Shown: piece by piece, positions 1-64,000 of the stretch
Position numbering within the stretch: the first letter of the stretch is position 1
How the letters are laid out: each line of letters opens with the position of its first letter
Translations under genes and position numbers: made by a program
Notes under the pieces: generated by a model
Database searches by the model: none
What the model was told of the DNA's origin: nothing
What the model saw: only the letters and a program-made list of their open reading frames with translations
IMG/VR virus record: IMGVR_UViG_3300025276_000032
Coordinates: 3,348 to 67,347 of that record
Length of the DNA stretch: 64,000 nucleotides
Reading direction: 5' to 3' (one strand)
From: a virus

Positions 1-6
1 TTCAAG

Positions 7-54
7 TGATTCTGTTTCTATGACTAAACTAGCATATTCTAACAGCTTTGTCAA
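7..54 (-). promoter_or_regulatory. Early sigma70-type promoter repeat with downstream GANTC (copy 1 of 13)
   Basis: Minus strand TTGACA(54-49)-N17-TAGTTT preceded by TG; plus-strand TGATTCT at 7-13; its gene lies beyond the window start. Confidence 0.85.
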
Positions 55-63
55 CCTTTATTT

Positions 64-330
64 CTACTTTTTTGCGTAGGCTGAACAACCCGGGATATGT
101 AAATTTTCCATATCTAATTCGTGCTGAATACGATCTAGTACATCGGCGAAGCATTCCATTTTCTCTGCATAAACACCGCGGTGAGCAACACCGTCAATTG
201 AGAGTGTCCATATGCTGCCCCAGTTACAGTTATGCTCTTTAAAGCAATGAGCAACAACTGGCTTAGAGAATTTTTCAGAAACCATCACGTCATGGACGAT
301 TTCATCAAAAAGAGATTCGAGATAGTTCAT
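64..330 (-). CDS. Hypothetical early protein
   Basis: ORF track 64..396; start moved to ATG 330 (SD AAAGGA) because the extra N-terminus is the translated promoter repeat. Confidence 0.7.
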   Translation of the reverse strand: MNYLESLFDEIVHDVMVSEKFSKPVVAHCFKEHNCNWGSIWTLSIDGVAHRGVYAEKMECFADVLDRIQHELDMENLHIPGCSAYAKK

Positions 331-348
331 TTTTAGTCCTTTCAAGAC

Positions 349-396
349 TGATTCTTTATCTACAACTAAACTAGCATATTCTACCCTAGTTGTCAA
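349..396 (-). promoter_or_regulatory. Early promoter repeat copy 2
   Basis: TTGACA-N17-TAGTTT, GATTC at 350-354. Confidence 0.85.
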
Positions 397-404
397 GCGG
401 TTTC

Positions 405-653
405 TTATGAGTTAGAATCCATCATGTACTTTGTGTTATAGCCACCAGCGCGGTCACCCGCAGCTTTGTAGTTAAGTGAGGTTAAGCCTACTGGACCACT
501 ATATGTTTTTGAGTATGTGAGATATTTTTTGGCGACTGGCTGCGTCGGTCTTAGCCGAGCACCTTTTGCCCAGACTGCGCGTTTCCGCTTTGTGACAGTA
601 CCACCGGAATCGAGATAGTCATTTACCATTTGGTTTACATCTAGATCAGTCAT
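405..653 (-). CDS. Hypothetical protein
   Basis: 82-aa ORF packed in the minus-strand run. Confidence 0.7.
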   Translation of the reverse strand: MTDLDVNQMVNDYLDSGGTVTKRKRAVWAKGARLRPTQPVAKKYLTYSKTYSGPVGLTSLNYKAAGDRAGGYNTKYMMDSNS

Positions 654-654
654 A

Positions 655-942
655 TTATTGGTCCAAATATGTGCGAAGCAAACGGCTTCTGCTAGGGTGC
701 TTCAACATTCTCAAAGCTTTGTCTTGGATTTGACGTATACGCTCTGGAGCTAAATTCATAAGTACGCCGACTTGAGCCAGTGTCATTTTTTCTTCTGAGA
801 GAAATCCGAAACGTGCTTTCAGAACCAAACGCATTTGATCTGGCAAAGTATCAAGAACAGTGGATACATCTTCAGAAAAATTCATCTTATCGACATTCAT
901 TTCATAAGAAACATCATTTAATTGTACAAATTCGATAGTCAT
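655..942 (-). CDS. Stand-alone sigma70 (RpoD) region 4 domain protein
   Basis: VLKARFG...TLAQVG...ERIRQIQDKALRMLKHPSRSRLLRTYLDQ closely parallels the RpoD C-terminus. Confidence 0.85.
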   Translation of the reverse strand: MTIEFVQLNDVSYEMNVDKMNFSEDVSTVLDTLPDQMRLVLKARFGFLSEEKMTLAQVGVLMNLAPERIRQIQDKALRMLKHPSRSRLLRTYLDQ

Positions 943-959
943 GTTTTAACCCTTTCAAG

Positions 960-1007
960 TGATTCTTTTTCTATGACTAACCTAGCATAATACTCCTATA
1001 ATGTCAA
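960..1007 (-). promoter_or_regulatory. Early promoter repeat copy 3
   Basis: TTGACA-N17-TAGGTT, GATTC at 961-965. Confidence 0.85.
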
Positions 1008-1237
1008 GCGGTTTTTAATTTATTTGTAAGATATGCACCCTCGGCTTTATCGTATGCTGACAATATTTCTTTGAGCATAAAGGGTGTAATGACAACGATA
1101 TTAAAGCTTTCGTCATCGTCGTACTGTCGAATATAGACATTATCCTCATCTAAGATCAATTCCACATCGTCGTGATTTCCGTCATTGTCCATGACAACAA
1201 TGACGCTATGGTCAAATTCGTGTTCTATAGTAAACAT
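1004..1237 (-). CDS. Hypothetical acidic protein
   Basis: 77-aa ORF coupled to the upstream gene. Confidence 0.7.
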   Translation of the reverse strand: MFTIEHEFDHSVIVVMDNDGNHDDVELILDEDNVYIRQYDDDESFNIVVITPFMLKEILSAYDKAEGAYLTNKLKTA

Positions 1238-1509
1238 TATTTCTTACCTTTCTTTTTCTTTGCCTTAGTAGGCACTTTCTTTCGACTTGCTTCCATTTCA
1301 GCTTTGGTGCGCCTCTTACGTTTCGGCTTCACTGGCTCGACTACAGCGGCTGCTACAGCGTCCATCTTATTCACTATAGGATCTAGTGCCGCCTTTGCTT
1401 GGTTATTATTCCATGCAAATTTCTTCTTTACATCTGCATACAGTTTAGCTCTATCTTTATAGATAGAAACCATACTCCTTAATACTCGGTCTATTTCAAT
1501 CCAGTTCAA
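1237..1509 (-). CDS. Hypothetical protein with Lys/Arg-rich C-terminus
   Basis: 90-aa ORF, TTG start with GGAGG SD. Confidence 0.7.
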   Translation of the reverse strand: MNWIEIDRVLRSMVSIYKDRAKLYADVKKKFAWNNNQAKAALDPIVNKMDAVAAAVVEPVKPKRKRRTKAEMEASRKKVPTKAKKKKGKK

Positions 1510-1656
1510 TTAAAAAATCCTCCACATGTTCCATTGCATCACTCACATTCTCATAGAGATATGCACACCGTACAATGTCTCCTAGATATTCTGTTATATG
1601 CCAATCCATAATATCACTATCAAAGCTTCTAGGGATTCTTTTAATTCGTACTGACT

Positions 1657-1962
1657 TCATTTCTTTTTCCGCTTCTTTTTACCGTGAATACTTCTTAAAT
1701 TAGCGAGTGAGTCAATTACAATAGTAGGATACTCACCTAAATATGTGCCCGCACTCAAAGAATCTTTATCTAACAAATGCTTATGGTAATGCTCTATAGT
1801 ATCCCAATTGTTTAATATCTTTTTAGATAACATATCATAAAAATCGTCTGAGAATATGGGGTCATCTTCTTTATAATAAGCATACGAAGCCATTAAATAA
1901 TACGGAATAGTCATATTATTATTGGCACTTATAAGGGAAGTAACATGATTACCGATATTCAT
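1657..1962 (-). CDS. Stand-alone NAD-dependent DNA ligase domain Ia-like protein
   Basis: YAYYKEDDPIFSDDFYDML matches the LigA N-terminal YY..D.P.ISD..YD.L pattern. Confidence 0.65.
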   Translation of the reverse strand: MNIGNHVTSLISANNNMTIPYYLMASYAYYKEDDPIFSDDFYDMLSKKILNNWDTIEHYHKHLLDKDSLSAGTYLGEYPTIVIDSLANLRSIHGKKKRKKK

Positions 1963-1970
1963 TTCTTATT

Positions 1971-2315
1971 CTACCTTCGCATATTAGCAGCGTCAATTAT
2001 ACCCTGCTTATTATCTTTACGGACTGGCATTAAATTGCTCTTGTGTGTAGTTACAATTCCTGCAATCTCATTACCCGTATACGTCTGATTCGTTTTCTTA
2101 ATGCCATTATCGCATATTACATCGCTGGTGTCAACCGATTTTCTCACACTCAAATCTGGCATATCTGCGCGATAGTTACTAGGCTTATCGCTCACACCCA
2201 TCTTTTTGAGGAAAGCCTCATGATCCCGAACTGTCTTGGCATAACCACTCTTTTTATTTACCTTACGTTTCTTGTAATTATTGCTAGTCATACCCCTAAC
2301 AATCTGCATACTCAT
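1971..2315 (-). CDS. Hypothetical basic protein
   Basis: 114-aa ORF. Confidence 0.7.
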   Translation of the reverse strand: MSMQIVRGMTSNNYKKRKVNKKSGYAKTVRDHEAFLKKMGVSDKPSNYRADMPDLSVRKSVDTSDVICDNGIKKTNQTYTGNEIAGIVTTHKSNLMPVRKDNKQGIIDAANMRR

Positions 2316-2584
2316 TATTTTGACTCCAGTTTTTCACGCTCTAAGAGAACATAAAGGACCAATTCTTTTAGTTTCTTGACCTCAGACTCTAGTTCCATAA
2401 TTCTATCAGCGGCACGCCACTCAACAGTGTCCAGACATTTGAACAAGTGATTCGTTCCAGCCTGCTGTTTCAGTTCTTTAGCAATATCAGAATGTTCTAT
2501 CCTAGGCACAATGTCATTATACTGTTTGCGTTCTACGGCGTGTTCATTTTCTTCTACTTCGATACCATGTGTGTTAATCAGCAT
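2315..2584 (-). CDS. Hypothetical protein
   Basis: 89-aa ORF, overlapping start/stop coupling. Confidence 0.65.
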   Translation of the reverse strand: MLINTHGIEVEENEHAVERKQYNDIVPRIEHSDIAKELKQQAGTNHLFKCLDTVEWRAADRIMELESEVKKLKELVLYVLLEREKLESK

Positions 2585-2982
2585 CGCACTAATCTCCCAC
2601 CAACATTACATTGCGTTAAAGTTTGCATATTATTCTGTTGCATTGGATAACCATTTGTGTTATTCTGGTATTGGTGAGGTGCGTTATGATTCGAATCAAT
2701 ATTATATGTACAGACTTGGACCTGCTTATAACCAACAATTCTGGTTGTCTGCGTCTGTTGAGCGACATTACGCCCCAGCATCATACCGAGAATAGTAGCA
2801 GCAACTTTCCCTTGACCGTTACCGACTTGATTGCCGATAATGCCACCAACAAGAGCACCACCCCATTCGTTATGAGTTGCATATACTGGAACTTGGCGAA
2901 TTTCGCATTGCTGATTTTGTGCAGCTACGGAAGTGGCACCGAGCATACTTATGAGAACTATAGAACGAATCATTATGCCCAT
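2578..2982 (-). CDS. Glycine-zipper 2TM domain exported protein
   Basis: Signal peptide and GALVGGIIGNQVGNGQGKVAATILGMMLG. Confidence 0.8.
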   Translation of the reverse strand: MGIMIRSIVLISMLGATSVAAQNQQCEIRQVPVYATHNEWGGALVGGIIGNQVGNGQGKVAATILGMMLGRNVAQQTQTTRIVGYKQVQVCTYNIDSNHNAPHQYQNNTNGYPMQQNNMQTLTQCNVGGRLVRC

Positions 2983-3149
2983 CCCTCTGCTAACATAGTT
3001 ACAACTACAGGCTCTTTGATTTTTAGCCCTGTTGATTCGCCGGTCTCAACATCAAATTCTTCGACGGTTGTCTGGGACATCCAGTCACAGGCTGTGCCTT
3101 GAGGAGCTGTTGCCCATTCGATGATAGAAGTCTTTTTAAGAGTAATCAT
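2973..3149 (-). CDS. Hypothetical early protein
   Basis: ATG 3149 with AAAGGA SD, downstream of promoter copy 4. Confidence 0.6.
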   Translation of the reverse strand: MITLKKTSIIEWATAPQGTACDWMSQTTVEEFDVETGESTGLKIKEPVVVTMLAEGWA

Positions 3150-3171
3150 GGATTTGTCCTTTCGTGACAAG

Positions 3172-3219
3172 TGATTCTGTTTCTACAACTAAACTAGCAT
3201 ATTCTACCAGCTTTGTCAA
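3172..3219 (-). promoter_or_regulatory. Early promoter repeat copy 4
   Basis: TTGACA-N17-TAGTTT, GATTC at 3173-3177. Confidence 0.85.
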
Positions 3220-3386
3220 GATTTTTCTTCAAGGTTTCGCTTTTCACTATAAAACTTTTGTTGGTATTCCGACGCATAGCCCGCTTGATCTTCTGGGCTT
3301 GGCGACCATTAATCTTGCCCTCGTCATTATACCCAATTTCTCTCAGAGATTTAATCATTTTCTTTCCTTTAGTGTGTTGATTTTAC

Positions 3387-3442
3387 TTGACTCTTTTCGA
3401 AAATCTGTTATAATAAGATTCTTCTTAGTGAAGCGGGGTATA
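3387..3442 (+). repeat. Antisense promoter-like dispersed repeat, copy A
   Basis: TTGACT-N16-TATAAT (extended TG) followed by AAGATTCTTCTTAGTGA...GGGGTA; near-identical at 26207 and 53138. Confidence 0.85.
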
Positions 3443-3694
3443 TTATACCAACTCAAAAGCTCTTTTCATCAGCAAGCTTGCACCGTCATCTGTATCAAAA
3501 CCCTCTTCAGTGGCAAAGTCCATTGACGATGATTGAAAGATTTCAGCAGCAATTCCCTTAGTATTTAGAACATATGCAATCGCTTCTGCTGTCTTACCGA
3601 AGCCAACTAAACTCATGTTAGAAAACATTTGAATTCCACCGTTATGAGCAGAGACAAAATCGACTGAGTTAGGGAAGAGCGTATTGAGTTTCAT
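3443..3694 (-). CDS. Hypothetical early protein
   Basis: 83-aa ORF with SD, downstream of promoter copy 5. Confidence 0.75.
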   Translation of the reverse strand: MKLNTLFPNSVDFVSAHNGGIQMFSNMSLVGFGKTAEAIAYVLNTKGIAAEIFQSSSMDFATEEGFDTDDGASLLMKRAFELV

Positions 3695-3717
3695 AGTGTT
3701 GTCCTTTCAAGACAGAG

Positions 3718-3765
3718 TGATTCTTTATCTACAACTAAATTAGCATAATATACCACTAATGTCAA
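3718..3765 (-). promoter_or_regulatory. Early promoter repeat copy 5
   Basis: TTGACA-N17-TAATTT, GATTC at 3719-3723. Confidence 0.85.
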
Positions 3766-4031
3766 GAGGTTTTTACTTAAACATATCCAAAAACATCCAA
3801 ATAAGTCCAATTAAAGGAATAGCTAAACCGATCGTTATAACCATTATTACCAATAATTCTAACATTACTTGTCATCCTTTGTTTCTAGGTAATGGGCGAG
3901 TGCAAGCCAGAAAGGTCCAGCTGCACATACCAATAGTCCTAGAACTGTATCTCCTTGGCTAATAAACACACATCCCAGTATGAAACACACGATTGCGTAA
4001 ATGAAAAGTCCCTGCATATTATAATTCCTTC

Positions 4032-4250
4032 TTACATTTCGATCAGTGTTGCGAGGTGATTGAGGGCTTTTGAACGAGCCTTCATTTCTTTCAATGTCAT
4101 TAGAACAAGATTTGTTGTGCCCAGGCTATTGCGCTTAGACCAAACAGTATAGAAACCATCACGATCATCAACAACTTCATATTTAGTGCCACGGGCTTCT
4201 AAGAAGTAGCATGTTTTGTTGTTCGAGGTCATTGTTGTTTGAACTAACAT
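4032..4250 (-). CDS. Hypothetical early protein
   Basis: Start corrected to ATG 4250 (track N-terminus is the promoter repeat). Confidence 0.65.
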   Translation of the reverse strand: MLVQTTMTSNNKTCYFLEARGTKYEVVDDRDGFYTVWSKRNSLGTTNLVLMTLKEMKARSKALNHLATLIEM

Positions 4251-4268
4251 TTGGTCTCTTTCTTCTAG

Positions 4269-4316
4269 TGATTCTGTTTCTATAACTAACCTAGCATAAT
4301 AATCACCACTTGTCAA
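4269..4316 (-). promoter_or_regulatory. Early promoter repeat copy 6
   Basis: TTGACA-N17-TAGGTT, GATTC at 4270-4274. Confidence 0.85.
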
Positions 4317-4319
4317 CCA

Positions 4320-4520
4320 TTAAATGAAGTTTTCTTCGATTTTTTTGATATGTTTACACTTCACAAACGCGGGACAGCTACAAGTAAACCCCTTATCGAC
4401 CATCTGTATGACATAGGAATCTCCTCGACTGCCGATGGTGGACCATTCAGTACCCACTGCCCAATGCTTTCTAGTCTCGATTTCATATGAAAAGAATACT
4501 CTAGGTGTATATTTGCTCAC
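4320..4520 (-). CDS. SWIM zinc-finger protein
   Basis: FTCSCPAFVKCKHI (CxC...CxH). Confidence 0.75.
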   Translation of the reverse strand: MSKYTPRVFFSYEIETRKHWAVGTEWSTIGSRGDSYVIQMVDKGFTCSCPAFVKCKHIKKIEENFI

Positions 4521-5182
4521 TTCATGGCACTCCGCGCTTTAGACATACGCTGACTCATCTTGCGCCACTGGTCTGGTGCCATGACTTTCTTATTGATTGA
4601 CAACTTCAACTTCTTTTCTTTAAAGCATTTTTTCAGATAAGTGGCTTGCTCTTTACCGATGAACCGTGATACCAACTTGAGTAGATCAATACGAAACTGT
4701 GTATCGTGGTGCATATTACCAATAGAATGAGCTAACTCATGGAGTAGTACGTATTGGTTCAATCCGATAGGTAGATCGTCTAAGCCGCGAGTGGTATTCA
4801 ATTCAATATGATGCCCCCACGCTCTGCCAGCAATTCTTGAGCCGCGCATAGTTCCTAGGGTTATAGCTAAATTCTCGGAAACTCTACCCTTGCTCATTTT
4901 CTTCCAAGTGGCAGAACCAAGAACTTTATCGCAATACTTTTGAGCCATGGCAATATTGGCAAACTGGAGACCCATGCCGTATGTACGCTCATACTTAAAT
5001 TCTGAATTATATACCTTAGAACGGTCACTATCACGCGAATATTTACCATGCTTACGACCAGTATTGATAAGGGTCCGCTTCTTATTCAGATAAGAGAGGT
5101 ACTTTTGGATCTCCTCATTGTCCCAATTCTCGCCTTGAAGGGCTTTGACAACGGGCTTCTGATCTGAACTATAACATAACAT
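4517..5182 (-). CDS. HExxH zincin-like metallohydrolase
   Basis: VLLHELAHS...HHDTQF motif. Confidence 0.7.
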   Translation of the reverse strand: MLCYSSDQKPVVKALQGENWDNEEIQKYLSYLNKKRTLINTGRKHGKYSRDSDRSKVYNSEFKYERTYGMGLQFANIAMAQKYCDKVLGSATWKKMSKGRVSENLAITLGTMRGSRIAGRAWGHHIELNTTRGLDDLPIGLNQYVLLHELAHSIGNMHHDTQFRIDLLKLVSRFIGKEQATYLKKCFKEKKLKLSINKKVMAPDQWRKMSQRMSKARSAMK

Positions 5183-5203
5183 GGTAGTCTCCTAGTAGAT
5201 AAG

Positions 5204-5251
5204 TGATTCTTTTTCTATCACTAACCTAACACAGGTGTCCACTAATGTCAA
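5204..5251 (-). promoter_or_regulatory. Early promoter repeat copy 7
   Basis: TTGACA-N17-TAGGTT, GATTC at 5205-5209. Confidence 0.85.
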
Positions 5252-5260
5252 GAGGAATCG

Positions 5261-5521
5261 TTATGATTTGTAGATTTTAGTTAGCATATCCTCGAACTGC
5301 TCTACTTTGGTCAGTCGGCTTGGCCAATGGATATAGTCTTTCTCAGGGTTCTTCTTTAGGTTATTCAGTAGAGGTATCACTGCATTATATAGCTTGTCCA
5401 CTTTAGCTGTTGCAGCTTCCACAGTCTCCTCGGCGCCCTCTGATCTACTCTGAGCTTCCTGAACTGCGTCTAGCTCTTCTTCGGTTACAGCCGTGAAGCC
5501 AAAGTCGAATATATCTTCCAT
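5261..5521 (-). CDS. Conserved phage hypothetical protein
   Basis: DFGFTAV...LLNNLKKNPEKDYIHWP, a pattern I recognise from marine T4-like phages. Confidence 0.75.
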   Translation of the reverse strand: MEDIFDFGFTAVTEEELDAVQEAQSRSEGAEETVEAATAKVDKLYNAVIPLLNNLKKNPEKDYIHWPSRLTKVEQFEDMLTKIYKS

Positions 5522-5563
5522 ATCTTTTTTTCCTCTCTTTACACCGCTGGTTTCACTGTTTTT

Positions 5564-5857
5564 CTAACGTGTCTCGCTTGTATCATCTATTTTGATACCG
5601 TTTTGTCCATACACATAGCGAGGTGCTACTGGCATAGATGCTGTTGGTGCATGTGTCTTAGTTTGTCCCTGAACGTATACCATTCCTGTTGGTTGACCTG
5701 TTGCGTCTTTTCTTTGATATAGTGTTCTACTCTCTAGTTCTTCTATTCTCTTTAAGCACATGGATACTTTATCTTCTAACTCATATATCTTTAACTCTAA
5801 CTGATTTGTCATTGTTGTTTTCCTTAGAATATAGTTATGATATCTTTCTTGGTTCAA
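5564..5857 (-). CDS. Hypothetical coiled-coil protein
   Basis: 97-aa ORF; start uncertain. Confidence 0.55.
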   Translation of the reverse strand: MNQERYHNYILRKTTMTNQLELKIYELEDKVSMCLKRIEELESRTLYQRKDATGQPTGMVYVQGQTKTHAPTASMPVAPRYVYGQNGIKIDDTSETR

Positions 5858-6117
5858 GTTTCTTTACCTGTGTTATTATTTACTATAACTTTTCTATTCA
5901 TATGGTTATCTTTTTGGACACAGCCTATTTCTAGAATGTTATATGCGTTTTCTCCGTACATTCTGTCTAGACGGTAGATCAGTGCATCATTTAGATTAAT
6001 AATATTATTTGTTGAGAAATTCATACATTCTTGTTGGGAATAAAAATCTCTACCCTCGAACACAAGTCTTTCTCCGTTTATTTCTAGTGTGAATAGTGAA
6101 TACAACATCCAAAGCAT
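5854..6117 (-). CDS. Hypothetical protein
   Basis: 87-aa ORF. Confidence 0.6.
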   Translation of the reverse strand: MLWMLYSLFTLEINGERLVFEGRDFYSQQECMNFSTNNIINLNDALIYRLDRMYGENAYNILEIGCVQKDNHMNRKVIVNNNTGKET

Positions 6118-6118
6118 A

Positions 6119-6580
6119 TTATTCTCCTGGGCTAAACTCTGCGCCGTTGGCTATGAGGCAAGAGTAGTTACCGGTTTCTGCTATGAGTGACCATGTGCCT
6201 TTGTCTTGATTGACGTATAGCGCGACTTGTGGTGCAAATCTTTGTGCGTTTGCTACTGATAGATTATTACCTGTATTGGGTATCATTATTACTACAGAGA
6301 CACCACCGAATAATTTCTTTTCGTTATACTCGGTCAAGACTTGATTGTCTACATAGTCTTTGGTATCACATGCGATAAGCATAATTTGTTGTGTCGGATT
6401 TCTTGGTGCAATTCTATTCTTTAGGTACTCACCAGTATCTAAGTCTAAGTTCTTATCTTTTTTGGGTGAAAGTGTATTAGGTGCCAGTGGCTCTACATAG
6501 ATATCGGGATCAGCTTTTACCGATATTGATGCAGTACACGATACTAGAATGAATGTGAGTGCGAATAATATATATTTCAT
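6119..6580 (-). CDS. Hypothetical exported protein or lipoprotein
   Basis: MKYILFALTFILVSC signal; AGGAG SD. Confidence 0.65.
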   Translation of the reverse strand: MKYILFALTFILVSCTASISVKADPDIYVEPLAPNTLSPKKDKNLDLDTGEYLKNRIAPRNPTQQIMLIACDTKDYVDNQVLTEYNEKKLFGGVSVVIMIPNTGNNLSVANAQRFAPQVALYVNQDKGTWSLIAETGNYSCLIANGAEFSPGE

Positions 6581-6603
6581 TTTACTTCTCCTTTGTATGT
6601 TAA

Positions 6604-7125
6604 TCATTGATACTCTGCTCCGCTATAAAATTTAATATCTTGATCTTTTATGCAACGACTGCCGCCAAGTGAGACTAAATCTATTGCACATGCTACAGCA
6701 GTAATTGACCCACCGAGGTCGTGTACAATATCAATACACGCTTGAACTGTGCCTCCAGTTGCCATAAGATCGTCGATGATAATAACTCTATCGCCTTGCT
6801 CAATTGATGTTGTTTGTATTTCAAGTGTAGCCGTGTCGTATTCAAGATCAAATTCTTTTTGAATAATAGGGCCAGGTAACTTACCTGCTTTACGAGCAAG
6901 AATTAGAGCACCTTTTGTTCTGTGTGCCAGTACACTTGCAAAAATAAATCCTCTGGCATCTAAGCCAATGATCTTATCTACTGGACAATACTTTAGTAAG
7001 CTACTATAAAAGAAATTATTAGTGTGCATAAAGCCTTCTGGATTAGCGCACAAACTAGCTATACATTTAAAGTCGATTCCTTCTATAGGAAAGTCTTTAT
7101 AGCTTTTGATATATTGTTTAATCAT
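6604..7125 (-). CDS. apt: Adenine phosphoribosyltransferase
   Basis: DFPIEGIDFK, GLDARGF, ARKAGKLPG, LEY, IIDDLMATGGT PRPP loop. Confidence 0.92.
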   Translation of the reverse strand: MIKQYIKSYKDFPIEGIDFKCIASLCANPEGFMHTNNFFYSSLLKYCPVDKIIGLDARGFIFASVLAHRTKGALILARKAGKLPGPIIQKEFDLEYDTATLEIQTTSIEQGDRVIIIDDLMATGGTVQACIDIVHDLGGSITAVACAIDLVSLGGSRCIKDQDIKFYSGAEYQ

Positions 7126-7454
7126 TCATAAGTTTCGCCTGTATTTCGAAAGAAGTTCTCGGACCAAAATGCTTTATCATCAATCCAAACGTCATAATGT
7201 TCTTTCTCACCCACTGATAATTCGTGAAACTTAGCGCCCCAACGAATGAGTTGATTGTTGGTAAGACTGTAGTAGTCTATCTTGGACACTGCGCCGCGGG
7301 CAGTCATATACTTAATAGTGTGACCTGCATCGTACAGGGCATTGACGCGCTCAATACGATCAGGCATAGGTTCGTGTAGCGCATAGTCTTTCGTGCCGTC
7401 GGGCTTTAGCACTTCATTACATATCGTACCGTCAATATCAATCACATATTTCAT
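7122..7454 (-). CDS. Small HAD-family phosphatase
   Basis: DIDGTI, TARG, IDDK motifs. Confidence 0.8.
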   Translation of the reverse strand: MKYVIDIDGTICNEVLKPDGTKDYALHEPMPDRIERVNALYDAGHTIKYMTARGAVSKIDYYSLTNNQLIRWGAKFHELSVGEKEHYDVWIDDKAFWSENFFRNTGETYE

Positions 7455-7486
7455 AAATCATTCTCCAAATAATATATTTTATACAG

Positions 7487-7708
7487 CTACTTATATGTTT
7501 TATTTTTCTTCAAATATGAACCGTCTAATTCATTATGGCCTGAGTTATAGAATGCCCAGCGAATACAATTCCATATATTATATGATGTATGATAATAAAA
7601 AGGGAAAGAAAACTCATGTCTCCTCTCCCTTAACTGTTTATACCAGCCTATGAATAAAGCTATTCTTCGGGACAAAATTTCTGCATTGTTGTAGCAATGC
7701 CTTCCCAT
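7487..7708 (-). CDS. Possible hypothetical protein
   Basis: 73-aa ORF filling a gap; start uncertain. Confidence 0.4.
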   Translation of the reverse strand: MGRHCYNNAEILSRRIALFIGWYKQLRERRHEFSFPFYYHTSYNIWNCIRWAFYNSGHNELDGSYLKKNKTYK

Positions 7709-7866
7709 CTAGCAAGTTCATTCATTTGATGTTCTAACGATTCCATCACACTGGAATGTTCTCCGATGCCCACTGGATTGTTCAAGTAAATTTCGATATT
7801 AGCAGTGTGCATAGCAATTTTCCCGTCGATCTGCATCTGTATTGCTGTTAACATTGTTTCTTTCAT
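7660..7866 (-). CDS. Conserved phage hypothetical protein
   Basis: HTANIEIYLNNPVGIGEH motif. Confidence 0.75.
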   Translation of the reverse strand: MKETMLTAIQMQIDGKIAMHTANIEIYLNNPVGIGEHSSVMESLEHQMNELARWEGIATTMQKFCPEE

Positions 7867-7871
7867 ATGAA

Positions 7872-8306
7872 TTACTCTCCTATTTTAGCTATAACTATTG
7901 TGGCTGTGTGGTCTGTGTAGTCTGTGTTATCGAATACCCGTATTGCGGTTTCTCTGACAAGATAGCCATCACGTTTTCGATATGTAATGATTTCTTGTCT
8001 TGTCACGCCGTGGGTATCCGCATCTTTCGCAGACTTAAACGGTCCTTCAGTGTCCACATCAAGTCCAAGTCTGATTAGATTTTCTCTTTCAAAAATTACA
8101 GGGTCTGCAACAAATGCCATATAGTCGCTCAACCCATCATCGGTGATACTAGTATCACTGACCGAAAACGTATAATCAGCTTCGCCGTCCCATCCGCTAC
8201 TATCCATAAATCTAGCTGGATCTGCTAAGATTGTAGATTTGTTCTCGCCCCATCCACTATTATAAGATGAAGGAATAATATCATTTGGACTTATAACTTT
8301 ATTCAT
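7872..8306 (-). CDS. Hypothetical protein
   Basis: 144-aa ORF. Confidence 0.7.
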   Translation of the reverse strand: MNKVISPNDIIPSSYNSGWGENKSTILADPARFMDSSGWDGEADYTFSVSDTSITDDGLSDYMAFVADPVIFERENLIRLGLDVDTEGPFKSAKDADTHGVTRQEIITYRKRDGYLVRETAIRVFDNTDYTDHTATIVIAKIGE

Positions 8307-8581
8307 GCCATGATATCCACGGACTTTTTGACCTTACTTGCTGTGTCTGTAGCTTCTACTTGAGGTATGTGCATTTTCTTACCGTCTGCGCCATATGTGC
8401 CCGCGTGACCTTCGTAAGAGTTCCCCAACGCTTTTTGAGGCGCTCTTACTGACTGTTGCGTTCTATTCCTAATATTTTCCACGACCTGCATTTGCATATC
8501 CTTTGCAGCTTGGGTCTTTACAATCAATTCAAGAGGCTGTGTCGCGTAGTGGTGCGAGAAGCCTGGACCATCAACATTCAT
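8303..8581 (-). CDS. Hypothetical protein
   Basis: 92-aa ORF, coupled. Confidence 0.65.
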   Translation of the reverse strand: MNVDGPGFSHHYATQPLELIVKTQAAKDMQMQVVENIRNRTQQSVRAPQKALGNSYEGHAGTYGADGKKMHIPQVEATDTASKVKKSVDIMA

Positions 8582-8973
8582 TATCTAAGTATCCCCCTCA
8601 CAGTTTCTAATAGTTTTTTCTTACTCAATCGTCTGTCTAGTTCAACACCACTATCCCTTGCAACGAGTTCTAATTCTTTCTTTGACATTTTACTCAGGTC
8701 GCTTGAGGGCGCTGCTTCGTGCAATGGTTGCGGAGCAGGAGCCGGTGTCGGCGCTGGATTTGGATCGTCAACTACTTCGCGCAATGGTTGTGGCGTTGGT
8801 TTGACCGCACCTTTGGCAGAAGCTAATAGAAGTGCTGCCTTTTCTGGTACGCCATACCATTCATCAATTTCTGCTTGCGTAAACGGTTGCGCTTTGAGTA
8901 GTTCACGCCCTTTCATCCAGCCTTCATTTGTTGGATGTGCGCCTTTTGCCCATGCGGGGGGTTTAATTGCCAT
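8581..8973 (-). CDS. Late protein with Pro-rich linker and C-terminal Rho-N/HeH-like helical motif
   Basis: LSKMSKKELELVARDSGVELDRRLSKKKL; downstream of a TATAAATA. Confidence 0.7.
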   Translation of the reverse strand: MAIKPPAWAKGAHPTNEGWMKGRELLKAQPFTQAEIDEWYGVPEKAALLLASAKGAVKPTPQPLREVVDDPNPAPTPAPAPQPLHEAAPSSDLSKMSKKELELVARDSGVELDRRLSKKKLLETVRGILR

Positions 8974-9004
8974 TTGAAATATCCTTTATTAATTTATATA
9001 GTGC

Positions 9005-9012
9005 TATTTATA
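9005..9012 (-). promoter_or_regulatory. T4-type late promoter TATAAATA
   Basis: Exact consensus about 30 nt upstream of ATG 8973. Confidence 0.7.
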
Positions 9013-9014
9013 AT

Positions 9015-9090
9015 TGGTGCGAGAGGTAGGATTTGAACCTACGATCAACCCGTTATGAGCGGGGGGCTTTAACCACTAAGCTACTCTCGC
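9015..9090 (-). tRNA. tRNA with CAU anticodon (probably Ile2; Met possible)
   Basis: 76-nt cloverleaf GCGAGAG/CTCTCGC-ACCA, loop CTCATAA; CCGCTCATAACGG arm resembles alphaproteobacterial tRNA-Ile2. Confidence 0.9.
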
Positions 9091-9294
9091 AAATTTCGTG
9101 AGTATCTCGACAACATCAGCATCTAGCAACTTTGCGACTTGCATGGCTTGTTCTTTAGTGTCGAATACTAAATCATTTCTCACAGGCATTTGATAGATTT
9201 TATATCCTAACTCGCCTGTCATTACAATATGTTCTACAGTTTTACCGTTACGTTCTAATTTATACAACTCGTTATTCCTTATATTAAATTTCAA
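9076..9294 (-). CDS. Hypothetical protein within the RNA island
   Basis: 72-aa ORF, TTG start, stop codon lies inside the tRNA 5' end. Confidence 0.45.
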   Translation of the reverse strand: MKFNIRNNELYKLERNGKTVEHIVMTGELGYKIYQMPVRNDLVFDTKEQAMQVAKLLDADVVEILTKFARVA

Positions 9295-9445
9295 GGGTGG
9301 AGACTATGCACAATCCCCACCCCCTATTTGTCTTTATCGCGGACAACCACGCTCTGCTTTTCGTCGGTACAGAGTATTTACCGACCTAGTACCACCTTGC
9401 AAGGCTTTCATTCCGACTAGGGTTTCACTGAGTATATTACTCAGC
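9295..9445 (-). ncRNA. Putative structured RNA with two H-type pseudoknots and a terminal hairpin
   Basis: Stems CTGAGTA/TACTCAG, CCTAGT/ACTAGG, TCGGTA/TACCGA + CTCTG/CAGAG, CGTGG/CCGCG + TTGT(C)/(G)ACAA, and a 12-bp hairpin GGGTGGGGATTG/TAGTCTCCACCC. Confidence 0.6.
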
Positions 9446-9449
9446 TTCT

Positions 9450-9526
9450 TGGTGGACCCTACAGGACTCGAACCTGTAACCTACAGCTTAGAAGGCTGTT
9501 GCTCTATCCAGTTGAGCCAAGGGACC
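9450..9526 (-). tRNA. tRNA-Arg(UCU)
   Basis: 77-nt cloverleaf, loop CTTCTAA, GGTTCGAGTCC T-arm, encoded CCA. Confidence 0.93.
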
Positions 9527-9535
9527 TATTCTTTA

Positions 9536-9617
9536 TAGACTGCTTTTTGATACGCCCTTACGAACATGGGTTTTAGTTAGCCTTCCCTCTCCCACAGACG
9601 TACCAAAAAACAGTCTA
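9536..9617 (-). ncRNA. Putative small RNA unit 1 (about 21-bp terminal stem)
   Basis: TAGACTGTTTTTTGGTACGTC pairs with GGCGTATCAAAAAGCAGTCTA; non-WC pairs are G-U only on the minus strand. Confidence 0.65.
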
Positions 9618-9800
9618 AACTTCTTACTACTACGCCCTAGGATGTCTCAACGATTCGATATAACTCTGACCCTTTGCTGATCAGTATCTAATTGTTTCAT
9701 CGACAGTGAAATTGTTTAATGCTTTCTCTTCCCTCATTATGAGGAGGCTCGCGCAACATTTGACATTACTTCATTCACGGACGCAGTAGTAAGAAGTCTA
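9616..9800 (-). ncRNA. Putative small RNA unit 2 (22-bp terminal stem, multibranch interior)
   Basis: TAGACTTCTTACTACTGCGTCC pairs with GGGCGTAGTAGTAAGAAGTTTA; internal hairpins CCTCA/TGAGG, TTTCA/TGAAA, CTGATC/GGTCAG. Confidence 0.65.
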
Positions 9801-9930
9801 AGAGTACTTTTTAACAGGGTTATGTCCTACTGTCGGAACACATTCTTTATCGTTAGGTCTAGGTTACGTAACACAGACGCTCCCAAATCAAAACAGCAAA
9901 TAAAATTTGCACCCTGTTAAAAAATACTCT
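9801..9930 (-). ncRNA. Putative small RNA unit 3 (20-bp terminal stem, cloverleaf-like interior)
   Basis: AGAGTATTTTTTAACAGGGT pairs with ACCCTGTTAAAAAGTACTCT; three internal hairpins. Confidence 0.65.
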
Positions 9931-9938
9931 CTCTCTAG

Positions 9939-9986
9939 TGATTCTTTTTCTATAGTTATAATAGCATAACTAAGATACATTGTCAA
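9939..9986 (-). promoter_or_regulatory. Early promoter repeat copy 8 (drives the RNA island)
   Basis: TTGACA-N17-TATTAT, GATTC at 9940-9944; followed by non-coding units rather than an ORF. Confidence 0.85.
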
Positions 9987-10204
9987 CCCCTAATTTTCCA
10001 TTCTTCGCGGAGTGTGAGAAGGCGTAGCCTCAGCGTAGTTTCTCTTGCTTTTGCTGGATCTAATGCCCTTAGCTGAGTTTCTAGAATTTCGATGTATCTT
10101 TCTTGAACATTGACATTGGCTTTAAGACTGCGATTTCTATTGCCGAGAACCATCGCCTGCGTCTTAAAATAATCTAACTCTAAGTCTTGCAATTCTTGAG
10201 ACAT
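9983..10204 (-). CDS. Hypothetical coiled-coil protein
   Basis: 73-aa ORF with AAGGA SD. Confidence 0.65.
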   Translation of the reverse strand: MSQELQDLELDYFKTQAMVLGNRNRSLKANVNVQERYIEILETQLRALDPAKARETTLRLRLLTLREEWKIRG

Positions 10205-10216
10205 TGTATCAATCCT

Positions 10217-10525
10217 TTATATTCCGAAACTCTCGCCGCAGCCACATTGCGCTTTAGCTTGTGGGTTTTTGACGATGAGGTAGTTTCCACCTAATTCTCT
10301 AACGTAGTCAACAGTGCAGCCAAAGAGAAACATTTCTGCCATAGCGTCTACAACCAATGTGTTGTCTATAACTGTTCCCTTGCTATCATCTTCCACATAC
10401 GACCAATCATATTTAAATCCGCTACAGCCGCCGCCCTTTACTTCAAGGAGTACATAATTTTTTTCGGCAAGTACTAATTGCTCTATCATGTATTCTTTAG
10501 CAGCGGCTGTGAGCGCGAGTATCAT
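10217..10525 (-). CDS. HesB/IscA-family Fe-S cluster assembly accessory protein
   Basis: VKGGGCSGFKY and NPQAKAQCGCGESF. Confidence 0.92.
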   Translation of the reverse strand: MILALTAAAKEYMIEQLVLAEKNYVLLEVKGGGCSGFKYDWSYVEDDSKGTVIDNTLVVDAMAEMFLFGCTVDYVRELGGNYLIVKNPQAKAQCGCGESFGI

Positions 10526-10752
10526 TTAGACAAATCGCCGCTTTTTAGAATAGCGTCTACTAACTTATCAAAGTTGATTGTTGGTGTTGCTTTCTGCATT
10601 GAATTAACATTTGAACTGTCTTTTCTAATCATTTCCTGTAACTCCATAACTGACATAAATTCGCTCTTGGCAACTGCCCTGATAGGAGCATCCTGCATGG
10701 TAGATTTAATTAAAGCAGTACGACCATAACCGCCAACACTATTTATCCGCAT
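10522..10752 (-). CDS. Hypothetical protein
   Basis: Start corrected to ATG 10752. Confidence 0.55.
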   Translation of the reverse strand: MRINSVGGYGRTALIKSTMQDAPIRAVAKSEFMSVMELQEMIRKDSSNVNSMQKATPTINFDKLVDAILKSGDLSK

Positions 10753-10996
10753 TGATATACTCCAGCAATTCTTTGTTAGATGTTTCAAGGACAATCAAGT
10801 GACCGAAATACTTTTCGAAAACTCTGACCAATTTGAAATAGTCTGTTCCAGCACACATTTCAGACATGATAGGTGATGCCCTCAAACCCATTGAATGTGC
10901 ATATTGCTTTGCAATACTCATTAAGTAGAAGGCATTCCCATCAGGACCATCAAGATTTATCACTGTCTCGGAAGCAGGTGTGATCCCTCTAATCAT
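10739..10996 (-). CDS. Conserved phage hypothetical protein
   Basis: INLDGPDGNAFYLM...FEKYFG motif; start corrected to ATG 10996 (GGAG SD). Confidence 0.75.
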   Translation of the reverse strand: MIRGITPASETVINLDGPDGNAFYLMSIAKQYAHSMGLRASPIMSEMCAGTDYFKLVRVFEKYFGHLIVLETSNKELLEYINADK

Positions 10997-11134
10997 TTTT
11001 TTACTCCGTAAACACTTCTGTAAACTTCTTCCGCATCTTTCCAAGCATGACGCATTCCGATAACATATCCTATAGCTCCACTGAAAAGCATTACACCAAG
11101 AAGGATGATAGCTTGAACAAATTCTACAGTCATA

Positions 11135-11380
11135 TTATTCTCCAAAATTAACTAAAAGATCATTACCCGCAGCAATTGTCATACCATCATACTCAGTTTC
11201 ATACACGCCATTTTGTGGCTCACAATAAGGATTAACTACCCTATCTTGTTCTATAGCCCAGTCTTGTACCATTGAAGCAGATTGTTCACTTTGAACGTCT
11301 GGTGCATGAATGCGTAGAAGCTCATTAACGATTGCAGACTTTATTACAATTACTGGCTGTGGTGTGTTTGAGTCGATCAT
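11135..11380 (-). CDS. Hypothetical early protein
   Basis: Start corrected to ATG 11380. Confidence 0.65.
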   Translation of the reverse strand: MIDSNTPQPVIVIKSAIVNELLRIHAPDVQSEQSASMVQDWAIEQDRVVNPYCEPQNGVYETEYDGMTIAAGNDLLVNFGE

Positions 11381-11398
11381 AATATGAACCCTTTCAAG

Positions 11399-11446
11399 TG
11401 ATTCTGTTTCTACAACTAATGTAGCATATTCTACCAGCTTTGTCAA
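11399..11446 (-). promoter_or_regulatory. Early promoter repeat copy 9
   Basis: TTGACA-N17-TACATT, GATTC at 11400-11404. Confidence 0.85.
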
Positions 11447-11673
11447 CCTTTTTTAGTGGTTTTTACAATATCAGATACGATTTTTATTGCAAAGTCAACT
11501 TCATCCTCGTCAAGAGGACCTAGCTTTCCAGCATATGCATCACCGATCAATTTGTCGATGATTTGTTCTTTGTTGATTTTTGGCAAGTGATAGCCGTTTA
11601 GAATTGCGTGAACAGCAATTTCGTCAGCGCCCATATATTCTGGACCCATATCAAAATTAAACTCAAGTTTCAT
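11443..11673 (-). CDS. Hypothetical protein
   Basis: 76-aa ORF, AAGGAG SD. Confidence 0.7.
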   Translation of the reverse strand: MKLEFNFDMGPEYMGADEIAVHAILNGYHLPKINKEQIIDKLIGDAYAGKLGPLDEDEVDFAIKIVSDIVKTTKKG

Positions 11674-11684
11674 GTTAGCACTCC

Positions 11685-11870
11685 TTAACTTTTAGTTACA
11701 GCAGGACAGTCCTTCTGCATTTCAATTTTAAAGAAAGAGTTCATATCGTCCAATTTTTCATAATATGATTCAGCTTGCTGATAGTTAAAACCTGCTGCCC
11801 ATTCGGACAGTTTAATTTCTCCATCAACGTCATTATATGCCTTTACAGACCAGTACATTCTTTCACTCAT
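11685..11870 (-). CDS. Hypothetical early protein
   Basis: 61-aa ORF, AAGGAG SD. Confidence 0.7.
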   Translation of the reverse strand: MSERMYWSVKAYNDVDGEIKLSEWAAGFNYQQAESYYEKLDDMNSFFKIEMQKDCPAVTKS

Positions 11871-11896
11871 AATATAACTCCTTCACAAGTATTTAG

Positions 11897-11945
11897 TGAT
11901 TCTCTTGACTAAAGCTAGAATAACACAAAATGACGCTGTTGTCAA
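11897..11945 (-). promoter_or_regulatory. Early promoter repeat copy 10 (divergent)
   Basis: TTGACA-N17-TATTCT, GATTC at 11898-11902, spacing one nt longer than the other copies. Confidence 0.75.
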
Positions 11946-12076
11946 TCTTTTTCTTTTGGCTTTGGTATTGGAAGATTGCTCCAATCGTCGCAAGGATCAT
12001 CTGTCGGAACAGGCTTAGGGTAATGAGACATATATTATTGTCGCTTTTATTATTCATATCATATGTATTTATCACT

Positions 12077-12484
12077 TTAAGCTTTCCAACTATCATATAG
12101 TGCAGCTTCTTTATCGAAAGCATCTATTTCCCAGGGAAGATTATCATAGTCAACATTAGCGTAAGTTTCTCCATGCCATGTCTTAGCAACATCGTCAAAC
12201 GCGCCCGTCAGTACTTGTTGGACATGCACTAATTCGTGAAAGATCGTTGTGATGATAACGTCTACAGGCTTTTTGCTATTGACTTCTATTGCAGCAATTC
12301 CATCGTCCTCATCCTCGAGACCGTCAAAATAGCCACAGTTATCACCATTAGCTCCCTTGAAAATGATATTCAATTCTTTTATGACACCAGTATCAAGTTC
12401 AAGATTGTCGATTGCGTGTGACACTACAGAGTCCAGAATGTCCCAGCTAAGTTTGTCAGGTTTGTTAAATGCATCTAAGATCAT
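12077..12484 (-). CDS. HExxH metallopeptidase-like protein
   Basis: TIFHELVHVQQ...LPWEIDAF; start corrected to ATG 12484. Confidence 0.75.
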   Translation of the reverse strand: MILDAFNKPDKLSWDILDSVVSHAIDNLELDTGVIKELNIIFKGANGDNCGYFDGLEDEDDGIAAIEVNSKKPVDVIITTIFHELVHVQQVLTGAFDDVAKTWHGETYANVDYDNLPWEIDAFDKEAALYDSWKA

Positions 12485-12499
12485 GGTATCTCTTTCTAA

Positions 12500-12547
12500 T
12501 GATTCTTTTTCTACAACTAACCTAACATAATAATGACCAAATGTCAA
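12500..12547 (-). promoter_or_regulatory. Early promoter repeat copy 11
   Basis: TTGACA-N17-TAGGTT, GATTC at 12501-12505. Confidence 0.85.
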
Positions 12548-12550
12548 CCA

Positions 12551-13153
12551 TTATTTTCGTTTGGGATGCACTATTTCAACATTGTCTGGCACTTTAATTA
12601 GAGGATTCCCTTTGACTTGGTGTATGATAAACTGCGTTTTTGGAAATTCTCTAAACATATGAAACCAAATCGGGCGCCAGTTTTCAGTCAGTCTTTGAGT
12701 ATTCAAGTTGTCGCGAGGGGACGGCAAAATCAAATCTACTGCGCTAGTGATATCAAACGAAAAGATTGAATCGAAACCATACATATGAATTTCTTCACGC
12801 TTCAGTTTGTTAGCTGTGTAATGTACCGCCATGTGTCCACAATTAAAATCTGTATAATTAGCTGCATATTTTGGAAGGTGTAGATAAAACTCTTTTATTT
12901 GCTGAGAATACTTCAGATAAAAATCGTTTCTCATTTCCATCCATTTCTTAGGTCTAGCCCCAAGGGTCCAATCACCAGGCACTTCAAACACTCCCTCGTG
13001 AACAGCTTTCATCATTTTAAAATCTACCATAACTGTTGTGTATAAATTGTCAATGCCCGCTTGCGGCATATTACATGCAATTTTCAAACCTTTTGCTGGG
13101 GTATACATTCCGGCACTTTTGCCATTTCCTATAACATGGGCTACACTAGTCAT
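12551..13153 (-). CDS. GT29/Maf-like Rossmann protein
   Basis: HVIGNGKS...CN...NCGH...IHMYGFD. Confidence 0.55.
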   Translation of the reverse strand: MTSVAHVIGNGKSAGMYTPAKGLKIACNMPQAGIDNLYTTVMVDFKMMKAVHEGVFEVPGDWTLGARPKKWMEMRNDFYLKYSQQIKEFYLHLPKYAANYTDFNCGHMAVHYTANKLKREEIHMYGFDSIFSFDITSAVDLILPSPRDNLNTQRLTENWRPIWFHMFREFPKTQFIIHQVKGNPLIKVPDNVEIVHPKRK

Positions 13154-13841
13154 TGTTTATCATTCTCCTAATACGATCTTTGCCTTTGCGACCTGTCCAA
13201 TGGATACACTTTTTAGATTTACTGTCTTGTTTGTCGTTCTCAAGTTGTATTCTGAGCCAATTGTATTCATTTGGAATATCAGTTATATGTATCATTCTAT
13301 TAAGATCGCTTATCATCATATCATGTAGAACTTCTTGGTCGCCTCTGTTTGCTGCCCAATAAGCTTGAGGGTTTATATTTTCAACATGTTTAGCCCACTT
13401 GTATAATATTACAGGATCTTCCTCAACAGCGACAACTCCGGAGTTATGCCACTTGGACCGCGCTCGACTTGACCAAGGCTTATCTTCAACCATTGCCAGC
13501 TTGTTTGCCATAGTATAATCGAAAATATCTGAGATATCAGAAAGAACTTCAATGTCCGTATCTAGCCAGCAAGTTTTGTCGCATATCTTTGAGACTTTCA
13601 ATATTGCCTTTGGTTTAATAAACCAACCAGATACTTTAGTATTAGTCATATCAACTATATCAGAAATCCCTATTTCCAATAGACTATCTCTACAACTATC
13701 CGATACGCCAAAATCAGCGAATACTAAAGGAACGTCATTATGTGTCGTGTAGTTGCTGATAAACCAAGGCAACATCCACTCCTGGCTTTCATCACAGCCC
13801 GTAACAAATACTTTACTATAAGATTTCATATTTTTCACCAT
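13146..13841 (-). CDS. GT-A (GT8-like) glycosyltransferase
   Basis: WLDTD, NSGV, GDQEVL, YNW, HWTG motifs. Confidence 0.8.
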   Translation of the reverse strand: MVKNMKSYSKVFVTGCDESQEWMLPWFISNYTTHNDVPLVFADFGVSDSCRDSLLEIGISDIVDMTNTKVSGWFIKPKAILKVSKICDKTCWLDTDIEVLSDISDIFDYTMANKLAMVEDKPWSSRARSKWHNSGVVAVEEDPVILYKWAKHVENINPQAYWAANRGDQEVLHDMMISDLNRMIHITDIPNEYNWLRIQLENDKQDSKSKKCIHWTGRKGKDRIRRMINND

Positions 13842-14484
13842 AGCTATGTTTAGCTAAACATCCTTGCTTTCTCTGAATTGTTGTAAAAGTATCTTTTGCA
13901 ATTGCAGCATAAGGATACATTTCATTTAAAAAGTCAAATCTATCATTATGAATGAACACGTCCGTAGGACTAGCATCAATTTTTGCCCGATCAATTAAAG
14001 CTTTTGCTGCTGAACCGTTTAGCATATATGCGTGTGCGCCGGGTAGATATTGTTTAGAGACTAATTTGTTTACGCCTAGCTTTTTCGGCGTATGAAATTT
14101 GCCGTATGATGGTGCGCCGATAGAACATAACATAGGAACAGTACGTGAGTGCATTTTTGGCATGACACCAAGTTCACTTGTAATAACTGCATCGTGTTCA
14201 AATATTAAATATGCATCGTCATTTTCTTTTGCACACTCTTCCCAAAGCCTATGATGTGAAAGAAATGCAGACATGCAACGCTCAGGTCTAGAATAAACTT
14301 CAGTGAAACCTGCTGCTGGAATCCCTCTATCTTTTAACATTTTTTTAGGATCATCTTCTGGAATTGTAGCTTTCCACATTTCAACTCCTTCAATGCCATA
14401 ATCGGCAGCAGACATAATGCATCTACTAGCTGAACGGACAGACTTAGGAAAAGTTTCAATTGTTATCACATATGCTTTTATCAT
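13816..14484 (-). CDS. GT25-family glycosyltransferase
   Basis: AFLSHHRLW, IFEHDA, GAHAYML. Confidence 0.8.
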   Translation of the reverse strand: MIKAYVITIETFPKSVRSASRCIMSAADYGIEGVEMWKATIPEDDPKKMLKDRGIPAAGFTEVYSRPERCMSAFLSHHRLWEECAKENDDAYLIFEHDAVITSELGVMPKMHSRTVPMLCSIGAPSYGKFHTPKKLGVNKLVSKQYLPGAHAYMLNGSAAKALIDRAKIDASPTDVFIHNDRFDFLNEMYPYAAIAKDTFTTIQRKQGCLAKHSYGEKYEIL

Positions 14485-15287
14485 AGATTTCTTATCCTAT
14501 TGTTTGCCCTAATAACACTACTTAAAATGCAAGGTTCAAGGTTATTCGCCTGAAATGTTGCTTGTAATGCTTTCGTGTCTTTGGGAAAACACGCTCCACC
14601 AAATCCTCTATCACCGTCTGGTCCTGGCACCTGCATGTGAGATTTGCTGATACGATCATCTAGTCCTGCAAGGCTTGCAATTTCGTCATAATCCATATCG
14701 TTTCTTTCTTGACACAAATCGTAAATTTCATTGAAAAATGCAACTTTAACAGCGAGAAAAGAATTTCGTACATATTTAGTCATAATCAACTCAGGAATTG
14801 AAGAATAGATGGGCGTAAATTCTTTACACTTTGTAAATACATCAACCCAAAATTTGTCTGCCGGGGCTGATCCAAATACAAGTGTGTCCAGAGTGTTAGA
14901 ACCAAATAGTATCGTATCTTGATTTTTGAAATCTTCTACTGCATTTGCCGCTGTCAAAAATTCGGGACTAAATGTAATTTCTAGATGTGGATACATTTTA
15001 TCAATGTATTCCCAGCCCTCAAGGCTAATGGTACTTTTAATCAGTACTCTTGCTGAACCACCTTTGTTTTTAGAAATTTGCTCAAGCATTTCGTTTATAA
15101 CACTCATATCACATGAACCATCAACGCTCGAAGGCGTTGGTAGGCAAATGATATAGCCGTCGCTGATTTCGTTTTTCACTTCATTTGAAGTATATGCGGG
15201 ATCAACTATCGAAATGTCATAATGATCTTCCAACAGCGCATGTACAGCTTTACCAACAAATCCATAACCAAGTAATGTCAATTTCAT
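14481..15287 (-). CDS. ugd: UDP-glucose/GDP-mannose dehydrogenase family protein (no C-terminal domain)
   Basis: GYGFVG, CLPTP, IKST, SPEFL, GFGGACFPKD. Confidence 0.85.
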   Translation of the reverse strand: MKLTLLGYGFVGKAVHALLEDHYDISIVDPAYTSNEVKNEISDGYIICLPTPSSVDGSCDMSVINEMLEQISKNKGGSARVLIKSTISLEGWEYIDKMYPHLEITFSPEFLTAANAVEDFKNQDTILFGSNTLDTLVFGSAPADKFWVDVFTKCKEFTPIYSSIPELIMTKYVRNSFLAVKVAFFNEIYDLCQERNDMDYDEIASLAGLDDRISKSHMQVPGPDGDRGFGGACFPKDTKALQATFQANNLEPCILSSVIRANNRIRNL

Positions 15288-15299
15288 ATTATATTTCCT

Positions 15300-16160
15300 C
15301 TAGTAACTTTGAGCAAGTCGCCACTTCAAATAATCTAAACTCTCAATAGGTTCATACTTATCATTTCCACCCATAAGATTTTTAACCATCGTGCCGGGTG
15401 TTGGATCAACAAAGTGCGGCATGCTGTATCTAGTCTTATCTATATGGTCATTAACTACTCTATGTTTAGTGCTTTTAAAGTAATCATTTGTCCAACGCTG
15501 AAGTAAGTCGCCAATATTACATACGATGCCGTCTTTTGCATATGGAACTGGATGCCAATCACCCTGCAAATCTTGCACTTGCAAACCAGGAACATCATTA
15601 ATCTGCCATAGCAGCGTGATCGTACCGTAATCGCTATGCTCACCAATACGCATTTGACGATCTTCTAGTGGTCCTGTATAAGCGGGATAATGAATAACTC
15701 GGGTCGTATTGAACGGCTGCATGTGTGCGTCAACTAACGTAGTGCCTGATTTAAGAATTTCATCAAACATACTTAAAATGCGTAGTGTTAGCTTATCCGC
15801 GATTGTAATACTTTGCAACGCATTAGATTTAAATCCGTTCAACTCCACTGGCCACAGTTTATCGGGCATCCTCTGATTATTATAATTAAAGCTTTCTTTC
15901 ATATCTTTAGGTGCAGTAGGATCTACGTTCTCATCCCCAACAACACTATAGCCCAAGTTTGTATCGCCTTCATAAGGATATTTCTTCTTGGTCTCTAAAT
16001 TCAAATCAAAAAATGATTTCATTTTATCAAACCAACAGTCCATGTCAGACTGCTCTTTTTCACTAATAGCATTAATAAAAACTGCGAAGCCTACAGTAGT
16101 GTAAGCGTCATTGATATGCTGTAGTGCATGTGGACTTTTTAAATCAATTACTGGTATCAT
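15300..16160 (-). CDS. IPNS-family 2OG-Fe(II) oxygenase
   Basis: IPVID, HSDYG (HxD), NIGDLLQRWTND, H...RYS. Confidence 0.9.
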   Translation of the reverse strand: MIPVIDLKSPHALQHINDAYTTVGFAVFINAISEKEQSDMDCWFDKMKSFFDLNLETKKKYPYEGDTNLGYSVVGDENVDPTAPKDMKESFNYNNQRMPDKLWPVELNGFKSNALQSITIADKLTLRILSMFDEILKSGTTLVDAHMQPFNTTRVIHYPAYTGPLEDRQMRIGEHSDYGTITLLWQINDVPGLQVQDLQGDWHPVPYAKDGIVCNIGDLLQRWTNDYFKSTKHRVVNDHIDKTRYSMPHFVDPTPGTMVKNLMGGNDKYEPIESLDYLKWRLAQSY

Positions 16161-16182
16161 AATAATATCTCCATTTTATATT

Positions 16183-16289
16183 TGGCTCTGAGGGCAGGAA
16201 TCGAACCTGCACGAATAAATATACATTTACGTTAGTATATATTCACGGTATAAACAGTACCGCGCGTCTACCAATTCCGCCACCTCAGA
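16183..16289 (-). tRNA. Non-canonical 107-nt tRNA with GUU (Asn) anticodon and 35-nt variable region
   Basis: TCTGAGG/CCTCAGA-G-CCA; D arm GCGGAATTGGTAGACGC; CGGTA-CTGTTTA-TACCG; T arm GCAGG-TTCGATT-CCTGC. Confidence 0.85.
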
Positions 16290-16295
16290 TAACTT

Positions 16296-17114
16296 TTATA
16301 GTTTATCTAAGGCTGCAATCATTCGTGTCATCCCGATGCCGCCGCCACTTCTAGGGAAAAATTCAAATTCTAAGAATTTCTCAAGTTCATCCTCAACCCT
16401 TTGATCTCCGAATAAACTCTTAATCAAACCAGCGTATTCACCATTAGAGATTGTATGGAAGGTATCTCTCATTTGATCTTTATCAGTACTGCGTTCAGCA
16501 CTACCAATTGTTTCCATGCCACCCAGAATAACATCAATCTTTCTGCTAGTACCATCCTCATTTCTAGACATATTCCAAAAAGGGCTTGTCATTTCTGGAA
16601 ATTCTGTAATCATACAAGAGCCAAACGATGATTGCATGGCTAATTCGTGTTGTGCGTCTAGTTCTGTAGATGCACTAGCCCCATAGTGTTGTTGCCATTC
16701 TCTATAAGTTTTTTCTGTGGGCTTGTCAAAACCCAGATGTTTGCATAGCTCATATTCCATTTCTTTCAGATCATCAATACTGCCGGGCATTTCAAATTCA
16801 AACATAGGAAAAATCGTATCATGTCTGCCTGGGATTGCATTTGGTTCTTGACGATATGAGGTCGAGACACAAAAAAAGCCCTTTGAAGTAGGGCTTGTAA
16901 GTAATTCATGTTCTAGCCACATTTGACCTGTTTGAGGCAATGGCCACGTCTGATTTTCATATTGATAAGTTGCTACATTTTCGGGGTCTTCACATGCAGC
17001 TAAAATACTTAATCTATTTTGAGTATGTACTTCCTCAAAGCCTTTATTTAAAAAAAAGTCCCTAAGGAGGGACACTGCATTAGTAAATTTTTTAGGATCA
17101 ATTAGTTGAGTCAT
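16296..17114 (-). CDS. Class IIb (Asn/Asp/Lys) aminoacyl-tRNA-synthetase-like protein, catalytic domain only
   Basis: Motif 1 GFEEVHT, motif 2 YRQE...RHDTIFPMFEFE, motif 3 GGGIGMTR; 272 aa, no room for an N-terminal OB-fold. Confidence 0.85.
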   Translation of the reverse strand: MTQLIDPKKFTNAVSLLRDFFLNKGFEEVHTQNRLSILAACEDPENVATYQYENQTWPLPQTGQMWLEHELLTSPTSKGFFCVSTSYRQEPNAIPGRHDTIFPMFEFEMPGSIDDLKEMEYELCKHLGFDKPTEKTYREWQQHYGASASTELDAQHELAMQSSFGSCMITEFPEMTSPFWNMSRNEDGTSRKIDVILGGMETIGSAERSTDKDQMRDTFHTISNGEYAGLIKSLFGDQRVEDELEKFLEFEFFPRSGGGIGMTRMIAALDKL

Positions 17115-17139
17115 TATTTCTTTCTCTTTCTCTGCGTCA

Positions 17140-17165
17140 GAGGGGCAACACTCTTATTGCCCCTC
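17140..17165 (-). other. 9-bp hairpin in the leader of the aaRS-like gene
   Basis: GAGGGGCAA-N8-TTGCCCCTC, no U-tract. Confidence 0.55.
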
Positions 17166-17221
17166 ACATTATAATCTTAGTATTTAGACTAAAAATATAA
17201 TATTTTTTAACATTTTTAAAA

Positions 17222-18280
17222 TTAATCTGGGAATCGAGCAGTGATTCCTTCGACATAATAGCTCATACTATTCAATTCGCCGTCCGTAGCTACTTTTCCA
17301 GCTGCAATACGAACTTCACCCGCTTGATCTTTGATTGGTCCAGTGAAAGCAAAATATTCACCATCACGAATCTGGTGCATAATATCAGTTGCAATAACAC
17401 GAACTTCATCTGGCATATTTGTGAATGGTGCCATCGCAACAACACCATCATTCATATGACCAAAATAGTCCTCACTCTCCCAATTACCATCAATTACAGC
17501 CTGTACTTTACGAATATAGTAAGGTGCCCAGTTATCAATAGTAGCAGTTAGCTGCGATTTAGGTGCAACAGCAATTTGATCTGATGCTTGACCAAAGCCG
17601 TGTTTACCTTGTTGTTCTGCAGCTTGGAGTGGCGCAGGAGAATCTGTATGTTGTGCTATCATATCGCAACCTTGGGACATGAGGGCTTTAGCAGCATCCG
17701 ATTCTTTACCAGGATTGAACCAAGTATTTACCCATACAATATCCATATCTACATCAGGATTCATACTACGAGCACCCATAAAGAATGTATTAATTTCACG
17801 GATAACTTCTGGAATTGGGAACGCTCCAATATAACAAATCTTGTTCGATTTAGTCATTAAACCAGCAATCACGCCCTGAACGTGTCTAGCTTGGTATAGA
17901 CGCAATCCATAGCTTGACATATTTGCAGCCTGCTTATACCCAGTGGCATGCTCAAACTTAACATTTGGATAACGATTAGCCATCTTCAATGTCGCGTCCA
18001 TATATCCAAATGATGTTGTGAAGATAATATCTGCACCTCTTAGTACCATACCATTAATTACACGCTCTGCATCAGGACCCTCTTTAACACTTTCGACAAA
18101 AAATGTTTCGACTTGATCACCAAAATGTGCTTCTACATCTTGTCTGCCAATGTCGTGACGATATGTCCATCCGCCATCACCAGTCGGTCCGACATATACG
18201 AACCCCACTTTAACTTTATCCCCAGCCCATGCGCTTGTCGCTAACATAGCCGCTGCTACGATTGTTAAAAGTTTTTTCAT
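17222..18280 (-). CDS. BMP-family ABC substrate-binding protein (purine/nucleoside-type)
   Basis: Signal peptide; GFVYVGP..DGGWTY.H, TTSFGYM, FEHATGYK, PIPEVIR, QHTDS. Confidence 0.9.
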   Translation of the reverse strand: MKKLLTIVAAAMLATSAWAGDKVKVGFVYVGPTGDGGWTYRHDIGRQDVEAHFGDQVETFFVESVKEGPDAERVINGMVLRGADIIFTTSFGYMDATLKMANRYPNVKFEHATGYKQAANMSSYGLRLYQARHVQGVIAGLMTKSNKICYIGAFPIPEVIREINTFFMGARSMNPDVDMDIVWVNTWFNPGKESDAAKALMSQGCDMIAQHTDSPAPLQAAEQQGKHGFGQASDQIAVAPKSQLTATIDNWAPYYIRKVQAVIDGNWESEDYFGHMNDGVVAMAPFTNMPDEVRVIATDIMHQIRDGEYFAFTGPIKDQAGEVRIAAGKVATDGELNSMSYYVEGITARFPD

Positions 18281-18296
18281 TTTTAGATTGACCTTT

Positions 18297-18992
18297 CTAG
18301 GTTGTTGTAGTTGATTGTAGTCCTTGAATGTTAGTATAATACGTTCGGCTGACGCCTAAGTTATCAACTAACTGCTTACACATTATAGCATCATTTGGCC
18401 AAAGCCCGTGATTGAAGCATAACGATATTAGTTTTTCTGCCGCTGCTGGCTTGATTATATATGCTGAGTTTCCGGCAATGCCTTGAGGAATGTTATAATC
18501 GTCTACAGATGGAACAGGTTGTATTTCGTTTTTGTTCTTTTGAATTAATCTATGAAATTCTGCTGATTTTCTTGTTGCGCCTCTTGGCTCATTAATACCT
18601 ATTATATCATATTTTGAATCTAATAGCAACTGGTAATCTAACTTTTTTCTAAAAATTGCATCGTGTTCTAGAATTAGCAAAGGTTCTTTCTTTTCAAAAC
18701 ATTCTGTCCATAGCCTAAAATGTGACACGGCTGCAGCCATGCGTTTAGTCTTTACTGCTGTTGGATATGCGCTCTTTATTAAACCTGTAGCTAAGTCTGT
18801 AACTTTGCCTTCCCACGGGTAATTCCAGAATAGATCCCAATGCATCATTTCAGCGCCAACTTTCACATGGTCTGTCGCTTCAAACTTTTCTATGTTAAAA
18901 TCATTGTCGAGTTTCTTTGAACTAAGCCAAAGAGCATCAAACCCTTCTTCTGAGATATTATTGCCTTTAAGAGTTATTGCATATGATTTCAT
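18297..18992 (-). CDS. GT25-family glycosyltransferase
   Basis: SHFRLW, ILEHDA, GNSAYII. Confidence 0.8.
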   Translation of the reverse strand: MKSYAITLKGNNISEEGFDALWLSSKKLDNDFNIEKFEATDHVKVGAEMMHWDLFWNYPWEGKVTDLATGLIKSAYPTAVKTKRMAAAVSHFRLWTECFEKKEPLLILEHDAIFRKKLDYQLLLDSKYDIIGINEPRGATRKSAEFHRLIQKNKNEIQPVPSVDDYNIPQGIAGNSAYIIKPAAAEKLISLCFNHGLWPNDAIMCKQLVDNLGVSRTYYTNIQGLQSTTTT

Positions 18993-19724
18993 TTAATTTG
19001 CCTTATAATAATTTAATTTTGCGCCTTTATCTATAATTAGTTGCGCCATTTCATCAACATCACCTAATTTCCATTTTTTGCTGCCGAATATTCCTCTAGG
19101 ATATTTTTCTTGTGCAGTCTCTTCACCTGAATATATATGTATTTTATCGCAGGGTAAAATCATCTGCGAAAAATATGCCATTCCTGAACTTGCACCTACA
19201 TGTAAATCAGCGTTTGATATTAAATATGCTATGTAATCTAAATCTGTGCTTGCTCTACCACTACCATTTGCTCCGATCCGTATAATTTCAAATCCACTTT
19301 GCAGATAATGCTTTTCTATTTTTTCTATTTTTTCTGGTAAAATAAACCTATACGTCTGCCTAGCGTCCCACTGTGTAGTGATATATTTCTTCGGCAATTC
19401 TTGATTAAAATTCTTGATGTTTTTACATTTAGGTAATTCTTTGACTGAACCCCAAACTTCGTGAATCGACAAATCATAATTATCTGAGTTACAGTTTATG
19501 GGATACCTAATATTGATAGTTTTCTTAGGAATAACATTTTTCTTGTTTAGAAAAACTCTATCAGATCCCAATAGATTTTTCAATTGATCAAAATCTTTAA
19601 AATGCTCACAGATTAAATTTACATCTTCATTTTCTGATTGGGAAAGCATTTCACAAAATAGTAAATGAATAATTCTATCTCCAAGAGGTCTAGTTGTTAC
19701 CGTAGAATGTGCGTTCACTATCAT
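18993..19724 (-). CDS. Putative GT-B (GT9-like) glycosyltransferase
   Basis: LGD N-terminal motif; LISNADLHVGASSG. Confidence 0.5.
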   Translation of the reverse strand: MIVNAHSTVTTRPLGDRIIHLLFCEMLSQSENEDVNLICEHFKDFDQLKNLLGSDRVFLNKKNVIPKKTINIRYPINCNSDNYDLSIHEVWGSVKELPKCKNIKNFNQELPKKYITTQWDARQTYRFILPEKIEKIEKHYLQSGFEIIRIGANGSGRASTDLDYIAYLISNADLHVGASSGMAYFSQMILPCDKIHIYSGEETAQEKYPRGIFGSKKWKLGDVDEMAQLIIDKGAKLNYYKAN

Positions 19725-19740
19725 TGCGTTTTATTCCTCT

Positions 19741-20427
19741 TCAATAGTAACCATGCGATAAATATCTATTATAATTATTCCATGTTCCTAAGTCTATGTA
19801 TTTGTTTTCTGGGACAGTCTCAAATCCTAATGAATTTACTATATCTCCGACTTCGGTATATTTTTCAAATAAATTTTTCTCGTATGCATCTAATAAATTT
19901 TTTCCATCAAATTTTAACACGCCCCAAAACATATCTAATAGGTCATCTTCAAGACAAGATTTAACTTTAAATTTCTTCATATTTTTTTCTAATCTATCTA
20001 GCTTAGATTGGCTATCCGTAATAAATGTTCCTGCAACTACACCTTTTATAGTTGACATTTTTATAAAAGGATTGTTTTCAAAAATAGTATCGGGCATACC
20101 AAAAAGCAATACTTCATTTCTAGCAGGAGTTTTATAATCTAAAAATTCAAGCAGTACGTTTGCAAAGCCGTGTTTCTTCTGACAAATATGAATAAAATTT
20201 TCATCAGTAAAGAAGGAAGTAACGTCACTTTTTAACTCGTCTCCATGAATAAAAATTATCTTTTCTGCTCCTGCGTCTATCATTTTTGAAACTAGATGAT
20301 TTGATATAGGATTATAATAGTTAAAATTTCTCTGAGGAAGCATTTCCTTTGAAAATGTCATTCCTAGTCTTGTTCCAAATCCTCCAATGGGCACAATTCC
20401 TGTAATTTTATTTTTTGGCATTTTCAA
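19741..20427 (-). CDS. Sugar nucleotidyltransferase
   Basis: PIGGFGTRL...KEML, GMPD, YIDLGT. Confidence 0.8.
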   Translation of the reverse strand: MKMPKNKITGIVPIGGFGTRLGMTFSKEMLPQRNFNYYNPISNHLVSKMIDAGAEKIIFIHGDELKSDVTSFFTDENFIHICQKKHGFANVLLEFLDYKTPARNEVLLFGMPDTIFENNPFIKMSTIKGVVAGTFITDSQSKLDRLEKNMKKFKVKSCLEDDLLDMFWGVLKFDGKNLLDAYEKNLFEKYTEVGDIVNSLGFETVPENKYIDLGTWNNYNRYLSHGYY

Positions 20428-21386
20428 TTTACCTTATAATAATCTTTGTACCAATTTACAAAGTTTTCAACACCCTCGGCAATAGAAACTTTGGGATTAT
20501 AACCCAGCTTTTGCAATTTAGTTGTATCTGACCAAGTAGTCTGTGTGTCTGCTGGGTGCATAGGAACTAATTCTGTGATTGCTGTACGACCTAGATTTTT
20601 TTCTATCTCTTTAACAAAATCTAGCAATTTAACTTTTTCGCCACGACCGATATTATATATTTCTTTGCCCTCTGCATTTAAAAGAAGTAAGACTCCGTTT
20701 ACGATATCATCGACATATGTGAAATCTCTGGTCATATTACCGTTGTTGAATAGCTTTATAGGATTGCCTGCAATGATGTTTTTAGTGAAATCGAATAGTG
20801 CCATGTCTGGTCTACCCCAAGGACCATATACAGTAAAAAATCTAAGTCCAGTAGTATTTTTAATTTTGCTAGTTTTGAACTGAGATTCTGTAGTCGCTTT
20901 TGTAAATCCATAAGGATTTAATTGGTGACCTAAGTTCACGTCCTCTTTCCAAGGCAGGGGATTGCCAGCCATAACACACGATGTTGATGCATATAAAATT
21001 CTATTTACACCATCTTTCTCACACCTATCAATTAAGTTTTGTGAAGCAATAATATTATTCTGAATATAAAGATGTGGATCTAACATTGAGTGTCTAACAC
21101 CAGCGTATGCTGCAAGATGTATGACAGTTTCAACACCATCTAAGGACGCTTTAGGAATAGTAAGATAGTGATCGTTTTTATAAAATTTGAATGAGTCGGA
21201 GGTTAGATCGCAGTCAAATACCTCTATTCCCAAGTCAGTCAATTTAGATTCTCTGGTTCTTTTTAGTGATGAATCATAATAATCATTAAAGTTATCTAAT
21301 CCTGAAACATCATGTCCTTGAGAGAATAGCTTTCTTGCAAGATGATAACCAATAAACCCTGCTATACCTGTGATAAATATTTTCAT
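20424..21386 (-). CDS. NAD-dependent epimerase (UDP-glucuronate 4-epimerase-like)
   Basis: GIAGFIG, HLAAYAGVR, YGFTK, RFFTVYGPWGRPDMA, RDFTYVDD. Confidence 0.9.
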   Translation of the reverse strand: MKIFITGIAGFIGYHLARKLFSQGHDVSGLDNFNDYYDSSLKRTRESKLTDLGIEVFDCDLTSDSFKFYKNDHYLTIPKASLDGVETVIHLAAYAGVRHSMLDPHLYIQNNIIASQNLIDRCEKDGVNRILYASTSCVMAGNPLPWKEDVNLGHQLNPYGFTKATTESQFKTSKIKNTTGLRFFTVYGPWGRPDMALFDFTKNIIAGNPIKLFNNGNMTRDFTYVDDIVNGVLLLLNAEGKEIYNIGRGEKVKLLDFVKEIEKNLGRTAITELVPMHPADTQTTWSDTTKLQKLGYNPKVSIAEGVENFVNWYKDYYKVN

Positions 21387-21387
21387 T

Positions 21388-22056
21388 TTAAAATCCGTGA
21401 CTCATGTTTAAGTTTTTCAAAGAGAACGTAAAGTACTCTGGTATTATATATTCTAATTTTACATTGTATGTATTGATGAAATAGTCGCTCTGATCCCAAC
21501 CAAACTTATCTAGCTGAGATAGTAACTTTTTTGCGCCTCTTGGAGTAACTGCATATGCTGCCGTTCCTGGTATCATCAAACTGCCTTTAAATGAATTGTC
21601 TTTATTATACACTAAAGGACTTGAGTTGTAAAGCCCTTTACCAAAATTAAATTGCGGCTTATTTCTCACATGATCGAAAACTGGTTGCTTAAATGCAGAC
21701 TCACAATTTAGTATCAAAACATCATTAAAGACTGTATTATTCCAAGGTCTCACACATGTTGCGTCTTGCTCAATAAATGCTACCTGCTCATCTAATTCAA
21801 TACATTTATTCCATACTCTGACGTGGTTTAAAAAACAAGATTTTTTAGTTTCATATGTTTTCTTGCTTTCTTTTTTAAATGATGTTACTCTACCATTAGG
21901 TATTTCTGGATAGTGTTGATAATTATTTAAGGTTTTTGGTGTCACACCTTCAAGAGGTTCAGCATCAAAATCATTTGAAATGCAACTTTTCAAACACTGA
22001 TCCATATATTCTTCGGATTTAGAGTGACCCTTAACGTATACAACAAATGATTTCAT
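21388..22056 (-). CDS. GT25-family glycosyltransferase
   Basis: SCFLNH..W, FIEQDA, GTAAYAVTP. Confidence 0.75.
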   Translation of the reverse strand: MKSFVVYVKGHSKSEEYMDQCLKSCISNDFDAEPLEGVTPKTLNNYQHYPEIPNGRVTSFKKESKKTYETKKSCFLNHVRVWNKCIELDEQVAFIEQDATCVRPWNNTVFNDVLILNCESAFKQPVFDHVRNKPQFNFGKGLYNSSPLVYNKDNSFKGSLMIPGTAAYAVTPRGAKKLLSQLDKFGWDQSDYFINTYNVKLEYIIPEYFTFSLKNLNMSHGF

Positions 22057-22616
22057 TTTTTGAAACTAAAAACTTTAGAGGACATTCCATTTCCCATAAA
22101 AAAATTATCTTCTATTAGTCCTACATCTGTGCATAATTCTATCAACTCATTTTCAGAAATTTGTAGCGGATCGGATCGTCTTGAATTGTTGTGACCCGCC
22201 GCAAAATCAAATTCAATATATAAGCGTCCATTAGTAGATATTTGATTTTTCCAAGTATTTAAACAATTTGTTGGCTCAGACGCATGATCAAAAGAATTAG
22301 AATATACGATATCGCATTTATTAATCCATTCTTCTTTAGGTTTTTGAAAGTCGTGCTGGACTGTCATCGGAAATTGTTTTGCTGTATGAGAAATTTCTGT
22401 GCCTATTACTTCAGCTTTGGGCAAAAATGTTTTGAAATATTGCTGTTCTTTTCCATTTCTAGTACCATGACACAATACCATCTTAGCTGCAGGCATATAG
22501 GAACACATAGTTTCAACAGTTTGTTTTTTTACCCAAGACCAATCGATTTTTTTCACATTAGCGTCAGTTTGTGCTTCTACATAATCATCATAATTTTTGT
22601 ATTCGTATACTTTCAT
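22053..22616 (-). CDS. Putative SAM-dependent methyltransferase
   Basis: LCHGTRNG.E, DIVYSNSFDH. Confidence 0.65.
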   Translation of the reverse strand: MKVYEYKNYDDYVEAQTDANVKKIDWSWVKKQTVETMCSYMPAAKMVLCHGTRNGKEQQYFKTFLPKAEVIGTEISHTAKQFPMTVQHDFQKPKEEWINKCDIVYSNSFDHASEPTNCLNTWKNQISTNGRLYIEFDFAAGHNNSRRSDPLQISENELIELCTDVGLIEDNFFMGNGMSSKVFSFKK

Positions 22617-22641
22617 TTTATTTCCTAACTCATAATTTTTT

Positions 22642-23211
22642 TTATTTTTTAATTACAAATAAGTAATTGACTGCTCTTGTGTGTTTATTCTTATTAAATG
22701 GTAACCATTTTTGTTCGATGATTTCTCCGTCAATAAATTTACTTATTTTTTCTTGCCACCATTCAGGCTGTTCTTGGATCAAATGAGCGTTACGACCATC
22801 TGGCAAAAGTCTTTTAGCCGCAGAGGTGTGAAGATCCAAAAAAGAAATTTTAGTAAATTTATCGTTGATAAGTTTAAGAGTATCATCAATAAACTGCGGT
22901 TCAATATGCTCTAAAACATCAAGAGATACCAACATATCAAATTTATAGTCAGGTATTATCTCGTATTTTTCAACACAAGGATCATATCCTCTAGCATCTT
23001 TTAATTTGCACGATTTTTTTAAATACTTATGCAATCCACCTTGACCACATCCAAAATCTAATAGCGTTTTGACATTATACTTCTCAATCAATTCAGGAAT
23101 ATTAAAAACTCGCGGAACTTGCATTCTAGAGTTTGCTCCCCAGTTAGTTGTTTTATGCAATTTAGATTGCTGGTTTTTATAATTATTCGTAATCATTCGT
23201 ATACCTTCCAA
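22642..23211 (-). CDS. Class I SAM-dependent methyltransferase
   Basis: LLDFGCGQG, GYDP, DVLEHI, LPDGRNAH. Confidence 0.85.
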   Translation of the reverse strand: MEGIRMITNNYKNQQSKLHKTTNWGANSRMQVPRVFNIPELIEKYNVKTLLDFGCGQGGLHKYLKKSCKLKDARGYDPCVEKYEIIPDYKFDMLVSLDVLEHIEPQFIDDTLKLINDKFTKISFLDLHTSAAKRLLPDGRNAHLIQEQPEWWQEKISKFIDGEIIEQKWLPFNKNKHTRAVNYLFVIKK

Positions 23212-23792
23212 CTATTTTTTTCTACTAATTCTTTTCGCATTATATCTTCAGTAGAATAATCATGGCTTTCACTGATTTCATCTGTATAATATGATTTACT
23301 TCTATAACCATCAAATCCGAAAATCCTTACACGTTCAATTCCTAAATAATCTAATAAAATTAAAGAATGCATGCCACTTGAAAGTTTAATTCGTTTGCCT
23401 AATCTTCGTTTCCAAGGTTCTGCGATAGATAGTTCGCCAAAATAAAAATCGTATTTATTTTTTGAATTTCTAACAATAGTATTTTCTTCATTTTTTAGTC
23501 CAGGATTAAGCAACAATGTATGAAATAATGGAATTGAAGATTTTGAATTTACATCATTAGATTTGTTACACATATTAGCTTCAACACTTCTTTTCCATCT
23601 TGATCCTGATGCTAAAAAATTCCATCTAGTACCTTGAGACTCGCCCTTTTCAATTTTGCTCCAATTAAATCTTATAGTTGGCATTTCATCAATGATTAAT
23701 CCATATTCTCTATCGAACAATGATGTTGCGTTACCTACAACGCTAACACCATTACACATATACTTTATTAGATCATCCTCATAAACTCTCAT
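23193..23792 (-). CDS. GT29 (sialyltransferase)-like protein
   Basis: VVGNA, IRFN, SSG, IFGFD, H. Confidence 0.6.
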   Translation of the reverse strand: MRVYEDDLIKYMCNGVSVVGNATSLFDREYGLIIDEMPTIRFNWSKIEKGESQGTRWNFLASGSRWKRSVEANMCNKSNDVNSKSSIPLFHTLLLNPGLKNEENTIVRNSKNKYDFYFGELSIAEPWKRRLGKRIKLSSGMHSLILLDYLGIERVRIFGFDGYRSKSYYTDEISESHDYSTEDIMRKELVEKNSWKVYE

Positions 23793-24406
23793 TATAATCT
23801 CTTTAACGTAAAGATGCTATATTGACCGCCTTTTGTGTCCGGGTACTTCCTCTCATCTATTATTTTAAAACTCAATTTTCTGATTTCTTCATTAAATTTA
23901 TTAAAATTTTGTATCGTTATTTTATTTTGGATTAATTTTGGATCTTCTTCCCAGTATCGCAGACTCAATATAGAATATTCTTCAGTTGCGTCCAGCACAT
24001 TTTTTAAAATTGTGAGTGAGTGTTTTTGCTCAAATAAATTAAGCATTCTCATTATAATTGATAGCTGGCATTTTTCTTTTATATAGTCATTAACAAGGTC
24101 ATGCTTATGAATTTTAAGTTTTAAGCACATAATTTTTTTTGCTTCTATAATCATATCAGATGATAATTCATAGCCGTGAACTTCTTTCACATGAGAGTTT
24201 CTTTGAAATAGTGTACCGAATCTGTTTGTACCTAAAGGAGCATCAATTATAGTTTCAATATCAGTGTTATTAGTAATAAAATCTTCTACGACCTTGTGTT
24301 CTAGTTTCCACTTTGGATTTTGATTTCTACCAGAATCGTATGATCGCGCTCTATTACCAGTGTAATGTTCCTTGACTATCTTTTCCACGATTTTCGTATC
24401 CTCCAA
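23792..24406 (-). CDS. Class I SAM-dependent methyltransferase
   Basis: IIDAPLGTNRF, GYELSSDMI. Confidence 0.7.
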   Translation of the reverse strand: MEDTKIVEKIVKEHYTGNRARSYDSGRNQNPKWKLEHKVVEDFITNNTDIETIIDAPLGTNRFGTLFQRNSHVKEVHGYELSSDMIIEAKKIMCLKLKIHKHDLVNDYIKEKCQLSIIMRMLNLFEQKHSLTILKNVLDATEEYSILSLRYWEEDPKLIQNKITIQNFNKFNEEIRKLSFKIIDERKYPDTKGGQYSIFTLKRL

Positions 24407-24966
24407 ATTTGTTTTGATAGTTTAATGTGTTCACCTTTTAATTCATTTTTTAATATGTCGCTATTTAAATAATTCATTATCCATCCATCATTACAAGCTA
24501 AAAATTCATTATCTATAATTTTAATGCCATCAGAAGTGTTAATTAAATTTGCTCTAGTTATATCATTGTGATTTATCTTTGTTGTTAAATTGAATTTAGG
24601 TTTTTTAAGACCAACCCTTTCATATATGTATTTTAGGTAGTCCCATGTGGTCTCTGGATAATTTATATCTAATAAATTCCTATGTATAGTATTCATAGAA
24701 CTATAATCTGTTGCAGATATTCCATATATAAATTCTTCGATAACTAAAGAATTTTCTGTACCAATGACTTTCGGAAAAAATTTGCATATGGGATGCGAGT
24801 CTATAAAAAGTCTAAGTTTCATTTGCTTTTCGTTAATAGTTTCATAAACTTTTACTTTTTTATTGTTGTGTGTTGCAAAAAAAGATGTACTTCCAAATTT
24901 ACTTTTTAATCCAAAAGGAGCATTCGGTCTTGTCGATTCTATGTTACTAAACTCTAAACTAGACAT
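24376..24966 (-). CDS. APH/choline-kinase-like phosphotransferase
   Basis: VKVY, HNDITRAN, IIDNE. Confidence 0.65.
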   Translation of the reverse strand: MSSLEFSNIESTRPNAPFGLKSKFGSTSFFATHNNKKVKVYETINEKQMKLRLFIDSHPICKFFPKVIGTENSLVIEEFIYGISATDYSSMNTIHRNLLDINYPETTWDYLKYIYERVGLKKPKFNLTTKINHNDITRANLINTSDGIKIIDNEFLACNDGWIMNYLNSDILKNELKGEHIKLSKQIWRIRKSWKR

Positions 24967-24971
24967 ATATT

Positions 24972-25751
24972 TTATTCTACCAATTTTCTTAGTTCATCCA
25001 CATTCTCGCCACGATTAGGTAATTTGTCTTTCAAGAAAAAATGCACAAAATTACACTCTTTAATTTTTGTATTTGCAGTAAACAAACCGTTCCAACGCCA
25101 ATCCATATTCTTAACTTTCATTTTTTCTTCTTTGATCCACGTATTCAAAAGCGTTTGATCTGTAGACCATTTCCATGCTCCTAGACCATCAACAAAGGGT
25201 TTAAACTCGGGTCGTCTTATAAATTGTGCGGGAGTCTCGCCATTCAAATACTTTTGAATTGATTTGTTCATAATCATAATACCCATGTTCATAAACTCGC
25301 CGCCGCGCTTATTCCATTTCCAATCCACATGTTTGATAGTGCTGTACTGCATTCTAGAATAGTTTACAATTTTATTTACATATTCTTGCGTGATGGGCAT
25401 ATCACGCTCAACTACGCCACCAAAATCATACTCTTCCTCAAGATCATCAAAGACTGAAGGAGAGTCTGGTCTAATCCAAACATCTGCATCAATTATCGCA
25501 ACTTGATCATATGATTTTAAATATGCAAAGGCGTTTTCTTTTTCGTATATTGGCAAATAACCACCATGCTTTTCATACGATTCTTTACTACGATTTGTTG
25601 CAAAAACGTCTGGCTTGATCATAAGGATCGGATTTCTCTGAACCTCGTGATCGAAGCCGTGACGTTTGCAATATTGCTTTACTGACTCAATACAGTGGTC
25701 GTAAAGTTTGGAACGCTTTCCAACGTACACTTGATAGATAAGTCTTTTCAT
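24972..25751 (-). CDS. GT-A glycosyltransferase
   Basis: IIDADV, NMG, DQTLLN, HF. Confidence 0.75.
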   Translation of the reverse strand: MKRLIYQVYVGKRSKLYDHCIESVKQYCKRHGFDHEVQRNPILMIKPDVFATNRSKESYEKHGGYLPIYEKENAFAYLKSYDQVAIIDADVWIRPDSPSVFDDLEEEYDFGGVVERDMPITQEYVNKIVNYSRMQYSTIKHVDWKWNKRGGEFMNMGIMIMNKSIQKYLNGETPAQFIRRPEFKPFVDGLGAWKWSTDQTLLNTWIKEEKMKVKNMDWRWNGLFTANTKIKECNFVHFFLKDKLPNRGENVDELRKLVE

Positions 25752-25779
25752 AATAAACCATCCTGTTATAATAATCTAA

Positions 25780-25808
25780 ATTATATCACATTTGCCAAAT
25801 TTTGTCAA
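25780..25808 (-). promoter_or_regulatory. sigma70-type promoter heading the glycan cluster (no GANTC tag)
   Basis: TTGACA-N17-TATAAT with extended TG. Confidence 0.75.
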
Positions 25809-25815
25809 TGAATAT

Positions 25816-26160
25816 TTATTTTTTCCCGATAGCTTCTTTCGCATAGAAAGCCATAACGATTGCAGCCACAGACACAAAATATGTTGGTGCCATATCGCCT
25901 AAGATATTACCCGCAGTATCAAGACCGATAACACTTGCAATTACTACTGCAAATGGGTATAGCAACATTCCCACAAGAGCAAACCAAGCCATGTTGCGCT
26001 GTGCATCTTGTTTCTTATCATCATTTTCAGCGGCTTCACGCTTTCTTTCAAGTTCTATCAATCTTTCCTCCGCTGCCATTTCCTCGTCAGAAATAATACC
26101 ATCTCCATCAACGTCAAGATGTTCATACTTTGATCCACTTTCTAGTTTCTTCGGTGCCAT
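25816..26160 (-). CDS. Membrane protein with EF-hand-like loop and two TM segments
   Basis: DVDGDGIISDEE followed by two hydrophobic helices. Confidence 0.7.
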   Translation of the reverse strand: MAPKKLESGSKYEHLDVDGDGIISDEEMAAEERLIELERKREAAENDDKKQDAQRNMAWFALVGMLLYPFAVVIASVIGLDTAGNILGDMAPTYFVSVAAIVMAFYAKEAIGKK

Positions 26161-26206
26161 GCTAGTTTCCTTATTTGTTAAATTTTTATCATAATAAAGA
26201 TTTCGC

Positions 26207-26264
26207 TTGACTCTTTAAGAATATCTGTTATAATAAGATTCTTCTTAGTGAGTGGGGTAGTATA
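26207..26264 (+). repeat. Antisense promoter-like dispersed repeat, copy B
   Basis: TTGACT-N16-TATAAT-AAGATTCTTCTTAGTGAGTGGGGTAGTATA abutting the stop at 26265. Confidence 0.85.
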
Positions 26265-26486
26265 CTATTCTTCTGAAGTATCAGCTTTTTTTGCTTCCTC
26301 AGCTTCTTTAGATGCAGCAATAATGCCTTCAACAATTCCATTGACTTTATCAAATACTGTACCTACAGCGGTCAAGTCACTTGCTTTAAAAATACCCGCT
26401 TGACTTGCTGCTTCCATCACTTGACGAATTACCAACAAATCATTTGGCGTAATTTCGATTTTATTTTCTTCATTATCAGTAGTCAT
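26265..26486 (-). CDS. Hypothetical acidic protein
   Basis: 73-aa ORF, GGAG SD. Confidence 0.7.
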   Translation of the reverse strand: MTTDNEENKIEITPNDLLVIRQVMEAASQAGIFKASDLTAVGTVFDKVNGIVEGIIAASKEAEEAKKADTSEE

Positions 26487-26559
26487 TTTTATCTATCTCC
26501 ATTTAGATTAATTATTTACTTAGTATATAGCAGTTTAATAAACAGTTTCAGAGAAATCA

Positions 26560-27726
26560 TTACGGTAATCCTGTCCATGCTTGAATTACAATTTTGCCGC
26601 GTGTGCCAGCGCCGCCGATCCTAGTTCCTGTATTGGTGCCAGCGCCACCGCCTCCACCACCAAAAGATGAGCTGGTTCCTCCATTGGAAGAGGGTGCGTT
26701 TCCACCAGGCCCTCCAACCCCATAATAAGACGTTCCTCCATCGCCGCCATTGAACCCATACTGCGCCTGACCGTTAGAGCCAGAACCACCAGTAAGAAGT
26801 GAAGTGGATACCATGCCATTACTTGTGGCAGAGCCGGGGCCACCACCTGTAGCGCCACTGCTTCTAACTCCACCCCAACCAATAGCAAAGTTTGTACCAT
26901 TGTAATTTAAAATTGAGGCTGCACCATTCGTGCCGTCTGGGTTCGCCCCCGCGTAGCCTGAGCCGCCAGTACCATTGGCGCCAACAGTATAACTGATGGA
27001 GCCTCCACTTACTGCTAAGAATCCAATTGCAGTACCGCCAGAACCACCGCCGCCCGTACTAAACCACACCGCAGTATAGGCAGACGCGCCACCTCCGCCT
27101 GCACCGCCGCCTGTTACGAAAACTTTAACATAATTAGCACCGGCTGGAATAGAGTAGGTTCCAGATCCAATCGTACTATATATTGTGTCCGATCCAATTT
27201 GATTGGCGAATGACAATGTGAAATCTACTACTTTAGTTTTAATATTAGTACCGTCAGTTACGCTAATAGTTATACTGAATGTTCCTGCATGAGCATCTAC
27301 TGAAGAAGGATTAATTGTAAAGACATTGTCCAGTTGAGATATTGTTGCTGTATCTCCTAAAGTTCCTGAAGTAACTGCATATGACCATGTAATCGGGAAT
27401 CCTTCTGGGTCAGAAGAAATTGCAGTAATAGTTGTGGCTGTACCATCAGTTGCTAAATCATACGTTGAATTTACACCAGTAATATTTAAAGGTGCGTCAT
27501 TAGTTGTCGCTATCTCATACCAATAAGTTCCGTTGTAAAAAAATAACTTTTTAGTATCTTCCACATACGCAGTCAGTCCTGGACCTATATTCGAAGAAGG
27601 TAGATCGTTCGATGTAGCTACAGACGAAAATCCAGAAGCCTGTATTTCAGCAGGCAAAGACGATCTTGGCACCCTGTTGCCCTCTTCTGATAAAAGTGTA
27701 GCTAATTTAAAAGCGTTTGAAGGCAT
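26560..27726 (-). CDS. Fibre/virion protein, Ig-like domain and Gly-rich C-terminus
   Basis: MPSNAFKLA start; DPEGFPITWSY module; GGG repeats. Confidence 0.75.
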   Translation of the reverse strand: MPSNAFKLATLLSEEGNRVPRSSLPAEIQASGFSSVATSNDLPSSNIGPGLTAYVEDTKKLFFYNGTYWYEIATTNDAPLNITGVNSTYDLATDGTATTITAISSDPEGFPITWSYAVTSGTLGDTATISQLDNVFTINPSSVDAHAGTFSITISVTDGTNIKTKVVDFTLSFANQIGSDTIYSTIGSGTYSIPAGANYVKVFVTGGGAGGGGASAYTAVWFSTGGGGSGGTAIGFLAVSGGSISYTVGANGTGGSGYAGANPDGTNGAASILNYNGTNFAIGWGGVRSSGATGGGPGSATSNGMVSTSLLTGGSGSNGQAQYGFNGGDGGTSYYGVGGPGGNAPSSNGGTSSSFGGGGGGAGTNTGTRIGGAGTRGKIVIQAWTGLP

Positions 27727-27734
27727 TATATTTC

Positions 27735-28250
27735 CTAGTGTGCTAAAGTTATTTTAGTTGTCTTGGCTACTGTGTTAGTGTTTGATGTGGCGCTTATAGT
27801 TAAATAAAATATGCCATTGTTAGCTGGGACTGTAGAAGGAGTTATAGTGAACACATTTGTAGATTGTCCTATCGCAGCTTGGGTTGTCAAGCCTGTTGTT
27901 GAATATGTCCAAGAAATTGCTGTGCCATCTGGGTCTGTCGATGTTGCTGTAATGACTGTTGCTGTACCATCTAGTGCTAAGTTGTAACTATTTTCTACAC
28001 CTGAAGGAACACTTGGCAAATAGTTACTGACTGTCGTGTTTATCCAGGCTGTACCATTCCAAAAGAATAGCTTATTAGTTGATGTTGCCCATCTTTGATC
28101 TCCCAGAGCATTTCCTGAAACGGGTAAATCGCCCGGGCTAGAAACAACATCTAAAAATGTTCCTGCGACATGAGAATCTATCATAACAGGATCTACATTA
28201 CTTGTCCCGTTAATCAAAATATTCGATAATTTAAAAGCATTTGAAGTCAT
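27735..28250 (-). CDS. Short fibre/virion protein
   Basis: MTSNAFKLS start; DPDGTAISWTY module. Confidence 0.7.
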   Translation of the reverse strand: MTSNAFKLSNILINGTSNVDPVMIDSHVAGTFLDVVSSPGDLPVSGNALGDQRWATSTNKLFFWNGTAWINTTVSNYLPSVPSGVENSYNLALDGTATVITATSTDPDGTAISWTYSTTGLTTQAAIGQSTNVFTITPSTVPANNGIFYLTISATSNTNTVAKTTKITLAH

Positions 28251-29536
28251 TAGTAAGCATCAAACCCAGTAGGAGGATTGTATGTGGGTGAATGACTACC
28301 GCCCGTTTGAAATTGAACTCCTATAGTCCCAGCAACATTGTTGTAACCTACAAAGAACCGCACAGCACCAGTGATGTCAGACATAGGCATACCCGCTCCA
28401 ACGCCCGGCACTCCAGTGAATAGACTCCATTGATTATTCAGTCCGAACCAAGCAGCCTTTGCTGTTGTATCATATGCAAACATAATTACATCTGCTTGGG
28501 TAATACTGCTTCCGGTAGTGCAAGGATTACTCGCCCACTTCGAAGCTGTGGTAAAACCAGCTTCTACGTCATAGGGACCGTTGTGACCAACTACTCCGTC
28601 TTGCAAGAACCAGACTGCCACGTTACCGCCGGGGCTAGTAGAATAACCAGTATCGTTGTTTGCACCACGAACAGCGTCAATTAAACCAATGTAAAGTCCG
28701 CTATTAGTAAGTGTATGTGCTTGAGTGTACTTTGCTTCTAGATACTGTTTGCCTGTTTTGATCTCATCGCCAACTAAAAAACCACTAGCAGAAATAAAGC
28801 CTGCGTTTGTAGTAGCTGAGAATAATCCAGTGGAACTCGCTGCAAGCGTGTCTCCGTTACGGGACAATGTAGAGACTATAATTTCACTTGAAAACTGTAG
28901 CGTGACTGTTGTTGTTGATGCTGTACTAACTAATGCACCATCAGATGCTTTGACTCTAAAATTAAATGTGCCTGCTGGCGTTATAGCCGCTGAATCGTTA
29001 GTAAATCTAAAAACACCAGCAGTCGGTTGCGTAATAGACAATACTTGCGGTGGCAAACTTCCATCTTTATAAACTGTAGTAGAACCACCACTATCTTTAT
29101 ACCCGTCCCAATCATATGTTATTGGAAAACCAGCCTCATCAATAGCTACTGCCGTAATTCTACCACTATCTGGAGACCCTAGAACTAACTCCGCAGCGGG
29201 GCTTGTAGTAAATCTAGGCGCAACATTAAATGGATTTATAACTGTGCCAGTGCTGTCTGCAACAGTTAATTTACCACCAGAACCTTTTAATTGCGTATCT
29301 CCCAAGTGGATAGTATTACCGCTTAGATGTAAATCTTTCCATTTCCTAGTAGTTGAACCTAAATCTCTTGAACTATCTGCATCTGGAAGAATATTGGATG
29401 CTATAGCTGTAAAATCAACCGCAGCCGCCGCAGATATTGTATCCCACACCTCTGCTGTCGCATTATATGTATATACAACACCATTTAATGTTGTCGTATC
29501 CCCATTTGAAGGACTGTCTGGAAAGTTTAATGCCAT
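28250..29536 (-). CDS. Fibre protein with SPRY/ConA-like C-terminal domain
   Basis: MALNFPDSPSNG start; TGKQYLE...AYDT...WFG.N..W...PTGF. Confidence 0.7.
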   Translation of the reverse strand: MALNFPDSPSNGDTTTLNGVVYTYNATAEVWDTISAAAAVDFTAIASNILPDADSSRDLGSTTRKWKDLHLSGNTIHLGDTQLKGSGGKLTVADSTGTVINPFNVAPRFTTSPAAELVLGSPDSGRITAVAIDEAGFPITYDWDGYKDSGGSTTVYKDGSLPPQVLSITQPTAGVFRFTNDSAAITPAGTFNFRVKASDGALVSTASTTTVTLQFSSEIIVSTLSRNGDTLAASSTGLFSATTNAGFISASGFLVGDEIKTGKQYLEAKYTQAHTLTNSGLYIGLIDAVRGANNDTGYSTSPGGNVAVWFLQDGVVGHNGPYDVEAGFTTASKWASNPCTTGSSITQADVIMFAYDTTAKAAWFGLNNQWSLFTGVPGVGAGMPMSDITGAVRFFVGYNNVAGTIGVQFQTGGSHSPTYNPPTGFDAY

Positions 29537-29558
29537 TTCTTATCTTTCTTTTATTCTA

Positions 29559-30920
29559 TTAAAAGTGTTCGAATCCAGTTGGTTTGGTATAATCAGACCC
29601 ACCCCAAGTAAGTGTATGAGCAAAAGCCTGATTGCCGCCTGATCCTACAACAAAGGCATATCCACCTTGTGCATGTGATAAAGAGATACCAGCACCACCT
29701 GCGCTGGGATCGCCGCTTACAGAACTCCAAGTATCATTTTTTCCCACCCACACTTTTCCTGCATCGGTATCATATGCAATTTGCCATACATCATTTAGGC
29801 TAAATGCACCAAGTCCGGATGCCGAATTATTCTGCCAGCCAAAATGATTACCGTTCCACGAATACAAATAAACTGCGTTTGCACCACTATATCCACCAGC
29901 AGCGTTGTTGTTATAAGCCGTGAGTCGCATTGCTATTCCAACCATCAGCTCATTAGGTCCACTTGTTGTAGAAGTCCATTTCGCTTCAATATATCTCTTA
30001 CCTGTTGTCATACCACTGTTTGCTACTGTAGTACCTTCTGGGAAATAAACATAGTTCGCACCACTCGTTGAGAACGCCATCGTGATGTCGGTAACACCGG
30101 TAGATGTTGGTTCAACATAATTAGAACCTCTTGTTTGCCGTGACGCAATAGTAATAGCGGTTCTAAATGCTAAGGTTATTACTGATGTTGCAGGAGTTAC
30201 TAAAACTCCATCTGAAGCCTTTACTCTAAAAGAAAAATTGCCTGCATTTGCCTCTGCTGTAGATGGCGTAAGAGTAAAAACGCCGTTAGATTCAGACAAT
30301 GCAGTGATTTGTGATGGTAAACTATCATCATTATATAGGGTTGATCCACTAAAAGCATCCCAATCATAAGTTACTGGAAATCCAGATTCATCAACAGCAA
30401 CAGCGGTGATAGTTGATGCTGTTCCATCTTGAGTCAAAGTATGACTTTCAGATGGCGTTGTAGTATATCTAGGACCAATTTGTGATCCTATAGACATTCT
30501 TTGCCATGCGACTCCGTCCCACATATAAGATGATTTCGTATCAGTAGCAAACCCTATATCACCAGCAGTATTTCCACTTGAAGGAAATGCAGCAAGATTT
30601 GCATATGATGTTGGGGAAGCAGATGTACCATCTGTGCCATCTGTGCCTGCTGGTCCTGTTTGTTGCGGAGATGCAGGAACCCATTGACTACTCGAACCAT
30701 CAGCATAATATACAAACATTTTTAAAGATGTTGAATTGAACCACTGATCGCCGTCACTAGGACTCGTCGGCGCAGTATCAGAAACAGTAACAGAAGAACC
30801 GCCGCCACCGCCAGCGCCTGAGGATGTCCATCTAGTTTTAGATGTATTATATGTCCAAGTTATGTCACCGACTGTATGGGTATCCCCATTAGAGGGACTA
30901 TCTGGAAAATTTATCGCCAT
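29559..30920 (-). CDS. Fibre protein with SPRY/ConA-like C-terminal domain
   Basis: MAINFPDSPSNG start; collagen-like spacer; TGKRYIE...AYDT...WVGKN.TW...PTGF. Confidence 0.7.
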   Translation of the reverse strand: MAINFPDSPSNGDTHTVGDITWTYNTSKTRWTSSGAGGGGGSSVTVSDTAPTSPSDGDQWFNSTSLKMFVYYADGSSSQWVPASPQQTGPAGTDGTDGTSASPTSYANLAAFPSSGNTAGDIGFATDTKSSYMWDGVAWQRMSIGSQIGPRYTTTPSESHTLTQDGTASTITAVAVDESGFPVTYDWDAFSGSTLYNDDSLPSQITALSESNGVFTLTPSTAEANAGNFSFRVKASDGVLVTPATSVITLAFRTAITIASRQTRGSNYVEPTSTGVTDITMAFSTSGANYVYFPEGTTVANSGMTTGKRYIEAKWTSTTSGPNELMVGIAMRLTAYNNNAAGGYSGANAVYLYSWNGNHFGWQNNSASGLGAFSLNDVWQIAYDTDAGKVWVGKNDTWSSVSGDPSAGGAGISLSHAQGGYAFVVGSGGNQAFAHTLTWGGSDYTKPTGFEHF

Positions 30921-30954
30921 TTCTTAATTCATCCTATTTAAATTGTCTTTATAT

Positions 30955-31164
30955 TTAACCATCTGACCAAGATTGTGCTGCAGCACCAGTTGGAGCTGCA
31001 TCGCCACCACCTTCGCCGCCCCCTGTTGGACCATATAATGTACCATTCGTAGTTTTAGTTATTTTAGTAGATACTAAAACCCCACCATTTTGTACAAGTT
31101 GAGCGCAGCCTATTCCATTGAGACTGTGCGGTGGTGATGACGATACTGATACCATGAGTGCCAT
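30955..31164 (-). CDS. Small hypothetical virion-region protein
   Basis: 69-aa ORF, AGGA SD. Confidence 0.6.
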   Translation of the reverse strand: MALMVSVSSSPPHSLNGIGCAQLVQNGGVLVSTKITKTTNGTLYGPTGGGEGGGDAAPTGAAAQSWSDG

Positions 31165-31174
31165 TTATATTATC

Positions 31175-32341
31175 CTACGCATAAGGTACATTATCTTCAG
31201 GAAATGCATAACAAGCATTTACATCTGCTTCATAACCAACATAATATCCACATTTATGGGGTTTAAAAATTCTGTATCTGGTAGAACCTTCTAATATAAC
31301 ATCTCCATCATTGCCCGCATTGTCTGATATTCTATACATATTCATCATTCTACCACGCCTTGGATTTTTATTAATCGCGGTTGCTACACCTACGCCGGAT
31401 GCATTCCTCAGAGAATGTTGACCAACAAATTGCACAGGAGTTAATTGATGAATAGGTGCGTCTCCACCAGATACATTAAAGTGTTCTTGATTAAGAGCCG
31501 GAGATGGATTTATAGTGGAATACTGTATGTTGGCAGTGTGTTCCAGACCGTAATGAGATGTTGCATTGTATGCATTAAATGTTGCGGTTCTTACAGTACC
31601 GTTATGATCAATATATCTAGGTTGACCAACTCCCAAATGACAATAATTTGAATTAGTTTCAGAAGGAATAGGATTGTCCATAACATTCATCCATGCAGAA
31701 TGTACAATAACAGACGGACAATATGTATCATCTACACCATATGCCCAATTATCTATTGTTGGAGCGTATTCCAGATCATTAAGAACAAACCAGCCATGAT
31801 CGCGAGTCGTTGCGGTGCCTCCGCCAGTAACACCATCACCAGTTACTTTCATCATAAAGGTAGTATCATTTGCAATTATATGCATTTCGTGCAAATTTGA
31901 GCCATATGCTCCACCAACTCTATTATAAGTTGCATTTGTGGTGCCTCCTATACCATTACTAGGGGCGGCTGTAGGAGTTGAATTGCTTCCATTATCATCA
32001 TAAACATTCACTCTCCAACCATCGGAGGAGTCAACATTTATTATAAATTTATAACTCGGAGTATACCCAGAGGTTTGACCGGTCGCATAATGTTTTTTGT
32101 AAAAAATTACTTGACCAGACGTGCTGTTGCCACTGGCTGATATCGTGTGGTACATACCACTTGTTGGATTCGTGCCAGCATAGTTACCTGCTGAACCGTT
32201 AAATCCAGTGGACCCAGTTGCTCTAAAGCTAGTGCGCCAATCACTACCTCCTAAAAAAGTTGAGATACTATAACACATGTCTCTTACGTCATAATTTGTA
32301 AATGTAGTTGGATTCCTAGGAGTCCCGTAAAAATATGCCAT
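31175..32341 (-). CDS. Putative virion structural protein
   Basis: G/S/T/N/Y-rich; start corrected to ATG 32341. Confidence 0.65.
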   Translation of the reverse strand: MAYFYGTPRNPTTFTNYDVRDMCYSISTFLGGSDWRTSFRATGSTGFNGSAGNYAGTNPTSGMYHTISASGNSTSGQVIFYKKHYATGQTSGYTPSYKFIINVDSSDGWRVNVYDDNGSNSTPTAAPSNGIGGTTNATYNRVGGAYGSNLHEMHIIANDTTFMMKVTGDGVTGGGTATTRDHGWFVLNDLEYAPTIDNWAYGVDDTYCPSVIVHSAWMNVMDNPIPSETNSNYCHLGVGQPRYIDHNGTVRTATFNAYNATSHYGLEHTANIQYSTINPSPALNQEHFNVSGGDAPIHQLTPVQFVGQHSLRNASGVGVATAINKNPRRGRMMNMYRISDNAGNDGDVILEGSTRYRIFKPHKCGYYVGYEADVNACYAFPEDNVPYA

Positions 32342-32625
32342 TATTCTGTTCCCCCTGTCCATTCTAGCCATACATTATTTTCATCTTTTAAAGATGATAT
32401 ACCAAAAGTTACAATTTCTAATGGTGACCTTTGAGAAAACACACCCATTGTACTTCCGTCAAAACTTTCTACTAAATAATCTATATTCATATTTGCTTTA
32501 CTATATTCAGTATCGGCTTTATACCGATATACTTTAAAATCAGAAATATATTGATCTGAAGCAGAATCATCATTAAGACTATGCCTATGTCTAACTGCTA
32601 ATTTTTCCGCATCTGTTAATGCCAT
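32341..32625 (-). CDS. Hypothetical protein (possible fibre chaperone)
   Basis: 94-aa ORF with GAGGA SD. Confidence 0.6.
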   Translation of the reverse strand: MALTDAEKLAVRHRHSLNDDSASDQYISDFKVYRYKADTEYSKANMNIDYLVESFDGSTMGVFSQRSPLEIVTFGISSLKDENNVWLEWTGGTE

Positions 32626-32637
32626 TTTGTTGTCCTC

Positions 32638-34653
32638 TTATGAATATGTAAACGTAACAGTAAGATCAGATCCCGCTGTAGTGCTACCAATTTGTGTTAT
32701 ATCTACTGTTAAATAATCATCTTCTGCTAATGTTATACTTGGTGAACTATTTATAATCTTTGTTCCACCATCAGCAATCACTAAAGTCGCTCCAGATGAA
32801 CCATTCTTATTTACAGTTATATTTACTGATGCTCCTACTGGAGCAGTATTAACCCTTGCAACAATTCTACTTATAGTCACAGCTTTTGGAGCATACCACC
32901 TTTTAGTTCCAGTCGTAACGGTCAATACACCCGTTTGAACTAAATTTGTAAAATCGGATGGTGAAGCAGTCGCTATTTGCCATCCAGTTCCAGTTTTAAA
33001 AATGTGTAAGTTGCTAGTATCTTCAGCAAAAGCTAGATCGCCATTCACATTACCAATTGCTGGAAGATATGTGGCGTCAGCATAAATTTTCACTGACGCA
33101 ACCAATGATGTTCCATCTGGAGCAACCAACGTTGCAGTGCCAGCAACTTCTTTAATTTTATTCTTAAATGAAGGCGTATTTTCTACATATGTTGACATGT
33201 CTTGCGGAACAAATTTGCTATTTGTTGCATCATATACGAGACACATTTGATTTACTAATGATGGAATAGGTCTTAATTCAATTGGAGTTTTATGTCCTTC
33301 TTGAGTGTGTTGAGCATATATAATATAGTTTCCGTTTTCGTTAGTTTCAACATCTAAGTCTTTAACAACAATAGTGCCTCTCATTGCAGAGTGAAGTCCG
33401 CATTGATAATATAAAGTATCTGGAGCACTGGCATCTACAGTGATAACTAAATTACCCGTTTCATTTCTAGAACCTGTAACTCCTGTTGTATATTCTCCAA
33501 CATATGAACCAGCAACATAATTTGTGCCATTATCTGTTGTCAAATAAAATGGATGTCCAGTAGCAGTCAAATCAAATATATATGTGCCGCCTCTACGTAA
33601 TGGTCCTATTTCGGGATTATCACCAGATCGCGTTCCGCTAAATGTATATACACCTGAGCCAGAAGCGACAGTATATGTTACCGTAGGAGCTACTAACGAT
33701 GGCGGTGTAATACTAGATGGAACACTAAACGATAATCTTTGCACTGAAGTTTCTGTACCACCGTTAATACTCGCGTGTGTATGATCTACTATGCTATATG
33801 TTGGCCAACTTACTAAATTTTGATCACCTGCTCCCTCTATCCATTTTAACTTTAATGTGTGCGCTTGTGTCATAGAGCCGTACTGAGTATTTGCAAAGTT
33901 ATTAATTTGATATGTGCCTTGCATGTAAAGGGGTACTGATAACTGATTACTGTTCGTAATTGATGTTCTTGCATAAGGAAGAGAACTTGTCAACCAAGTC
34001 CAGAGCCAGGCTGTTCCATGACCAGCTGTCGGATCAGCAACTTGAATTTCTAGTACTTCTGGTGCAATAGTCAAATCTACATTGTCGAGTTGTTCTATTG
34101 ATTCAACGGCAGGAACTGCCACTTGTTCAACGCCACCTACTGTAGATTTCGTTTCAAGTTTACCAGTTGCACTTGCTTCTAGTTTGATAGTGTTAGCACC
34201 AGTACCAATACTAATCGAAGGTAAAGAAATTGAGCCGTCAGCGCCTGAAGATATAGAGCCAGAGTCTCCTAAGAATATTGTGTTGCCACTTAGATAAAGT
34301 GATCTAAATTTATTTGTAGCTGAGCCGAGATCGTATGCGCTATCTGTATCTGGAATAATATTTCCGGTAACTGCACTTGTTCCGTCAAATGTGCCCGCGG
34401 CGCCTGCTGCGCCTGAAGTGTTGATCTCTACCCACTGTGAACTGCTACCGTCTGCATAATACACAAAAGTTTTTAGTATAGTCGTATCAAACCACATTTG
34501 CCCCGCAATCGGATTAGATGGGGCATTGTCCGACATAATCATATTGCCGACTTTTTTATTCCATTGATTGTTCGCACTACTGTAAACGAAATTATTTCCG
34601 TTTAGTATAACAGCTTGTCCATCTGAAGGACTGTCTGGAAAGTTTAGTGCCAT
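32638..34653 (-). CDS. Fibre protein with cupredoxin-like module
   Basis: MALNFPDSPSDG start; GHPFY...APDTLYYQCGLHSAM. Confidence 0.75.
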   Translation of the reverse strand: MALNFPDSPSDGQAVILNGNNFVYSSANNQWNKKVGNMIMSDNAPSNPIAGQMWFDTTILKTFVYYADGSSSQWVEINTSGAAGAAGTFDGTSAVTGNIIPDTDSAYDLGSATNKFRSLYLSGNTIFLGDSGSISSGADGSISLPSISIGTGANTIKLEASATGKLETKSTVGGVEQVAVPAVESIEQLDNVDLTIAPEVLEIQVADPTAGHGTAWLWTWLTSSLPYARTSITNSNQLSVPLYMQGTYQINNFANTQYGSMTQAHTLKLKWIEGAGDQNLVSWPTYSIVDHTHASINGGTETSVQRLSFSVPSSITPPSLVAPTVTYTVASGSGVYTFSGTRSGDNPEIGPLRRGGTYIFDLTATGHPFYLTTDNGTNYVAGSYVGEYTTGVTGSRNETGNLVITVDASAPDTLYYQCGLHSAMRGTIVVKDLDVETNENGNYIIYAQHTQEGHKTPIELRPIPSLVNQMCLVYDATNSKFVPQDMSTYVENTPSFKNKIKEVAGTATLVAPDGTSLVASVKIYADATYLPAIGNVNGDLAFAEDTSNLHIFKTGTGWQIATASPSDFTNLVQTGVLTVTTGTKRWYAPKAVTISRIVARVNTAPVGASVNITVNKNGSSGATLVIADGGTKIINSSPSITLAEDDYLTVDITQIGSTTAGSDLTVTFTYS

Positions 34654-34677
34654 TTGTCGAAATTCCTTTAGTTCTTA

Positions 34678-34743
34678 TTATATATTTATAAGAAAAATAC
34701 GTCTAGTTCTTGTAGGAAATGTTAATGGCATTTTTAATGCCAT
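34678..34743 (-). pseudogene. Vestigial fibre-gene N-terminus (MALKMPLTFPT...)
   Basis: 21-codon ORF with AAGGA SD resembling MALNFP-type starts. Confidence 0.45.
34683..34690 (-). promoter_or_regulatory. T4-type late promoter TATAAATA
   Basis: Exact consensus about 30 nt upstream of ATG 34653. Confidence 0.7.
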
Positions 34744-34757
34744 GTCTTATTTATTCC

Positions 34758-36680
34758 TTATGCAGTCAATAATGTTGCTTTGTTGCGTCTGAATATCACC
34801 ATACCGTTTCCTCCATATGAAGAAACGTGGTCAGTCGCTGGTGATGCGGTCAACTGCCCGTCTCTTCCACCGCTACCCCCTCCGCCTGGATATCCACCAT
34901 TTACAGCGGATTGTACAGTACTAGTTGTAATGGTACTATCCAATCCATTTTTACCGACAATGAGTCCATTTGAAAAACTCGATGGTATGTCGGCAGTTAT
35001 AACGGAGTCAATATCTGCAAAATAATATGCGCCGCCACCAGAACCGGAAGAATTGTCTCCCGAACTACCTATTCCGCCATCGCCGCCGCCGTCTATGCCG
35101 CTAAAGCGATTGCTTCGCGCAGATCCGCCAGAACCAGATCGTGATAGTGCGGGATTAGAAGGTATTGTGCCACTCGCAGTTGCCATCCCATTTCCGCCAT
35201 TGTTGCTATATCCAGCAGCACCGCCGCCACCGCCGCCACCGTTGAAGTGCAGCCCACCCAAACCGCCAGTATGTACCCCAGATGCCAAACCAGAAGTTAA
35301 CCACTGAATATTGGTGATTGTGCTGACAGGTTGTGCTGGGTTACCTGCCGTATAGTTATTTCCACCTTTTCCACCAAACGCAGTCAAAACAACATTTCCA
35401 GAAGAAGTTGGTATTGTAATAACAGAATTTGCACCTGTAAAATATGCAGACCCAGTGCCATTATCTTGTCCTTGATATCTTGCAACACCGTAGTATGCAT
35501 TTCCAACTACAATGGTAATATCTCCTGTAATATCAGACACAGGAATTGCTTCAATCCATGCAGAAGAACCGCCGTTTCCTCCTGCACCACCACCATCGCC
35601 ACTATTACCTTGCGCCCCGCCGCCTCCAGCACCAACGGCAAAGAAACTAATAGTGCCACCCGAGCTGGTAAGATCAGTTTGACTCAGTGTGTGTGTTGCA
35701 GGTAAATATAATTTAGAAACAGGAAAGAATCTCAAACTAACAGTAACAATAGCCGGTGTAAATAATACTCCATCTGATGCTTTTGCTCTAAACACAAAAT
35801 CTCCTGCATTTCCTGAGGCTGACGATCCTACTAAAGAAAATACTCCATTTGATTCTGATATAGATGTTAGTTGTGGTGGTAAGCTAGATGCATTATATAA
35901 GGTCGCCCCACTATACGCATCCCAATCATACGTTATTGGAAATCCGCTTTCGTCTATAGCCGCTGTTGTTATTGTAGTCGCTGTCGAACCATCGTTATTT
36001 AAATCATGGGTTGCAGAAGGTGTTGTGGTATATATGGGACCAATTTGTGGTCCCATAGACATTCTCTGCCAAGCGACTCCATCCCACATGTAAGGTGATT
36101 TCGTATCTGTAGCAAAACCTAAATCTCCATCAGTATTGCCAGAACTAGGAAATGCAGCAAGATTTGCATATGAAGTTGCACCACCACCTGGACTAACATC
36201 TGTGCCAGCATCTGTTTCAACTTTAAGTGAACCTCCTGCATCTTTAAGTTTAATACCACCTAAATTTAAAGTGTTTCCAGATAAATATAAGTCTTTCCAT
36301 TTCCTAGTTGTCGAACCAAGATCATATGCGCTATCTGTATCTGGAATAATAGATTGCGATACAGTTCCAGAAAATGAACCATCTGAACCATCTGTGCCAT
36401 CCGTACCATCTGTGCCTGCTGCACCAGTGGAACCTTCTGGACCCGAAACACCTACCCATTGAGCAGACGAACCATCATTATAATAAAAATATAATGCTGC
36501 TTCTGTAGAATTAAACCACATTTGACCTTCCACAGGATTAGCAGGAGGATTGTCACTCGCTATTCCTGCAATGGCGTTGTCTCTCCAAACACCCTTTGCT
36601 GCATTATATATGTATGTGATACCATTAGCAATAACAGTTGCGCCATTGGATGGACTATCTGGGAAATCTACTCTTGCCAT
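34758..36680 (-). CDS. Fibre protein, Gly-rich C-terminus
   Basis: MARVDFPDSPSNG start; shares modules with the 28250, 29559 and 32638 genes. Confidence 0.75.
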   Translation of the reverse strand: MARVDFPDSPSNGATVIANGITYIYNAAKGVWRDNAIAGIASDNPPANPVEGQMWFNSTEAALYFYYNDGSSAQWVGVSGPEGSTGAAGTDGTDGTDGSDGSFSGTVSQSIIPDTDSAYDLGSTTRKWKDLYLSGNTLNLGGIKLKDAGGSLKVETDAGTDVSPGGGATSYANLAAFPSSGNTDGDLGFATDTKSPYMWDGVAWQRMSMGPQIGPIYTTTPSATHDLNNDGSTATTITTAAIDESGFPITYDWDAYSGATLYNASSLPPQLTSISESNGVFSLVGSSASGNAGDFVFRAKASDGVLFTPAIVTVSLRFFPVSKLYLPATHTLSQTDLTSSGGTISFFAVGAGGGGAQGNSGDGGGAGGNGGSSAWIEAIPVSDITGDITIVVGNAYYGVARYQGQDNGTGSAYFTGANSVITIPTSSGNVVLTAFGGKGGNNYTAGNPAQPVSTITNIQWLTSGLASGVHTGGLGGLHFNGGGGGGGAAGYSNNGGNGMATASGTIPSNPALSRSGSGGSARSNRFSGIDGGGDGGIGSSGDNSSGSGGGAYYFADIDSVITADIPSSFSNGLIVGKNGLDSTITTSTVQSAVNGGYPGGGGSGGRDGQLTASPATDHVSSYGGNGMVIFRRNKATLLTA

Positions 36681-36712
36681 ATTTTAACCTTAATTATATT
36701 AGTCGTTTCTAT

Positions 36713-39700
36713 TTATGCTTGGGATTCAGACCATGTTACACGACCAGATGTTGTGAATGGATTGCTTGCGCCAATACCGCCCGTATCAACAACTTGCACA
36801 GCAACAGTAAGAATATCTGGTCCATTGGGGAATGTACCATCTCCACCTAAAATACTGTTACCCATATCAATAATATCTCCCAGATCGAAATTTGAAGCAT
36901 TAGTAAGTTTCTTACCTGCAGCGTCTGTGGCGCCACCCGTTGCTCGGAAAGAAAATACTTCTGTTCCACCGGTAACAGTATCGCCAGATGCATGTTTAAT
37001 AAGCTGAGATAATGAAGGGTTAGCAACATTTGCCCAGACAGGACTACTTACATCACCATTCAAAATTAGTTTAACTTCACAGTCATGCGTCAAAATAAGT
37101 CCTACTTGATTTAGCTGTAGCTGCATCCTGTTAATAATATCTCTTTCGCCTAAATTTCCGCTAAGGTTTGCATCAACAGATGGTGCAAGTCGTAGAGAAA
37201 CGAGTGGAATAATATCAGTACCGAGATTAACATCTGTATCTGAGCCGCCTGCAGCTGGCGCGCCTAGAGATAATGCAGTACCACTTGCTACTGACGGATA
37301 CACGGCTGGTGTGCTTCTAGACCTTGTTATGTAAATATAGTTATAGAAAGTGCCTCCAGAATATTGCGTATAATCAATTTCTTCGCCATTCAATGATTCA
37401 TCAGCAGTATATAATGTCAAACCGCTATAGAATTTAGAAGAATTAGCAGATGAAACAGGAATACGAACCCACCAATCATATGATCGTCTGCTCCAATTAT
37501 ATTGATAGTATAATGATGAACTGCCCGATGTACTTACACTACTCGTTTCACCATTCGTGAATGACAGTGATTTAGATGGCGCAGTAAATAGATATGCTTT
37601 ATCATCGTCAAATGTGCCGTCCATAATAACAGATGTGCCCCAGTGAAATAGTGTTGGAGCATAATCTGGAGAAGCTCCGCTTTCAATTTCATACTTAGCT
37701 GGAATGTTACCAGAGCGCATGTACGCCTCATCAAGTCTGTTGTTGTGTATAAACTGATGGACATATCTAACATGACCATGAGCATCTTTAAATCCAAATC
37801 TAATTTTACCAGCGCCGTACCATGAATAGTCCATATACGCCATTTGAATTTTATTGATATTTAGTACAAAGCCGTCTGAGCCTGTGCCATCACATTTATC
37901 AAGATTCCAATCAGACTGTGCGACTTTAACATCTTCCGTTTTTGTCACGATAGCCCCAGATGTACTCAACCCCTTAAATTGAGGTTGAACATACAATTCA
38001 TTTTTACTCGTAATTTTTGTAATTTTGTATGACTGTCCACGTAATACAATATATTCACCAACTAAAAGTTGTCCTGTGAAGTTTGCTTTATTAGTTCCGA
38101 CAACTTTACCACTATTCTTAACAAGGGTCACTGTTCCACTCAATTGTGTTACAGACGATCTTCTACAGCAATAGAGAATGTTTCCATCAAACTCAAAGAA
38201 AAATCCGTTTTGAAAATCATACATGCCAGCGCGGGTTGCTGCACCGCTGTAGCCATTCATATTATATTTTATGATACCATTAGGAACAGAGGATGTGATA
38301 TTTTTAGTCATACCATATTTAAATGTGAAATCGTCTACAATTTCTGATACACTAGTGTTGCCATTATATGCAGTATCGCTTGAATTTGCCACAGAAATTT
38401 GTGAACCAACTTTAAGTCTGTGTGGATATTTTGTATTTCCTGTAGCTCGATTTGTTGTAAAATCTTCTATTTGAATTGTTCCATACATGCCTTGATGATT
38501 TCCGCATTGATAATATAATGTATCTGGAGCGTCTGCAGGAACAACAAAAGTGACAGTTCCACTTTCTGTTCTTGATCCTGTTACACCCGAGGTATATTCA
38601 CCTACATATGTTCCAGCAACAAAACCAGTATTATCGTCTGTTGTAATATAGAATGGATGTCCAGCAGCATTGACAGTAAACGTGTAAGTACCACTACGAT
38701 AGAGTATTATATCGTCATTAGGAGTACCAGAATCAAATAGATAAGCACCCGTAGAATCGTTTGTGACGACTCTCGTCACTGGACTTGGTGTTAATCCGCT
38801 AATTCCGCTAAGACTTTCGAAAGTTACTGGTGGATTAAAGTTAATAGCAAGTGAAGTTTGAATACCTTTACCGGACTGATACCTGAAGTATTTTCTAGTT
38901 TGACGCATGACTTGCGAATAGGGAGAAGTACCTGCAGCAATCTCAACTCCACCATCAAATGGTCTATGCACAGAAAAACCATCTGGTTTTGTATAAACTT
39001 TTGTTTCTAAGAAGTGTTTTGCCGCAGAATTTGTAAAGTCTACGCTTTGATTTATCGTTAATTTACTATCATCTGATATAGATGTAACATTACGCTCTAC
39101 TAATTCTCCTGGATTGTTTGTGACATCTTTAATATAGATTGTATCGCCAGTTTTGAAATAACGCTTAAAAAGAGTGCCTGCGCCTTTGACAACATTGCTT
39201 CCAGTTTCTACAGCCACAGTACCATCTGCTTCGGCGACACCTAAAATACTAGATGTGGATATTTTATGCACGCCTGTGCCAGCAGTAATTTGGATATAGT
39301 TATCTCTGTTTACTGCATCTGCGGCAGTAGCACAAAGTGCTATCCATTGATCATCAACAGCAACAACGTAATAATTTGTCGAGTCTGTAAGATAAGATAA
39401 TACAGTATTTGAATTGCTGGAGTATGTTATTTCTGTTCCTGTGATTAAACTATGCGTACCAGAACTATTTACTTGAATTAGGTAATCCGAATTAACTGTA
39501 GTGGCATCCAACTCTATAGTTGTACCAAACACTTTTGATGTTGAATTAAATGCAAACGTATCTTCCGTAACAGCAGATGCAGTATATGTGCCGTCAATAA
39601 TACCTAATTCAGCCTTTGTTTGAAATTGAAAATCTTTTGTTCCAGCATCTGTAAGATTTACAGTCACGCCGCCGGATTTCAATGAAATCCTATCACCACT

Positions 39701-42640
39701 AACAATATCTGCAATGTATTCATTGCCGCTAATTAATGATGGATACTGATAATTAGTATCAAAATCTGTTAGCAGATCAGTCATAAATCCAGTATAGTCT
39801 GCAACTACATTAAATTTAGTATCAGATTCACCTAAACTAAATACAAGACCAAATTCAATAATATCTTTCCATCTATATGAAGAACTACCATTCCAGTAAC
39901 CATACCAATATGTGTTATTATTCGTTGATCTAGTCATACCTGCATTAGTTGTATGGATATTCCAGTCAGAAGTATTCATAAAATATCCTCTAATAACGAC
40001 AGTACTATTACAACCACTTCTAGCATGTTTCATAGCAGTTATAGCATATTTGTATGTATTGCCGCCAACCGTAACAGTTTGTTGATTTATGTTATCTGAA
40101 TATGACATAGAACCTGCTGATGGAAGACCTAAACCGTCTCTGAAATATCCATTCCAATATTCACTTGAGGATGTTCTATTAGACTCTCTTGTCCAGAAAT
40201 AGTATGGTAGATTAGCATTTGGTGTCCAATCTGTTGCTACCATTAAGTTTTGTCTATCCGCGACTGTTGTACCACCAAAAATATTATGCGGTCGTGTAGA
40301 TTTTAAGTTTTTCATATAAAAATTAGTATTAGGAGCATTTACTGTTCCTAATGTGCTATAGTAAACGCTATTTGTTGTATAGTGTAAATCGTAATAGGTC
40401 ATACTAGAATTGCCAGACGCAACTCCCGTGTTAAATACTCTTGTGGAATTCTCATTGTTTGCTGTTACCATATTCTGTAATCCAGCAGTGTTTGCTGACA
40501 TCCAAGAAGAGATTTTAGTATTCAAAACGCCCCATGATTGAACATTAGTACCAGAAGATGTAGAGGCGGAATTTGGTATAATTTGACCAGAATTTGTTGT
40601 TGGAAATACGCCGCCATTTATAGCTGTTGGTATAACTGTCGTATTACTATTCAATCCATGTTTAGCTATATGAAAACTATTTGCTGTAGGATTTGTGGTA
40701 ATCCCTGAAACACTATACGAACCTGTTGCTTCGGATAATCTTTTGCCCGATAATTTAAATCTATCCGGGGATATTACATCAACAGTATAATCGCCATCTG
40801 CTATATTGGAAACATTTGTAGTATTCGTTGGTGACGTACTACCAGTATGTTGTTTTAGTAGATTACCAGATGCTGTAGTGATAGAAATAGACCCACCTGT
40901 AGTCAATCCATGAGCGGAAGAATATAAACTATCACCATCAGTGTCCACAACCATAGGACAATAAAATTCCGTATTTGCTGTAGGATAATAGTTATATGTT
41001 CCTCTATAATAATATTTTTGACCTCTTATTTGTCCCGTGCTGGCGTATAAAATAATATAGTTATAATTTCGAGTCGAAAATCTAGTAAAATCTTCAAAAA
41101 TATTATATCTGTTGGGCGTGTTTACGCCACCACTAGTAACAAAATTAAAGTTACCGCTGTATCTTGGCGTATATGCTGTCCCAAGATAATAATGAGGATA
41201 GTACTGACTGCTTTGACTTCGATCAGAAAAACAAACCCATTTAACAGTTTGTCCAGAAGTATGTCCTAGTCCATAACCACCATCAAATACTTGTCTCAAA
41301 TCCCAACCAGAACGATTTCCACCATAATAACTTGCACTTGTATAAACATAAGCATAACTATTTCTGTAAGGAACGTAGACATATCTTGACTCATATGCAA
41401 GATGCAATGAATGTTGACCATAATTTGATGTTCCCGCACTTGAGAAATTTACGACAGAACCATTTTCAGTGTATCTTAACTTTATAGTGTTAGCATTTAT
41501 ATAATAAACTCTATATCTGTTGAATCTGCCTAACCCACCAATAGCAGTATCTCCAACACCGGGCATATAGAATAAAACATCATTATTTTTTAAACCATGT
41601 GCCGTCCAAGTGATTTGGTTATTACCCACATCAACATCTGTGCTACTAAATTTATGAGAATAACGACTCTTCATTTGTTTAGTTTCTGTTTTACTTAAAT
41701 CTGGAGTAATTGTAGTAGTCAAATCGTCTTGGTGATCAACATAAGGTCTGCCGTCCGGTGCGAGAACAGTTGTAGTATCAGTAAGTTTAATACCTTTACC
41801 ACCAACAGTATTCAACATATAGAATTGATTACCAACTGCAAATCCATGAGGGTCTTCAGTAGTTACAGTTATAGTAGAACTTGGATCACCCTCATCTGTA
41901 ACAATACCATTAGATGGATCAAATGGAATTTGAGAACCAGTGTAAAATGTGCCGGGAGTTATAGTCGTGTAAATACTTCCAATTTCACCAGTAGCTGTTT
42001 GAACAGAAGTTGCGGAATATGTGAAAGATTTAGTTGTCGGCGCGGCTGATATTAGAAATTTACCTTCTGCCGTTCTTGACGATAAACCTTGAACGTCAAT
42101 AGGAGTTCCTACGGGCAGAGCGTGATCCTCAGAGCAATATACTGTAATAATTGCAGAGTTGGTTACAGCTTCTACAGTATCAACAATAGTCAATGAAAGA
42201 TCGCCATCTGATGTATAGAAGGATGGGACGTTATTTGCTAATTCTAAAGTTTCCCATTTTGTTGGCTGTAGACCATACTCAAAGTCAGTATCGATTAAGT
42301 TTTCTGGTGTGGACACGCGAATTTTGTGAACAGGGTCAAGCAGAGAATCCGCGACTTCCATTTTCATTTCGCCAGTATCAACAATAATCTGGAGAATATC
42401 AGTATATGACATTGTGCCTAAAGCATTAGTATTTAAAGTTAAGTCTACAGTACTTTTTTCATCAAGATCATTATATGCTATTGTTCCGCCAAGTGTTTCA
42501 TCAGCAAAATTATAAATGATCGTGTTTGTAGTGACATTAGTAATCAGAAAAAAATCTGAAAGTTTGTGATAACCTAGTACTGATACTGTACCTAATACTG
42601 GATCAAATTCATAGTATGAATTAATAACCTTTTTTGCCAT
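36713..42640 (-). CDS. Large virion structural protein (1975 aa)
   Basis: RVSTPENLIDTDFEYGLQPTKWE, RQTRKYFRYQSGKG and DYSWYGAG blocks typical of large marine T4-like structural proteins; internal cupredoxin-like module. Confidence 0.75.
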   Translation of the reverse strand: MAKKVINSYYEFDPVLGTVSVLGYHKLSDFFLITNVTTNTIIYNFADETLGGTIAYNDLDEKSTVDLTLNTNALGTMSYTDILQIIVDTGEMKMEVADSLLDPVHKIRVSTPENLIDTDFEYGLQPTKWETLELANNVPSFYTSDGDLSLTIVDTVEAVTNSAIITVYCSEDHALPVGTPIDVQGLSSRTAEGKFLISAAPTTKSFTYSATSVQTATGEIGSIYTTITPGTFYTGSQIPFDPSNGIVTDEGDPSSTITVTTEDPHGFAVGNQFYMLNTVGGKGIKLTDTTTVLAPDGRPYVDHQDDLTTTITPDLSKTETKQMKSRYSHKFSSTDVDVGNNQITWTAHGLKNNDVLFYMPGVGDTAIGGLGRFNRYRVYYINANTIKLRYTENGSVVNFSSAGTSNYGQHSLHLAYESRYVYVPYRNSYAYVYTSASYYGGNRSGWDLRQVFDGGYGLGHTSGQTVKWVCFSDRSQSSQYYPHYYLGTAYTPRYSGNFNFVTSGGVNTPNRYNIFEDFTRFSTRNYNYIILYASTGQIRGQKYYYRGTYNYYPTANTEFYCPMVVDTDGDSLYSSAHGLTTGGSISITTASGNLLKQHTGSTSPTNTTNVSNIADGDYTVDVISPDRFKLSGKRLSEATGSYSVSGITTNPTANSFHIAKHGLNSNTTVIPTAINGGVFPTTNSGQIIPNSASTSSGTNVQSWGVLNTKISSWMSANTAGLQNMVTANNENSTRVFNTGVASGNSSMTYYDLHYTTNSVYYSTLGTVNAPNTNFYMKNLKSTRPHNIFGGTTVADRQNLMVATDWTPNANLPYYFWTRESNRTSSSEYWNGYFRDGLGLPSAGSMSYSDNINQQTVTVGGNTYKYAITAMKHARSGCNSTVVIRGYFMNTSDWNIHTTNAGMTRSTNNNTYWYGYWNGSSSYRWKDIIEFGLVFSLGESDTKFNVVADYTGFMTDLLTDFDTNYQYPSLISGNEYIADIVSGDRISLKSGGVTVNLTDAGTKDFQFQTKAELGIIDGTYTASAVTEDTFAFNSTSKVFGTTIELDATTVNSDYLIQVNSSGTHSLITGTEITYSSNSNTVLSYLTDSTNYYVVAVDDQWIALCATAADAVNRDNYIQITAGTGVHKISTSSILGVAEADGTVAVETGSNVVKGAGTLFKRYFKTGDTIYIKDVTNNPGELVERNVTSISDDSKLTINQSVDFTNSAAKHFLETKVYTKPDGFSVHRPFDGGVEIAAGTSPYSQVMRQTRKYFRYQSGKGIQTSLAINFNPPVTFESLSGISGLTPSPVTRVVTNDSTGAYLFDSGTPNDDIILYRSGTYTFTVNAAGHPFYITTDDNTGFVAGTYVGEYTSGVTGSRTESGTVTFVVPADAPDTLYYQCGNHQGMYGTIQIEDFTTNRATGNTKYPHRLKVGSQISVANSSDTAYNGNTSVSEIVDDFTFKYGMTKNITSSVPNGIIKYNMNGYSGAATRAGMYDFQNGFFFEFDGNILYCCRRSSVTQLSGTVTLVKNSGKVVGTNKANFTGQLLVGEYIVLRGQSYKITKITSKNELYVQPQFKGLSTSGAIVTKTEDVKVAQSDWNLDKCDGTGSDGFVLNINKIQMAYMDYSWYGAGKIRFGFKDAHGHVRYVHQFIHNNRLDEAYMRSGNIPAKYEIESGASPDYAPTLFHWGTSVIMDGTFDDDKAYLFTAPSKSLSFTNGETSSVSTSGSSSLYYQYNWSRRSYDWWVRIPVSSANSSKFYSGLTLYTADESLNGEEIDYTQYSGGTFYNYIYITRSRSTPAVYPSVASGTALSLGAPAAGGSDTDVNLGTDIIPLVSLRLAPSVDANLSGNLGERDIINRMQLQLNQVGLILTHDCEVKLILNGDVSSPVWANVANPSLSQLIKHASGDTVTGGTEVFSFRATGGATDAAGKKLTNASNFDLGDIIDMGNSILGGDGTFPNGPDILTVAVQVVDTGGIGASNPFTTSGRVTWSESQA

Positions 42641-42662
42641 TTTTATTTAACCCTTTTAAATC

Positions 42663-42935
42663 TTAACTTAATGCTATTGACATAGGAACAGACATATCTT
42701 TAGTAGATATGACCCATACATTTGAAGCATAGAGAAATAGTATGCCAGTGGTAGTATTATACCACAAATCACCCTCGCGGGGTGATGTAGGTGCAGTTGC
42801 TTGCACAGCTGGAGCGCCTGATGTTGATGCAGTTTTAGTCACTGCGCCGCCCGCGCTTCGTTCTGGAATAGCTGTAGAAAAGACTCCTTTTGAACCAAAG
42901 GCTTTTGCTACATAACTTGATTTTGATCTTGCCAT
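42663..42935 (-). CDS. Small virion/fibre-associated protein
   Basis: APTSPREGDLWYNTTTG module; C-terminal MSIALS. Confidence 0.65.
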   Translation of the reverse strand: MARSKSSYVAKAFGSKGVFSTAIPERSAGGAVTKTASTSGAPAVQATAPTSPREGDLWYNTTTGILFLYASNVWVISTKDMSVPMSIALS

Positions 42936-43148
42936 CTATTCCCTCTTATAGTATTCCTTCAAGATAAGATCGCAAATTATCAAACATTCTTTATATCCCT
43001 TTTTAAAGCGATTTTTCACATGACCGTTATCTTTGAACCATTTGATATTATTTATAAGACCTGGAGTTTTAGATTTTGGTATTTCAAAGTTTTCTACATA
43101 AGTTTCATATTGGAAACGTAGATTTAATATTTCCTCGATAGAAGTCAT
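42936..43148 (-). CDS. Hypothetical protein
   Basis: 70-aa ORF. Confidence 0.65.
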   Translation of the reverse strand: MTSIEEILNLRFQYETYVENFEIPKSKTPGLINNIKWFKDNGHVKNRFKKGYKECLIICDLILKEYYKRE

Positions 43149-43750
43149 GCGATTGCCTCATACAAATCTTTCCATGTATCATATCTAGGGACGCCACCGT
43201 TCCAGAATGGATCTTCATTAAATGCATGTGAAATTAAAACTGAATCTAGCCCTTGGTTTATTCCAGCAACAGCATTTTCAGATTTATCTTCGACCCATAA
43301 GAGTCCACTGTCTTTATATTTACTAAGCGCCTCATCTTTATCAGCGCCAATATCTAAGAATACAAATAATTCAAATGCAGTTTCTCCGAACAATCTTTTT
43401 GTATTTTCAATACGCAATTTCTGAGAGAATGGATTTAATGATAGTGAAGTAATCATATGAAAAACGTAACCATGTTCTTCATGTAATTTTTTAACATATT
43501 TCATTGCATCACGCAATGGAGGCAAATAACCAACTCTTGAAGATTCATTGAAGAATTTTATAAGCCTACATTTTTCACTTTCGTTAATGTTGTATTTTGC
43601 AGCCATGTCGTATGAGTGTTCAAATTCTGAATTTACTACATATCCATTATCAATCATCCATTCGCTGAAACAGCGTTCCCAGTCCATGAGAACGCCGTCG
43701 CAGTCAGTTAGAATCACCTTCTTCATCTTATCTCTTTCAATTTGTTTCAT
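43145..43750 (-). CDS. HAD-family hydrolase (T4 gp30.2-like)
   Basis: ILTDCDGVLMDW, ITS, WVEDK. Confidence 0.8.
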   Translation of the reverse strand: MKQIERDKMKKVILTDCDGVLMDWERCFSEWMIDNGYVVNSEFEHSYDMAAKYNINESEKCRLIKFFNESSRVGYLPPLRDAMKYVKKLHEEHGYVFHMITSLSLNPFSQKLRIENTKRLFGETAFELFVFLDIGADKDEALSKYKDSGLLWVEDKSENAVAGINQGLDSVLISHAFNEDPFWNGGVPRYDTWKDLYEAIA

Positions 43751-43756
43751 ACTAAA

Positions 43757-43785
43757 GTTATAACATAATAATATTTATTTGTCAA
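43757..43785 (-). promoter_or_regulatory. sigma70-type promoter (no GANTC tag)
   Basis: TTGACA-N17-TATAAC with extended TG. Confidence 0.55.
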
Positions 43786-43976
43786 CCATTATTTACGTCT
43801 TTATCGGTATAATCGCCCTCTACATCATAAAAAGCATGATCTATGTGATGACCCTTTAATCTTAAACTAGTTCCACTTTCTTCAACATCCCTAATTCTAA
43901 AATCTTTATTCAATGATTGTGCCTTGTGCTTGTCGCGTTTTTTATTTCGTGGATCGTACCGACTGAATTTAGCCAT
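43782..43976 (-). CDS. Hypothetical basic protein
   Basis: 64-aa ORF, GAGG SD. Confidence 0.65.
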   Translation of the reverse strand: MAKFSRYDPRNKKRDKHKAQSLNKDFRIRDVEESGTSLRLKGHHIDHAFYDVEGDYTDKDVNNG

Positions 43977-43998
43977 CTTAAATCATTCTACCTCTTTG

Positions 43999-44838
43999 TT
44001 ATGCGAAAATTTTGCTAAGTGTTTGTGGTCCTGCAATGCCGTCAGGCGTACAGTCATTTTCTAATTGCCAAGCCTTGAGTGCTGCCTCTGTGCCGCGTCC
44101 AAAATCACCATCAGCGTCAAGACCCAGTGCTTCCTGGAGTTTGGCTACTGTGTCGCCCTTAGACCCTCTACGGACAAGTTTCAATTCTACATCGTCATTG
44201 TCATCGTCAAAATCGACATGACCACCAAGCACCGCTAGAGCGTGGGCATAATGCTTTTTACGATCAGCAAGACCAATAGTACCGCCGTTAATGCGCTTTG
44301 TCATCCTCACAATATCGTCAGAATCACAATACTTATTAATATTATTTGTTTTCCAGAACCAACATGCACTTTCAATAGCACCCTCTGGAGTGCGTACATA
44401 ATTTGTTGCCTCTTCAGCAGACATTCCAACAGTCTTACCAAATTCTGTGTAGTTATAGCGACCTGTTAGCTGTAGAATGCCGCCACCTCTGAATGTCCAA
44501 CCATCGCCAGATGCAGTATCTCCGTTGTCCATACGACCCGCATAGATACGGTTAGCAATCTTTTCTGGTTGTCTATGATATTTTTCCGCGTCAACTCCAG
44601 CTCGGTGAAAATACTTACCAAAAATAGCATTAAGTGCTTTTGCGCTATAGTTCAAATTTTCTGTAATAGTTTTGTAGCTTGCACTTTCATGTGCAGTCTG
44701 AGCGATAAAGCCAGCAACACGATTTGGTGTAGTAATTTCATATTTTGGAAACATTTCTACCATGGCGTTGTACCAGTCAGATACATCGTCCTTATGCAAA
44801 ATCGTTGCGACTTGATCTTCTGTAAAATCAAAATCCAT
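43999..44838 (-). CDS. GH19-family endolysin with C-terminal peptidoglycan-binding domain
   Basis: FIAQTAHES, ENLNYS, FRGGGILQLTGRYNY, TKRINGG; DGDFGRGT...DGIAGPQT; start corrected to ATG 44838. Confidence 0.88.
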   Translation of the reverse strand: MDFDFTEDQVATILHKDDVSDWYNAMVEMFPKYEITTPNRVAGFIAQTAHESASYKTITENLNYSAKALNAIFGKYFHRAGVDAEKYHRQPEKIANRIYAGRMDNGDTASGDGWTFRGGGILQLTGRYNYTEFGKTVGMSAEEATNYVRTPEGAIESACWFWKTNNINKYCDSDDIVRMTKRINGGTIGLADRKKHYAHALAVLGGHVDFDDDNDDVELKLVRRGSKGDTVAKLQEALGLDADGDFGRGTEAALKAWQLENDCTPDGIAGPQTLSKIFA

Positions 44839-45076
44839 CTTGTCCGAACTCCCTTGTGTTTTGTACTTCAGCGGCAAAAGAATCGTAACCGCCAATATGT
44901 TTTCCGTGCCAAAAAATCTGCGGCACCGTTTTAAAATTTCCAACTCTTTCAAGCAATGTCTGATATATATCTAAATCAGAAGCATCTTTATACACATAAT
45001 CTAAATTATATTTTTCAGCAAGCTCCTTAGCTTGATCACAAAAACCACATCTACTAGTTCCGTATATTTCTATCAT
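44828..45076 (-). CDS. nrdC: Glutaredoxin
   Basis: CGFC, TVPQIF, IGGY. Confidence 0.88.
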   Translation of the reverse strand: MIEIYGTSRCGFCDQAKELAEKYNLDYVYKDASDLDIYQTLLERVGNFKTVPQIFWHGKHIGGYDSFAAEVQNTREFGQDGF

Positions 45077-45803
45077 GTTTTCCTCTTTGAATTTCTAATG
45101 GTCTAAATGTGCTATTGCCAGCGTTCTCTAACATTTCTTTTGTCATTATATAGTCACGCACTAAGTCGCTCCTCACAATATCTTCCCAACCAAAATTAAT
45201 AATTCTAAAAAATCTCATCTGTTCAATAATCTGCATAAATTTAATGATACCGTCACTTTCGTCCTTAAATTTAAAATCTGTCTGTTTATGATCTCCGCAG
45301 AAAATTAGCCGACAATCTTTACCAATTCTAGTAATCACAGAATCTAGTTCGTGGAAGTTTAGGTTTTGCATTTCATCTACGACAACAATTGCTTGGTCAA
45401 AAGTACAACCTCTAAGAAATGATGTTGTTTCGAATTGAATCTTATTTGCAGTTTTCATCTTATTATATGCGCCCTCAAAGCCGAATAGTTCTGAGCATAC
45501 AAGACGATACGGCGCCTCATAAGACGCTTCTTTTTCTTCTTTAGTGCCTGGCAAAAAGCCTTGGTCTCTTGTCGTTACGGCAGAGCGCAAAACAATAATC
45601 TTCCTATAGATATCAGGATCATTCAACATTGCTTCTAATGCAAGATATAATGCGATAAAAGTTTTACCTGTGCCTGCGCTGCCTGACATAACTAAATTTG
45701 CCTCGTCATCCCAATAGTCGAAAGCCAATTTCTGATTTTCAGTAATAGGCTCAATTTCCATTAGTTCTTCTATATTCACAGTAAGAGAATTATTTTTCTT
45801 CAT
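45054..45803 (-). CDS. phoH: PhoH-family ATPase
   Basis: GSAGTGKT, GFLPG, RG.TF, DEMQN, GD..Q.D, IVRS. Confidence 0.93.
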   Translation of the reverse strand: MKKNNSLTVNIEELMEIEPITENQKLAFDYWDDEANLVMSGSAGTGKTFIALYLALEAMLNDPDIYRKIIVLRSAVTTRDQGFLPGTKEEKEASYEAPYRLVCSELFGFEGAYNKMKTANKIQFETTSFLRGCTFDQAIVVVDEMQNLNFHELDSVITRIGKDCRLIFCGDHKQTDFKFKDESDGIIKFMQIIEQMRFFRIINFGWEDIVRSDLVRDYIMTKEMLENAGNSTFRPLEIQRGKHDRNIRN

Positions 45804-45804
45804 T

Positions 45805-46044
45805 CTATACAGTCCTGATAGTGTTATTTCTGCCAGAACCTTCTTTGGTTCTATTCATCAAATCTTTAAAACCCTGGGGAGTTTGACCTAACATATCTCG
45901 CCTTGATCCGATAAATCCTGCTGTAGATAATCCCTGAGTCAAATTTGTATCTTCCGAAAGCATTTCTTGTAATTTTGACCAAGTACATTGTACTTCCCAA
46001 GACTCATCTGTTGTAGTATTTTTTATTGTATAAAGTGGCATCAT
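45805..46044 (-). CDS. Small FmdB-like conserved phage protein
   Basis: MPLYT...GFKDLM pattern, next to phoH. Confidence 0.6.
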   Translation of the reverse strand: MMPLYTIKNTTTDESWEVQCTWSKLQEMLSEDTNLTQGLSTAGFIGSRRDMLGQTPQGFKDLMNRTKEGSGRNNTIRTV

Positions 46045-46173
46045 TCATATCCATCTGAATTGATAATTTCTGTTTATGTAGTTCTAGTTCCCAATGTCTA
46101 ACTATTAGAAATTTATTCTTGTGGTCTCTCGGCAACTTCTTAGCTCTTTGTAAATTGTCATACTCATATTTAA

Positions 46174-46734
46174 CTAACTTGCTACGGCTGTAAACCAGTC
46201 CGGAATTTGTCGTTTGGACCATGACATTTTAAACCTTTCTTGCTTTGTCTTATAGTACAATTTATACGATTTTATTGGATCGTCTGGAAAAATACATTCT
46301 GGTGCTGCACCCATAGCTAATTTGAACGGCGTTTGTTCTATATCTGGTATATTTTTAGGAGCAACGCGGAGAGCATGTTCCAACTTAGTCTGCGTCAAAT
46401 GTACTTTGTTATATCTATATGAATATTCTTGACAGAGAGCCACAAAATGCGTATAGTGCCAGTCGTAGTTTGCTTTGGATTCCATCGTCCATACTGTACA
46501 TGGATGGTGATGATGGACAGCTTTATAAAACAAATCTTCTCGGTCGTCTAGTAATTCGTAGTATTTTATAATACGTTTGCCAGACTTAGATCGTTTACGA
46601 CATTCTACACCGTCAGCCATCCGGTGAGCGGTACAAAGCATCTGACCACTTTCTAGTATCATTTTAACAACATGTTTATCGCACTGCAACCGGGCAGCTT
46701 CTACTGGATCGTTTGAAAGAATAAATATATTCAT
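46174..46734 (-). CDS. denV: Pyrimidine-dimer DNA glycosylase / endonuclease V family
   Basis: MNIF.L..DP..AA...CDKHVVKMILE..Q.L, HPCTVW, EY.YRY. Confidence 0.8.
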   Translation of the reverse strand: MNIFILSNDPVEAARLQCDKHVVKMILESGQMLCTAHRMADGVECRKRSKSGKRIIKYYELLDDREDLFYKAVHHHHPCTVWTMESKANYDWHYTHFVALCQEYSYRYNKVHLTQTKLEHALRVAPKNIPDIEQTPFKLAMGAAPECIFPDDPIKSYKLYYKTKQERFKMSWSKRQIPDWFTAVAS

Positions 46735-47030
46735 TAGCCTACCTGCATATCAATTGTATTTACGAGGTCTTCAACAAAAACGTCTGTTACTTTCTTGTCT
46801 GTGATGCAAGTATGTACGCCTTTGACTTTACGGAGACGCATAAATGTTACATCATAAAGATCGGATCCGTTCAATTCGATTTGAACTTTGCCTTTCCATT
46901 TAACCATACCGCTAGTTTTGAACATAATACCATCTGTTGATGTACGCATATATTCTTTTGAACCCCAAGCCCAAAGCGCAGTTTTGTCGATTGTTTGGAT
47001 TTGGGAGAGGATTGTTTCTGCTACAGACAT
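46734..47030 (-). CDS. Hypothetical early protein
   Basis: Start corrected to ATG 47030. Confidence 0.7.
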   Translation of the reverse strand: MSVAETILSQIQTIDKTALWAWGSKEYMRTSTDGIMFKTSGMVKWKGKVQIELNGSDLYDVTFMRLRKVKGVHTCITDKKVTDVFVEDLVNTIDMQVG

Positions 47031-47048
47031 TGGATCTCTTTCTATATG

Positions 47049-47096
47049 TGATTCTGTTTCTACAGTTAGAATAGCATAATAAAGTAGGCTTGTCAA
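47049..47096 (-). promoter_or_regulatory. Early promoter repeat copy 12
   Basis: TTGACA-N17-TATTCT, GATTC at 47050-47054. Confidence 0.85.
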
Positions 47097-47098
47097 CC

Positions 47099-47401
47099 TT
47101 ATTTATCAAAAAGTTTTGTATATTTTCTATGCTGTTTGATATTCCACTTTTCAACAACATCGTCGCCGTTTGCGTCAGTGGTCAAGATGTATGCAACAGT
47201 TTTCTTAACTATTGCAAAGCGAAAGCCTTGATCCATATTCCAAGGAGTTGTTACCCAGACTTTATGAGGATACTCTTCGCCGAAGCCGGTTTCGTTATTA
47301 GTTGAAAATTCAAAAAAGTTATTGTTCTCTTTCAGAAGAAAACTACCTTGGATGCTGCTATCGCCGTATGTGAAGCCTACATTTTCTGGTGCAAATGACA
47401 T
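47099..47401 (-). CDS. Hypothetical early protein
   Basis: Start corrected to ATG 47401. Confidence 0.7.
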   Translation of the reverse strand: MSFAPENVGFTYGDSSIQGSFLLKENNNFFEFSTNNETGFGEEYPHKVWVTTPWNMDQGFRFAIVKKTVAYILTTDANGDDVVEKWNIKQHRKYTKLFDK

Positions 47402-47419
47402 TGTGTGAACCCTTTCAAG

Positions 47420-47467
47420 TGATTCTGTTTCTATGACTAATCTAGCATAAACAGAACCACTTGTCAA
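47420..47467 (-). promoter_or_regulatory. Early promoter repeat copy 13
   Basis: TTGACA-N17-TAGATT, GATTC at 47421-47425. Confidence 0.85.
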
Positions 47468-47477
47468 GAGGTTTATT

Positions 47478-47648
47478 TTACGCTACCTCAAATATTTGCG
47501 ATTTAGTTGTTATGTAATTGTCCAGATACTGTTTCTTAGCTTTGATTTTTTTTACTAGATCAAATTTGCCTTCATTTGTAAGCTTTTGTGCATAATTTTC
47601 TAATTCGGCACTATCGTTCTGAAGTCTCTGGAGTTGATCGTTGGACAT
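47478..47648 (-). CDS. Small hypothetical protein
   Basis: ATG 47648 with AAGGAG SD. Confidence 0.65.
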   Translation of the reverse strand: MSNDQLQRLQNDSAELENYAQKLTNEGKFDLVKKIKAKKQYLDNYITTKSQIFEVA

Positions 47649-47662
47649 GGTATTTCTCCTTG

Positions 47663-47699
47663 AAAAGTAAAAAACCAGCTTCTCCTGGAGAAACCGGCT
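47663..47699 (-). terminator. Rho-independent terminator
   Basis: GCCGGTTTCTC-CAG-GAGAAGCTGGT followed by TTTTTACTTTT. Confidence 0.75.
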
Positions 47700-47741
47700 A
47701 CAAAGTTTTTTATTATTTTTATTGGGATCGCGCATATTGTG

Positions 47742-48155
47742 TTATTGCGAAATTAGATTTGGAAATGCCTTTTTTACCGTTGCTTTTGTTATTCCTGAAA
47801 TGTTTGTTTTGCTTGTCATGTTAATTACAATCTCCGCGTCTTGAGGGTGAATAGATTCTAGCAATTTAATATAGAGCATTTCACGCTTCGCTTTTAACAT
47901 TTTATCGCCTGCCAAACCTTTAACAAAGTGTTTGAATTGACGGTTTTGTTTTAGCAAACTTGATGGTGAGTTATGCCCTTGGTTCTTTTCAAATGGTGGC
48001 TTTCCCGCTGGCACATTCCATTGGACTATATCATCATATGTTCCTCTCAGAACATCTTTCAAAGCCCAACTTTCGTTCTTCTGCAAAATAGTAACTTTAT
48101 CGTCACCTTTCGCGTTTTTCACCTCTTCAAATATTTCATGGATATGCTTTCTCAT
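47742..48155 (-). CDS. Conserved T4-like hypothetical protein (rnh neighbour)
   Basis: W.VP.G.PPF...KRE.LYI.LLESIHP.DAE. Confidence 0.75.
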   Translation of the reverse strand: MRKHIHEIFEEVKNAKGDDKVTILQKNESWALKDVLRGTYDDIVQWNVPAGKPPFEKNQGHNSPSSLLKQNRQFKHFVKGLAGDKMLKAKREMLYIKLLESIHPQDAEIVINMTSKTNISGITKATVKKAFPNLISQ

Positions 48156-49006
48156 TATATGAACTCCTGAACGCTTTCTACTAATAATCTACATCTTTTC
48201 TGAACCAAGTATGGAAACACTTTACCTTTGTTTTTTTGCGGGTCTTGTGCTTCATACTTATTTATAATCTCATCTTTGATATTTTGCGGAGTTTCTGTTA
48301 AATCTACAAGTTTTTTATTACGAATAAAATTTCTATACGTTTCTTCATTCATACCCATCTTAGGATCTGTACTGTTATACCAAGCGTCCATCTTCTTTTT
48401 AGTCATTGGTTTTTGTCTAATGCCCTCAGCAATAGCATTGTCAGGAGAAAGAATATTTGGCACACCATCACTACCACAACCTTTAAAGATTTTCTCCATA
48501 GTCCATCTGTGGGCATCGTCTGTAGAGACAAGCTTTTTTGTAATAGGACTAAATTGTTTTACATTAGACATTTTCTGTAGCTGAATGAAATCATTATCGC
48601 CAGAAATGATCATTACATTTTCATGCTTACCAAACTCTTGTGTCTCAAATGCGATACGCGCAATAGTATCATCAGCTTCACAGCCCCACTGCTTAATTGT
48701 CTTATATGGAAAATTGTCGCCGATTTCTTCGAAAATCATGCCGATAATTCTAAATGCTTCTTGCCAGTCGATCTTAGATTCATCACGACCTTCAGAACGT
48801 CTCCACTTGTAATATGGATAAATTTCTTTGCGAAAGTTGCCGCCGCCATCAGCAACGACAACTATCTCTCCATACTCTTTAAAATACTTTTTACGATACA
48901 TTCTGATCTGATTGAGAATCATTGGTCGTATAATATTTTCATCAATAGGCTCTTTTCGTGCAAGCATCATACCAATAGCAACGCCATTATAGTCAATTAG
49001 AATCAT
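48155..49006 (-). CDS. rnh: T4-like RNase H (5'-3' exonuclease)
   Basis: MILIDYN, FRKEIYPYYK..R, EADD, ISGDNDFIQL, SDGVPNILS. Confidence 0.92.
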   Translation of the reverse strand: MILIDYNGVAIGMMLARKEPIDENIIRPMILNQIRMYRKKYFKEYGEIVVVADGGGNFRKEIYPYYKWRRSEGRDESKIDWQEAFRIIGMIFEEIGDNFPYKTIKQWGCEADDTIARIAFETQEFGKHENVMIISGDNDFIQLQKMSNVKQFSPITKKLVSTDDAHRWTMEKIFKGCGSDGVPNILSPDNAIAEGIRQKPMTKKKMDAWYNSTDPKMGMNEETYRNFIRNKKLVDLTETPQNIKDEIINKYEAQDPQKNKGKVFPYLVQKRCRLLVESVQEFI

Positions 49007-49031
49007 AATAATCTCCGGTTTGTTTCATTGT

Positions 49032-49060
49032 ATAATAGCATAATGGCACTTACTTGTCAA
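49032..49060 (-). promoter_or_regulatory. sigma70-type promoter for rnh (no GANTC tag)
   Basis: TTGACA-N17-TATTAT with extended TG. Confidence 0.65.
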
Positions 49061-49298
49061 TAGCTAAGTTCCTTTTTTCTCTTATTGTTTCAGTCAAATC
49101 GAGGACGCTTTCTCTTTCTATTAAAGAAATTATAGTTTCTGTTACGCCGATCTCATGTTGAATTTTTCCCAACTTTGTCATTAGTTTATTCATTTCTTTT
49201 GTATAAAATTCTAACTCTTGTTTCTTTCTGGCGCGTTGGTCGTATATGTCAGTAATATCGATTAGTTTAGGTTCGGGAATAATAACACTCTTAGTCAT
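49050..49298 (-). CDS. Hypothetical coiled-coil protein
   Basis: 82-aa ORF. Confidence 0.7.
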   Translation of the reverse strand: MTKSVIIPEPKLIDITDIYDQRARKKQELEFYTKEMNKLMTKLGKIQHEIGVTETIISLIERESVLDLTETIREKRNLAIDK

Positions 49299-49755
49299 TA
49301 AGAACTACAACACCTTCGTGAAGCAGCCGTTGGCGATTTACCATATGTTGAACTTCTACGTCCGCTTTGTTTTGACCGAAATATTTTACAGCTTGTCCTT
49401 CATCAATTAAGATTTTGGTCGCTCGAACTGTTTCATTGATGCCATTTGCAGTTTTATGTTCTATCATAAAGTCTCCGAGAACTCGACCAAATTTACCTTT
49501 AGCATCTTCTCCTGACTTATCTACTTCTGTTTTTAGAATTTGTGTTGAACCGACAGGAAGCAATTCTTTCAACCTTACTTTAGCTGCAAGTCCAAATGCC
49601 TTTTCTACAAGATCGCGGGTGCGAGATTCAGGCGTATCAATACCCATCATCCGAACCCGCTCTTTGTGAATCCATATGCCAAAGCCTAAGTCGATATCTA
49701 TGTCTACTGTGTCACCATCGACAACACGCAAAATTTTACATTTATATTCATACAT
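49291..49755 (-). CDS. Thermonuclease (SNase-like) endonuclease
   Basis: RVVDGDTVD, RMMGIDTPE, GKFGRVLG. Confidence 0.88.
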   Translation of the reverse strand: MYEYKCKILRVVDGDTVDIDIDLGFGIWIHKERVRMMGIDTPESRTRDLVEKAFGLAAKVRLKELLPVGSTQILKTEVDKSGEDAKGKFGRVLGDFMIEHKTANGINETVRATKILIDEGQAVKYFGQNKADVEVQHMVNRQRLLHEGVVVLND

Positions 49756-50173
49756 TTTTTATTTTTCCTTTAACATGACTAGCGTGTATTTTAACGCCAA
49801 TAAATTGATTGTAATATTCATCACGAAAAAGAACTTCGCGGTCAAATTGTTCTTTAGCTTCAAAATAACTCATTAGACCTTTAGTCTCACAAAGTCTCAA
49901 TATTTCTCTGCTAAATCTTTCTGGACCGTCGCTTTCTACTAATAGCTTCAATTCTTCATTTGAGCCGTAATATTTCATCCAATCAGATTCTTTTACGACT
50001 TTACGCTTTCTGGTTTTCCCTTTTAACGGAGCTAATCGTCTTGTAGACCAGAACCCTTTCTTTCCAATATATAATTTTTCGTTAGTGTTGTCTTTAATTT
50101 CATATACAAACCCCACCCAAAGCTTCAATTCTTCTTCGGATGGGGCATACTCTTTACCTTGATAAAACCACAT
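49748..50173 (-). CDS. GIY-YIG-like protein
   Basis: GFVYEI...YIGKK...YYGS...E. Confidence 0.7.
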   Translation of the reverse strand: MWFYQGKEYAPSEEELKLWVGFVYEIKDNTNEKLYIGKKGFWSTRRLAPLKGKTRKRKVVKESDWMKYYGSNEELKLLVESDGPERFSREILRLCETKGLMSYFEAKEQFDREVLFRDEYYNQFIGVKIHASHVKGKIKNV

Positions 50174-50328
50174 TATTCGTCATATTCATCGTCATCGGCA
50201 TGCAAATCTACAGGACTACCACACATTGGACAAGCTTCCGGCTCTGCGTCTGCGTCTCCGTTTAAAACTTCTATTGAGGTTTGATATTGGCATAGAGGGC
50301 AGTCTATATAAAAATTCTGTTTTGCCAT
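50173..50328 (-). CDS. Small zinc-ribbon protein (51 aa, not in ORF track)
   Basis: MAKQNFYIDCPLC...CPMCG...; AAGGA SD; coupled to the next gene. Confidence 0.7.
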   Translation of the reverse strand: MAKQNFYIDCPLCQYQTSIEVLNGDADAEPEACPMCGSPVDLHADDDEYDE

Positions 50329-50375
50329 ACAATTATTCCTTATCTTTTCTGTTAATCATATATAGCACTTCCAGA

Positions 50376-52019
50376 TCAACCCTCACAGGAGGCACAATTC
50401 ATTATATCTCTAACCAATTCTTGCGCTGGATTTGCAGACCGTTGGTAATAAAACGTCTTAACACCACATCTCCAACCTTCAATTATTAATGCATTAACAT
50501 CTTTTGCAGATACGTCTGGATGTATTAAAATATTGAGCGATTGACTTTGGTCAATATATTTCTGTCTTGCGCCTGCCTGCTGTACGATAGATAGAGGAGT
50601 AATTTCGGAAAATGTCTTGAAAACGTCTTTTTCATTTTGTGTTAGAAAATCTAAATGTTGAACAGACCCACCATGCTTCAGAACATCTACCCATACTTTT
50701 TCATTATTTTTTCCATGATCGTGGAGACAACCTTCAAGATGTTTATTTCTAAAAGTAAACTTGCCTTTTGCCAGATCTTTTGTGAAATAATTAGATGCTA
50801 GAGGCTCAATAGCAGGTGATACTTGACCGAGAATAAAAGAGGATGATGTTGTTGGTGCAATTGCAGTGCGCGTTAAGTTGCGCTCACCAGTTCCCAGCAT
50901 ACCCTTTGGTTCACCATATTCAATAGCTAACTCTTTAGACGCCTCTAAAGAACGATCATCAATAAATTTACTAATTTTGGTAGCTAACATATGTGCAGTA
51001 AAAGATTCAAACGGAATCATTTTAGATTGCAGATATGTGTGCCATCCAAGTTGTCCTAGACCTAAGGCTCTCCAATGTGAAGCAAAATCATGTGCAGACT
51101 TCATAAACGGAATATCTTTAGTCTTTTCACAATACTCTTCCATAACAGCATCAAGAAACCAAATCATAGTTTCTACCGCGTCTGTGTGTTCCCAATCGTC
51201 AAATGTAGCACAATTCATAGACGCAAGATTGCAAACAAAAGACCATTCTTCACTTGACGGTAAACAAATTTCAGAACAAAGATTAGATGCCCAGATAGTA
51301 ATGTCCTGGTCTTTAAGAATCTGTGGTTTATTATTATTGACTGTATCCTTAAAGAACAAATAAGGATAACCACTTTCTCGGCGCTTACGCAAAATTCTTG
51401 CCCAGATAGTACGCTTTTCATTATCACCTGCAATCATGGATTCCATCCACTCATCGCCGATACACACGCCAAGACTTAGATTGATGATCGACGAACCTTC
51501 TTCACGACATTCTAGGAATTCCATAATGTCTGGCGACTCCACATCAAGATATGCAGCACAAGAACCACGACGAACATTGCCTTGAGCGACAACGTCCACT
51601 GTAGTCTCAGCTAGATTCATAAAATGAATTGGACCGTCTGCTGTACCTCCACTTTTAATCTCAGCACCGCGTGATCGTAGTGCGCCGTAGTATGCAGATG
51701 TACCTGCCCCCATTTTAGTTTGCATACCAATTTCAGCAGTTTTCAAAAGAATTGATTCCATATTATCATCAACGAATACGCCGTTACATGAAATGGGAAG
51801 TCCTTTCTTTGTGCCGAAGTTTGACCAAACTGGTGAGGAGAGACTATAAAAACCTCTACTCATATAGTCGTAAAATTTATCAGCAAAACCTTCTTTATCA
51901 AGAATGACTTCCGCTGTTTGTGCGATATTCCGTACTCTTTCTTCGACAGTCATATTTCCGTCAATATATCCACGGCTCAGGAAAGTCCGCGAATCTTCAT
52001 TTGCCCATTGAAATCCCAT
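50376..52019 (-). CDS. nrdA: Ribonucleotide reductase class I alpha subunit
   Basis: ISC, SNLCSEI, CNLAS, LGLG, IAPTTSS, DQSQSLN, KTFYY, C-terminal CxxC. Confidence 0.95.
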   Translation of the reverse strand: MGFQWANEDSRTFLSRGYIDGNMTVEERVRNIAQTAEVILDKEGFADKFYDYMSRGFYSLSSPVWSNFGTKKGLPISCNGVFVDDNMESILLKTAEIGMQTKMGAGTSAYYGALRSRGAEIKSGGTADGPIHFMNLAETTVDVVAQGNVRRGSCAAYLDVESPDIMEFLECREEGSSIINLSLGVCIGDEWMESMIAGDNEKRTIWARILRKRRESGYPYLFFKDTVNNNKPQILKDQDITIWASNLCSEICLPSSEEWSFVCNLASMNCATFDDWEHTDAVETMIWFLDAVMEEYCEKTKDIPFMKSAHDFASHWRALGLGQLGWHTYLQSKMIPFESFTAHMLATKISKFIDDRSLEASKELAIEYGEPKGMLGTGERNLTRTAIAPTTSSSFILGQVSPAIEPLASNYFTKDLAKGKFTFRNKHLEGCLHDHGKNNEKVWVDVLKHGGSVQHLDFLTQNEKDVFKTFSEITPLSIVQQAGARQKYIDQSQSLNILIHPDVSAKDVNALIIEGWRCGVKTFYYQRSANPAQELVRDIMNCASCEG

Positions 52020-52030
52020 TATATAATCCT

Positions 52031-53002
52031 TTAAAATAGATCGTCAGCAGTAATGCCTTGACCTTTTGCATATTCGACAGGACGTTTTTGAAAAAAGTCT
52101 GTCATATTTGCGCCTAATAATTCTTCCTCAAACCAGAAGGTCTCATCGACCAAGTCTTGATCAAATTTTATTTCGCTACTATCAAATCCAATCTGATCTA
52201 AAGATTCTGCCATGCGATATGCAATAAAAGATTTTAGAATATCAGCGTTCAAACCTTTTACTGAATAGTCTCCCATGATCCAATCAATAACTTTACTTTC
52301 TGCTTTCAGTGAGTCGATACACTCTTCCTTAATTCTTGCTAACATTTCATCGTCAAAATATTCTGGATACTCATTACGCATAGTTTGAATTAACTTGATT
52401 CCCACTTGCGCGTGAAGCATTTCTTCATTTCGTGTGTATTGTACTTGTTGGGCACAATCTTTCATTACTGCTCTGTTTCTATTCAGATGCATCATTATAT
52501 AGAACTGGCTAAAGAGGCTTACATTCTCGACAAACAACGTAAACAAAATAATTGAATAGATGTACTGCTTTTTATCATCTTCATAAACTTTATTATTATA
52601 TTTACGGAGATATTCTACACGACCCTTAATAACTTCCTCATTCATATTTTCTTCGAACACGTGGTTCATATGAAGAACATCAAGAATTTTTTCATAAGCC
52701 ATGTTGTGAATGACTTCAGAGTTTGCCATTGCATATCCTAAATCTTTGATTGAAGGATGCGGCAAATGCTTGCCAACATCAGCCCAAAAACTTTTGACTG
52801 CAATTTCGATTTGTCCAATAGCGGACATTGTGCGAACAACCATTTGTTGCTCTTGTTCATTCAGATCAGTTTTGAATTGTGAATAGTCTGACCTGAAATT
52901 AAATTCTTCTGGTGTCCAGAAGCCTTTCCAAATAGCTTCGATAAAGTCTTTTGTCCATGGGTACAGGTCAGGTTTTCTGGCGATTTGTTCTTCAAACAGC
53001 AT
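52031..53002 (-). CDS. nrdB: Ribonucleotide reductase class I beta subunit
   Basis: FWTPEE, EVIHNMAY, ENVSLFSQF, EEMLH, DFFQKRPVEY. Confidence 0.95.
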   Translation of the reverse strand: MLFEEQIARKPDLYPWTKDFIEAIWKGFWTPEEFNFRSDYSQFKTDLNEQEQQMVVRTMSAIGQIEIAVKSFWADVGKHLPHPSIKDLGYAMANSEVIHNMAYEKILDVLHMNHVFEENMNEEVIKGRVEYLRKYNNKVYEDDKKQYIYSIILFTLFVENVSLFSQFYIMMHLNRNRAVMKDCAQQVQYTRNEEMLHAQVGIKLIQTMRNEYPEYFDDEMLARIKEECIDSLKAESKVIDWIMGDYSVKGLNADILKSFIAYRMAESLDQIGFDSSEIKFDQDLVDETFWFEEELLGANMTDFFQKRPVEYAKGQGITADDLF

Positions 53003-53048
53003 ACGTCTTTCTCCGTCTATATTTCGATGATTTTTTATTATCTAGTAC

Positions 53049-53077
53049 ATTATATAGTATTATCCAACTCCCGTCAA
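53049..53077 (-). promoter_or_regulatory. sigma70-type promoter for nrdBA
   Basis: TTGACG-N17-TATAAT. Confidence 0.7.
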
Positions 53078-53137
53078 GAGCAAAAAGACACATTTATTTT
53101 ATATCTTTCGTGTGACATATAGTATCTTATGCGTATA

Positions 53138-53195
53138 TTGACTCTTTTCGAAAATCTGTTATAATAAGATTCTTCTTAGTGAGTGGGGTAGTATA
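53138..53195 (+). repeat. Antisense promoter-like dispersed repeat, copy C
   Basis: TTGACT-N16-TATAAT-AAGATTCTTCTTAGTGAGTGGGGTAGTATA abutting the stop at 53196. Confidence 0.85.
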
Positions 53196-53600
53196 TTATT
53201 CTACCGTAACAGCATCTGCCAATGCATTATCAGCAGCAATATAATATCTCTTATATGCTTCAATGATTGCTTGCTGTTGTGAAATGTACATCCTTATTTC
53301 AGATATATTAAGTGCTAAATTTTTATAGCCTTTATCTGTTAATCCAAAGAGAACTAAGGGTCTGCCAGTTTTATCTTGTTTAGCAAATACTTCCTCAGAT
53401 GTTTCTGGAGTAATAAGAGTCCATTCGATTTCTCTTGCTGAAATTTCGTCAGCTTTAGGTAATACAAGCTCTGGTTTATTTACCGGCTTAGTACTTATTT
53501 CAATCGGCGGTGGTAGACTCTTCCCTAACGATAAGCAACCGCCCAGAAGTAATAAAATCATCATACAACCAAGGGCACTCACTATTGAATGATTTCGCAT
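53196..53600 (-). CDS. Lipoprotein, putative o-spanin
   Basis: Lipobox LLLGGC, Pro-rich, overlaps the upstream i-spanin-like gene. Confidence 0.65.
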   Translation of the reverse strand: MRNHSIVSALGCMMILLLLGGCLSLGKSLPPPIEISTKPVNKPELVLPKADEISAREIEWTLITPETSEEVFAKQDKTGRPLVLFGLTDKGYKNLALNISEIRMYISQQQAIIEAYKRYYIAADNALADAVTVE

Positions 53601-54006
53601 TTTTAGCAGACCTCTCTTTTTCAGTAAATTCAGCGCCTGACATTAACTCAAAACATCTATTAGATTTAACTGTAGCTTTATTTATTACTCTTTCTACAAG
53701 GGCAGGTTTTACTGCGCCTAGCATGCCCATGTCATGTTGTTCTATCTTTTTTTCTAAAATCTTGTTCCTAGTTCGTGTTCTACGCAATTCTTTATTCGTT
53801 GTATTTAGCTCGGCATTAACTGCTTGAACATTCTTTTCCATAGTCTTGATCGTTTCGGTCTGCGTTTGAACAGCCATTTCTAATTTGGCATTATTCTCTT
53901 TTAACAACTCTATTTTATCTTGCATGTTATTCCATGTAGCATAAGCCCCGTATCCTATTGAGGATACGAGACCTATCAGAAATATCATTACATATATTTT
54001 AAGCAT
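53500..54006 (-). CDS. Putative i-spanin
   Basis: N-terminal TM helix followed by a long coiled coil. Confidence 0.65.
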   Translation of the reverse strand: MLKIYVMIFLIGLVSSIGYGAYATWNNMQDKIELLKENNAKLEMAVQTQTETIKTMEKNVQAVNAELNTTNKELRRTRTRNKILEKKIEQHDMGMLGAVKPALVERVINKATVKSNRCFELMSGAEFTEKERSAKNAKSFNSECPWLYDDFITSGRLLIVREESTTAD

Positions 54007-56657
54007 TATTTTTTCATCATACTTTTAAACGATTTCAAAACAGTTTTTCCTTCTTTAGTCTGTTTTGTATATCTTTTGTCTGTAACATCAATCAGTTTAG
54101 GTCTACGCATTAATTTTTCGTGACCAATAGGGAAGTTGCCGTGGGAAGCTACGTTACCTGTATTATTTGCAGGAACATCCTCACTTACAGATTCTTTAAA
54201 ATCTTTTGCAGTAGCTCCATGTTTAGAAATAAGGTTTGTTTTTGCTGCAGATGATATCCATTTAATATCAGCCTTTGCAACTTTCATAAGAGCTTCTTTA
54301 TCAAACTTAGCAACCATCTTACTCATTTTCATTGCTTGATCTAAAGGAAGTCTATCTGGCATACTTGAGTATTGTTTTTTCAACATAGCGATTTGCTTTG
54401 GCGAAACACTCTCAATAATCACTTTTTCATCAAGGTTACTTTGATGCAGATTTTTCATTGCACCGATAACTTCATCTACAGAATCACAAAATTCCTGTAG
54501 TTTTGGTAGGTCTTCTTTTCCATGTGGATTTTTCTTATCTTCGGCAGCCTTGTATGCGTGAGTCTCATAAGTACCAAGGGCCAATTCTAATTTCTCAAAT
54601 GTAAGTTTATCAGGACTACCTTTCAACAAAGCAGATAGTTTCTTTGCATGATTTTGACCAGAATTACTTATCTCACGAATATTAGGCACAGATTTAACTT
54701 TTTTCCAAGCCTGTGCCAACTTTTTATCATAAACTGATTCATCAAGTTCAACAGATTCATCCATTTTTTTCTTAGCGTCCTTAACAGATTTTCTCACAAG
54801 CGGTTCCACAGAAGAAATGAAATCACTCCAACTGATTCCACTTTTTTCAAACTCATCCTTAATCATTTTTTTCAAAGTCTGCATCTGTTTTTTATCTGGA
54901 CCATCTTTTGTATTTGTAATACTTTTTGAATACTTGATGATATCTTTGTTTTTCCCAATCATTTCCAAAGCTTCTGGATACTTTTTCTGCATAGTCTTGA
55001 GAGTTGCCTTATCACTGATTAAATCTAAAATACTATTTTCTCTGCGTGGGCGGGCAGTCCAACCAGCAGACTTTTTCCTACTGGCACCTATTTCTCCGCC
55101 GATAATTGCACCCATTAATGTCGTTGCAGCAACTTTTATAAGTGTAGAGGCAATAAATCCTAGTCCAATTGCGCCGAATACTTCATCAAGTTCAACAGAT
55201 TCGTTCATTTTCAACCATTTTGGATCTGTTCTCTTTGGAGCACTGTAATCAATATTTTTTCTTTTGACCATGACTCTACCGCGCTTTATTACATCTACTG
55301 GGTCATTTGTCTTAACATTGTATCCAGAAGCCCACATATAGTCTTGTATTTTATCTGCTACTTCTTCCCAAACATCATAAAGTTTGACTACTGTACTTCC
55401 ATGCCGTTTATCGACTTCGGGATTGTCATTGAGATAATCATCTATAGATAAGTACCAATCATTCAATGCTCTATACAAATCTTTTGGAGTCATTTTTTCA
55501 ATTGGTGTCTTGCGAAATGAAGTCAACCTAGTCATCTTGCCGCCTAGAGGTTTTACTTTTTTCATTAAACCATCAATCAATTTTAATTTTCTATTAATAT
55601 CTGTAGATATTTTAGTTTGTTCTGTTTTTCCAGAATTTTTCTTTTTCATATTTTTGCCTAGAATGGCGTCCATGAAACCTTCATTAACAGATTCTTTATG
55701 TACAGAAAAATGTGGTCCATCTTTGTGTGGAAATGGCTGACTATCTAAATGTTTTGACAAACTATCAGATCCTTCAGATGCCATGTCACCTTTAAGGAGC
55801 CGGTGTTTTGTTTTTACTAGATAGTAAGAATCTGGCGCATTTTTATGATTTTTCCATTTCATTCCATCAGCCTTTGTCTGAAAGTGAGTTAAAACCTCAT
55901 GTTCTAAATCAAATGCGATAAAGTTTTCATCAAGTTCTACAGATTCATTCATTTTCAACCATTCTGAATCTGTTCTCTTTTTAGCGGGGAAACCTATCTT
56001 TGCCATCTGACCGATTCCCTTAATATCATATCCAGAAGCCCACATATAGTCACTTAGTTTAAATCCAACTTCTTCCCAAAGTTCATAAAGGTCTTCTACT
56101 GAACGTCCATACTTTTTCTTTAAAGCGTCACTATCATCGCCATAGTCTAATTCATCTTCTACAGAATGATACCAATCGTTCAATGCTATGTACATACCTT
56201 TTGGAGTCATTTTTGCCAGCGGAAGTCTACGAAATGCCATCAATCTTCCAAGCTGACCGCCTAGTGGTCCCACTTTTTTCATTAAACCATCAATCAATTT
56301 TAATTTTCTATTTATTTCTGCAGCTAATTTAACTTGTTCTGCATTATCAGGTTTTTTTACTTTTTTCTGAAGTTTTTTTGCAGGCTTTCCTTTTGCGCCG
56401 GGCACTAATTGTTTTATAGTGTCCATAAAACCTTCATTAACAGATTTGTTGGCTCTTGAAATGCCTTTGACACGATTTATAAAATCTCTTTTATTCTTAT
56501 CTGATCTATCTTGATACATCTTTGCATCCTTTCCTGTAGACGCTTTTGCTGCATCTGAATAATTATCTGCATATTTTTTTGTGGGCACTAAACTTCTTGT
56601 AGCCGCTTTGGAATAATCAGCCTTAGTTTTTGGTGATAACTCGTTTAATTTTTTCAT
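54006..56657 (-). CDS. Large Lys-rich putative internal head protein with repeated ESV(E/N/S)(LD)E linkers
   Basis: 883 aa, internal duplication, repeated ESVELDE. Confidence 0.65.
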   Translation of the reverse strand: MKKLNELSPKTKADYSKAATRSLVPTKKYADNYSDAAKASTGKDAKMYQDRSDKNKRDFINRVKGISRANKSVNEGFMDTIKQLVPGAKGKPAKKLQKKVKKPDNAEQVKLAAEINRKLKLIDGLMKKVGPLGGQLGRLMAFRRLPLAKMTPKGMYIALNDWYHSVEDELDYGDDSDALKKKYGRSVEDLYELWEEVGFKLSDYMWASGYDIKGIGQMAKIGFPAKKRTDSEWLKMNESVELDENFIAFDLEHEVLTHFQTKADGMKWKNHKNAPDSYYLVKTKHRLLKGDMASEGSDSLSKHLDSQPFPHKDGPHFSVHKESVNEGFMDAILGKNMKKKNSGKTEQTKISTDINRKLKLIDGLMKKVKPLGGKMTRLTSFRKTPIEKMTPKDLYRALNDWYLSIDDYLNDNPEVDKRHGSTVVKLYDVWEEVADKIQDYMWASGYNVKTNDPVDVIKRGRVMVKRKNIDYSAPKRTDPKWLKMNESVELDEVFGAIGLGFIASTLIKVAATTLMGAIIGGEIGASRKKSAGWTARPRRENSILDLISDKATLKTMQKKYPEALEMIGKNKDIIKYSKSITNTKDGPDKKQMQTLKKMIKDEFEKSGISWSDFISSVEPLVRKSVKDAKKKMDESVELDESVYDKKLAQAWKKVKSVPNIREISNSGQNHAKKLSALLKGSPDKLTFEKLELALGTYETHAYKAAEDKKNPHGKEDLPKLQEFCDSVDEVIGAMKNLHQSNLDEKVIIESVSPKQIAMLKKQYSSMPDRLPLDQAMKMSKMVAKFDKEALMKVAKADIKWISSAAKTNLISKHGATAKDFKESVSEDVPANNTGNVASHGNFPIGHEKLMRRPKLIDVTDKRYTKQTKEGKTVLKSFKSMMKK
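55182..56446 (-). repeat. Internal duplication of an approx. 170-codon module (55182-55693 and 55926-56446)
   Basis: SVNEGFMD...INRKLKLIDGLMKKV.PLGG...KMTPK..Y.ALNDWY...DYMWASGY...KRTD..WLKMNESVELDE occurs twice. Confidence 0.85.
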
Positions 56658-57241
56658 CTAATTAGTTCCTCGACTGCGACATAAATTTTTTGATTTGTCT
56701 TAACGTGTGTTGCTTCATATATATTTAGACCTAGAATATTACCTATAGGATAACATTCTTCTGAAATTCTTATTTGATCTTTAGGACGCACTATTTCTTC
56801 CACAGTACTGTTCACGACTTTAGAATATTTAAGCCTGTACGTTCCATGTGATAGTTTATCATCGTCAGTCAAGAACCATCTATTATCTTCAGCTAAAAAG
56901 TTGATTTCTGAATAACCTGTTTTTTCTGCTATTTGCAAAACAGACTTATCGCTCAAATCTAATTTTTCTTTAATGAGGTATAGAGCCGCAGCATAAGACG
57001 CAACAGTAGATTTACCTCCGGGCACTTTACCTAATATCTTTTTTACATTGAACACTAGTCTATGAAAATGGGTGTATGCTCCTTTTTGAGCAGTACTTTC
57101 GATTTTAACTTCTTTCTGTCTAACGCCGTCTTTATCTATAATACCCATTTTAAAGGCATTTGTTCTATCGAACGGAGTTACTAATAACGTCAAAAATCTA
57201 AATGTATAAAGCAGATCGCCTGCCCTGGCTATCATTCCCAT
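56654..57241 (-). CDS. Conserved T4-like hypothetical protein
   Basis: YTFRFL.LL.TPF...GIID..G...HRLVFN.K. Confidence 0.75.
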   Translation of the reverse strand: MGMIARAGDLLYTFRFLTLLVTPFDRTNAFKMGIIDKDGVRQKEVKIESTAQKGAYTHFHRLVFNVKKILGKVPGGKSTVASYAAALYLIKEKLDLSDKSVLQIAEKTGYSEINFLAEDNRWFLTDDDKLSHGTYRLKYSKVVNSTVEEIVRPKDQIRISEECYPIGNILGLNIYEATHVKTNQKIYVAVEELIR

Positions 57242-57242
57242 T

Positions 57243-57617
57243 TTATATCTTTCTTAGTTCATCTATTACATACTGGTCCATTTCTATTCCAGTATATTCG
57301 TCATTTTTTATATATTTCAAAAACACTAAAAATGGCTTAATGATTGACCAATGGTTATCATTAAATTTTAGCCTCATAATCTTCAAAGACGCCTCAATAC
57401 CAAAAACATTGAATATTACAACAATATGATTTAGTATAAGGCGAACAGATAGTTTCTTATCTTCCCTAGAAACATATCTGTTCACTAATCTTTTAATATA
57501 TTTTATTCTGTTCAAATCTTCATAAAATTCTTCAATATCAATACATTTAGGATTATAGTAATGCCTTGCTGCAAAAATTACAAAATTATCTTCGTCTACA
57601 TTATCAAATATTTTCAT
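57243..57617 (-). CDS. Conserved T4-like hypothetical protein
   Basis: FAARHYYNP.C...F.EDL.R.KY.KRL...RLILNH. Confidence 0.78.
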   Translation of the reverse strand: MKIFDNVDEDNFVIFAARHYYNPKCIDIEEFYEDLNRIKYIKRLVNRYVSREDKKLSVRLILNHIVVIFNVFGIEASLKIMRLKFNDNHWSIIKPFLVFLKYIKNDEYTGIEMDQYVIDELRKI

Positions 57618-57638
57618 TAAAATATACTCTTTAAATTA

Positions 57639-60269
57639 TTAAGTGCCTTTTCTTACGATATTAGCGTCACCATCATCTGTATCGTTATGTCTTTTAGGAC
57701 CTTCTGATGTAGAATTTGCAATGGTTTCATGTGTTTTAGCTACAACTACAGGACCATTGACAAAATCGTAAACTTCTGCTTTTTCTGGGCTATGCATTGC
57801 AACAAAATCAGCTTCAGTCATACCAGTACCACTAGGAGCAACTCTATCAACACGACGATTTGCTACTTGATCTTTCCAAGTGTCTGTAGTCTCTGCATCT
57901 TCTTTTATTTTTTGCATAAGATACGAATTTTTCTTTTCCGAAATACCTTCAACAGACGTTTTTGGAGTAAATTTAATCTTATCTAAAAAACTTTCTTCTA
58001 CATTAGTATTAAGGTCAACGGATTCACCTCTATTTGCAAATGCTCTGAATTTTGCAGGACTTTTTTGATTCGGCTCTTTATGCGTCATTTTCTTTGCTTT
58101 TTTGAGATTGTCCATACCTTGCATTGCCCGATATTTGCTGGTGTAAGTGGCAGCATTGTCCTCATCTCCAGCCTTTGAAATTTCTTTAAAAACTCTATTT
58201 GTATCAGATTCCAGTTTTTCCATTGTTCTTTGATACTTTACAGAATTTCCAGTAGTTTGCATCATTTTTTCTAATTGTGTATGCATGTCTATGATTTCCT
58301 GCATCTCTACTTCTAGACGTTTAACAAATTCCTTTTGATCTGCTGGGATTTGGCGCATTGCAGGGCCACCATATTTCGGAGTTTGTGCTTTATCACCATT
58401 TCCATAAAACTTAAATCCTTTACTAAGCTCTTTTTTAGACCATGTCCACTGTTTTTTGGCTTTGCGGTGAAAATCTTCTGCTTCTTTTTTAAATTGGTCG
58501 CCACGTAAACTATCGTTTGCAGCGTCTTTACCAGCTGATGGTACTGTTGACTTTTTTACAAATCCAAGATGTTTACCTGTCATTTTTTCAAGTTTGTCTA
58601 GGACTTTATTCAATCCCTTATCGACTAGATTTGTAACAATGCCCTCTTCGAGTTCAATATTTACAGATTCTTTTACCAAGCTAGTCATGCTTGCACCCAT
58701 ATCACCCATTGCCATTGAAACTTTGCCGTTTCTATCATAGAGGTAATGTTTTAGTTTTGCAGCACCTTCGCCCTGTTTAACTAAAGTGATTTTTCCAACT
58801 TTAGCTTTACCAACAATAGATTTAAATGTTACTTTAAATGTTCCTTCTTGCCCTTTTGAAAGTGAAGATCCATATTTAATTTTTACTGTGTCACCTTTTT
58901 TCAGACCATCGAATGTTGATTTAAAATCTGTAGCTTCAGAAATTTGTACTGACTCTTTCATCGGATCAACGAAATCGCCTTTTTTGATTCTACCTGCAAC
59001 TTGACCCATAGAACCATGTACTACAAAATCTCCATTTGTTGCGATAGAGCTAGTATGCCCATTGCGAGTAGTTGGCATTTGTTTTTTGCCTATTGCTCTC
59101 AGCATAAGTTTATGCAGTGCTTTCGCTTGTGCGCCAGTAGCTTTAACACCTTCGAATTGCATAGATGCTTGACCACTACTTCTTTCTTTTTCAGCTTGTG
59201 CTTTTTTTGCGTATGGTTTACCTTGATTGACAAACTCACCTTTAGTCATCCGCTGTACTTGAAACTTACTATCTTTAGTTTTAATAATTCGAACTTTACC
59301 CTCTTCTGAGGCTTCATCAACTTCAACAGATTCATCCCAAGGAGCTTTCTTGAGTGATACTTTATCTTTTGGCTGGGCATCTTTGTCCGCTTTAGCTAAT
59401 GCTCTGGCTTTTGCTTTTTGTGCTGCAGTCATTTTTCCTGCTGGTTTAGCTTCAGCTAAAGGATCAGCTTGGGTTCTCATAAGATCAAGAGTAGCCATAA
59501 TCATATCAGGTTGTGTAGACTCTTTAACTGATTTTTCGTCAACTTTGCCTTTTTCTTTTTCTTTTTTCAAGACAGAATCTTTATCTTCCCGATCATCTTG
59601 ATCGTCTCCATAATCATCGTTACAATCTTTGCAATCTGGATCATCGCATTTGCTGTGTTTTTCGTTTAGCCAGACTTCGAACATTTCTTCGGCTTCATCT
59701 AAAGTATGTCCTTCATCCATTGTAGCTAAAACAATATCTGCCTTGTGTTCAATGGCTTCATTTTTAGTTACCCATCTTTTGGCATCTTTTTTCTTGCTAA
59801 AAATATTTGCTATATCGCCTATGATTGATCTATTTTTTCTAACTCTAGATTCGTCTACAGATTCATTTTTAGGTACACAATTAGGAACAGTCTTACCGTT
59901 TTTCTTTTTCATTCCAACCATTTCGTGACTATCCCAGCAAGGATCCTTATCTTCTGCAGTGATAGCTTTACTGACAGTTTTTCTGCGATTATCAAGATAT
60001 TCGTCTGATTTATCTACATCACCGTCGTTGTCAATATCTTTATCTTTACGATCTTTGAATTTCTTTTTCAGTGCTTTAGGCTGAACTTTATCAAGTCCTT
60101 CACCATCATCGGATACTTTATTTGTATTGTCCTCTGACATGGATGGATCATCATCTTTCATCATAGACCCATCTGGCATCCTGTGCTTGCCATTTCTTTT
60201 CTTTTCTTCTAGTGCCAACATTTGCATGTATGCGTTGGCAATGTTGTTTTGCGTGTCATTAGTGTTCAT
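57639..60269 (-). CDS. Large putative internal head protein made of short modules separated by Glu linkers
   Basis: 876 aa; repeated (K/N/D/G)ESV..E; modules HRMPDG, DIDNDGDVD, PCW...VPNCVP. Confidence 0.65.
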   Translation of the reverse strand: MNTNDTQNNIANAYMQMLALEEKKRNGKHRMPDGSMMKDDDPSMSEDNTNKVSDDGEGLDKVQPKALKKKFKDRKDKDIDNDGDVDKSDEYLDNRRKTVSKAITAEDKDPCWDSHEMVGMKKKNGKTVPNCVPKNESVDESRVRKNRSIIGDIANIFSKKKDAKRWVTKNEAIEHKADIVLATMDEGHTLDEAEEMFEVWLNEKHSKCDDPDCKDCNDDYGDDQDDREDKDSVLKKEKEKGKVDEKSVKESTQPDMIMATLDLMRTQADPLAEAKPAGKMTAAQKAKARALAKADKDAQPKDKVSLKKAPWDESVEVDEASEEGKVRIIKTKDSKFQVQRMTKGEFVNQGKPYAKKAQAEKERSSGQASMQFEGVKATGAQAKALHKLMLRAIGKKQMPTTRNGHTSSIATNGDFVVHGSMGQVAGRIKKGDFVDPMKESVQISEATDFKSTFDGLKKGDTVKIKYGSSLSKGQEGTFKVTFKSIVGKAKVGKITLVKQGEGAAKLKHYLYDRNGKVSMAMGDMGASMTSLVKESVNIELEEGIVTNLVDKGLNKVLDKLEKMTGKHLGFVKKSTVPSAGKDAANDSLRGDQFKKEAEDFHRKAKKQWTWSKKELSKGFKFYGNGDKAQTPKYGGPAMRQIPADQKEFVKRLEVEMQEIIDMHTQLEKMMQTTGNSVKYQRTMEKLESDTNRVFKEISKAGDEDNAATYTSKYRAMQGMDNLKKAKKMTHKEPNQKSPAKFRAFANRGESVDLNTNVEESFLDKIKFTPKTSVEGISEKKNSYLMQKIKEDAETTDTWKDQVANRRVDRVAPSGTGMTEADFVAMHSPEKAEVYDFVNGPVVVAKTHETIANSTSEGPKRHNDTDDGDANIVRKGT

Positions 60270-60279
60270 TGTTTTCTCC

Positions 60280-60585
60280 TTACATTAACACTTGTGCTGC
60301 TACGGCAGTCGCGGCGGCAGCAATTGCCAACCAAAATAATTTATTAATCACATTAATTGTGTGACCTTGTTCATCTACTTTTTTTTCTATTTGATCAAGC
60401 TTTTCTGAAAACTTATTCATTCTTGCCCAAGAATCATCTCTATATTTTGCGTATGCGTCCATCTTTTCTTCAAATCTAGCTATGGTAACCAATGCTTCAG
60501 ATAAAATATCTATTTTTTCTTCAATTCTATCTAGTCTTTTATCAGTACCTGTTGCCATTGATTTATTCCAATTTCTTATTTGCAT
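60280..60585 (-). CDS. Coiled-coil protein with C-terminal TM helix
   Basis: RLDRIEEKID...LFWLAIAAAATAVAA; start probably the ATG of MATGTD. Confidence 0.65.
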   Translation of the reverse strand: MQIRNWNKSMATGTDKRLDRIEEKIDILSEALVTIARFEEKMDAYAKYRDDSWARMNKFSEKLDQIEKKVDEQGHTINVINKLFWLAIAAAATAVAAQVLM

Positions 60586-60594
60586 TGTTAGTGT

Positions 60595-60602
60595 TATTTA
60601 TA
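60595..60602 (-). promoter_or_regulatory. T4-type late promoter TATAAATA
   Basis: Exact consensus upstream of the 60280 gene. Confidence 0.65.
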
Positions 60603-60619
60603 TAAATTTTATGTTGACT

Positions 60620-61135
60620 TTATGAACCATTACAAGTAATTGTCGAGGTAAATGTTACTGCATTTGCTATATTGTCTGTAACTGAAAATGTAACATCGAA
60701 TGTTCCTGCAAATGCTGGAGTACTTGTTCCGGTAATAATAAAAGTGTTGTTTGTATTTGCTATATGTGCAGTAATTCCACCTCCATTAGTAAGAGAGCCA
60801 GAAGTGATTGCCCAAGACCATGTTAGAGGTGTACCATCGGCGTCTGTAGCTGTTGCGACTATAGTTTCTGGATATTCACTTAGTGTGTAAGTAGCGTTAA
60901 TTCCGGTAATAGAACTAGGAGTTGCATTTGTAAAATCTATTGATCTCCAAGATATACCTGTCCACAAATAAAATTTAGATGTGGCAGTAACATAAGCCTT
61001 TGTTCCTGCAGTAGGATTATCAGGTAAAGAAGCTAAGTCTACATAAGTAGAAATTGACTTAGCTTCTAAATCTTCATCTGTTAACTTATTGCTGCTGTTT
61101 AAAAGCTTTGCTAAATTTCTTCCTATTGTTGCCAC
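60620..61135 (-). CDS. Short fibre/virion protein
   Basis: Paralog of 27735..28250 (DADGTPLTWSW module). Confidence 0.7.
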   Translation of the reverse strand: MATIGRNLAKLLNSSNKLTDEDLEAKSISTYVDLASLPDNPTAGTKAYVTATSKFYLWTGISWRSIDFTNATPSSITGINATYTLSEYPETIVATATDADGTPLTWSWAITSGSLTNGGGITAHIANTNNTFIITGTSTPAFAGTFDVTFSVTDNIANAVTFTSTITCNGS

Positions 61136-61148
61136 TTAAATTATCCTC

Positions 61149-62981
61149 CTATTGCCATTTTAATGTGCCAGTCACTGTTCCTCGGGCGGCTTCAAATGCT
61201 AGTGATGTTGCGTTATGCTGTGAACCACCGTCAACTCGACCGCTGCCGTTATAAGAACCTAGACGAACGCACTTATAATAAGTATAACCTCCACTAGTAG
61301 TTGTTGTCCAATAAGAACCAGTTACAGTCGGTTGCCACGCTGTTGATAGTACTCTTATAATAATTATACCATTTCCTCCAAAGGTACCAGCTTGATGGCT
61401 ATCGTGGCTGTGATCATCACGATTAACAGAGTGAGTATTATTAAAAGACCCGCCACCGCCGCCTCCAGTTCCATGGTCACCATTGTGCGAGTAATACTCA
61501 GCCCCATTGCCTCCGCCACCAGAACCACCTTGAGATACATTGTTATACTGTGCATAATCAACTCCAGCACCGCCCCCACCAGCGTAAGTGTTTCCGTCTA
61601 ACCATGTTTTGCCATCACCGCCATAACCGCCGCCAGACCAGTTGCTGGATTGGTTGGCGCCAACTTCGCTTGCACCACCGCCAGCGCCGCCGTGGTCACC
61701 CCCGCCATTGCCTCCCAGATAGCGATATCCAGTTCCAACATCTGTAGATGAATTATAAATGTTTGTAACTGGCGCGGCTGCGTTATTTGAGCGTGATCCT
61801 CCACCTGTTGATCCTCCACCAGCATAATATGCGGTGCTGGTGGTGGCGCTTGTGTATGTCGTGCTGCCACCGCCTCCGCCACCGGCTCTAATTCGCCAGT
61901 CAACTCCATAATAAAACTGGCTACGTGTGCCAGCATTGGCAGGATAATTCCAGCGATACGGATCTTCACCGCCAGCGCCAGTACTTGCAATATATTCTCT
62001 ATTTGCAACTAGCGTTCCAGTCCAAGTTTTATATTCCCCACCACCGCCGCCTGCGCCGCCATATGCGCTGCCGCCACCACCACCGCCAACTACTAGAATG
62101 TCTACTTGAGGTACAAACTGTAGAGACACTACAACATCTTTAGTCGTAGTATTAGTTCCATCTGTAACACTAATAGTCACGGTAAAAGTGCCAGAATCTG
62201 CATTTGATGTTCCTGGTGTAATAGTAAATACATTATCAGCCTGAGATATTGTTGCTGTAGTTCCTAAAGTTCCTGTCGTTACTTCATAGGACCATGTCAG
62301 AGCATATCCTTCAGGATCTGTAGATGTTGCTGTAAGAACTGTGGCTGTTCCATCTAATGCAAGACTGTATGAATTTGAAATTCCTGCAATTGCAGTAGGT
62401 GCAGTGTTATCTAAAGTAATAGTAACATTTTTTGCTGTAGTTGCTGATCCGTCTGAAGCGATAGCTTTAAAAGTTAATGTCCCATAATCAGACACATTAG
62501 TTGACGGTGTTATAACATAATTTCCAGTATATTCGAAACCACTAATATTTGTTATCTGTGCGGGAAATGTACCACTAGTATTAGTATGAACACCAGAACC
62601 ATCTGTAATTTCCCAAGAGTATTCTATAGGAAAAACAGCAGAATCATATTCTGGATCAACTGCAGTTGCGTTTAATGTAGTAGAATTGCCATCAATTGAG
62701 AGTGAAAGAGTGTCTGGTGGTTGATTAGTTTTAAATATCGGAGCAGAATTTATTCCAGATGAAACCCTATTCCATTTTGTTCCATCATGTAAATATAGAG
62801 ATTTTGTAGACGTTACAAAGGCACTTTGTCCTTCAGTGCCGCTACCTAAATTTGATATGTTTTCTATAGAAACTATACCCGGAGTTGTGCCGGTACCAGT
62901 AAAATCTACAAGTAATGGATCTATCTTTCCATCTTCAGTCGGTCTAAAAAACTTAGCTAAATTTAGTGCTTTAGATGGCAT
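61149..62981 (-). CDS. Fibre/virion protein with two Ig-like modules and Gly-rich C-terminus
   Basis: MPSKALNLA start; DPEGYALTWSY module; paralog of 26560..27726. Confidence 0.75.
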   Translation of the reverse strand: MPSKALNLAKFFRPTEDGKIDPLLVDFTGTGTTPGIVSIENISNLGSGTEGQSAFVTSTKSLYLHDGTKWNRVSSGINSAPIFKTNQPPDTLSLSIDGNSTTLNATAVDPEYDSAVFPIEYSWEITDGSGVHTNTSGTFPAQITNISGFEYTGNYVITPSTNVSDYGTLTFKAIASDGSATTAKNVTITLDNTAPTAIAGISNSYSLALDGTATVLTATSTDPEGYALTWSYEVTTGTLGTTATISQADNVFTITPGTSNADSGTFTVTISVTDGTNTTTKDVVVSLQFVPQVDILVVGGGGGGSAYGGAGGGGGEYKTWTGTLVANREYIASTGAGGEDPYRWNYPANAGTRSQFYYGVDWRIRAGGGGGGSTTYTSATTSTAYYAGGGSTGGGSRSNNAAAPVTNIYNSSTDVGTGYRYLGGNGGGDHGGAGGGASEVGANQSSNWSGGGYGGDGKTWLDGNTYAGGGGAGVDYAQYNNVSQGGSGGGGNGAEYYSHNGDHGTGGGGGGSFNNTHSVNRDDHSHDSHQAGTFGGNGIIIIRVLSTAWQPTVTGSYWTTTTSGGYTYYKCVRLGSYNGSGRVDGGSQHNATSLAFEAARGTVTGTLKWQ

Positions 62982-62994
62982 GATTATTCTCTTT

Positions 62995-63573
62995 CTAACT
63001 TATAGATAAAGATACATTGTGAGTTGCTTGTGATCTACCATCACTGGCTACTGCAACAAATGTAAATACTTTATTATCATGTGGACTGTTGGGCGTTATC
63101 GTAAAAACACCAGAACTCTCATATCCAGTTATAGAAGCTATTTGATTAGGCAAACTTCCTCTTTGTGGACTGTAATAATTATTATCTGTATCATACATAT
63201 AATATGAATAAAATATAGATTGATCTACTGTGGCGTAAATTTGATTCACAGCAGTCATTGTAATTGTTCCAGCAGAAGTTGTTAATGTGATACTCGCAGC
63301 ATCTCCAGAGGAAGTTGCAATTGTACTCGTAAGAGCATCTTGTCTTCCAGAAGATACGAACTGCCAATCTGATCCATTCCAAACATAAAGTCTTTTAGTA
63401 GTATCCGAATATGACAATTCTCCTATGGTTGAACCAGAAGTAAATGTTGCTTTTTTACCGGTTTTAGATTTAGCAGAAGGTGCCTCAATACTAATTACAT
63501 CAGGAGCAGAAAATTTTCTACTGTCCTTCTTAAATATTCTAGATATGCTGAATTTTCCTGTACGCTTGCCCAT
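62995..63573 (-). CDS. Fibre/virion-associated protein
   Basis: GELSYSDTTKRLYVWNGSDW, F.AVASDG module; start corrected to ATG 63573. Confidence 0.65.
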   Translation of the reverse strand: MGKRTGKFSISRIFKKDSRKFSAPDVISIEAPSAKSKTGKKATFTSGSTIGELSYSDTTKRLYVWNGSDWQFVSSGRQDALTSTIATSSGDAASITLTTSAGTITMTAVNQIYATVDQSIFYSYYMYDTDNNYYSPQRGSLPNQIASITGYESSGVFTITPNSPHDNKVFTFVAVASDGRSQATHNVSLSIS

Positions 63574-63586
63574 TATTATTCCTTTA

Positions 63587-64000
63587 TCAATAACTACTGC
63601 CAGCAGTAACTTCCGTAACATCATTGTACGCATTAGTAACTCTCGTACTTGGAAATGATCTGGGTTGTGTTCCACCCCATATAATTCTTACTACTCCGCC
63701 TGCACCATTGCCACCAGCGCCTGCAGTGTCATCTTCTCTGCCGCCGCCACCACCGCCGTGACGTCCACCTCTACTATAACCTGCTTGCCCGCCTGAGCCA
63801 GCGCCGCCGCCAGTGCCAGTAGCTCCACCAGCGCCAGAAGATGTGAGACCATAAACATCAGTGCCGCCACCACCATTTTGCGCGGTGCCACCGCTGCTCA
63901 TCCCCCCACCGCCACCGGCACCACCGCCAGTGCCGGCAGTCCCGACGCCGCTATTGCCGACACCGCCTTTGCCGCCATTTCCAGACCAACCACCGGCACC
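63587..64000 (-). CDS. C-terminal part of a Gly-rich fibre protein (runs off window)
   Basis: Gly-rich frame ending GGVVRIIWGG...RSFPST. Confidence 0.7.
   Translation of the reverse strand, partial: GAGGWSGNGGKGGVGNSGVGTAGTGGGAGGGGGMSSGGTAQNGGGGTDVYGLTSSGAGGATGTGGGAGSGGQAGYSRGGRHGGGGGGREDDTAGAGGNGAGGVVRIIWGGTQPRSFPSTRVTNAYNDVTEVTAGSSY

Follow-up and report, generated by a model that had tools for sequence, protein, structure and literature searches.

Here, we describe three abutting units, U1, U2 and U3, which tile 395 nt without a gap between an early promoter and a tRNA-Arg gene on the minus strand of a marine phage genome fragment, and we show that their structures are those of real RNA genes under RNA-level selection. 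On balance, we lean towards the view that U1-U3 are early phage non-coding RNA genes carried in a polycistronic RNA/tRNA transcript, with closing helices that would serve in RNase III-type processing or in stabilisation and a loop that would act in trans.

The window analysed is a stretch of 64 kb out of a 67,347-bp IMG/VR virus record (CheckV completeness of the record, 30%); positions in it are prefixed w or given as ranges. The minus strand carries nearly all genes of the record. These include T4-related myovirus markers (a T4-type RNase H, a SegE-like GIY-YIG endonuclease, a class I ribonucleotide reductase and PhoH), baseplate and tail-fibre proteins and many sugar-modifying enzymes, a gene content that marks the source, an uncultured marine phage, as a T4-related myovirus. 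By amino-acid identity of RNase H, the nearest cultured phages are Pelagibacter phage HTVC008M (41%) and Methylophilales phage Melnitz (38%), and the stretch is contained in DNA runs from marine, seawater and brine metagenomes.

Anatomy of the array and its presumed transcription unit

A scan of both strands of the record for uninterrupted helices, with G-U pairs allowed, found a stem of 21 bp including 2 G-U for U1 (w9800-9931), one of 23 bp including 4 G-U for U2 (w9615-9801) and one of 22 bp including 4 G-U for U3 (w9536-9617), with no other mismatches in any of them. The coordinates and anatomy that the first-pass annotation had given for a three-unit array were thus correct. U1 (9801..9930, minus strand) consists, by stem scan and fold, of a closing helix of 20-21 bp around a three-hairpin junction with an internal GCGUCUGUG. 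By stem scan and alignment, U2 (9616..9800, minus strand) has a 23-bp closing helix, a P2 hairpin and, in addition, a P3 domain of some 60 nt. U3 (9536..9617, minus strand) has a 22-bp closing helix and a P2 hairpin with hardly any sequence variation. Because the 2-3 outer nucleotides are common to adjoining stems the array is free of gaps, and about 20-22 bp could form in each unit simultaneously.

Stems of this length are not expected by chance. With G-U pairs allowed, no other stem on either strand of the record reaches the length of those of U1-U3, the next being of 20 and 19 bp, and 20 dinucleotide-preserving shuffles of the record yielded a mean of 0.05 stems of at least 21 bp (maximum 1) compared to the three observed, which are adjacent. 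The fold of the 419-nt stretch has an energy of -146.7 kcal/mol (z = -10.3), with none of 100 shuffles equally stable, and folding z-scores for U1 and U3 taken singly are -7.0 and -6.8. The stem of 19 bp, at positions 2618-2703 of the record, is unrelated and sits within an ORF.

U2 and U3 have common ends (UAGACU…AGUCUA), and the top of their closing helix is an invariant GCGUCU / GGGCGU in which 3/6 pairs are G-U. Both carry the P2 hairpin, a 5-bp stem of the form GUGGR/YCCAC that covaries (GUGGA/UCCAC versus GUGAA/UUCAC) beneath a purine-rich loop, GAGGGAAGGCCAACU. In the extra domain of U2 the stem of the apical hairpin covaries as well (CUGAUC/GGUCAG versus CCAAUC/GGUUGG), and its loop region retains AAAGGR. 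From these sequences U2 and U3 are paralogues, with U2 being U3 plus an extra domain and U3 the minimal form; the units do not, then, enclose three unrelated cargos. In U1, 13/16 nt (…UUUGGGAGCGUCUGUG) are the same as in U3, where they belong to the 5' arm and junction. The shared motifs previously reported do exist, but the units had been numbered inconsistently: the 5' UAGACU and the inner CGUCYGUG / AGGGCGUA belong to w9616-9800 and w9536-9617, and GCGUCUGUG belongs to w9801-9930.

Over 13 distinct copies of U3 the apical hairpin has only two variable positions, and the stems drift. The tetranucleotide in the P2 loop is self-complementary: most copies have GGCC, the U2 type seen most often has GUAC, and the U3 of the window has GGCU. 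GUAC arises from GGCC by a double substitution with self-complementarity retained, which is only a lead, the odds of such retention being about 1 in 4 once both inner bases have changed. The P2 of the window's U2 carries an insertion, also present in L064 and L047, that is lineage-specific and itself variable; a CCUCCU hairpin within it, resembling an anti-Shine-Dalgarno sequence, was dropped as a candidate, not being conserved in L047. A micro-ORF in U3 was likewise rejected, its AUG in the window copy being AUA in most relatives.

Upstream of the units lies an early sigma-70-type promoter (9958..9986, minus strand; TTGACA, 17 nt, TATTAT; 11/12 matches, with TG before the -10), which bears out the earlier claim of a dedicated early-type promoter just upstream. 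The record has about 15 such promoter-plus-leader cassettes, nearly identical to one another, and this is one of them. In the other cassettes, as read by eye, an RBS (consensus GAAAGGR) and an ATG follow within about 30 nt, and the copy at w9986-9958 is the sole exception. From the presumed start point its transcript would begin with a purine-rich leader (…AGAAAAAGAAUCAC…; 9931..9951, minus strand) of the type common to early cassettes. A search for further stem-closed modules behind the shared leader gave 45 IMG/VR loci, 41 with distinct downstream sequence. A stem of at least 16 bp starting within 120 nt of the leader occurs in 0 of the 41 other distinct copies, and in 29 of the other leader copies an ORF is reached within 80 nt downstream. 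No ORF of at least 40 aa overlaps w9295-9982 on either strand, in agreement with the annotation's statement that the array holds no credible ORF, and the untranslated stretch of the putative transcript comes to about 650 nt.

On the other side of the array, a 9-nt A/U-rich spacer (AUAAAGAAU; 9527..9535, minus strand, from the sequence and the tRNA call) separates U3 from tRNA-Arg (anticodon UCU; 9450..9526, minus strand), so that the distance of 9 nt noted previously is right. A scan for intrinsic terminators on the minus strand found none between promoter and tRNA-Arg; since it also lies on the same strand as the promoter, tRNA-Arg is presumably co-transcribed with the units. It is followed by a structured RNA of about 150 nt, X, which ends in a G+C-rich hairpin (9293..9449, minus strand) and has compensatory changes in 17/33 predicted pairs in an alignment of 8 sequences (A3). 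X has no Rfam match and is probably the 3' end of the transcription unit to which U1-U3 belong; 3' of it come a small ORF and then tRNA-Met. ARAGORN calls two true tRNAs only.

Parts of the stretch are present as assembled contigs in four marine RNA libraries. One contig of 166 nt (depth 12) consists of U1 and 25 nt of leader, with both arms of U1 uncut, and another of 1146 nt (depth 8) holds U1, a short-type U2 and tRNA-Arg and extends upstream beyond the promoter. These contigs weakly support transcription of the units, being uninformative on RNA ends, on processing and on the parts not covered, with DNA carry-over possible and with depth at the tRNA stemming from many organisms.

Selection on the RNA and exchange of units

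Relatives were collected through the neighbouring Fe-S assembly (ErpA/IscA-like) gene, which led to 24 IMG/VR loci, six with units and seven with the tRNA only, and through pattern scans with the shared core of U2/U3, which gave 6 IMG/VR loci and 35 metagenome loci. A neighbouring 73-aa gene has no relatives in IMG/VR. Among the 35 metagenome matches 23 are real units, and 12 unrelated chance matches were dropped (L034, L038, L039, L041, L042, L044, L050, L054, L056, L058, L062 and L065). The resulting alignments comprise 13 distinct U3, 13 distinct U2 and 8 distinct U1 sequences.

The consensus fold of U2 has 45 pairs, 7 with two-sided changes spread across all five helices, and that of U3 has 30 pairs, 2 of them compensatory; the sequences behind these counts (13, 13 and 8) are closely related and therefore record few independent events. 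In U2, 99.0% of cells are paired versus 29-50% when the partners are slid by 1-3 columns, and in U3 the values are 99.5% versus 39-49%. The 47 pairs of the U1 fold include none with two-sided changes and 7 that vary on one side, each change preserving the pair. None of 500 column shuffles matched the observed covariation score, for U2 and U3 alike; the count of double-change pairs was matched by 57/500 shuffles for U2 and 184/500 for U3. The comparison with relatives that had been proposed, for covariation and for gain or loss of units, thus gave compensatory pairs in both U2 (7/45) and U3 (2/30) as well as varying unit content.

Which strand is under selection is apparent from the kind of mispairing that is tolerated. 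Cells with G-U outnumber those with A-C by 66:1, 56:2 and 62:0 in the three alignments, the last being that of U1, for a total of 184 versus 3. In addition, R1, a covariance model of U3, reaches 97-107 bits when run on the sense strand, compared with 22-33 bits for the antisense one. Together, the excess of G-U over A-C and the strand asymmetry of R1 indicate selection on the minus-strand RNA. The annotation's argument, that the non-Watson-Crick positions of the stems are all G-U on the minus strand and hence point to selection on RNA, is borne out by these counts and by the covariation.

Selection on the arms concerns pairing and length. Between U2 and U3, 6/21 arm positions differ with pairing kept at all of them, 5 through changes on both strands; what is conserved in these arms is pairing and helix length, and not the sequence of the helix. 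The closing helices measure 21-23 bp in the window and 22-24 bp in relatives, so that a length of 21-24 bp is maintained across stems of three different sequences.

The units are also modular, as seen in 26 distinct arrays that were compared and tallied by hand. The order promoter-U1-U2-U3-tRNA-Arg is found in 6/26 including the window (the promoter pattern being unmatched in one), promoter-U2-U3-tRNA-Arg in 1/26, and promoter-U1-tRNA-Arg, with no U2 or U3, in 2/26 (L001 and L002), where the 9-nt spacer AUAAAGAAU comes directly after U1. In L001, only TAGACT is left between U1 and the spacer. The L005 array (1/26) consists of a small 13-bp hairpin, U2, U3 and a second U3, the duplicated segment comprising the last part of the 3' arm of U2 together with U3. 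Three of the 26 arrays are cut by a contig end. The remaining 13/26 belong to a second lineage, with U2 and U3 together once, U2 alone in eight and U3 alone in four, again at a promoter-proximal site. The flanking genes of this lineage are without counterpart in the present record; the next gene's own promoter follows the units at once in 10/13 arrays, and a tRNA follows them in 0/13. Conversely, L003, L004 and L007 have tRNA-Arg without any unit. A modular cassette, as had been proposed, is therefore a fair description of the anatomy, units being gained and lost among relatives.

In U2-only copies the 3' arm is chimeric, part U2 and part U3. These chimeric junctions, like the duplicated ones, indicate recombination within the arms, and the apparent interchangeability of U2 and U3 places their function in the features that they share. 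All unit copies are in the sense orientation and promoter-proximal. As a separate observation, L005 contains at 4326-4463 a palindromic insertion at the DNA level, a 28-bp perfect inverted repeat within a duplicated promoter.

The family is narrow. The core U2/U3 pattern had 0 matches among 185,579 prokaryote genomes, and R1 had none in the more distant relatives (L010-L024), in HTVC008M, in three further, larger contigs or in the T4 tRNA region (L066). A blastn search of w9300-10000 against 50,697 phage records matched in the tRNA-Arg part alone. Absence from L010-L024 and HTVC008M indicates that the units are dispensable for a phage of this kind. Sequence complementary to the cores of the units, as potential targets would be, occurs in the record only as 10-12-nt matches, at about the number estimated for chance.

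Proposed working and competing explanations

Beyond the structures, the RNA-level selection and its strand, the promoter, the modularity and the paralogy, all of which the data show, we infer co-transcription, cleavage within the stems, stability of the products and action in trans, along the following lines. Host RNA polymerase would produce a single untranslated early precursor comprising leader, U1, U2, U3, tRNA-Arg and X RNA. Each unit is an independent module in which a helix of about two turns (21-24 bp) joins the 5' and 3' ends and bears a small domain at its apex, which in U2 and U3 is the nearly invariant hairpin with its purine-rich, Shine-Dalgarno-like loop (GGGAGAGGGAAGGCC…). Host RNase III, a nuclease specific for double strands, would then cut the helices, or these would at least shield the ends, and the modules would be freed from the tRNA precursor as stable, hairpin-closed small RNAs, with RNase P and RNase E releasing the tRNA at the A/U-rich spacer. 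The invariant apical loop would be the effector, binding a protein or an RNA in trans.

We read the helices as processing or stabilising stems because about two turns is the size bound and cut by RNase III. According to passages of one source (PMC4810235), the E. coli enzyme has a part in T4 tRNA maturation and cuts the rRNA precursors (16S and 23S) at double-stranded stems; this precedent is that of E. coli RNase III, and the host of the present phage may follow other rules. RNase III substrates are uninterrupted, or nearly so, over about 20 bp or more, as are the 21-, 23- and 22-bp stems here. Two results count against the processing part of the proposal: the intact U1 arms in the 166-nt RNA-library contig and the absence of a phage RNase III gene from four fragments that are 30-55% complete. 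The 22-bp helix could equally be an exonuclease clamp only, or a protein-binding platform instead. The loop may act as a protein sponge, in binding of the 30S subunit or in loop-loop pairing.

A related possibility, which we think less probable, is that the units are a new class of exchangeable early 'display' RNAs, in which a rigid, nuclease-resistant helix presents an RBS-like loop that soaks up a host factor. The loops GGGAGAGGGAAGG and AAAGGGU do resemble the RBS of the early genes (GAAAGGR). The factor would be the 30S subunit, protein S1, a CsrA-type protein, or a nuclease of defence or decay; the RNAs might also pair mutually via the self-complementary loop, and the modules would be swapped and multiplied by recombination in the arms. 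The decoy or anti-defence role that was suggested for the units from the start is speculation.

Somewhat less probable still is that the units are not trans-acting RNAs but cis-acting parts of the leader of a tRNA operon, later degraded, which would give protection from Rho or RNase E or impose an order on the processing of tRNA-Arg and X RNA. The RNase III site of the T4 tRNA precursor and the put-type antitermination RNAs would be comparable cases. Such a function would suit units that fill the interval from promoter to tRNA-Arg without a spacer in some 650 nt of untranslated transcript, and it could draw on the involvement of RNase III in T4 tRNA maturation, as described in passages of PMC4810235. 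However, in the 13 distinct arrays of the second lineage the units occur without a tRNA, between a promoter and the promoter of the next gene, and L003, L004 and L007 carry tRNA-Arg without units. A mere structural spacer, moreover, would not need an apical loop that is invariant bar two positions, as that of U3 is over 13 copies.

We consider it unlikely that the units are palindromic, MITE-like mobile DNA insertions, with inverted repeats serving transposition or recombination and the RNA fold a by-product. Gain, loss and duplication at arm boundaries (L001, L005 and the chimeric 3' arms of U2/U3) would be in keeping with mobility, and a palindromic insertion at the DNA level is known in these phages (L005 4326-4463). 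Yet the ratio of 184 G-U to 3 A-C cells is that of selection on one strand, covariation extends to the internal hairpins, the apical loop is invariant in sequence, and a promoter is dedicated to the units. The arm sequences of U1, U2 and U3 differ, with pairing and length kept, unlike ends recognised by a transposase. Neither target-site duplications at the unit borders nor a transposase among the 96 window ORFs scanned (Pfam) were seen, and instead of scattered or antisense copies all are sense and promoter-proximal.

Finally, it is very improbable that the units belong to a known family with a terminal stem (retron msr-msd, YrlA, 6S, small SRP, T4 species 1/2): there is a general likeness in the pairing of 5' and 3' ends around a structured domain, and T4 species 1 and 2 also adjoin tRNA-Arg(UCU) in a T4-type phage, but Rfam 15 is null in the window (gathering scores; E up to 10) and in four relatives, RVT_1 and TROVE genes are absent from four fragments, rnaC/rnaD of T4 are placed on the 3' side of tRNA-Arg and show no long terminal helix in their folds, and R1 has no match in the T4 region.

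Known RNAs and the place of the family

The comparison with described RNAs is of interest in defining what is new here. Rfam 15 has no match to any unit in the window (gathering thresholds), over w9250-10050 (E<=10) or in four relatives (E<=0.1); the matches in those runs were tRNAs only, plus one sub-threshold antisense match on a tRNA. The Rfam check proposed for the locus thus placed the units in no described family at E<=10.

Early transcripts of phage T7 carry RNase III sites. The closest parallel to the proposed processing is with these sites and with the RNase III stalks of the rRNA operon and of the T4 tRNA precursor, the part of RNase III in rRNA and T4 tRNA maturation being described in passages of PMC4810235. 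Such stalks, like the helices of U1-U3, are of about two turns and are formed by the flanks of an RNA, which in the case of the units would be excised. A polycistronic transcript that is untranslated or of the early phage class, and tRNAs in the same precursor, are presumably shared as well. U1-U3 differ from such stalks in that three helices are tiled free of spacers and enclose small conserved RNAs, in place of an rRNA or an mRNA boundary. The two do not resemble each other in sequence, and cleavage in the present case is putative.

T4 species 1 (rnaC) and species 2 (rnaD) are orphan stable RNAs in the tRNA cluster of T4, beside tRNA-Arg(UCU); the units described here, which would likewise be stable, also adjoin this tRNA. 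The T4 RNAs are downstream of tRNA-Arg and without a 20-bp terminal helix, however, and rnaC has a tRNA-like T arm. R1 found no similarity to rnaC/rnaD in L066, a weak test, with Rfam holding no model for either. By its position, X RNA (w9449-9293) is likelier than U1-U3 to be the counterpart of rnaC/rnaD.

ROOL, GOLLD and manA-motif RNAs are phage-borne, often near tRNAs, and strongly conserved in structure (passages of PMC12286853), and RNAs of this type self-assemble through kissing loops, as stated in parts of PMC12286853 and of bioRxiv 10.64898/2026.07.01.735769. U2 and U3 have a self-complementary loop tetranucleotide, with self-association in their case a guess. In size and form the groups differ, U1-U3 being simple stem-closed RNAs of 82-185 nt and ROOL/GOLLD/manA RNAs ornate and of 400-800 nt, and the ROOL, GOLLD and manA-motif covariance models of Rfam have no match to the units.

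YrlA and retron msr-msd RNA likewise have a terminal stem that joins 5' and 3' ends around a cargo, and analogies to retrons and Y RNAs had been drawn on that account. They fail in the tests run. There is no reverse transcriptase adjacent, and genes for RVT_1, TROVE and RNase III are absent from G000-G003 (this record and three related contigs; 30-55% complete), just as transposase, reverse transcriptase, TROVE/Ro60 and RNase III are absent from the 96 window ORFs scanned with Pfam. Neither RNA has an Rfam match in w9250-10050 at E<=10, and ARAGORN, run also as a test for Y RNAs, gives true tRNAs only. YrlA is defined by tRNA-like T and D arms, and such arms are not evident in the unit folds.

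No description of these RNAs was found in the literature searched, which took in few subscription journals and no supplementary files. Both the family and the way it is built, with interchangeable modules tiled gap-free and each closed by a two-turn helix, appear to be undescribed. To our knowledge, phage small RNAs near tRNA genes (T4 species 1/2, ROOL, GOLLD) have been on record without a function for decades. U1-U3 are of a known kind, that of structured orphan RNAs encoded next to tRNA genes in phages; T4 species 1/2 are examples, as are ROOL and GOLLD (passages of PMC12286853). Of the first-pass annotation's 'undescribed system' the undescribed RNA family thus remains, and 'system' overstates what is an ordinary phage RNA/tRNA transcription unit.

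The locus is tractable at the bench, with modules of 82-185 nt, clear covariation and an invariant putative effector loop, and there are natural variants that retain, lack, double or swap modules. The promoter of the units is of the earliest class, and the uncultured marine myoviruses that carry them are an abundant group. Should the helices prove to be RNase III sites, the array would exemplify how a phage fits a tRNA and several stable RNAs into a single compact precursor; should a host factor bind the loops, the units would represent a novel type of RNA for early takeover; and if neither is true, they would still add one further family to the orphan structured RNAs of phages.

A conserved structured RNA downstream of tRNA-Arg

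Immediately 3' of tRNA-Arg, on the minus strand, lies a conserved structured RNA (X; window 9293-9449), the terminal part of which is a G+C-rich hairpin. In an alignment of 8 sequences, compensatory changes were found at 17 of the 33 predicted pairs, and an Rfam search with X returned no match. The orphan stable RNAs of phage T4, rnaD and rnaC, likewise lie 3' of a tRNA-Arg(UCU), making X their positional counterpart.

tRNA-like sequences in the window and at related loci

At the related locus L005, the place of tRNA-Arg is occupied by a tRNA-like sequence (5545-5665) for which neither ARAGORN nor Rfam gave a call. The UCU anticodon loop, T arm and acceptor stem are all present, a normal D arm is missing, an insertion is carried, and an additional 9-bp stem surrounds the whole. 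Fragments resembling a tRNA 3' half (T arm, acceptor strand and CCA) were seen in three other related loci, L009 (about 5385-5450), L032 and L037. These fragments, none of which received a tRNA call, are located either 5' of the promoter of the stem-closed RNA units or immediately ahead of the second unit, U2, the site in L032 and L037 being just 5' of U2. In the window itself, Rfam matched 104 nt on the minus strand to tRNA (16186-16289; 46.9 bits), for which ARAGORN made no call. Its variable region holds a hairpin of about 33 nt and, by our reading of the alignment, the anticodon would be GUU, in the loop CUGUUUA. The match adjoins a minus-strand gene (16296-17114) for a 272-aa protein comprising only the core of a class II aminoacyl-tRNA synthetase (D/K/N); a comparable tRNA match of 107 nt is present in related locus L003 (8068-8174).

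Additional elements in L005 and L003

A fourth small module (L005 5146-5198), with a 23-nt purine-rich loop on a 13-bp stem (z = -4.2), takes the position held by the first unit, U1, in other phages. The same locus carries a 138-bp element sited in a promoter (4326-4463), with perfect 28-bp terminal inverted repeats, an 18-bp inner inverted repeat of the TAATACCATGGTATTA-type, and about 30 bp of flanking sequence present twice, around the insertion. It looks like a palindromic mobile element acting at the DNA level. L003 has palindromes of a similar kind at around 4790-4860.

Early promoters and a sigma-70 region 4 protein

About 15 near-identical early promoter cassettes (TTGACA, 17 nt, -10) are distributed across the window, including minus-strand copies at 54, 396, 1007, 3219, 3765, 4316, 5251, 9986, 11446, 12547, 47096 and 47467. 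Each is ordered as promoter, conserved leader (…TAGAAACAGAATCAC…), GAAAGGR and ATG. The minus strand also encodes a 95-aa protein (window 655-942) consisting of scarcely anything beyond sigma-70 region 4 (Pfam E = 7.9e-14); this protein might serve to modify host transcription early on.

Follow-up and report, generated by a model that had tools for sequence, protein, structure and literature searches.

A class II tRNA(GUU) with pyrimidine-37 and its AsnRS-like neighbour in ocean T4-like phages: probably an uncharacterised enzyme-plus-tRNA system

What does a marine T4-like phage do with a tRNA that bears the anticodon GUU next to a U at position 37, has a variable region of 35 nt, and lies directly behind a gene for a truncated relative of AsnRS? 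The question is posed by a stretch of 64,000 nucleotides of the IMG/VR virus record IMGVR_UViG_3300025276_000032 (positions 3,348 to 67,347 of that record), referred to here as the window, in which such a tRNA and such an enzyme gene are encoded on the same strand (Table 1), with 6 nt between the stop codon of the upstream enzyme gene and the tRNA. Enzyme and tRNA together probably make up an uncharacterised system, and the tRNA is probably neither decaying nor ordinary, because it is always found with the enzyme, whose relatives belong to pyrimidine synthesis. The only literature on the pair that we found is a table entry in the accessible text of one paper (PMC3037559), and no functional study came to light.

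Table 1. Features of the tRNA-enzyme locus, in window coordinates
Feature	Position	Strand	Evidence or detail
tRNA(GUU), 104 nt	16186..16289	minus	Rfam 46.9 bits; own covariance model R1 98.3 bits; covariation
Genomically encoded 3' CCA	16183..16185	minus	sequence
Anticodon loop CUGUUUA	16251..16257	minus	GUU = 16253-16255; U37 = 16252
Variable region, 35 nt	16211..16245	minus	RNAfold hairpin; UAUUUA motif
AsnRS-like class IIb catalytic core, 272 aa	16296..17114	minus	PF00152, phrog_29758, fold, profiles

Structure, conservation and identity marks of the tRNA

Searched over the whole window, the Rfam tRNA model RF00005 matches along its full length (model positions 1-71 of 71) at 46.9 bits, with a gathering score of 29 and an E value of 7.1e-07. 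Pairing is Watson-Crick throughout the acceptor (7 bp), anticodon (5 bp) and T (5 bp) stems, and the D stem is 3 bp long. The anticodon stem CGGUA/UACCG closes a loop in which U37 comes directly after G34 U35 U36. For the variable region RNAfold predicts a hairpin of 10 bp that carries a bulge of 2 nt and ends in a loop of 10 nt. The initial annotation, made from the sequence alone, had read the anticodon, U37, the perfect stems and the fold of the variable region in just this way, and on all these points it was right. The body is class II and tRNA-Leu-like, with U1-A72 and discriminator G73, and it has the features of a decoder, namely a standard D loop with G18 G19, UUCGAAU as its T loop, U33 in an anticodon loop of 7 nt, and the encoded CCA. 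ARAGORN did not detect the tRNA in the window and misfolds its long-arm relatives, which it calls 'tRNA-Asp atc', and tRNAs in relatives were detected with Rfam and our own covariance model, R1, in its place; the 85-nt tRNA of lineage L097 was found by both ARAGORN and R1, below the Rfam gathering threshold. Promoter and terminator scans around the pair returned background level only.

The tRNA is real and selected, as follows from stem pairing far above controls and from compensatory changes in homologues. Across 55 homologues (52 distinct), 99.9% of stem cells are paired, whereas shuffles give 81.6% and slid partners 39-64%; 14 of 20 stem pairs have changed on both sides, and none of 500 shuffles reached the covariation score. 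The same constraint extends to the variable arm, whose first five pairs are 95-100% paired, with up to six pair types each, among 99 distinct sequences. The earlier argument that the intact stems speak against decay therefore survives a search for random stem decay in homologues.

Variation within the family is uneven. Among its 99 distinct tRNAs the anticodon is GUU in 98 and GUC in one (L097), CCA is encoded in 78, and the base at position 37 is a U in 80, an A in 15 and a C in four; G73 and U1-A72 are each found in all 99 distinct tRNAs of the main clade. A second clade (L375, L400-L405) has A1-U72 instead, and U37 recurs in that clade, in the GUC lineage, and in P-SSM2 and P-SSM7. Arm length is continuous from 13 to 41 nt, always as a hairpin, the shortest forms keeping 13 nt, and the motif TATTTA (RNA UAUUUA) is present in 57 of 57 long arms. 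A reading of this motif as an antisense T4 late promoter was rejected: NATAAATA occurs in only 19 of the 57, the invariant part being TAAATA.

As far as the accessible text of PMC9976931 goes, Asn identity resides in the anticodon and G73, GatCAB has U1-A72 as its determinant, t6A37 is an antideterminant against AspRS, and G73 and C2-G71 act as antideterminants against LeuRS/TyrRS and SerRS, respectively. Judged by its letters, the tRNA carries what would be the Asn identity set (GUU, G73, U1-A72) on a tRNA-Leu-like class II body; the GatCAB part of this argument is not valid everywhere, given A1-U72 in the second clade.

The partner enzyme, its linkage and its relatives

The enzyme matches PF00152 at 7.7e-16 (58.5 bits; gathering score 25) and phrog_29758 at 5.5e-131, and it corresponds to T4-GC194, a cyanophage gene cluster that carries the annotation 'tRNA ligase'. 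Both motif 2 (YRxE..RH) and motif 3 (GGGIGxxR) are visible, and the pocket is of Asx type, with the signature QTGQMWLE plus E-x-E of AsnRS, not the QSPQxFKQ of AspRS or the ELYLKR of LysRS. AsnRS provides the best PDB profile matches (1.8e-15) and also the best Foldseek matches of the AF2 model (pLDDT 96.6), which are 1x54, 2xgt and 9sh8 (E 5.8e-18, query-normalised TM 0.78). An anticodon-binding domain is absent, the alignment being confined to the catalytic domain (e.g. 2xti residues 140-382), and scores fall far below the cut-offs of the profiles for full AsnRS (23 bits against 342.6 for TIGR00457 and 414 for NF003037), AsnA (NF005055; 18.4 bits against 389) and EpmA/GenX (TIGR00462; 17.7 bits against 286.9). 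The ESM Atlas, searched with the enzyme, returned only the family's own viral clusters. In a quick-search maximum-likelihood tree the family occupies a long branch of its own, as a deep clade that stands outside AsnRS, so that phylogeny does not fix its amino-acid substrate. A reading as asparagine synthetase was set aside because similarity to AsnA and AS-AR is weak (3p8t, E 2.3e-6) and because enzyme-carrying genomes mostly have AsnB (four of five) or AsnA (two of five).

Linkage between the two genes is one-sided, the tRNA always occurring with the enzyme gene and the enzyme sometimes without the tRNA. A tRNA pattern scan yielded 100 evaluable family tRNAs, besides six at contig ends and 14 pattern matches that are not tRNAs, and the enzyme gene lies upstream of all 100, ending 26-134 nt before the pattern match. 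The tRNA directly follows the enzyme gene in 75 of 80 close viral loci and is missing from the other five, which include the clean deletions L007 and L008; in bacteria and giant-virus contigs the enzyme stands alone. The pair is present in the Prochlorococcus phages P-SSM2, P-SSM5 and P-SSM7, and GenBank annotates it in P-SSM2 and P-SSM7; a megablast of window positions 14-19 kb against isolated phages gave no match, and the isolates were reached by protein search. All 8000 of the candidate 90%-identity clusters scored, and at least 598 stretches of the viral collection, match the enzyme. The genome contexts of the pair differ and its other neighbours vary: in the window they are mostly sugar-modification genes, not pyrimidine genes, and in P-SSM7 the tRNA adjoins ordinary phage tRNAs that serve AT-rich codons (Ile-UAU, Arg-UCU, Leu-UAA).

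Relatives without the tRNA lead to nucleotide synthesis. In seven of the 12 tRNA-less viral loci examined, the adjacent genes encode PyrD, OPRT-OMP decarboxylase (UMP synthase), RNR, DHFR or thioredoxin; pyrD or pyrF adjoins the enzyme gene in L107, L109 and L124, and two proteins are outright fusions, of PyrD to the core (P0123) and of the core to PyrF (P0141). Ties to pyrimidine genes extend to relatives 53-57% identical to the window enzyme, which have the same pocket and no such tRNA. A search for pyrB found it in none of six enzyme-carrying bacterial genomes, compared with 48 of the 59 genomes in the same family sample that lack the enzyme and with all 14 controls, and a complete AsnRS was present in all five enzyme-carrying genomes checked.

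Readings of the pair

We tentatively put first, at rather less than even confidence, the explanation that the tRNA carries Asn as the private partner of an enzyme of nucleotide synthesis. It would be the private RNA partner of the AsnRS-like enzyme 6 nt upstream, probably co-transcribed with it, and it might be loaded with Asn at its acceptor end by that enzyme, by host AsnRS, or by ND-AspRS plus GatCAB, loading being possible because G34 U35 U36, G73 and, in the main clade, U1-A72 are kept. Marine picocyanobacteria may use the indirect route to Asn-tRNA. By E. coli rules, G73 and C2-G71 would exclude LeuRS, TyrRS and SerRS from the class II body, and that body would set the tRNA apart from host tRNA-Asn. 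Since most lineages have a pyrimidine at position 37, no t6A37 can form in them, which argues against tuning for efficient AAY decoding. The enzyme is most likely one of nucleotide synthesis, in early pyrimidine synthesis, with an Asn/Asp-type pocket, and the tRNA may be retained to feed or control it, as a carrier or handle dedicated to the aminoacyl group (Asn), decoding being secondary, if it occurs. Asn charging, carrier role and chemistry are what we infer here. A non-ribosomal carrier had been among the proposals of the initial annotation and stays in the lead, but on another footing, the AsnRS-like neighbour and the link to nucleotide synthesis having both gone unnoticed there. On the opposite side, cellular and giant-virus enzymes work without a private tRNA; the tRNA has every feature of a decoder, ordinary tRNA neighbours in P-SSM7, and a common codon, AAT, to read; and the second clade has A1-U72, the enzyme falls in a separate clade, and its neighbours in the window are not pyrimidine genes. 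We know of no tRNA role in pyrimidine synthesis.

The main rival of an Asn-carrying partner RNA, possible if somewhat unlikely, is a private translation pair, in which a mini-AsnRS blind to the anticodon would charge its own class II tRNA(GUU) and no other, and so supply Asn-tRNA for AAY codons; recognition would depend on G73, on the 1-72 pair and on the long arm, and the pair would work without reliance on host AsnRS or t6A37. The linkage of enzyme and tRNA fits such a pair, but the enzyme is kept where the tRNA has been deleted (L007, L008). An AsnRS-like pocket with motifs 2 and 3 intact fits as well, but the 53-57% identical relatives with that same pocket occur in genomes with complete AsnRS, without the tRNA and tied to pyrimidine genes. 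The near-invariant anticodon (GUU in 98 of 99), a standard cloverleaf with CCA, the ordinary phage tRNAs alongside in P-SSM7 and the rank of AAT as fourth commonest codon in the window ORFs all suggest decoding, yet a pyrimidine at position 37 is unusual in a decoder of codons that start with A, and the L097 enzyme has an unchanged pocket although its tRNA reads GUC, so that Asp codons would be mistranslated if it put Asn on that tRNA. There is a rationale for having a dedicated enzyme: in S. pneumoniae, according to the accessible part of PMC12632869, a hinge mutation in asnS rescues loss of t6A, from which it follows that canonical AsnRS depends on t6A37, and a tRNA with U37 could call for a synthetase of its own.

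A more elaborate form of the carrier explanation, which we regard as unlikely, makes nucleotide synthesis itself tRNA-dependent, the host-built Asn of the private tRNA being taken by the enzyme and converted toward dihydroorotate. Host AsnRS, or AspRS/ND-AspRS plus GatCAB, would build asparagine on a tRNA(GUU) poor at decoding; the enzyme would then take the aminoacyl group from the acceptor end, e.g. by reversed transfer to enzyme-bound Asn-AMP, and its conversion toward dihydroorotate would bypass PyrB and PyrC. The tRNA-less bacterial and giant-virus relatives would use free Asn or Asp.

It is decidedly unlikely that the tRNA is an ordinary codon-supplement tRNA-Asn, charged by the host and only physically linked to a metabolic gene through shared transcription or a mobile cassette. 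In favour are its complete Asn identity set, the movement of the pair among genome contexts, and the frequent clustering of phage tRNAs with flexible or mobile genes (PMC3037559, accessible text). Against it, each of the 100 evaluable tRNAs has the enzyme gene within tens of bases while its other neighbours differ, and every pair-bearing lineage examined, with enzymes about 49-70% identical to that of the window, retains the class II body and pyrimidine-37; linkage and conservation so constant are not expected of a casual passenger.

Resistance to anticodon nucleases, another proposal of the initial annotation, is possible in principle. A counter-defence replacement, improbable in our judgement, would be a tRNA-Asn made uncuttable by host anticodon-loop nucleases through U37 and the altered body, with the mini-synthetase compensating for poor recognition of a t6A-less tRNA by host AsnRS. 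In the available portion of PMC12409363, PARIS AriB cleaves E. coli tRNA-Asn(GUU), its targets have in common the motif U36-A37-A38-U39, and phage T5 tRNA variants rescue infection against it; read from the letters, U37 turns the target motif UAAU into UUAU, and evasion of such nucleases has been proposed for phage tRNAs with anticodon-loop changes (PMC10264068, in the part available). However, 15 of 99 family tRNAs have A37, in the loop CUGUUAA, and the pyrimidine context and tRNA-less enzymes are left unexplained. No anticodon nuclease of the marine hosts is known to us.

The initial annotation had also entertained an excisable, intron-like insert as the variable region, which would leave a normal short tRNA-Asn as the mature form; this is very improbable. 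The unusual size of the region (35 nt) and the failure of ARAGORN on long-arm forms could be taken that way, but across the family the arm is a hairpin of 13-41 nt whose basal helix is conserved and covaries, in the manner of class II tRNAs. A self-splicing intron would need more room, and Rfam returned no intron match. Four sequencing runs, represented by Logan contigs only and uninformative where uncovered, contain no joined form lacking 16211-16245 (a weak test, being on contigs only). An RNA-library contig (X20) spans 16181-16290 with the arm intact and the flanks of a relative, and another (X15) covers 16827-17040 of the enzyme gene exactly; they do not prove transcription or processing, because RNA libraries can hold DNA and contigs hide ends, level and strand. 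Hardly credible, finally, is a decaying tRNA pseudogene, which the non-canonical position 37 and the miss by ARAGORN might suggest but which near-perfect pairing and many compensatory changes in hundreds of phages refute by covariation.

Relation to known systems and significance

Set beside bacterial tRNA-Asn, the phage tRNA is alike in GUU, G73 and U1-A72 (rules from the accessible text of PMC9976931) and differs in its class II body, a variable hairpin of 13-41 nt in place of 4-5 nt, a 3-bp D stem, a position 37 that is mostly U and lacks t6A, and a truncated synthetase paralogue that is always adjacent. With bacterial tRNA-Leu, which gave the best matches of R1 in five bacterial genomes (6 of 6 loci examined), it shares the D arm, the bases flanking the variable arm and C2-G71, whereas G73 in place of A73, U1-A72, GUU and an arm of up to 41 nt separate the two. 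The enzyme resembles the catalytic domain of AsnRS (P. horikoshii 1x54, Brugia 2xgt/2xti, T. thermophilus 9sh8, human 8tc8) in fold, motifs 2 and 3 and pocket, but has neither the N-terminal OB-fold anticodon-binding domain nor the hinge, belongs to a separate clade, and has relatives fused to PyrD and PyrF. AS-AR (3p8t), AsnA and EpmA/GenX (3g1z, 3a5z) likewise consist of the class IIb core alone and use adenylate chemistry for purposes other than standard tRNA charging; similarity to them is weak (E 2e-6 to 5e-6, against 1.8e-15 for AsnRS), and to our knowledge none of them has a private tRNA. PylRS with tRNA-Pyl, and SerRS with the long arm of tRNA-Ser, are dedicated pairs with anticodon-blind recognition, and recognition of the phage tRNA would similarly rest on its acceptor end or body; unlike in those pairs, the sense anticodon is near-invariant here and the relatives of the enzyme are metabolic. 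The T5 tRNA-Lys, tRNA-Thr and tRNA-Asn that counter PARIS AriB, as described in the available portion of PMC12409363, offer a parallel in a tRNA-Asn(GUU) that departs from the anticodon stem-loop motif of the cleaved host tRNAs, but those nuclease-resistant tRNAs are ordinary class I molecules with no partner enzyme.

The two genes belong to the flexible genes that abound in ocean T4-like phages, and the tRNA breaks two textbook regularities, purine-37 and the short arm of tRNA-Asn, under strong selection; it is a concrete and testable case for the roles of position 37 and t6A in tRNA-Asn recognition. If the two genes form a translation pair, they would represent a natural anticodon-blind synthetase with an orthogonal sense-codon tRNA, useful for genetic-code engineering. 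If instead the tRNA is a carrier, it would be the cofactor of a new pyrimidine-pathway enzyme, one that is also present in giant viruses and in bacteria without detected aspartate carbamoyltransferase; and were nucleotide synthesis truly tRNA-dependent, this would be the first tRNA to serve as a substrate carrier in pyrimidine synthesis, together with a new early pyrimidine enzyme. Either outcome, translation pair or carrier, would be new.

A selected tRNA with asparagine identity marks on a leucine-type body

The window tRNA(GUU), at which ARAGORN makes no call (16186-16289), matches the Rfam tRNA model end to end (gathering score 29; E 7.1e-07 over the whole window; table). Watson-Crick pairing is perfect in the acceptor, anticodon and T stems, the D stem is 3 bp long, and the anticodon loop CUGUUUA yields the anticodon GUU followed by U37. 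The variable region, 35 nt in length, forms a hairpin whose 10 bp are interrupted by a 2-nt bulge and closed by a 10-nt loop. The initial annotation had described the structure correctly on every point. Its argument against decay also holds among 55 homologues (52 distinct), whose stem cells are 99.9% paired, versus 81.6% when shuffled and 39-64% with slid partners, with 14 of the 20 stem pairs changed on both sides. The tRNA is a selected gene, the product of neither chance nor decay, combining a Leu-type body with the identity marks of tRNA-Asn, and a decaying tRNA gene is practically untenable as an explanation.

Sequences pooled from 212 sources include 99 distinct family tRNAs, which occupy 172 loci. 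Of these tRNAs, 98 have the anticodon GUU and one has GUC, all 99 carry both G73 and U1-A72, and 78 have an encoded CCA; at position 37, 80 have U, 15 have A and four have C, and none has G. Position 37 switches among very close relatives, the same arm occurring with U or A (L015 and L018; L043 and L021) or with C or A (L028 and L032), and U37 is found in distant lineages, namely phages P-SSM2 and P-SSM7, the GUC lineage (L097) and a second clade (L375, L400-L405) that carries A1-U72. Variable regions in these 99 tRNAs span 13-41 nt, with the first five bp of the arm 95-100% paired and at most six pair types per position, and TATTTA is present in all 57 arms of at least 28 nt. On the opposite strand this motif reads TAAATA (window 16216-16221, plus strand, inside AATAAATA at 16214-16221), and in 19 of the 57 long arms that strand gives NATAAATA, which we take to be a T4-type late-promoter core; TAAATA is oriented antisense to all nearby genes, and TATTTA could alternatively be a recognition motif at the RNA level. 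In run X6, a DNA contig from a nearly identical phage shows an additional TA in the AT-repeat of the arm at 16235, and arm length therefore varies within populations.

According to PMC9976931, bacterial Asn identity consists of the anticodon and G73, GatCAB is directed by U1-A72, LeuRS and TyrRS are blocked by G73 and SerRS by C2-G71, and in yeast t6A37 excludes AspRS from tRNA-Asn. Judged by its sequence, the phage tRNA carries the full Asn identity set and, given G73 and C2-G71 (in 42 of 52 family sequences) on a class II body, LeuRS, TyrRS and SerRS should all reject it. With U at position 37, t6A cannot be formed; because t6A loss in S. pneumoniae is lethal unless asnS gains a hinge mutation (PMC12632869), a tRNA-Asn with U37 should serve canonical AsnRS poorly as a substrate.

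In P-SSM7, the tRNA annotated as Leu (UAA), three genes before the pair (L081:3871-3943), is 73 nt long without a long arm; in that phage the short body goes with the Leu anticodon and the Leu-type long body with the Asn anticodon. The two ordinary tRNAs of the window are separated by a GC-richer spacer of 360 nt with only a 72-aa ORF and no Rfam match.

Features of the window and nucleotide-metabolism neighbours of the enzyme at tRNA-less viral loci
Feature	Location	Strand	Basis or remark
tRNA(GUU), 104 nt	window 16186-16289	minus	Rfam tRNA model, 46.9 bits
Encoded CCA 3' of tRNA(GUU)	window 16183-16185	minus	sequence
272-aa ORF, AsnRS-like core	window 16296-17114	minus (as tRNA)	PF00152, 7.7e-16
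tRNA, anticodon CAU (Met or possibly Ile2)	one of window 9015-9090 and 9450-9526	minus	ordinary
tRNA Arg-UCU	the other of window 9015-9090 and 9450-9526	minus	ordinary
PyrD neighbour	L384		
OPRT-OMP decarboxylase neighbour	L393, L409		
Both RNR subunits as neighbours	L385, L404		
DHFR neighbour	L398		
Thioredoxin neighbour	L395		

An AsnRS-like core obligately linked to the tRNA

The initial annotation had overlooked the synthetase-like ORF beside it, which lies on the same strand and ends 6 nt upstream. Its product is a class II aaRS catalytic core with motifs 2 and 3 and, over all 272 aa, no anticodon-binding domain, and matches phrog_29758 (5.5e-131; annotated as of unknown function). The AlphaFold model (pLDDT 96.6) suggests a fold closest to AsnRS (1x54, 2xgt, 9sh8, 8tc8), with AspRS and LysRS close behind, and the family profile matches AsnRS best (1.8e-15), then archaeal AspRS (3e-13) and, more weakly, AS-AR (2e-6) and EpmA (3e-6). 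Aligned with AsnRS, AspRS and LysRS taken from genomes and labelled by NCBIfam, the pocket QTGQMWLE resembles AsnRS QSGQLxGE and is unlike AspRS QSPQxFKQ, so that the AspRS lysine is missing, and motif 2 ends in the AsnRS-like E-x-E rather than D-x-E; what these residues do is taken from work on AsnRS and AspRS. A quick tree places the family in a separate deep clade (support 100), not nested within AsnRS, and the enzyme falls far under the equivalog cut-offs for AsnRS, AsnA and EpmA.

A search with the partner protein gathered 80 close viral loci, 75 with the tRNA directly downstream of the enzyme (74 by BLAST, one cut by a contig end) and five with the enzyme alone; at loci L007 and L008 the enzyme gene directly abuts a 2OG-oxygenase gene, the one that in the window comes after the tRNA. 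A pattern derived from the tRNA, run against the viral collection, returned 120 loci, 106 with a true family tRNA and 14 that are not tRNAs, and the enzyme gene ends 26-134 nt before the pattern in all 100 judgeable family-tRNA loci, the other six lying at contig ends with too little upstream DNA to judge. More distant relatives mostly lack the tRNA, which is found at one of 15 such loci (L084-L098), five of 28 found with the relative protein P0123 and three of 10 from metagenomes. The linkage is one-sided: the tRNA, obligately adjacent to the AsnRS-like core, is always with the enzyme, but the enzyme is not always with the tRNA. The system is a synthetase paralogue with a dedicated tRNA.

Phage isolates P-SSM7 and P-SSM2 hold the pair, both genes being annotated in GenBank, as 'tRNA ligase' and 'tRNA-Asn', and its remaining neighbours vary from genome to genome. 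A table in PMC3037559 lists the enzyme as 'tRNA ligase' (T4-GC194); in the openly accessible literature searched, no paper was found that analyses the pair, this unusual tRNA or the function of the enzyme. Public runs from many studies place the phage in marine metagenomes. One contig from RNA libraries spans the tRNA and its whole arm with the flanks of a relative, and another is mismatch-free over part of the enzyme gene; being contigs, possibly DNA-derived, these are hints of expression only.

At L104, a relative with 61% identity, an apparent acceptor-stem-only remnant (5' strand, one base, 3' strand, G, CCA) replaces the tRNA about 40-65 nt past the match end at 2819, as either a deletion scar or a minihelix. 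At L131 (45% identity, GC-rich bacterial MAG), an ordinary 73-nt tRNA-Asn (L131:3033-3105; loop CUGUUAA, U1-A72, G73) lies about 250 nt downstream, beyond a terminator-like hairpin.

tRNA-less relatives in pyrimidine and nucleotide synthesis

Among 33 MAG loci found with the enzyme, six (L099-L103 and L106; sharing 64-87% identity with the window enzyme) have the tRNA. Two of the source genomes, G006 for L102 and G007 for L100, encode the T4 major capsid protein gp23. In G006 this gene shares a 335-kb contig (G006:C57) with L102, so that the contig is a binned phage. This contig, placed in a Marinimicrobia MAG, carries around the pair (locus L132, contig positions 1-20000) genes for PEPCK, a class I/II aminotransferase, alternative oxidase, a full pstSCAB operon, PRPP synthetase and an HNH endonuclease, and appears to be a jumbo marine phage, one region of which is unusually metabolic. 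A short UDP-glucose dehydrogenase-like gene (262-268 aa), without the family's C-terminal domain, occurs both there (L132:18011-18799) and in the window (14481-15287, minus strand).

MAG enzymes 53-57% identical to that of the window are truly chromosomal, and their loci have no adjoining tRNA. The gene lies between pckA and gldB/gldC in Weeksellaceae, and adjoins pyrD in Aureispira and Chitinophagales and pyrF in a Myxococcota MAG; two relatives are fusions, PyrD + core (P0123) and core + PyrF (P0141). In an Absconditabacterales genome the enzyme gene has in-frame TGA codons, as do the host's own synthetases; contig C1 of this MAG (G004) has in-frame TGA in class IIb synthetases, PyrD and the short paralogue, consistent with TGA being read as sense in the lineage.

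All five genomes searched (G001-G005) have separate full-length class IIb synthetases, examples being confirmed by NCBIfam as AspRS and LysRS in G001 and G005 and AsnRS in G001; AsnB is present in four, AsnA in two and pyrD in all five, and the six best loci examined across them with R1, a covariance model built from the tRNA family, are all tRNA-Leu. pyrC_multi is above cut-off in none of the five carrier genomes, and pyrB (TIGR00670) is found in none versus 14 of 14 controls, the carriers being MAGs and four of six related. Within 61 Weeksellaceae genomes, pyrB is absent in both carriers (G001, G099) and above cut-off in 48 of 59 non-carriers, the other 11 likewise having no match above it. 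Of 12 viral loci without the tRNA, many of them in giant-virus MAGs, seven have neighbours from nucleotide metabolism (table). The tRNA-less relatives are embedded in pyrimidine or nucleotide synthesis.

Just upstream of the enzyme, at 17222-18280 (minus strand), the window encodes a Bmp/PnrA-like substrate-binding lipoprotein (PF02608, 1.3e-47), of a family that binds nucleosides; in this phage the pair would then have a neighbour related to nucleotides.

Possible roles of the pair

We tentatively favour a nucleotide-precursor enzyme that would handle Asn or Asp through adenylate chemistry, the tRNA serving as its private aminoacyl carrier or handle. The tRNA would be loaded through its conserved identity marks, by host enzymes or by the partner enzyme, and would not be tuned for decoding. 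Ranked below this carrier, and rather unlikely, is a private pair for translation: the tRNA has the architecture of a complete decoder, ordinary tRNAs accompany it in P-SSM7, and 5.8% of the codons in the window ORFs specify Asn, AAT being the fourth commonest codon, yet the enzyme survives without the tRNA while the tRNA is never seen without the enzyme, relatives 53-57% identical with the same pocket reside in genomes already having AsnRS, and the pocket is unchanged where the anticodon is GUC (L097 lineage, three records). That the tRNA is an ordinary passenger, set beside the same gene in locus after locus, seems improbable. A counter-defence role, suggested initially as a nuclease-resistant or decoy tRNA, is slightly more doubtful again. 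In its favour, targets of the PARIS nuclease AriB, including tRNA-Asn(GUU), have U36-A37-A38-U39 in common (PMC12409363), a motif that U37 disrupts. An excisable insert, also proposed initially, is scarcely credible, since no contig of the public runs joins across the variable arm and the RNA-library contig spans all of it.

If the tRNA serves a pyrimidine enzyme, for which we see a real chance, it would be categorically new.
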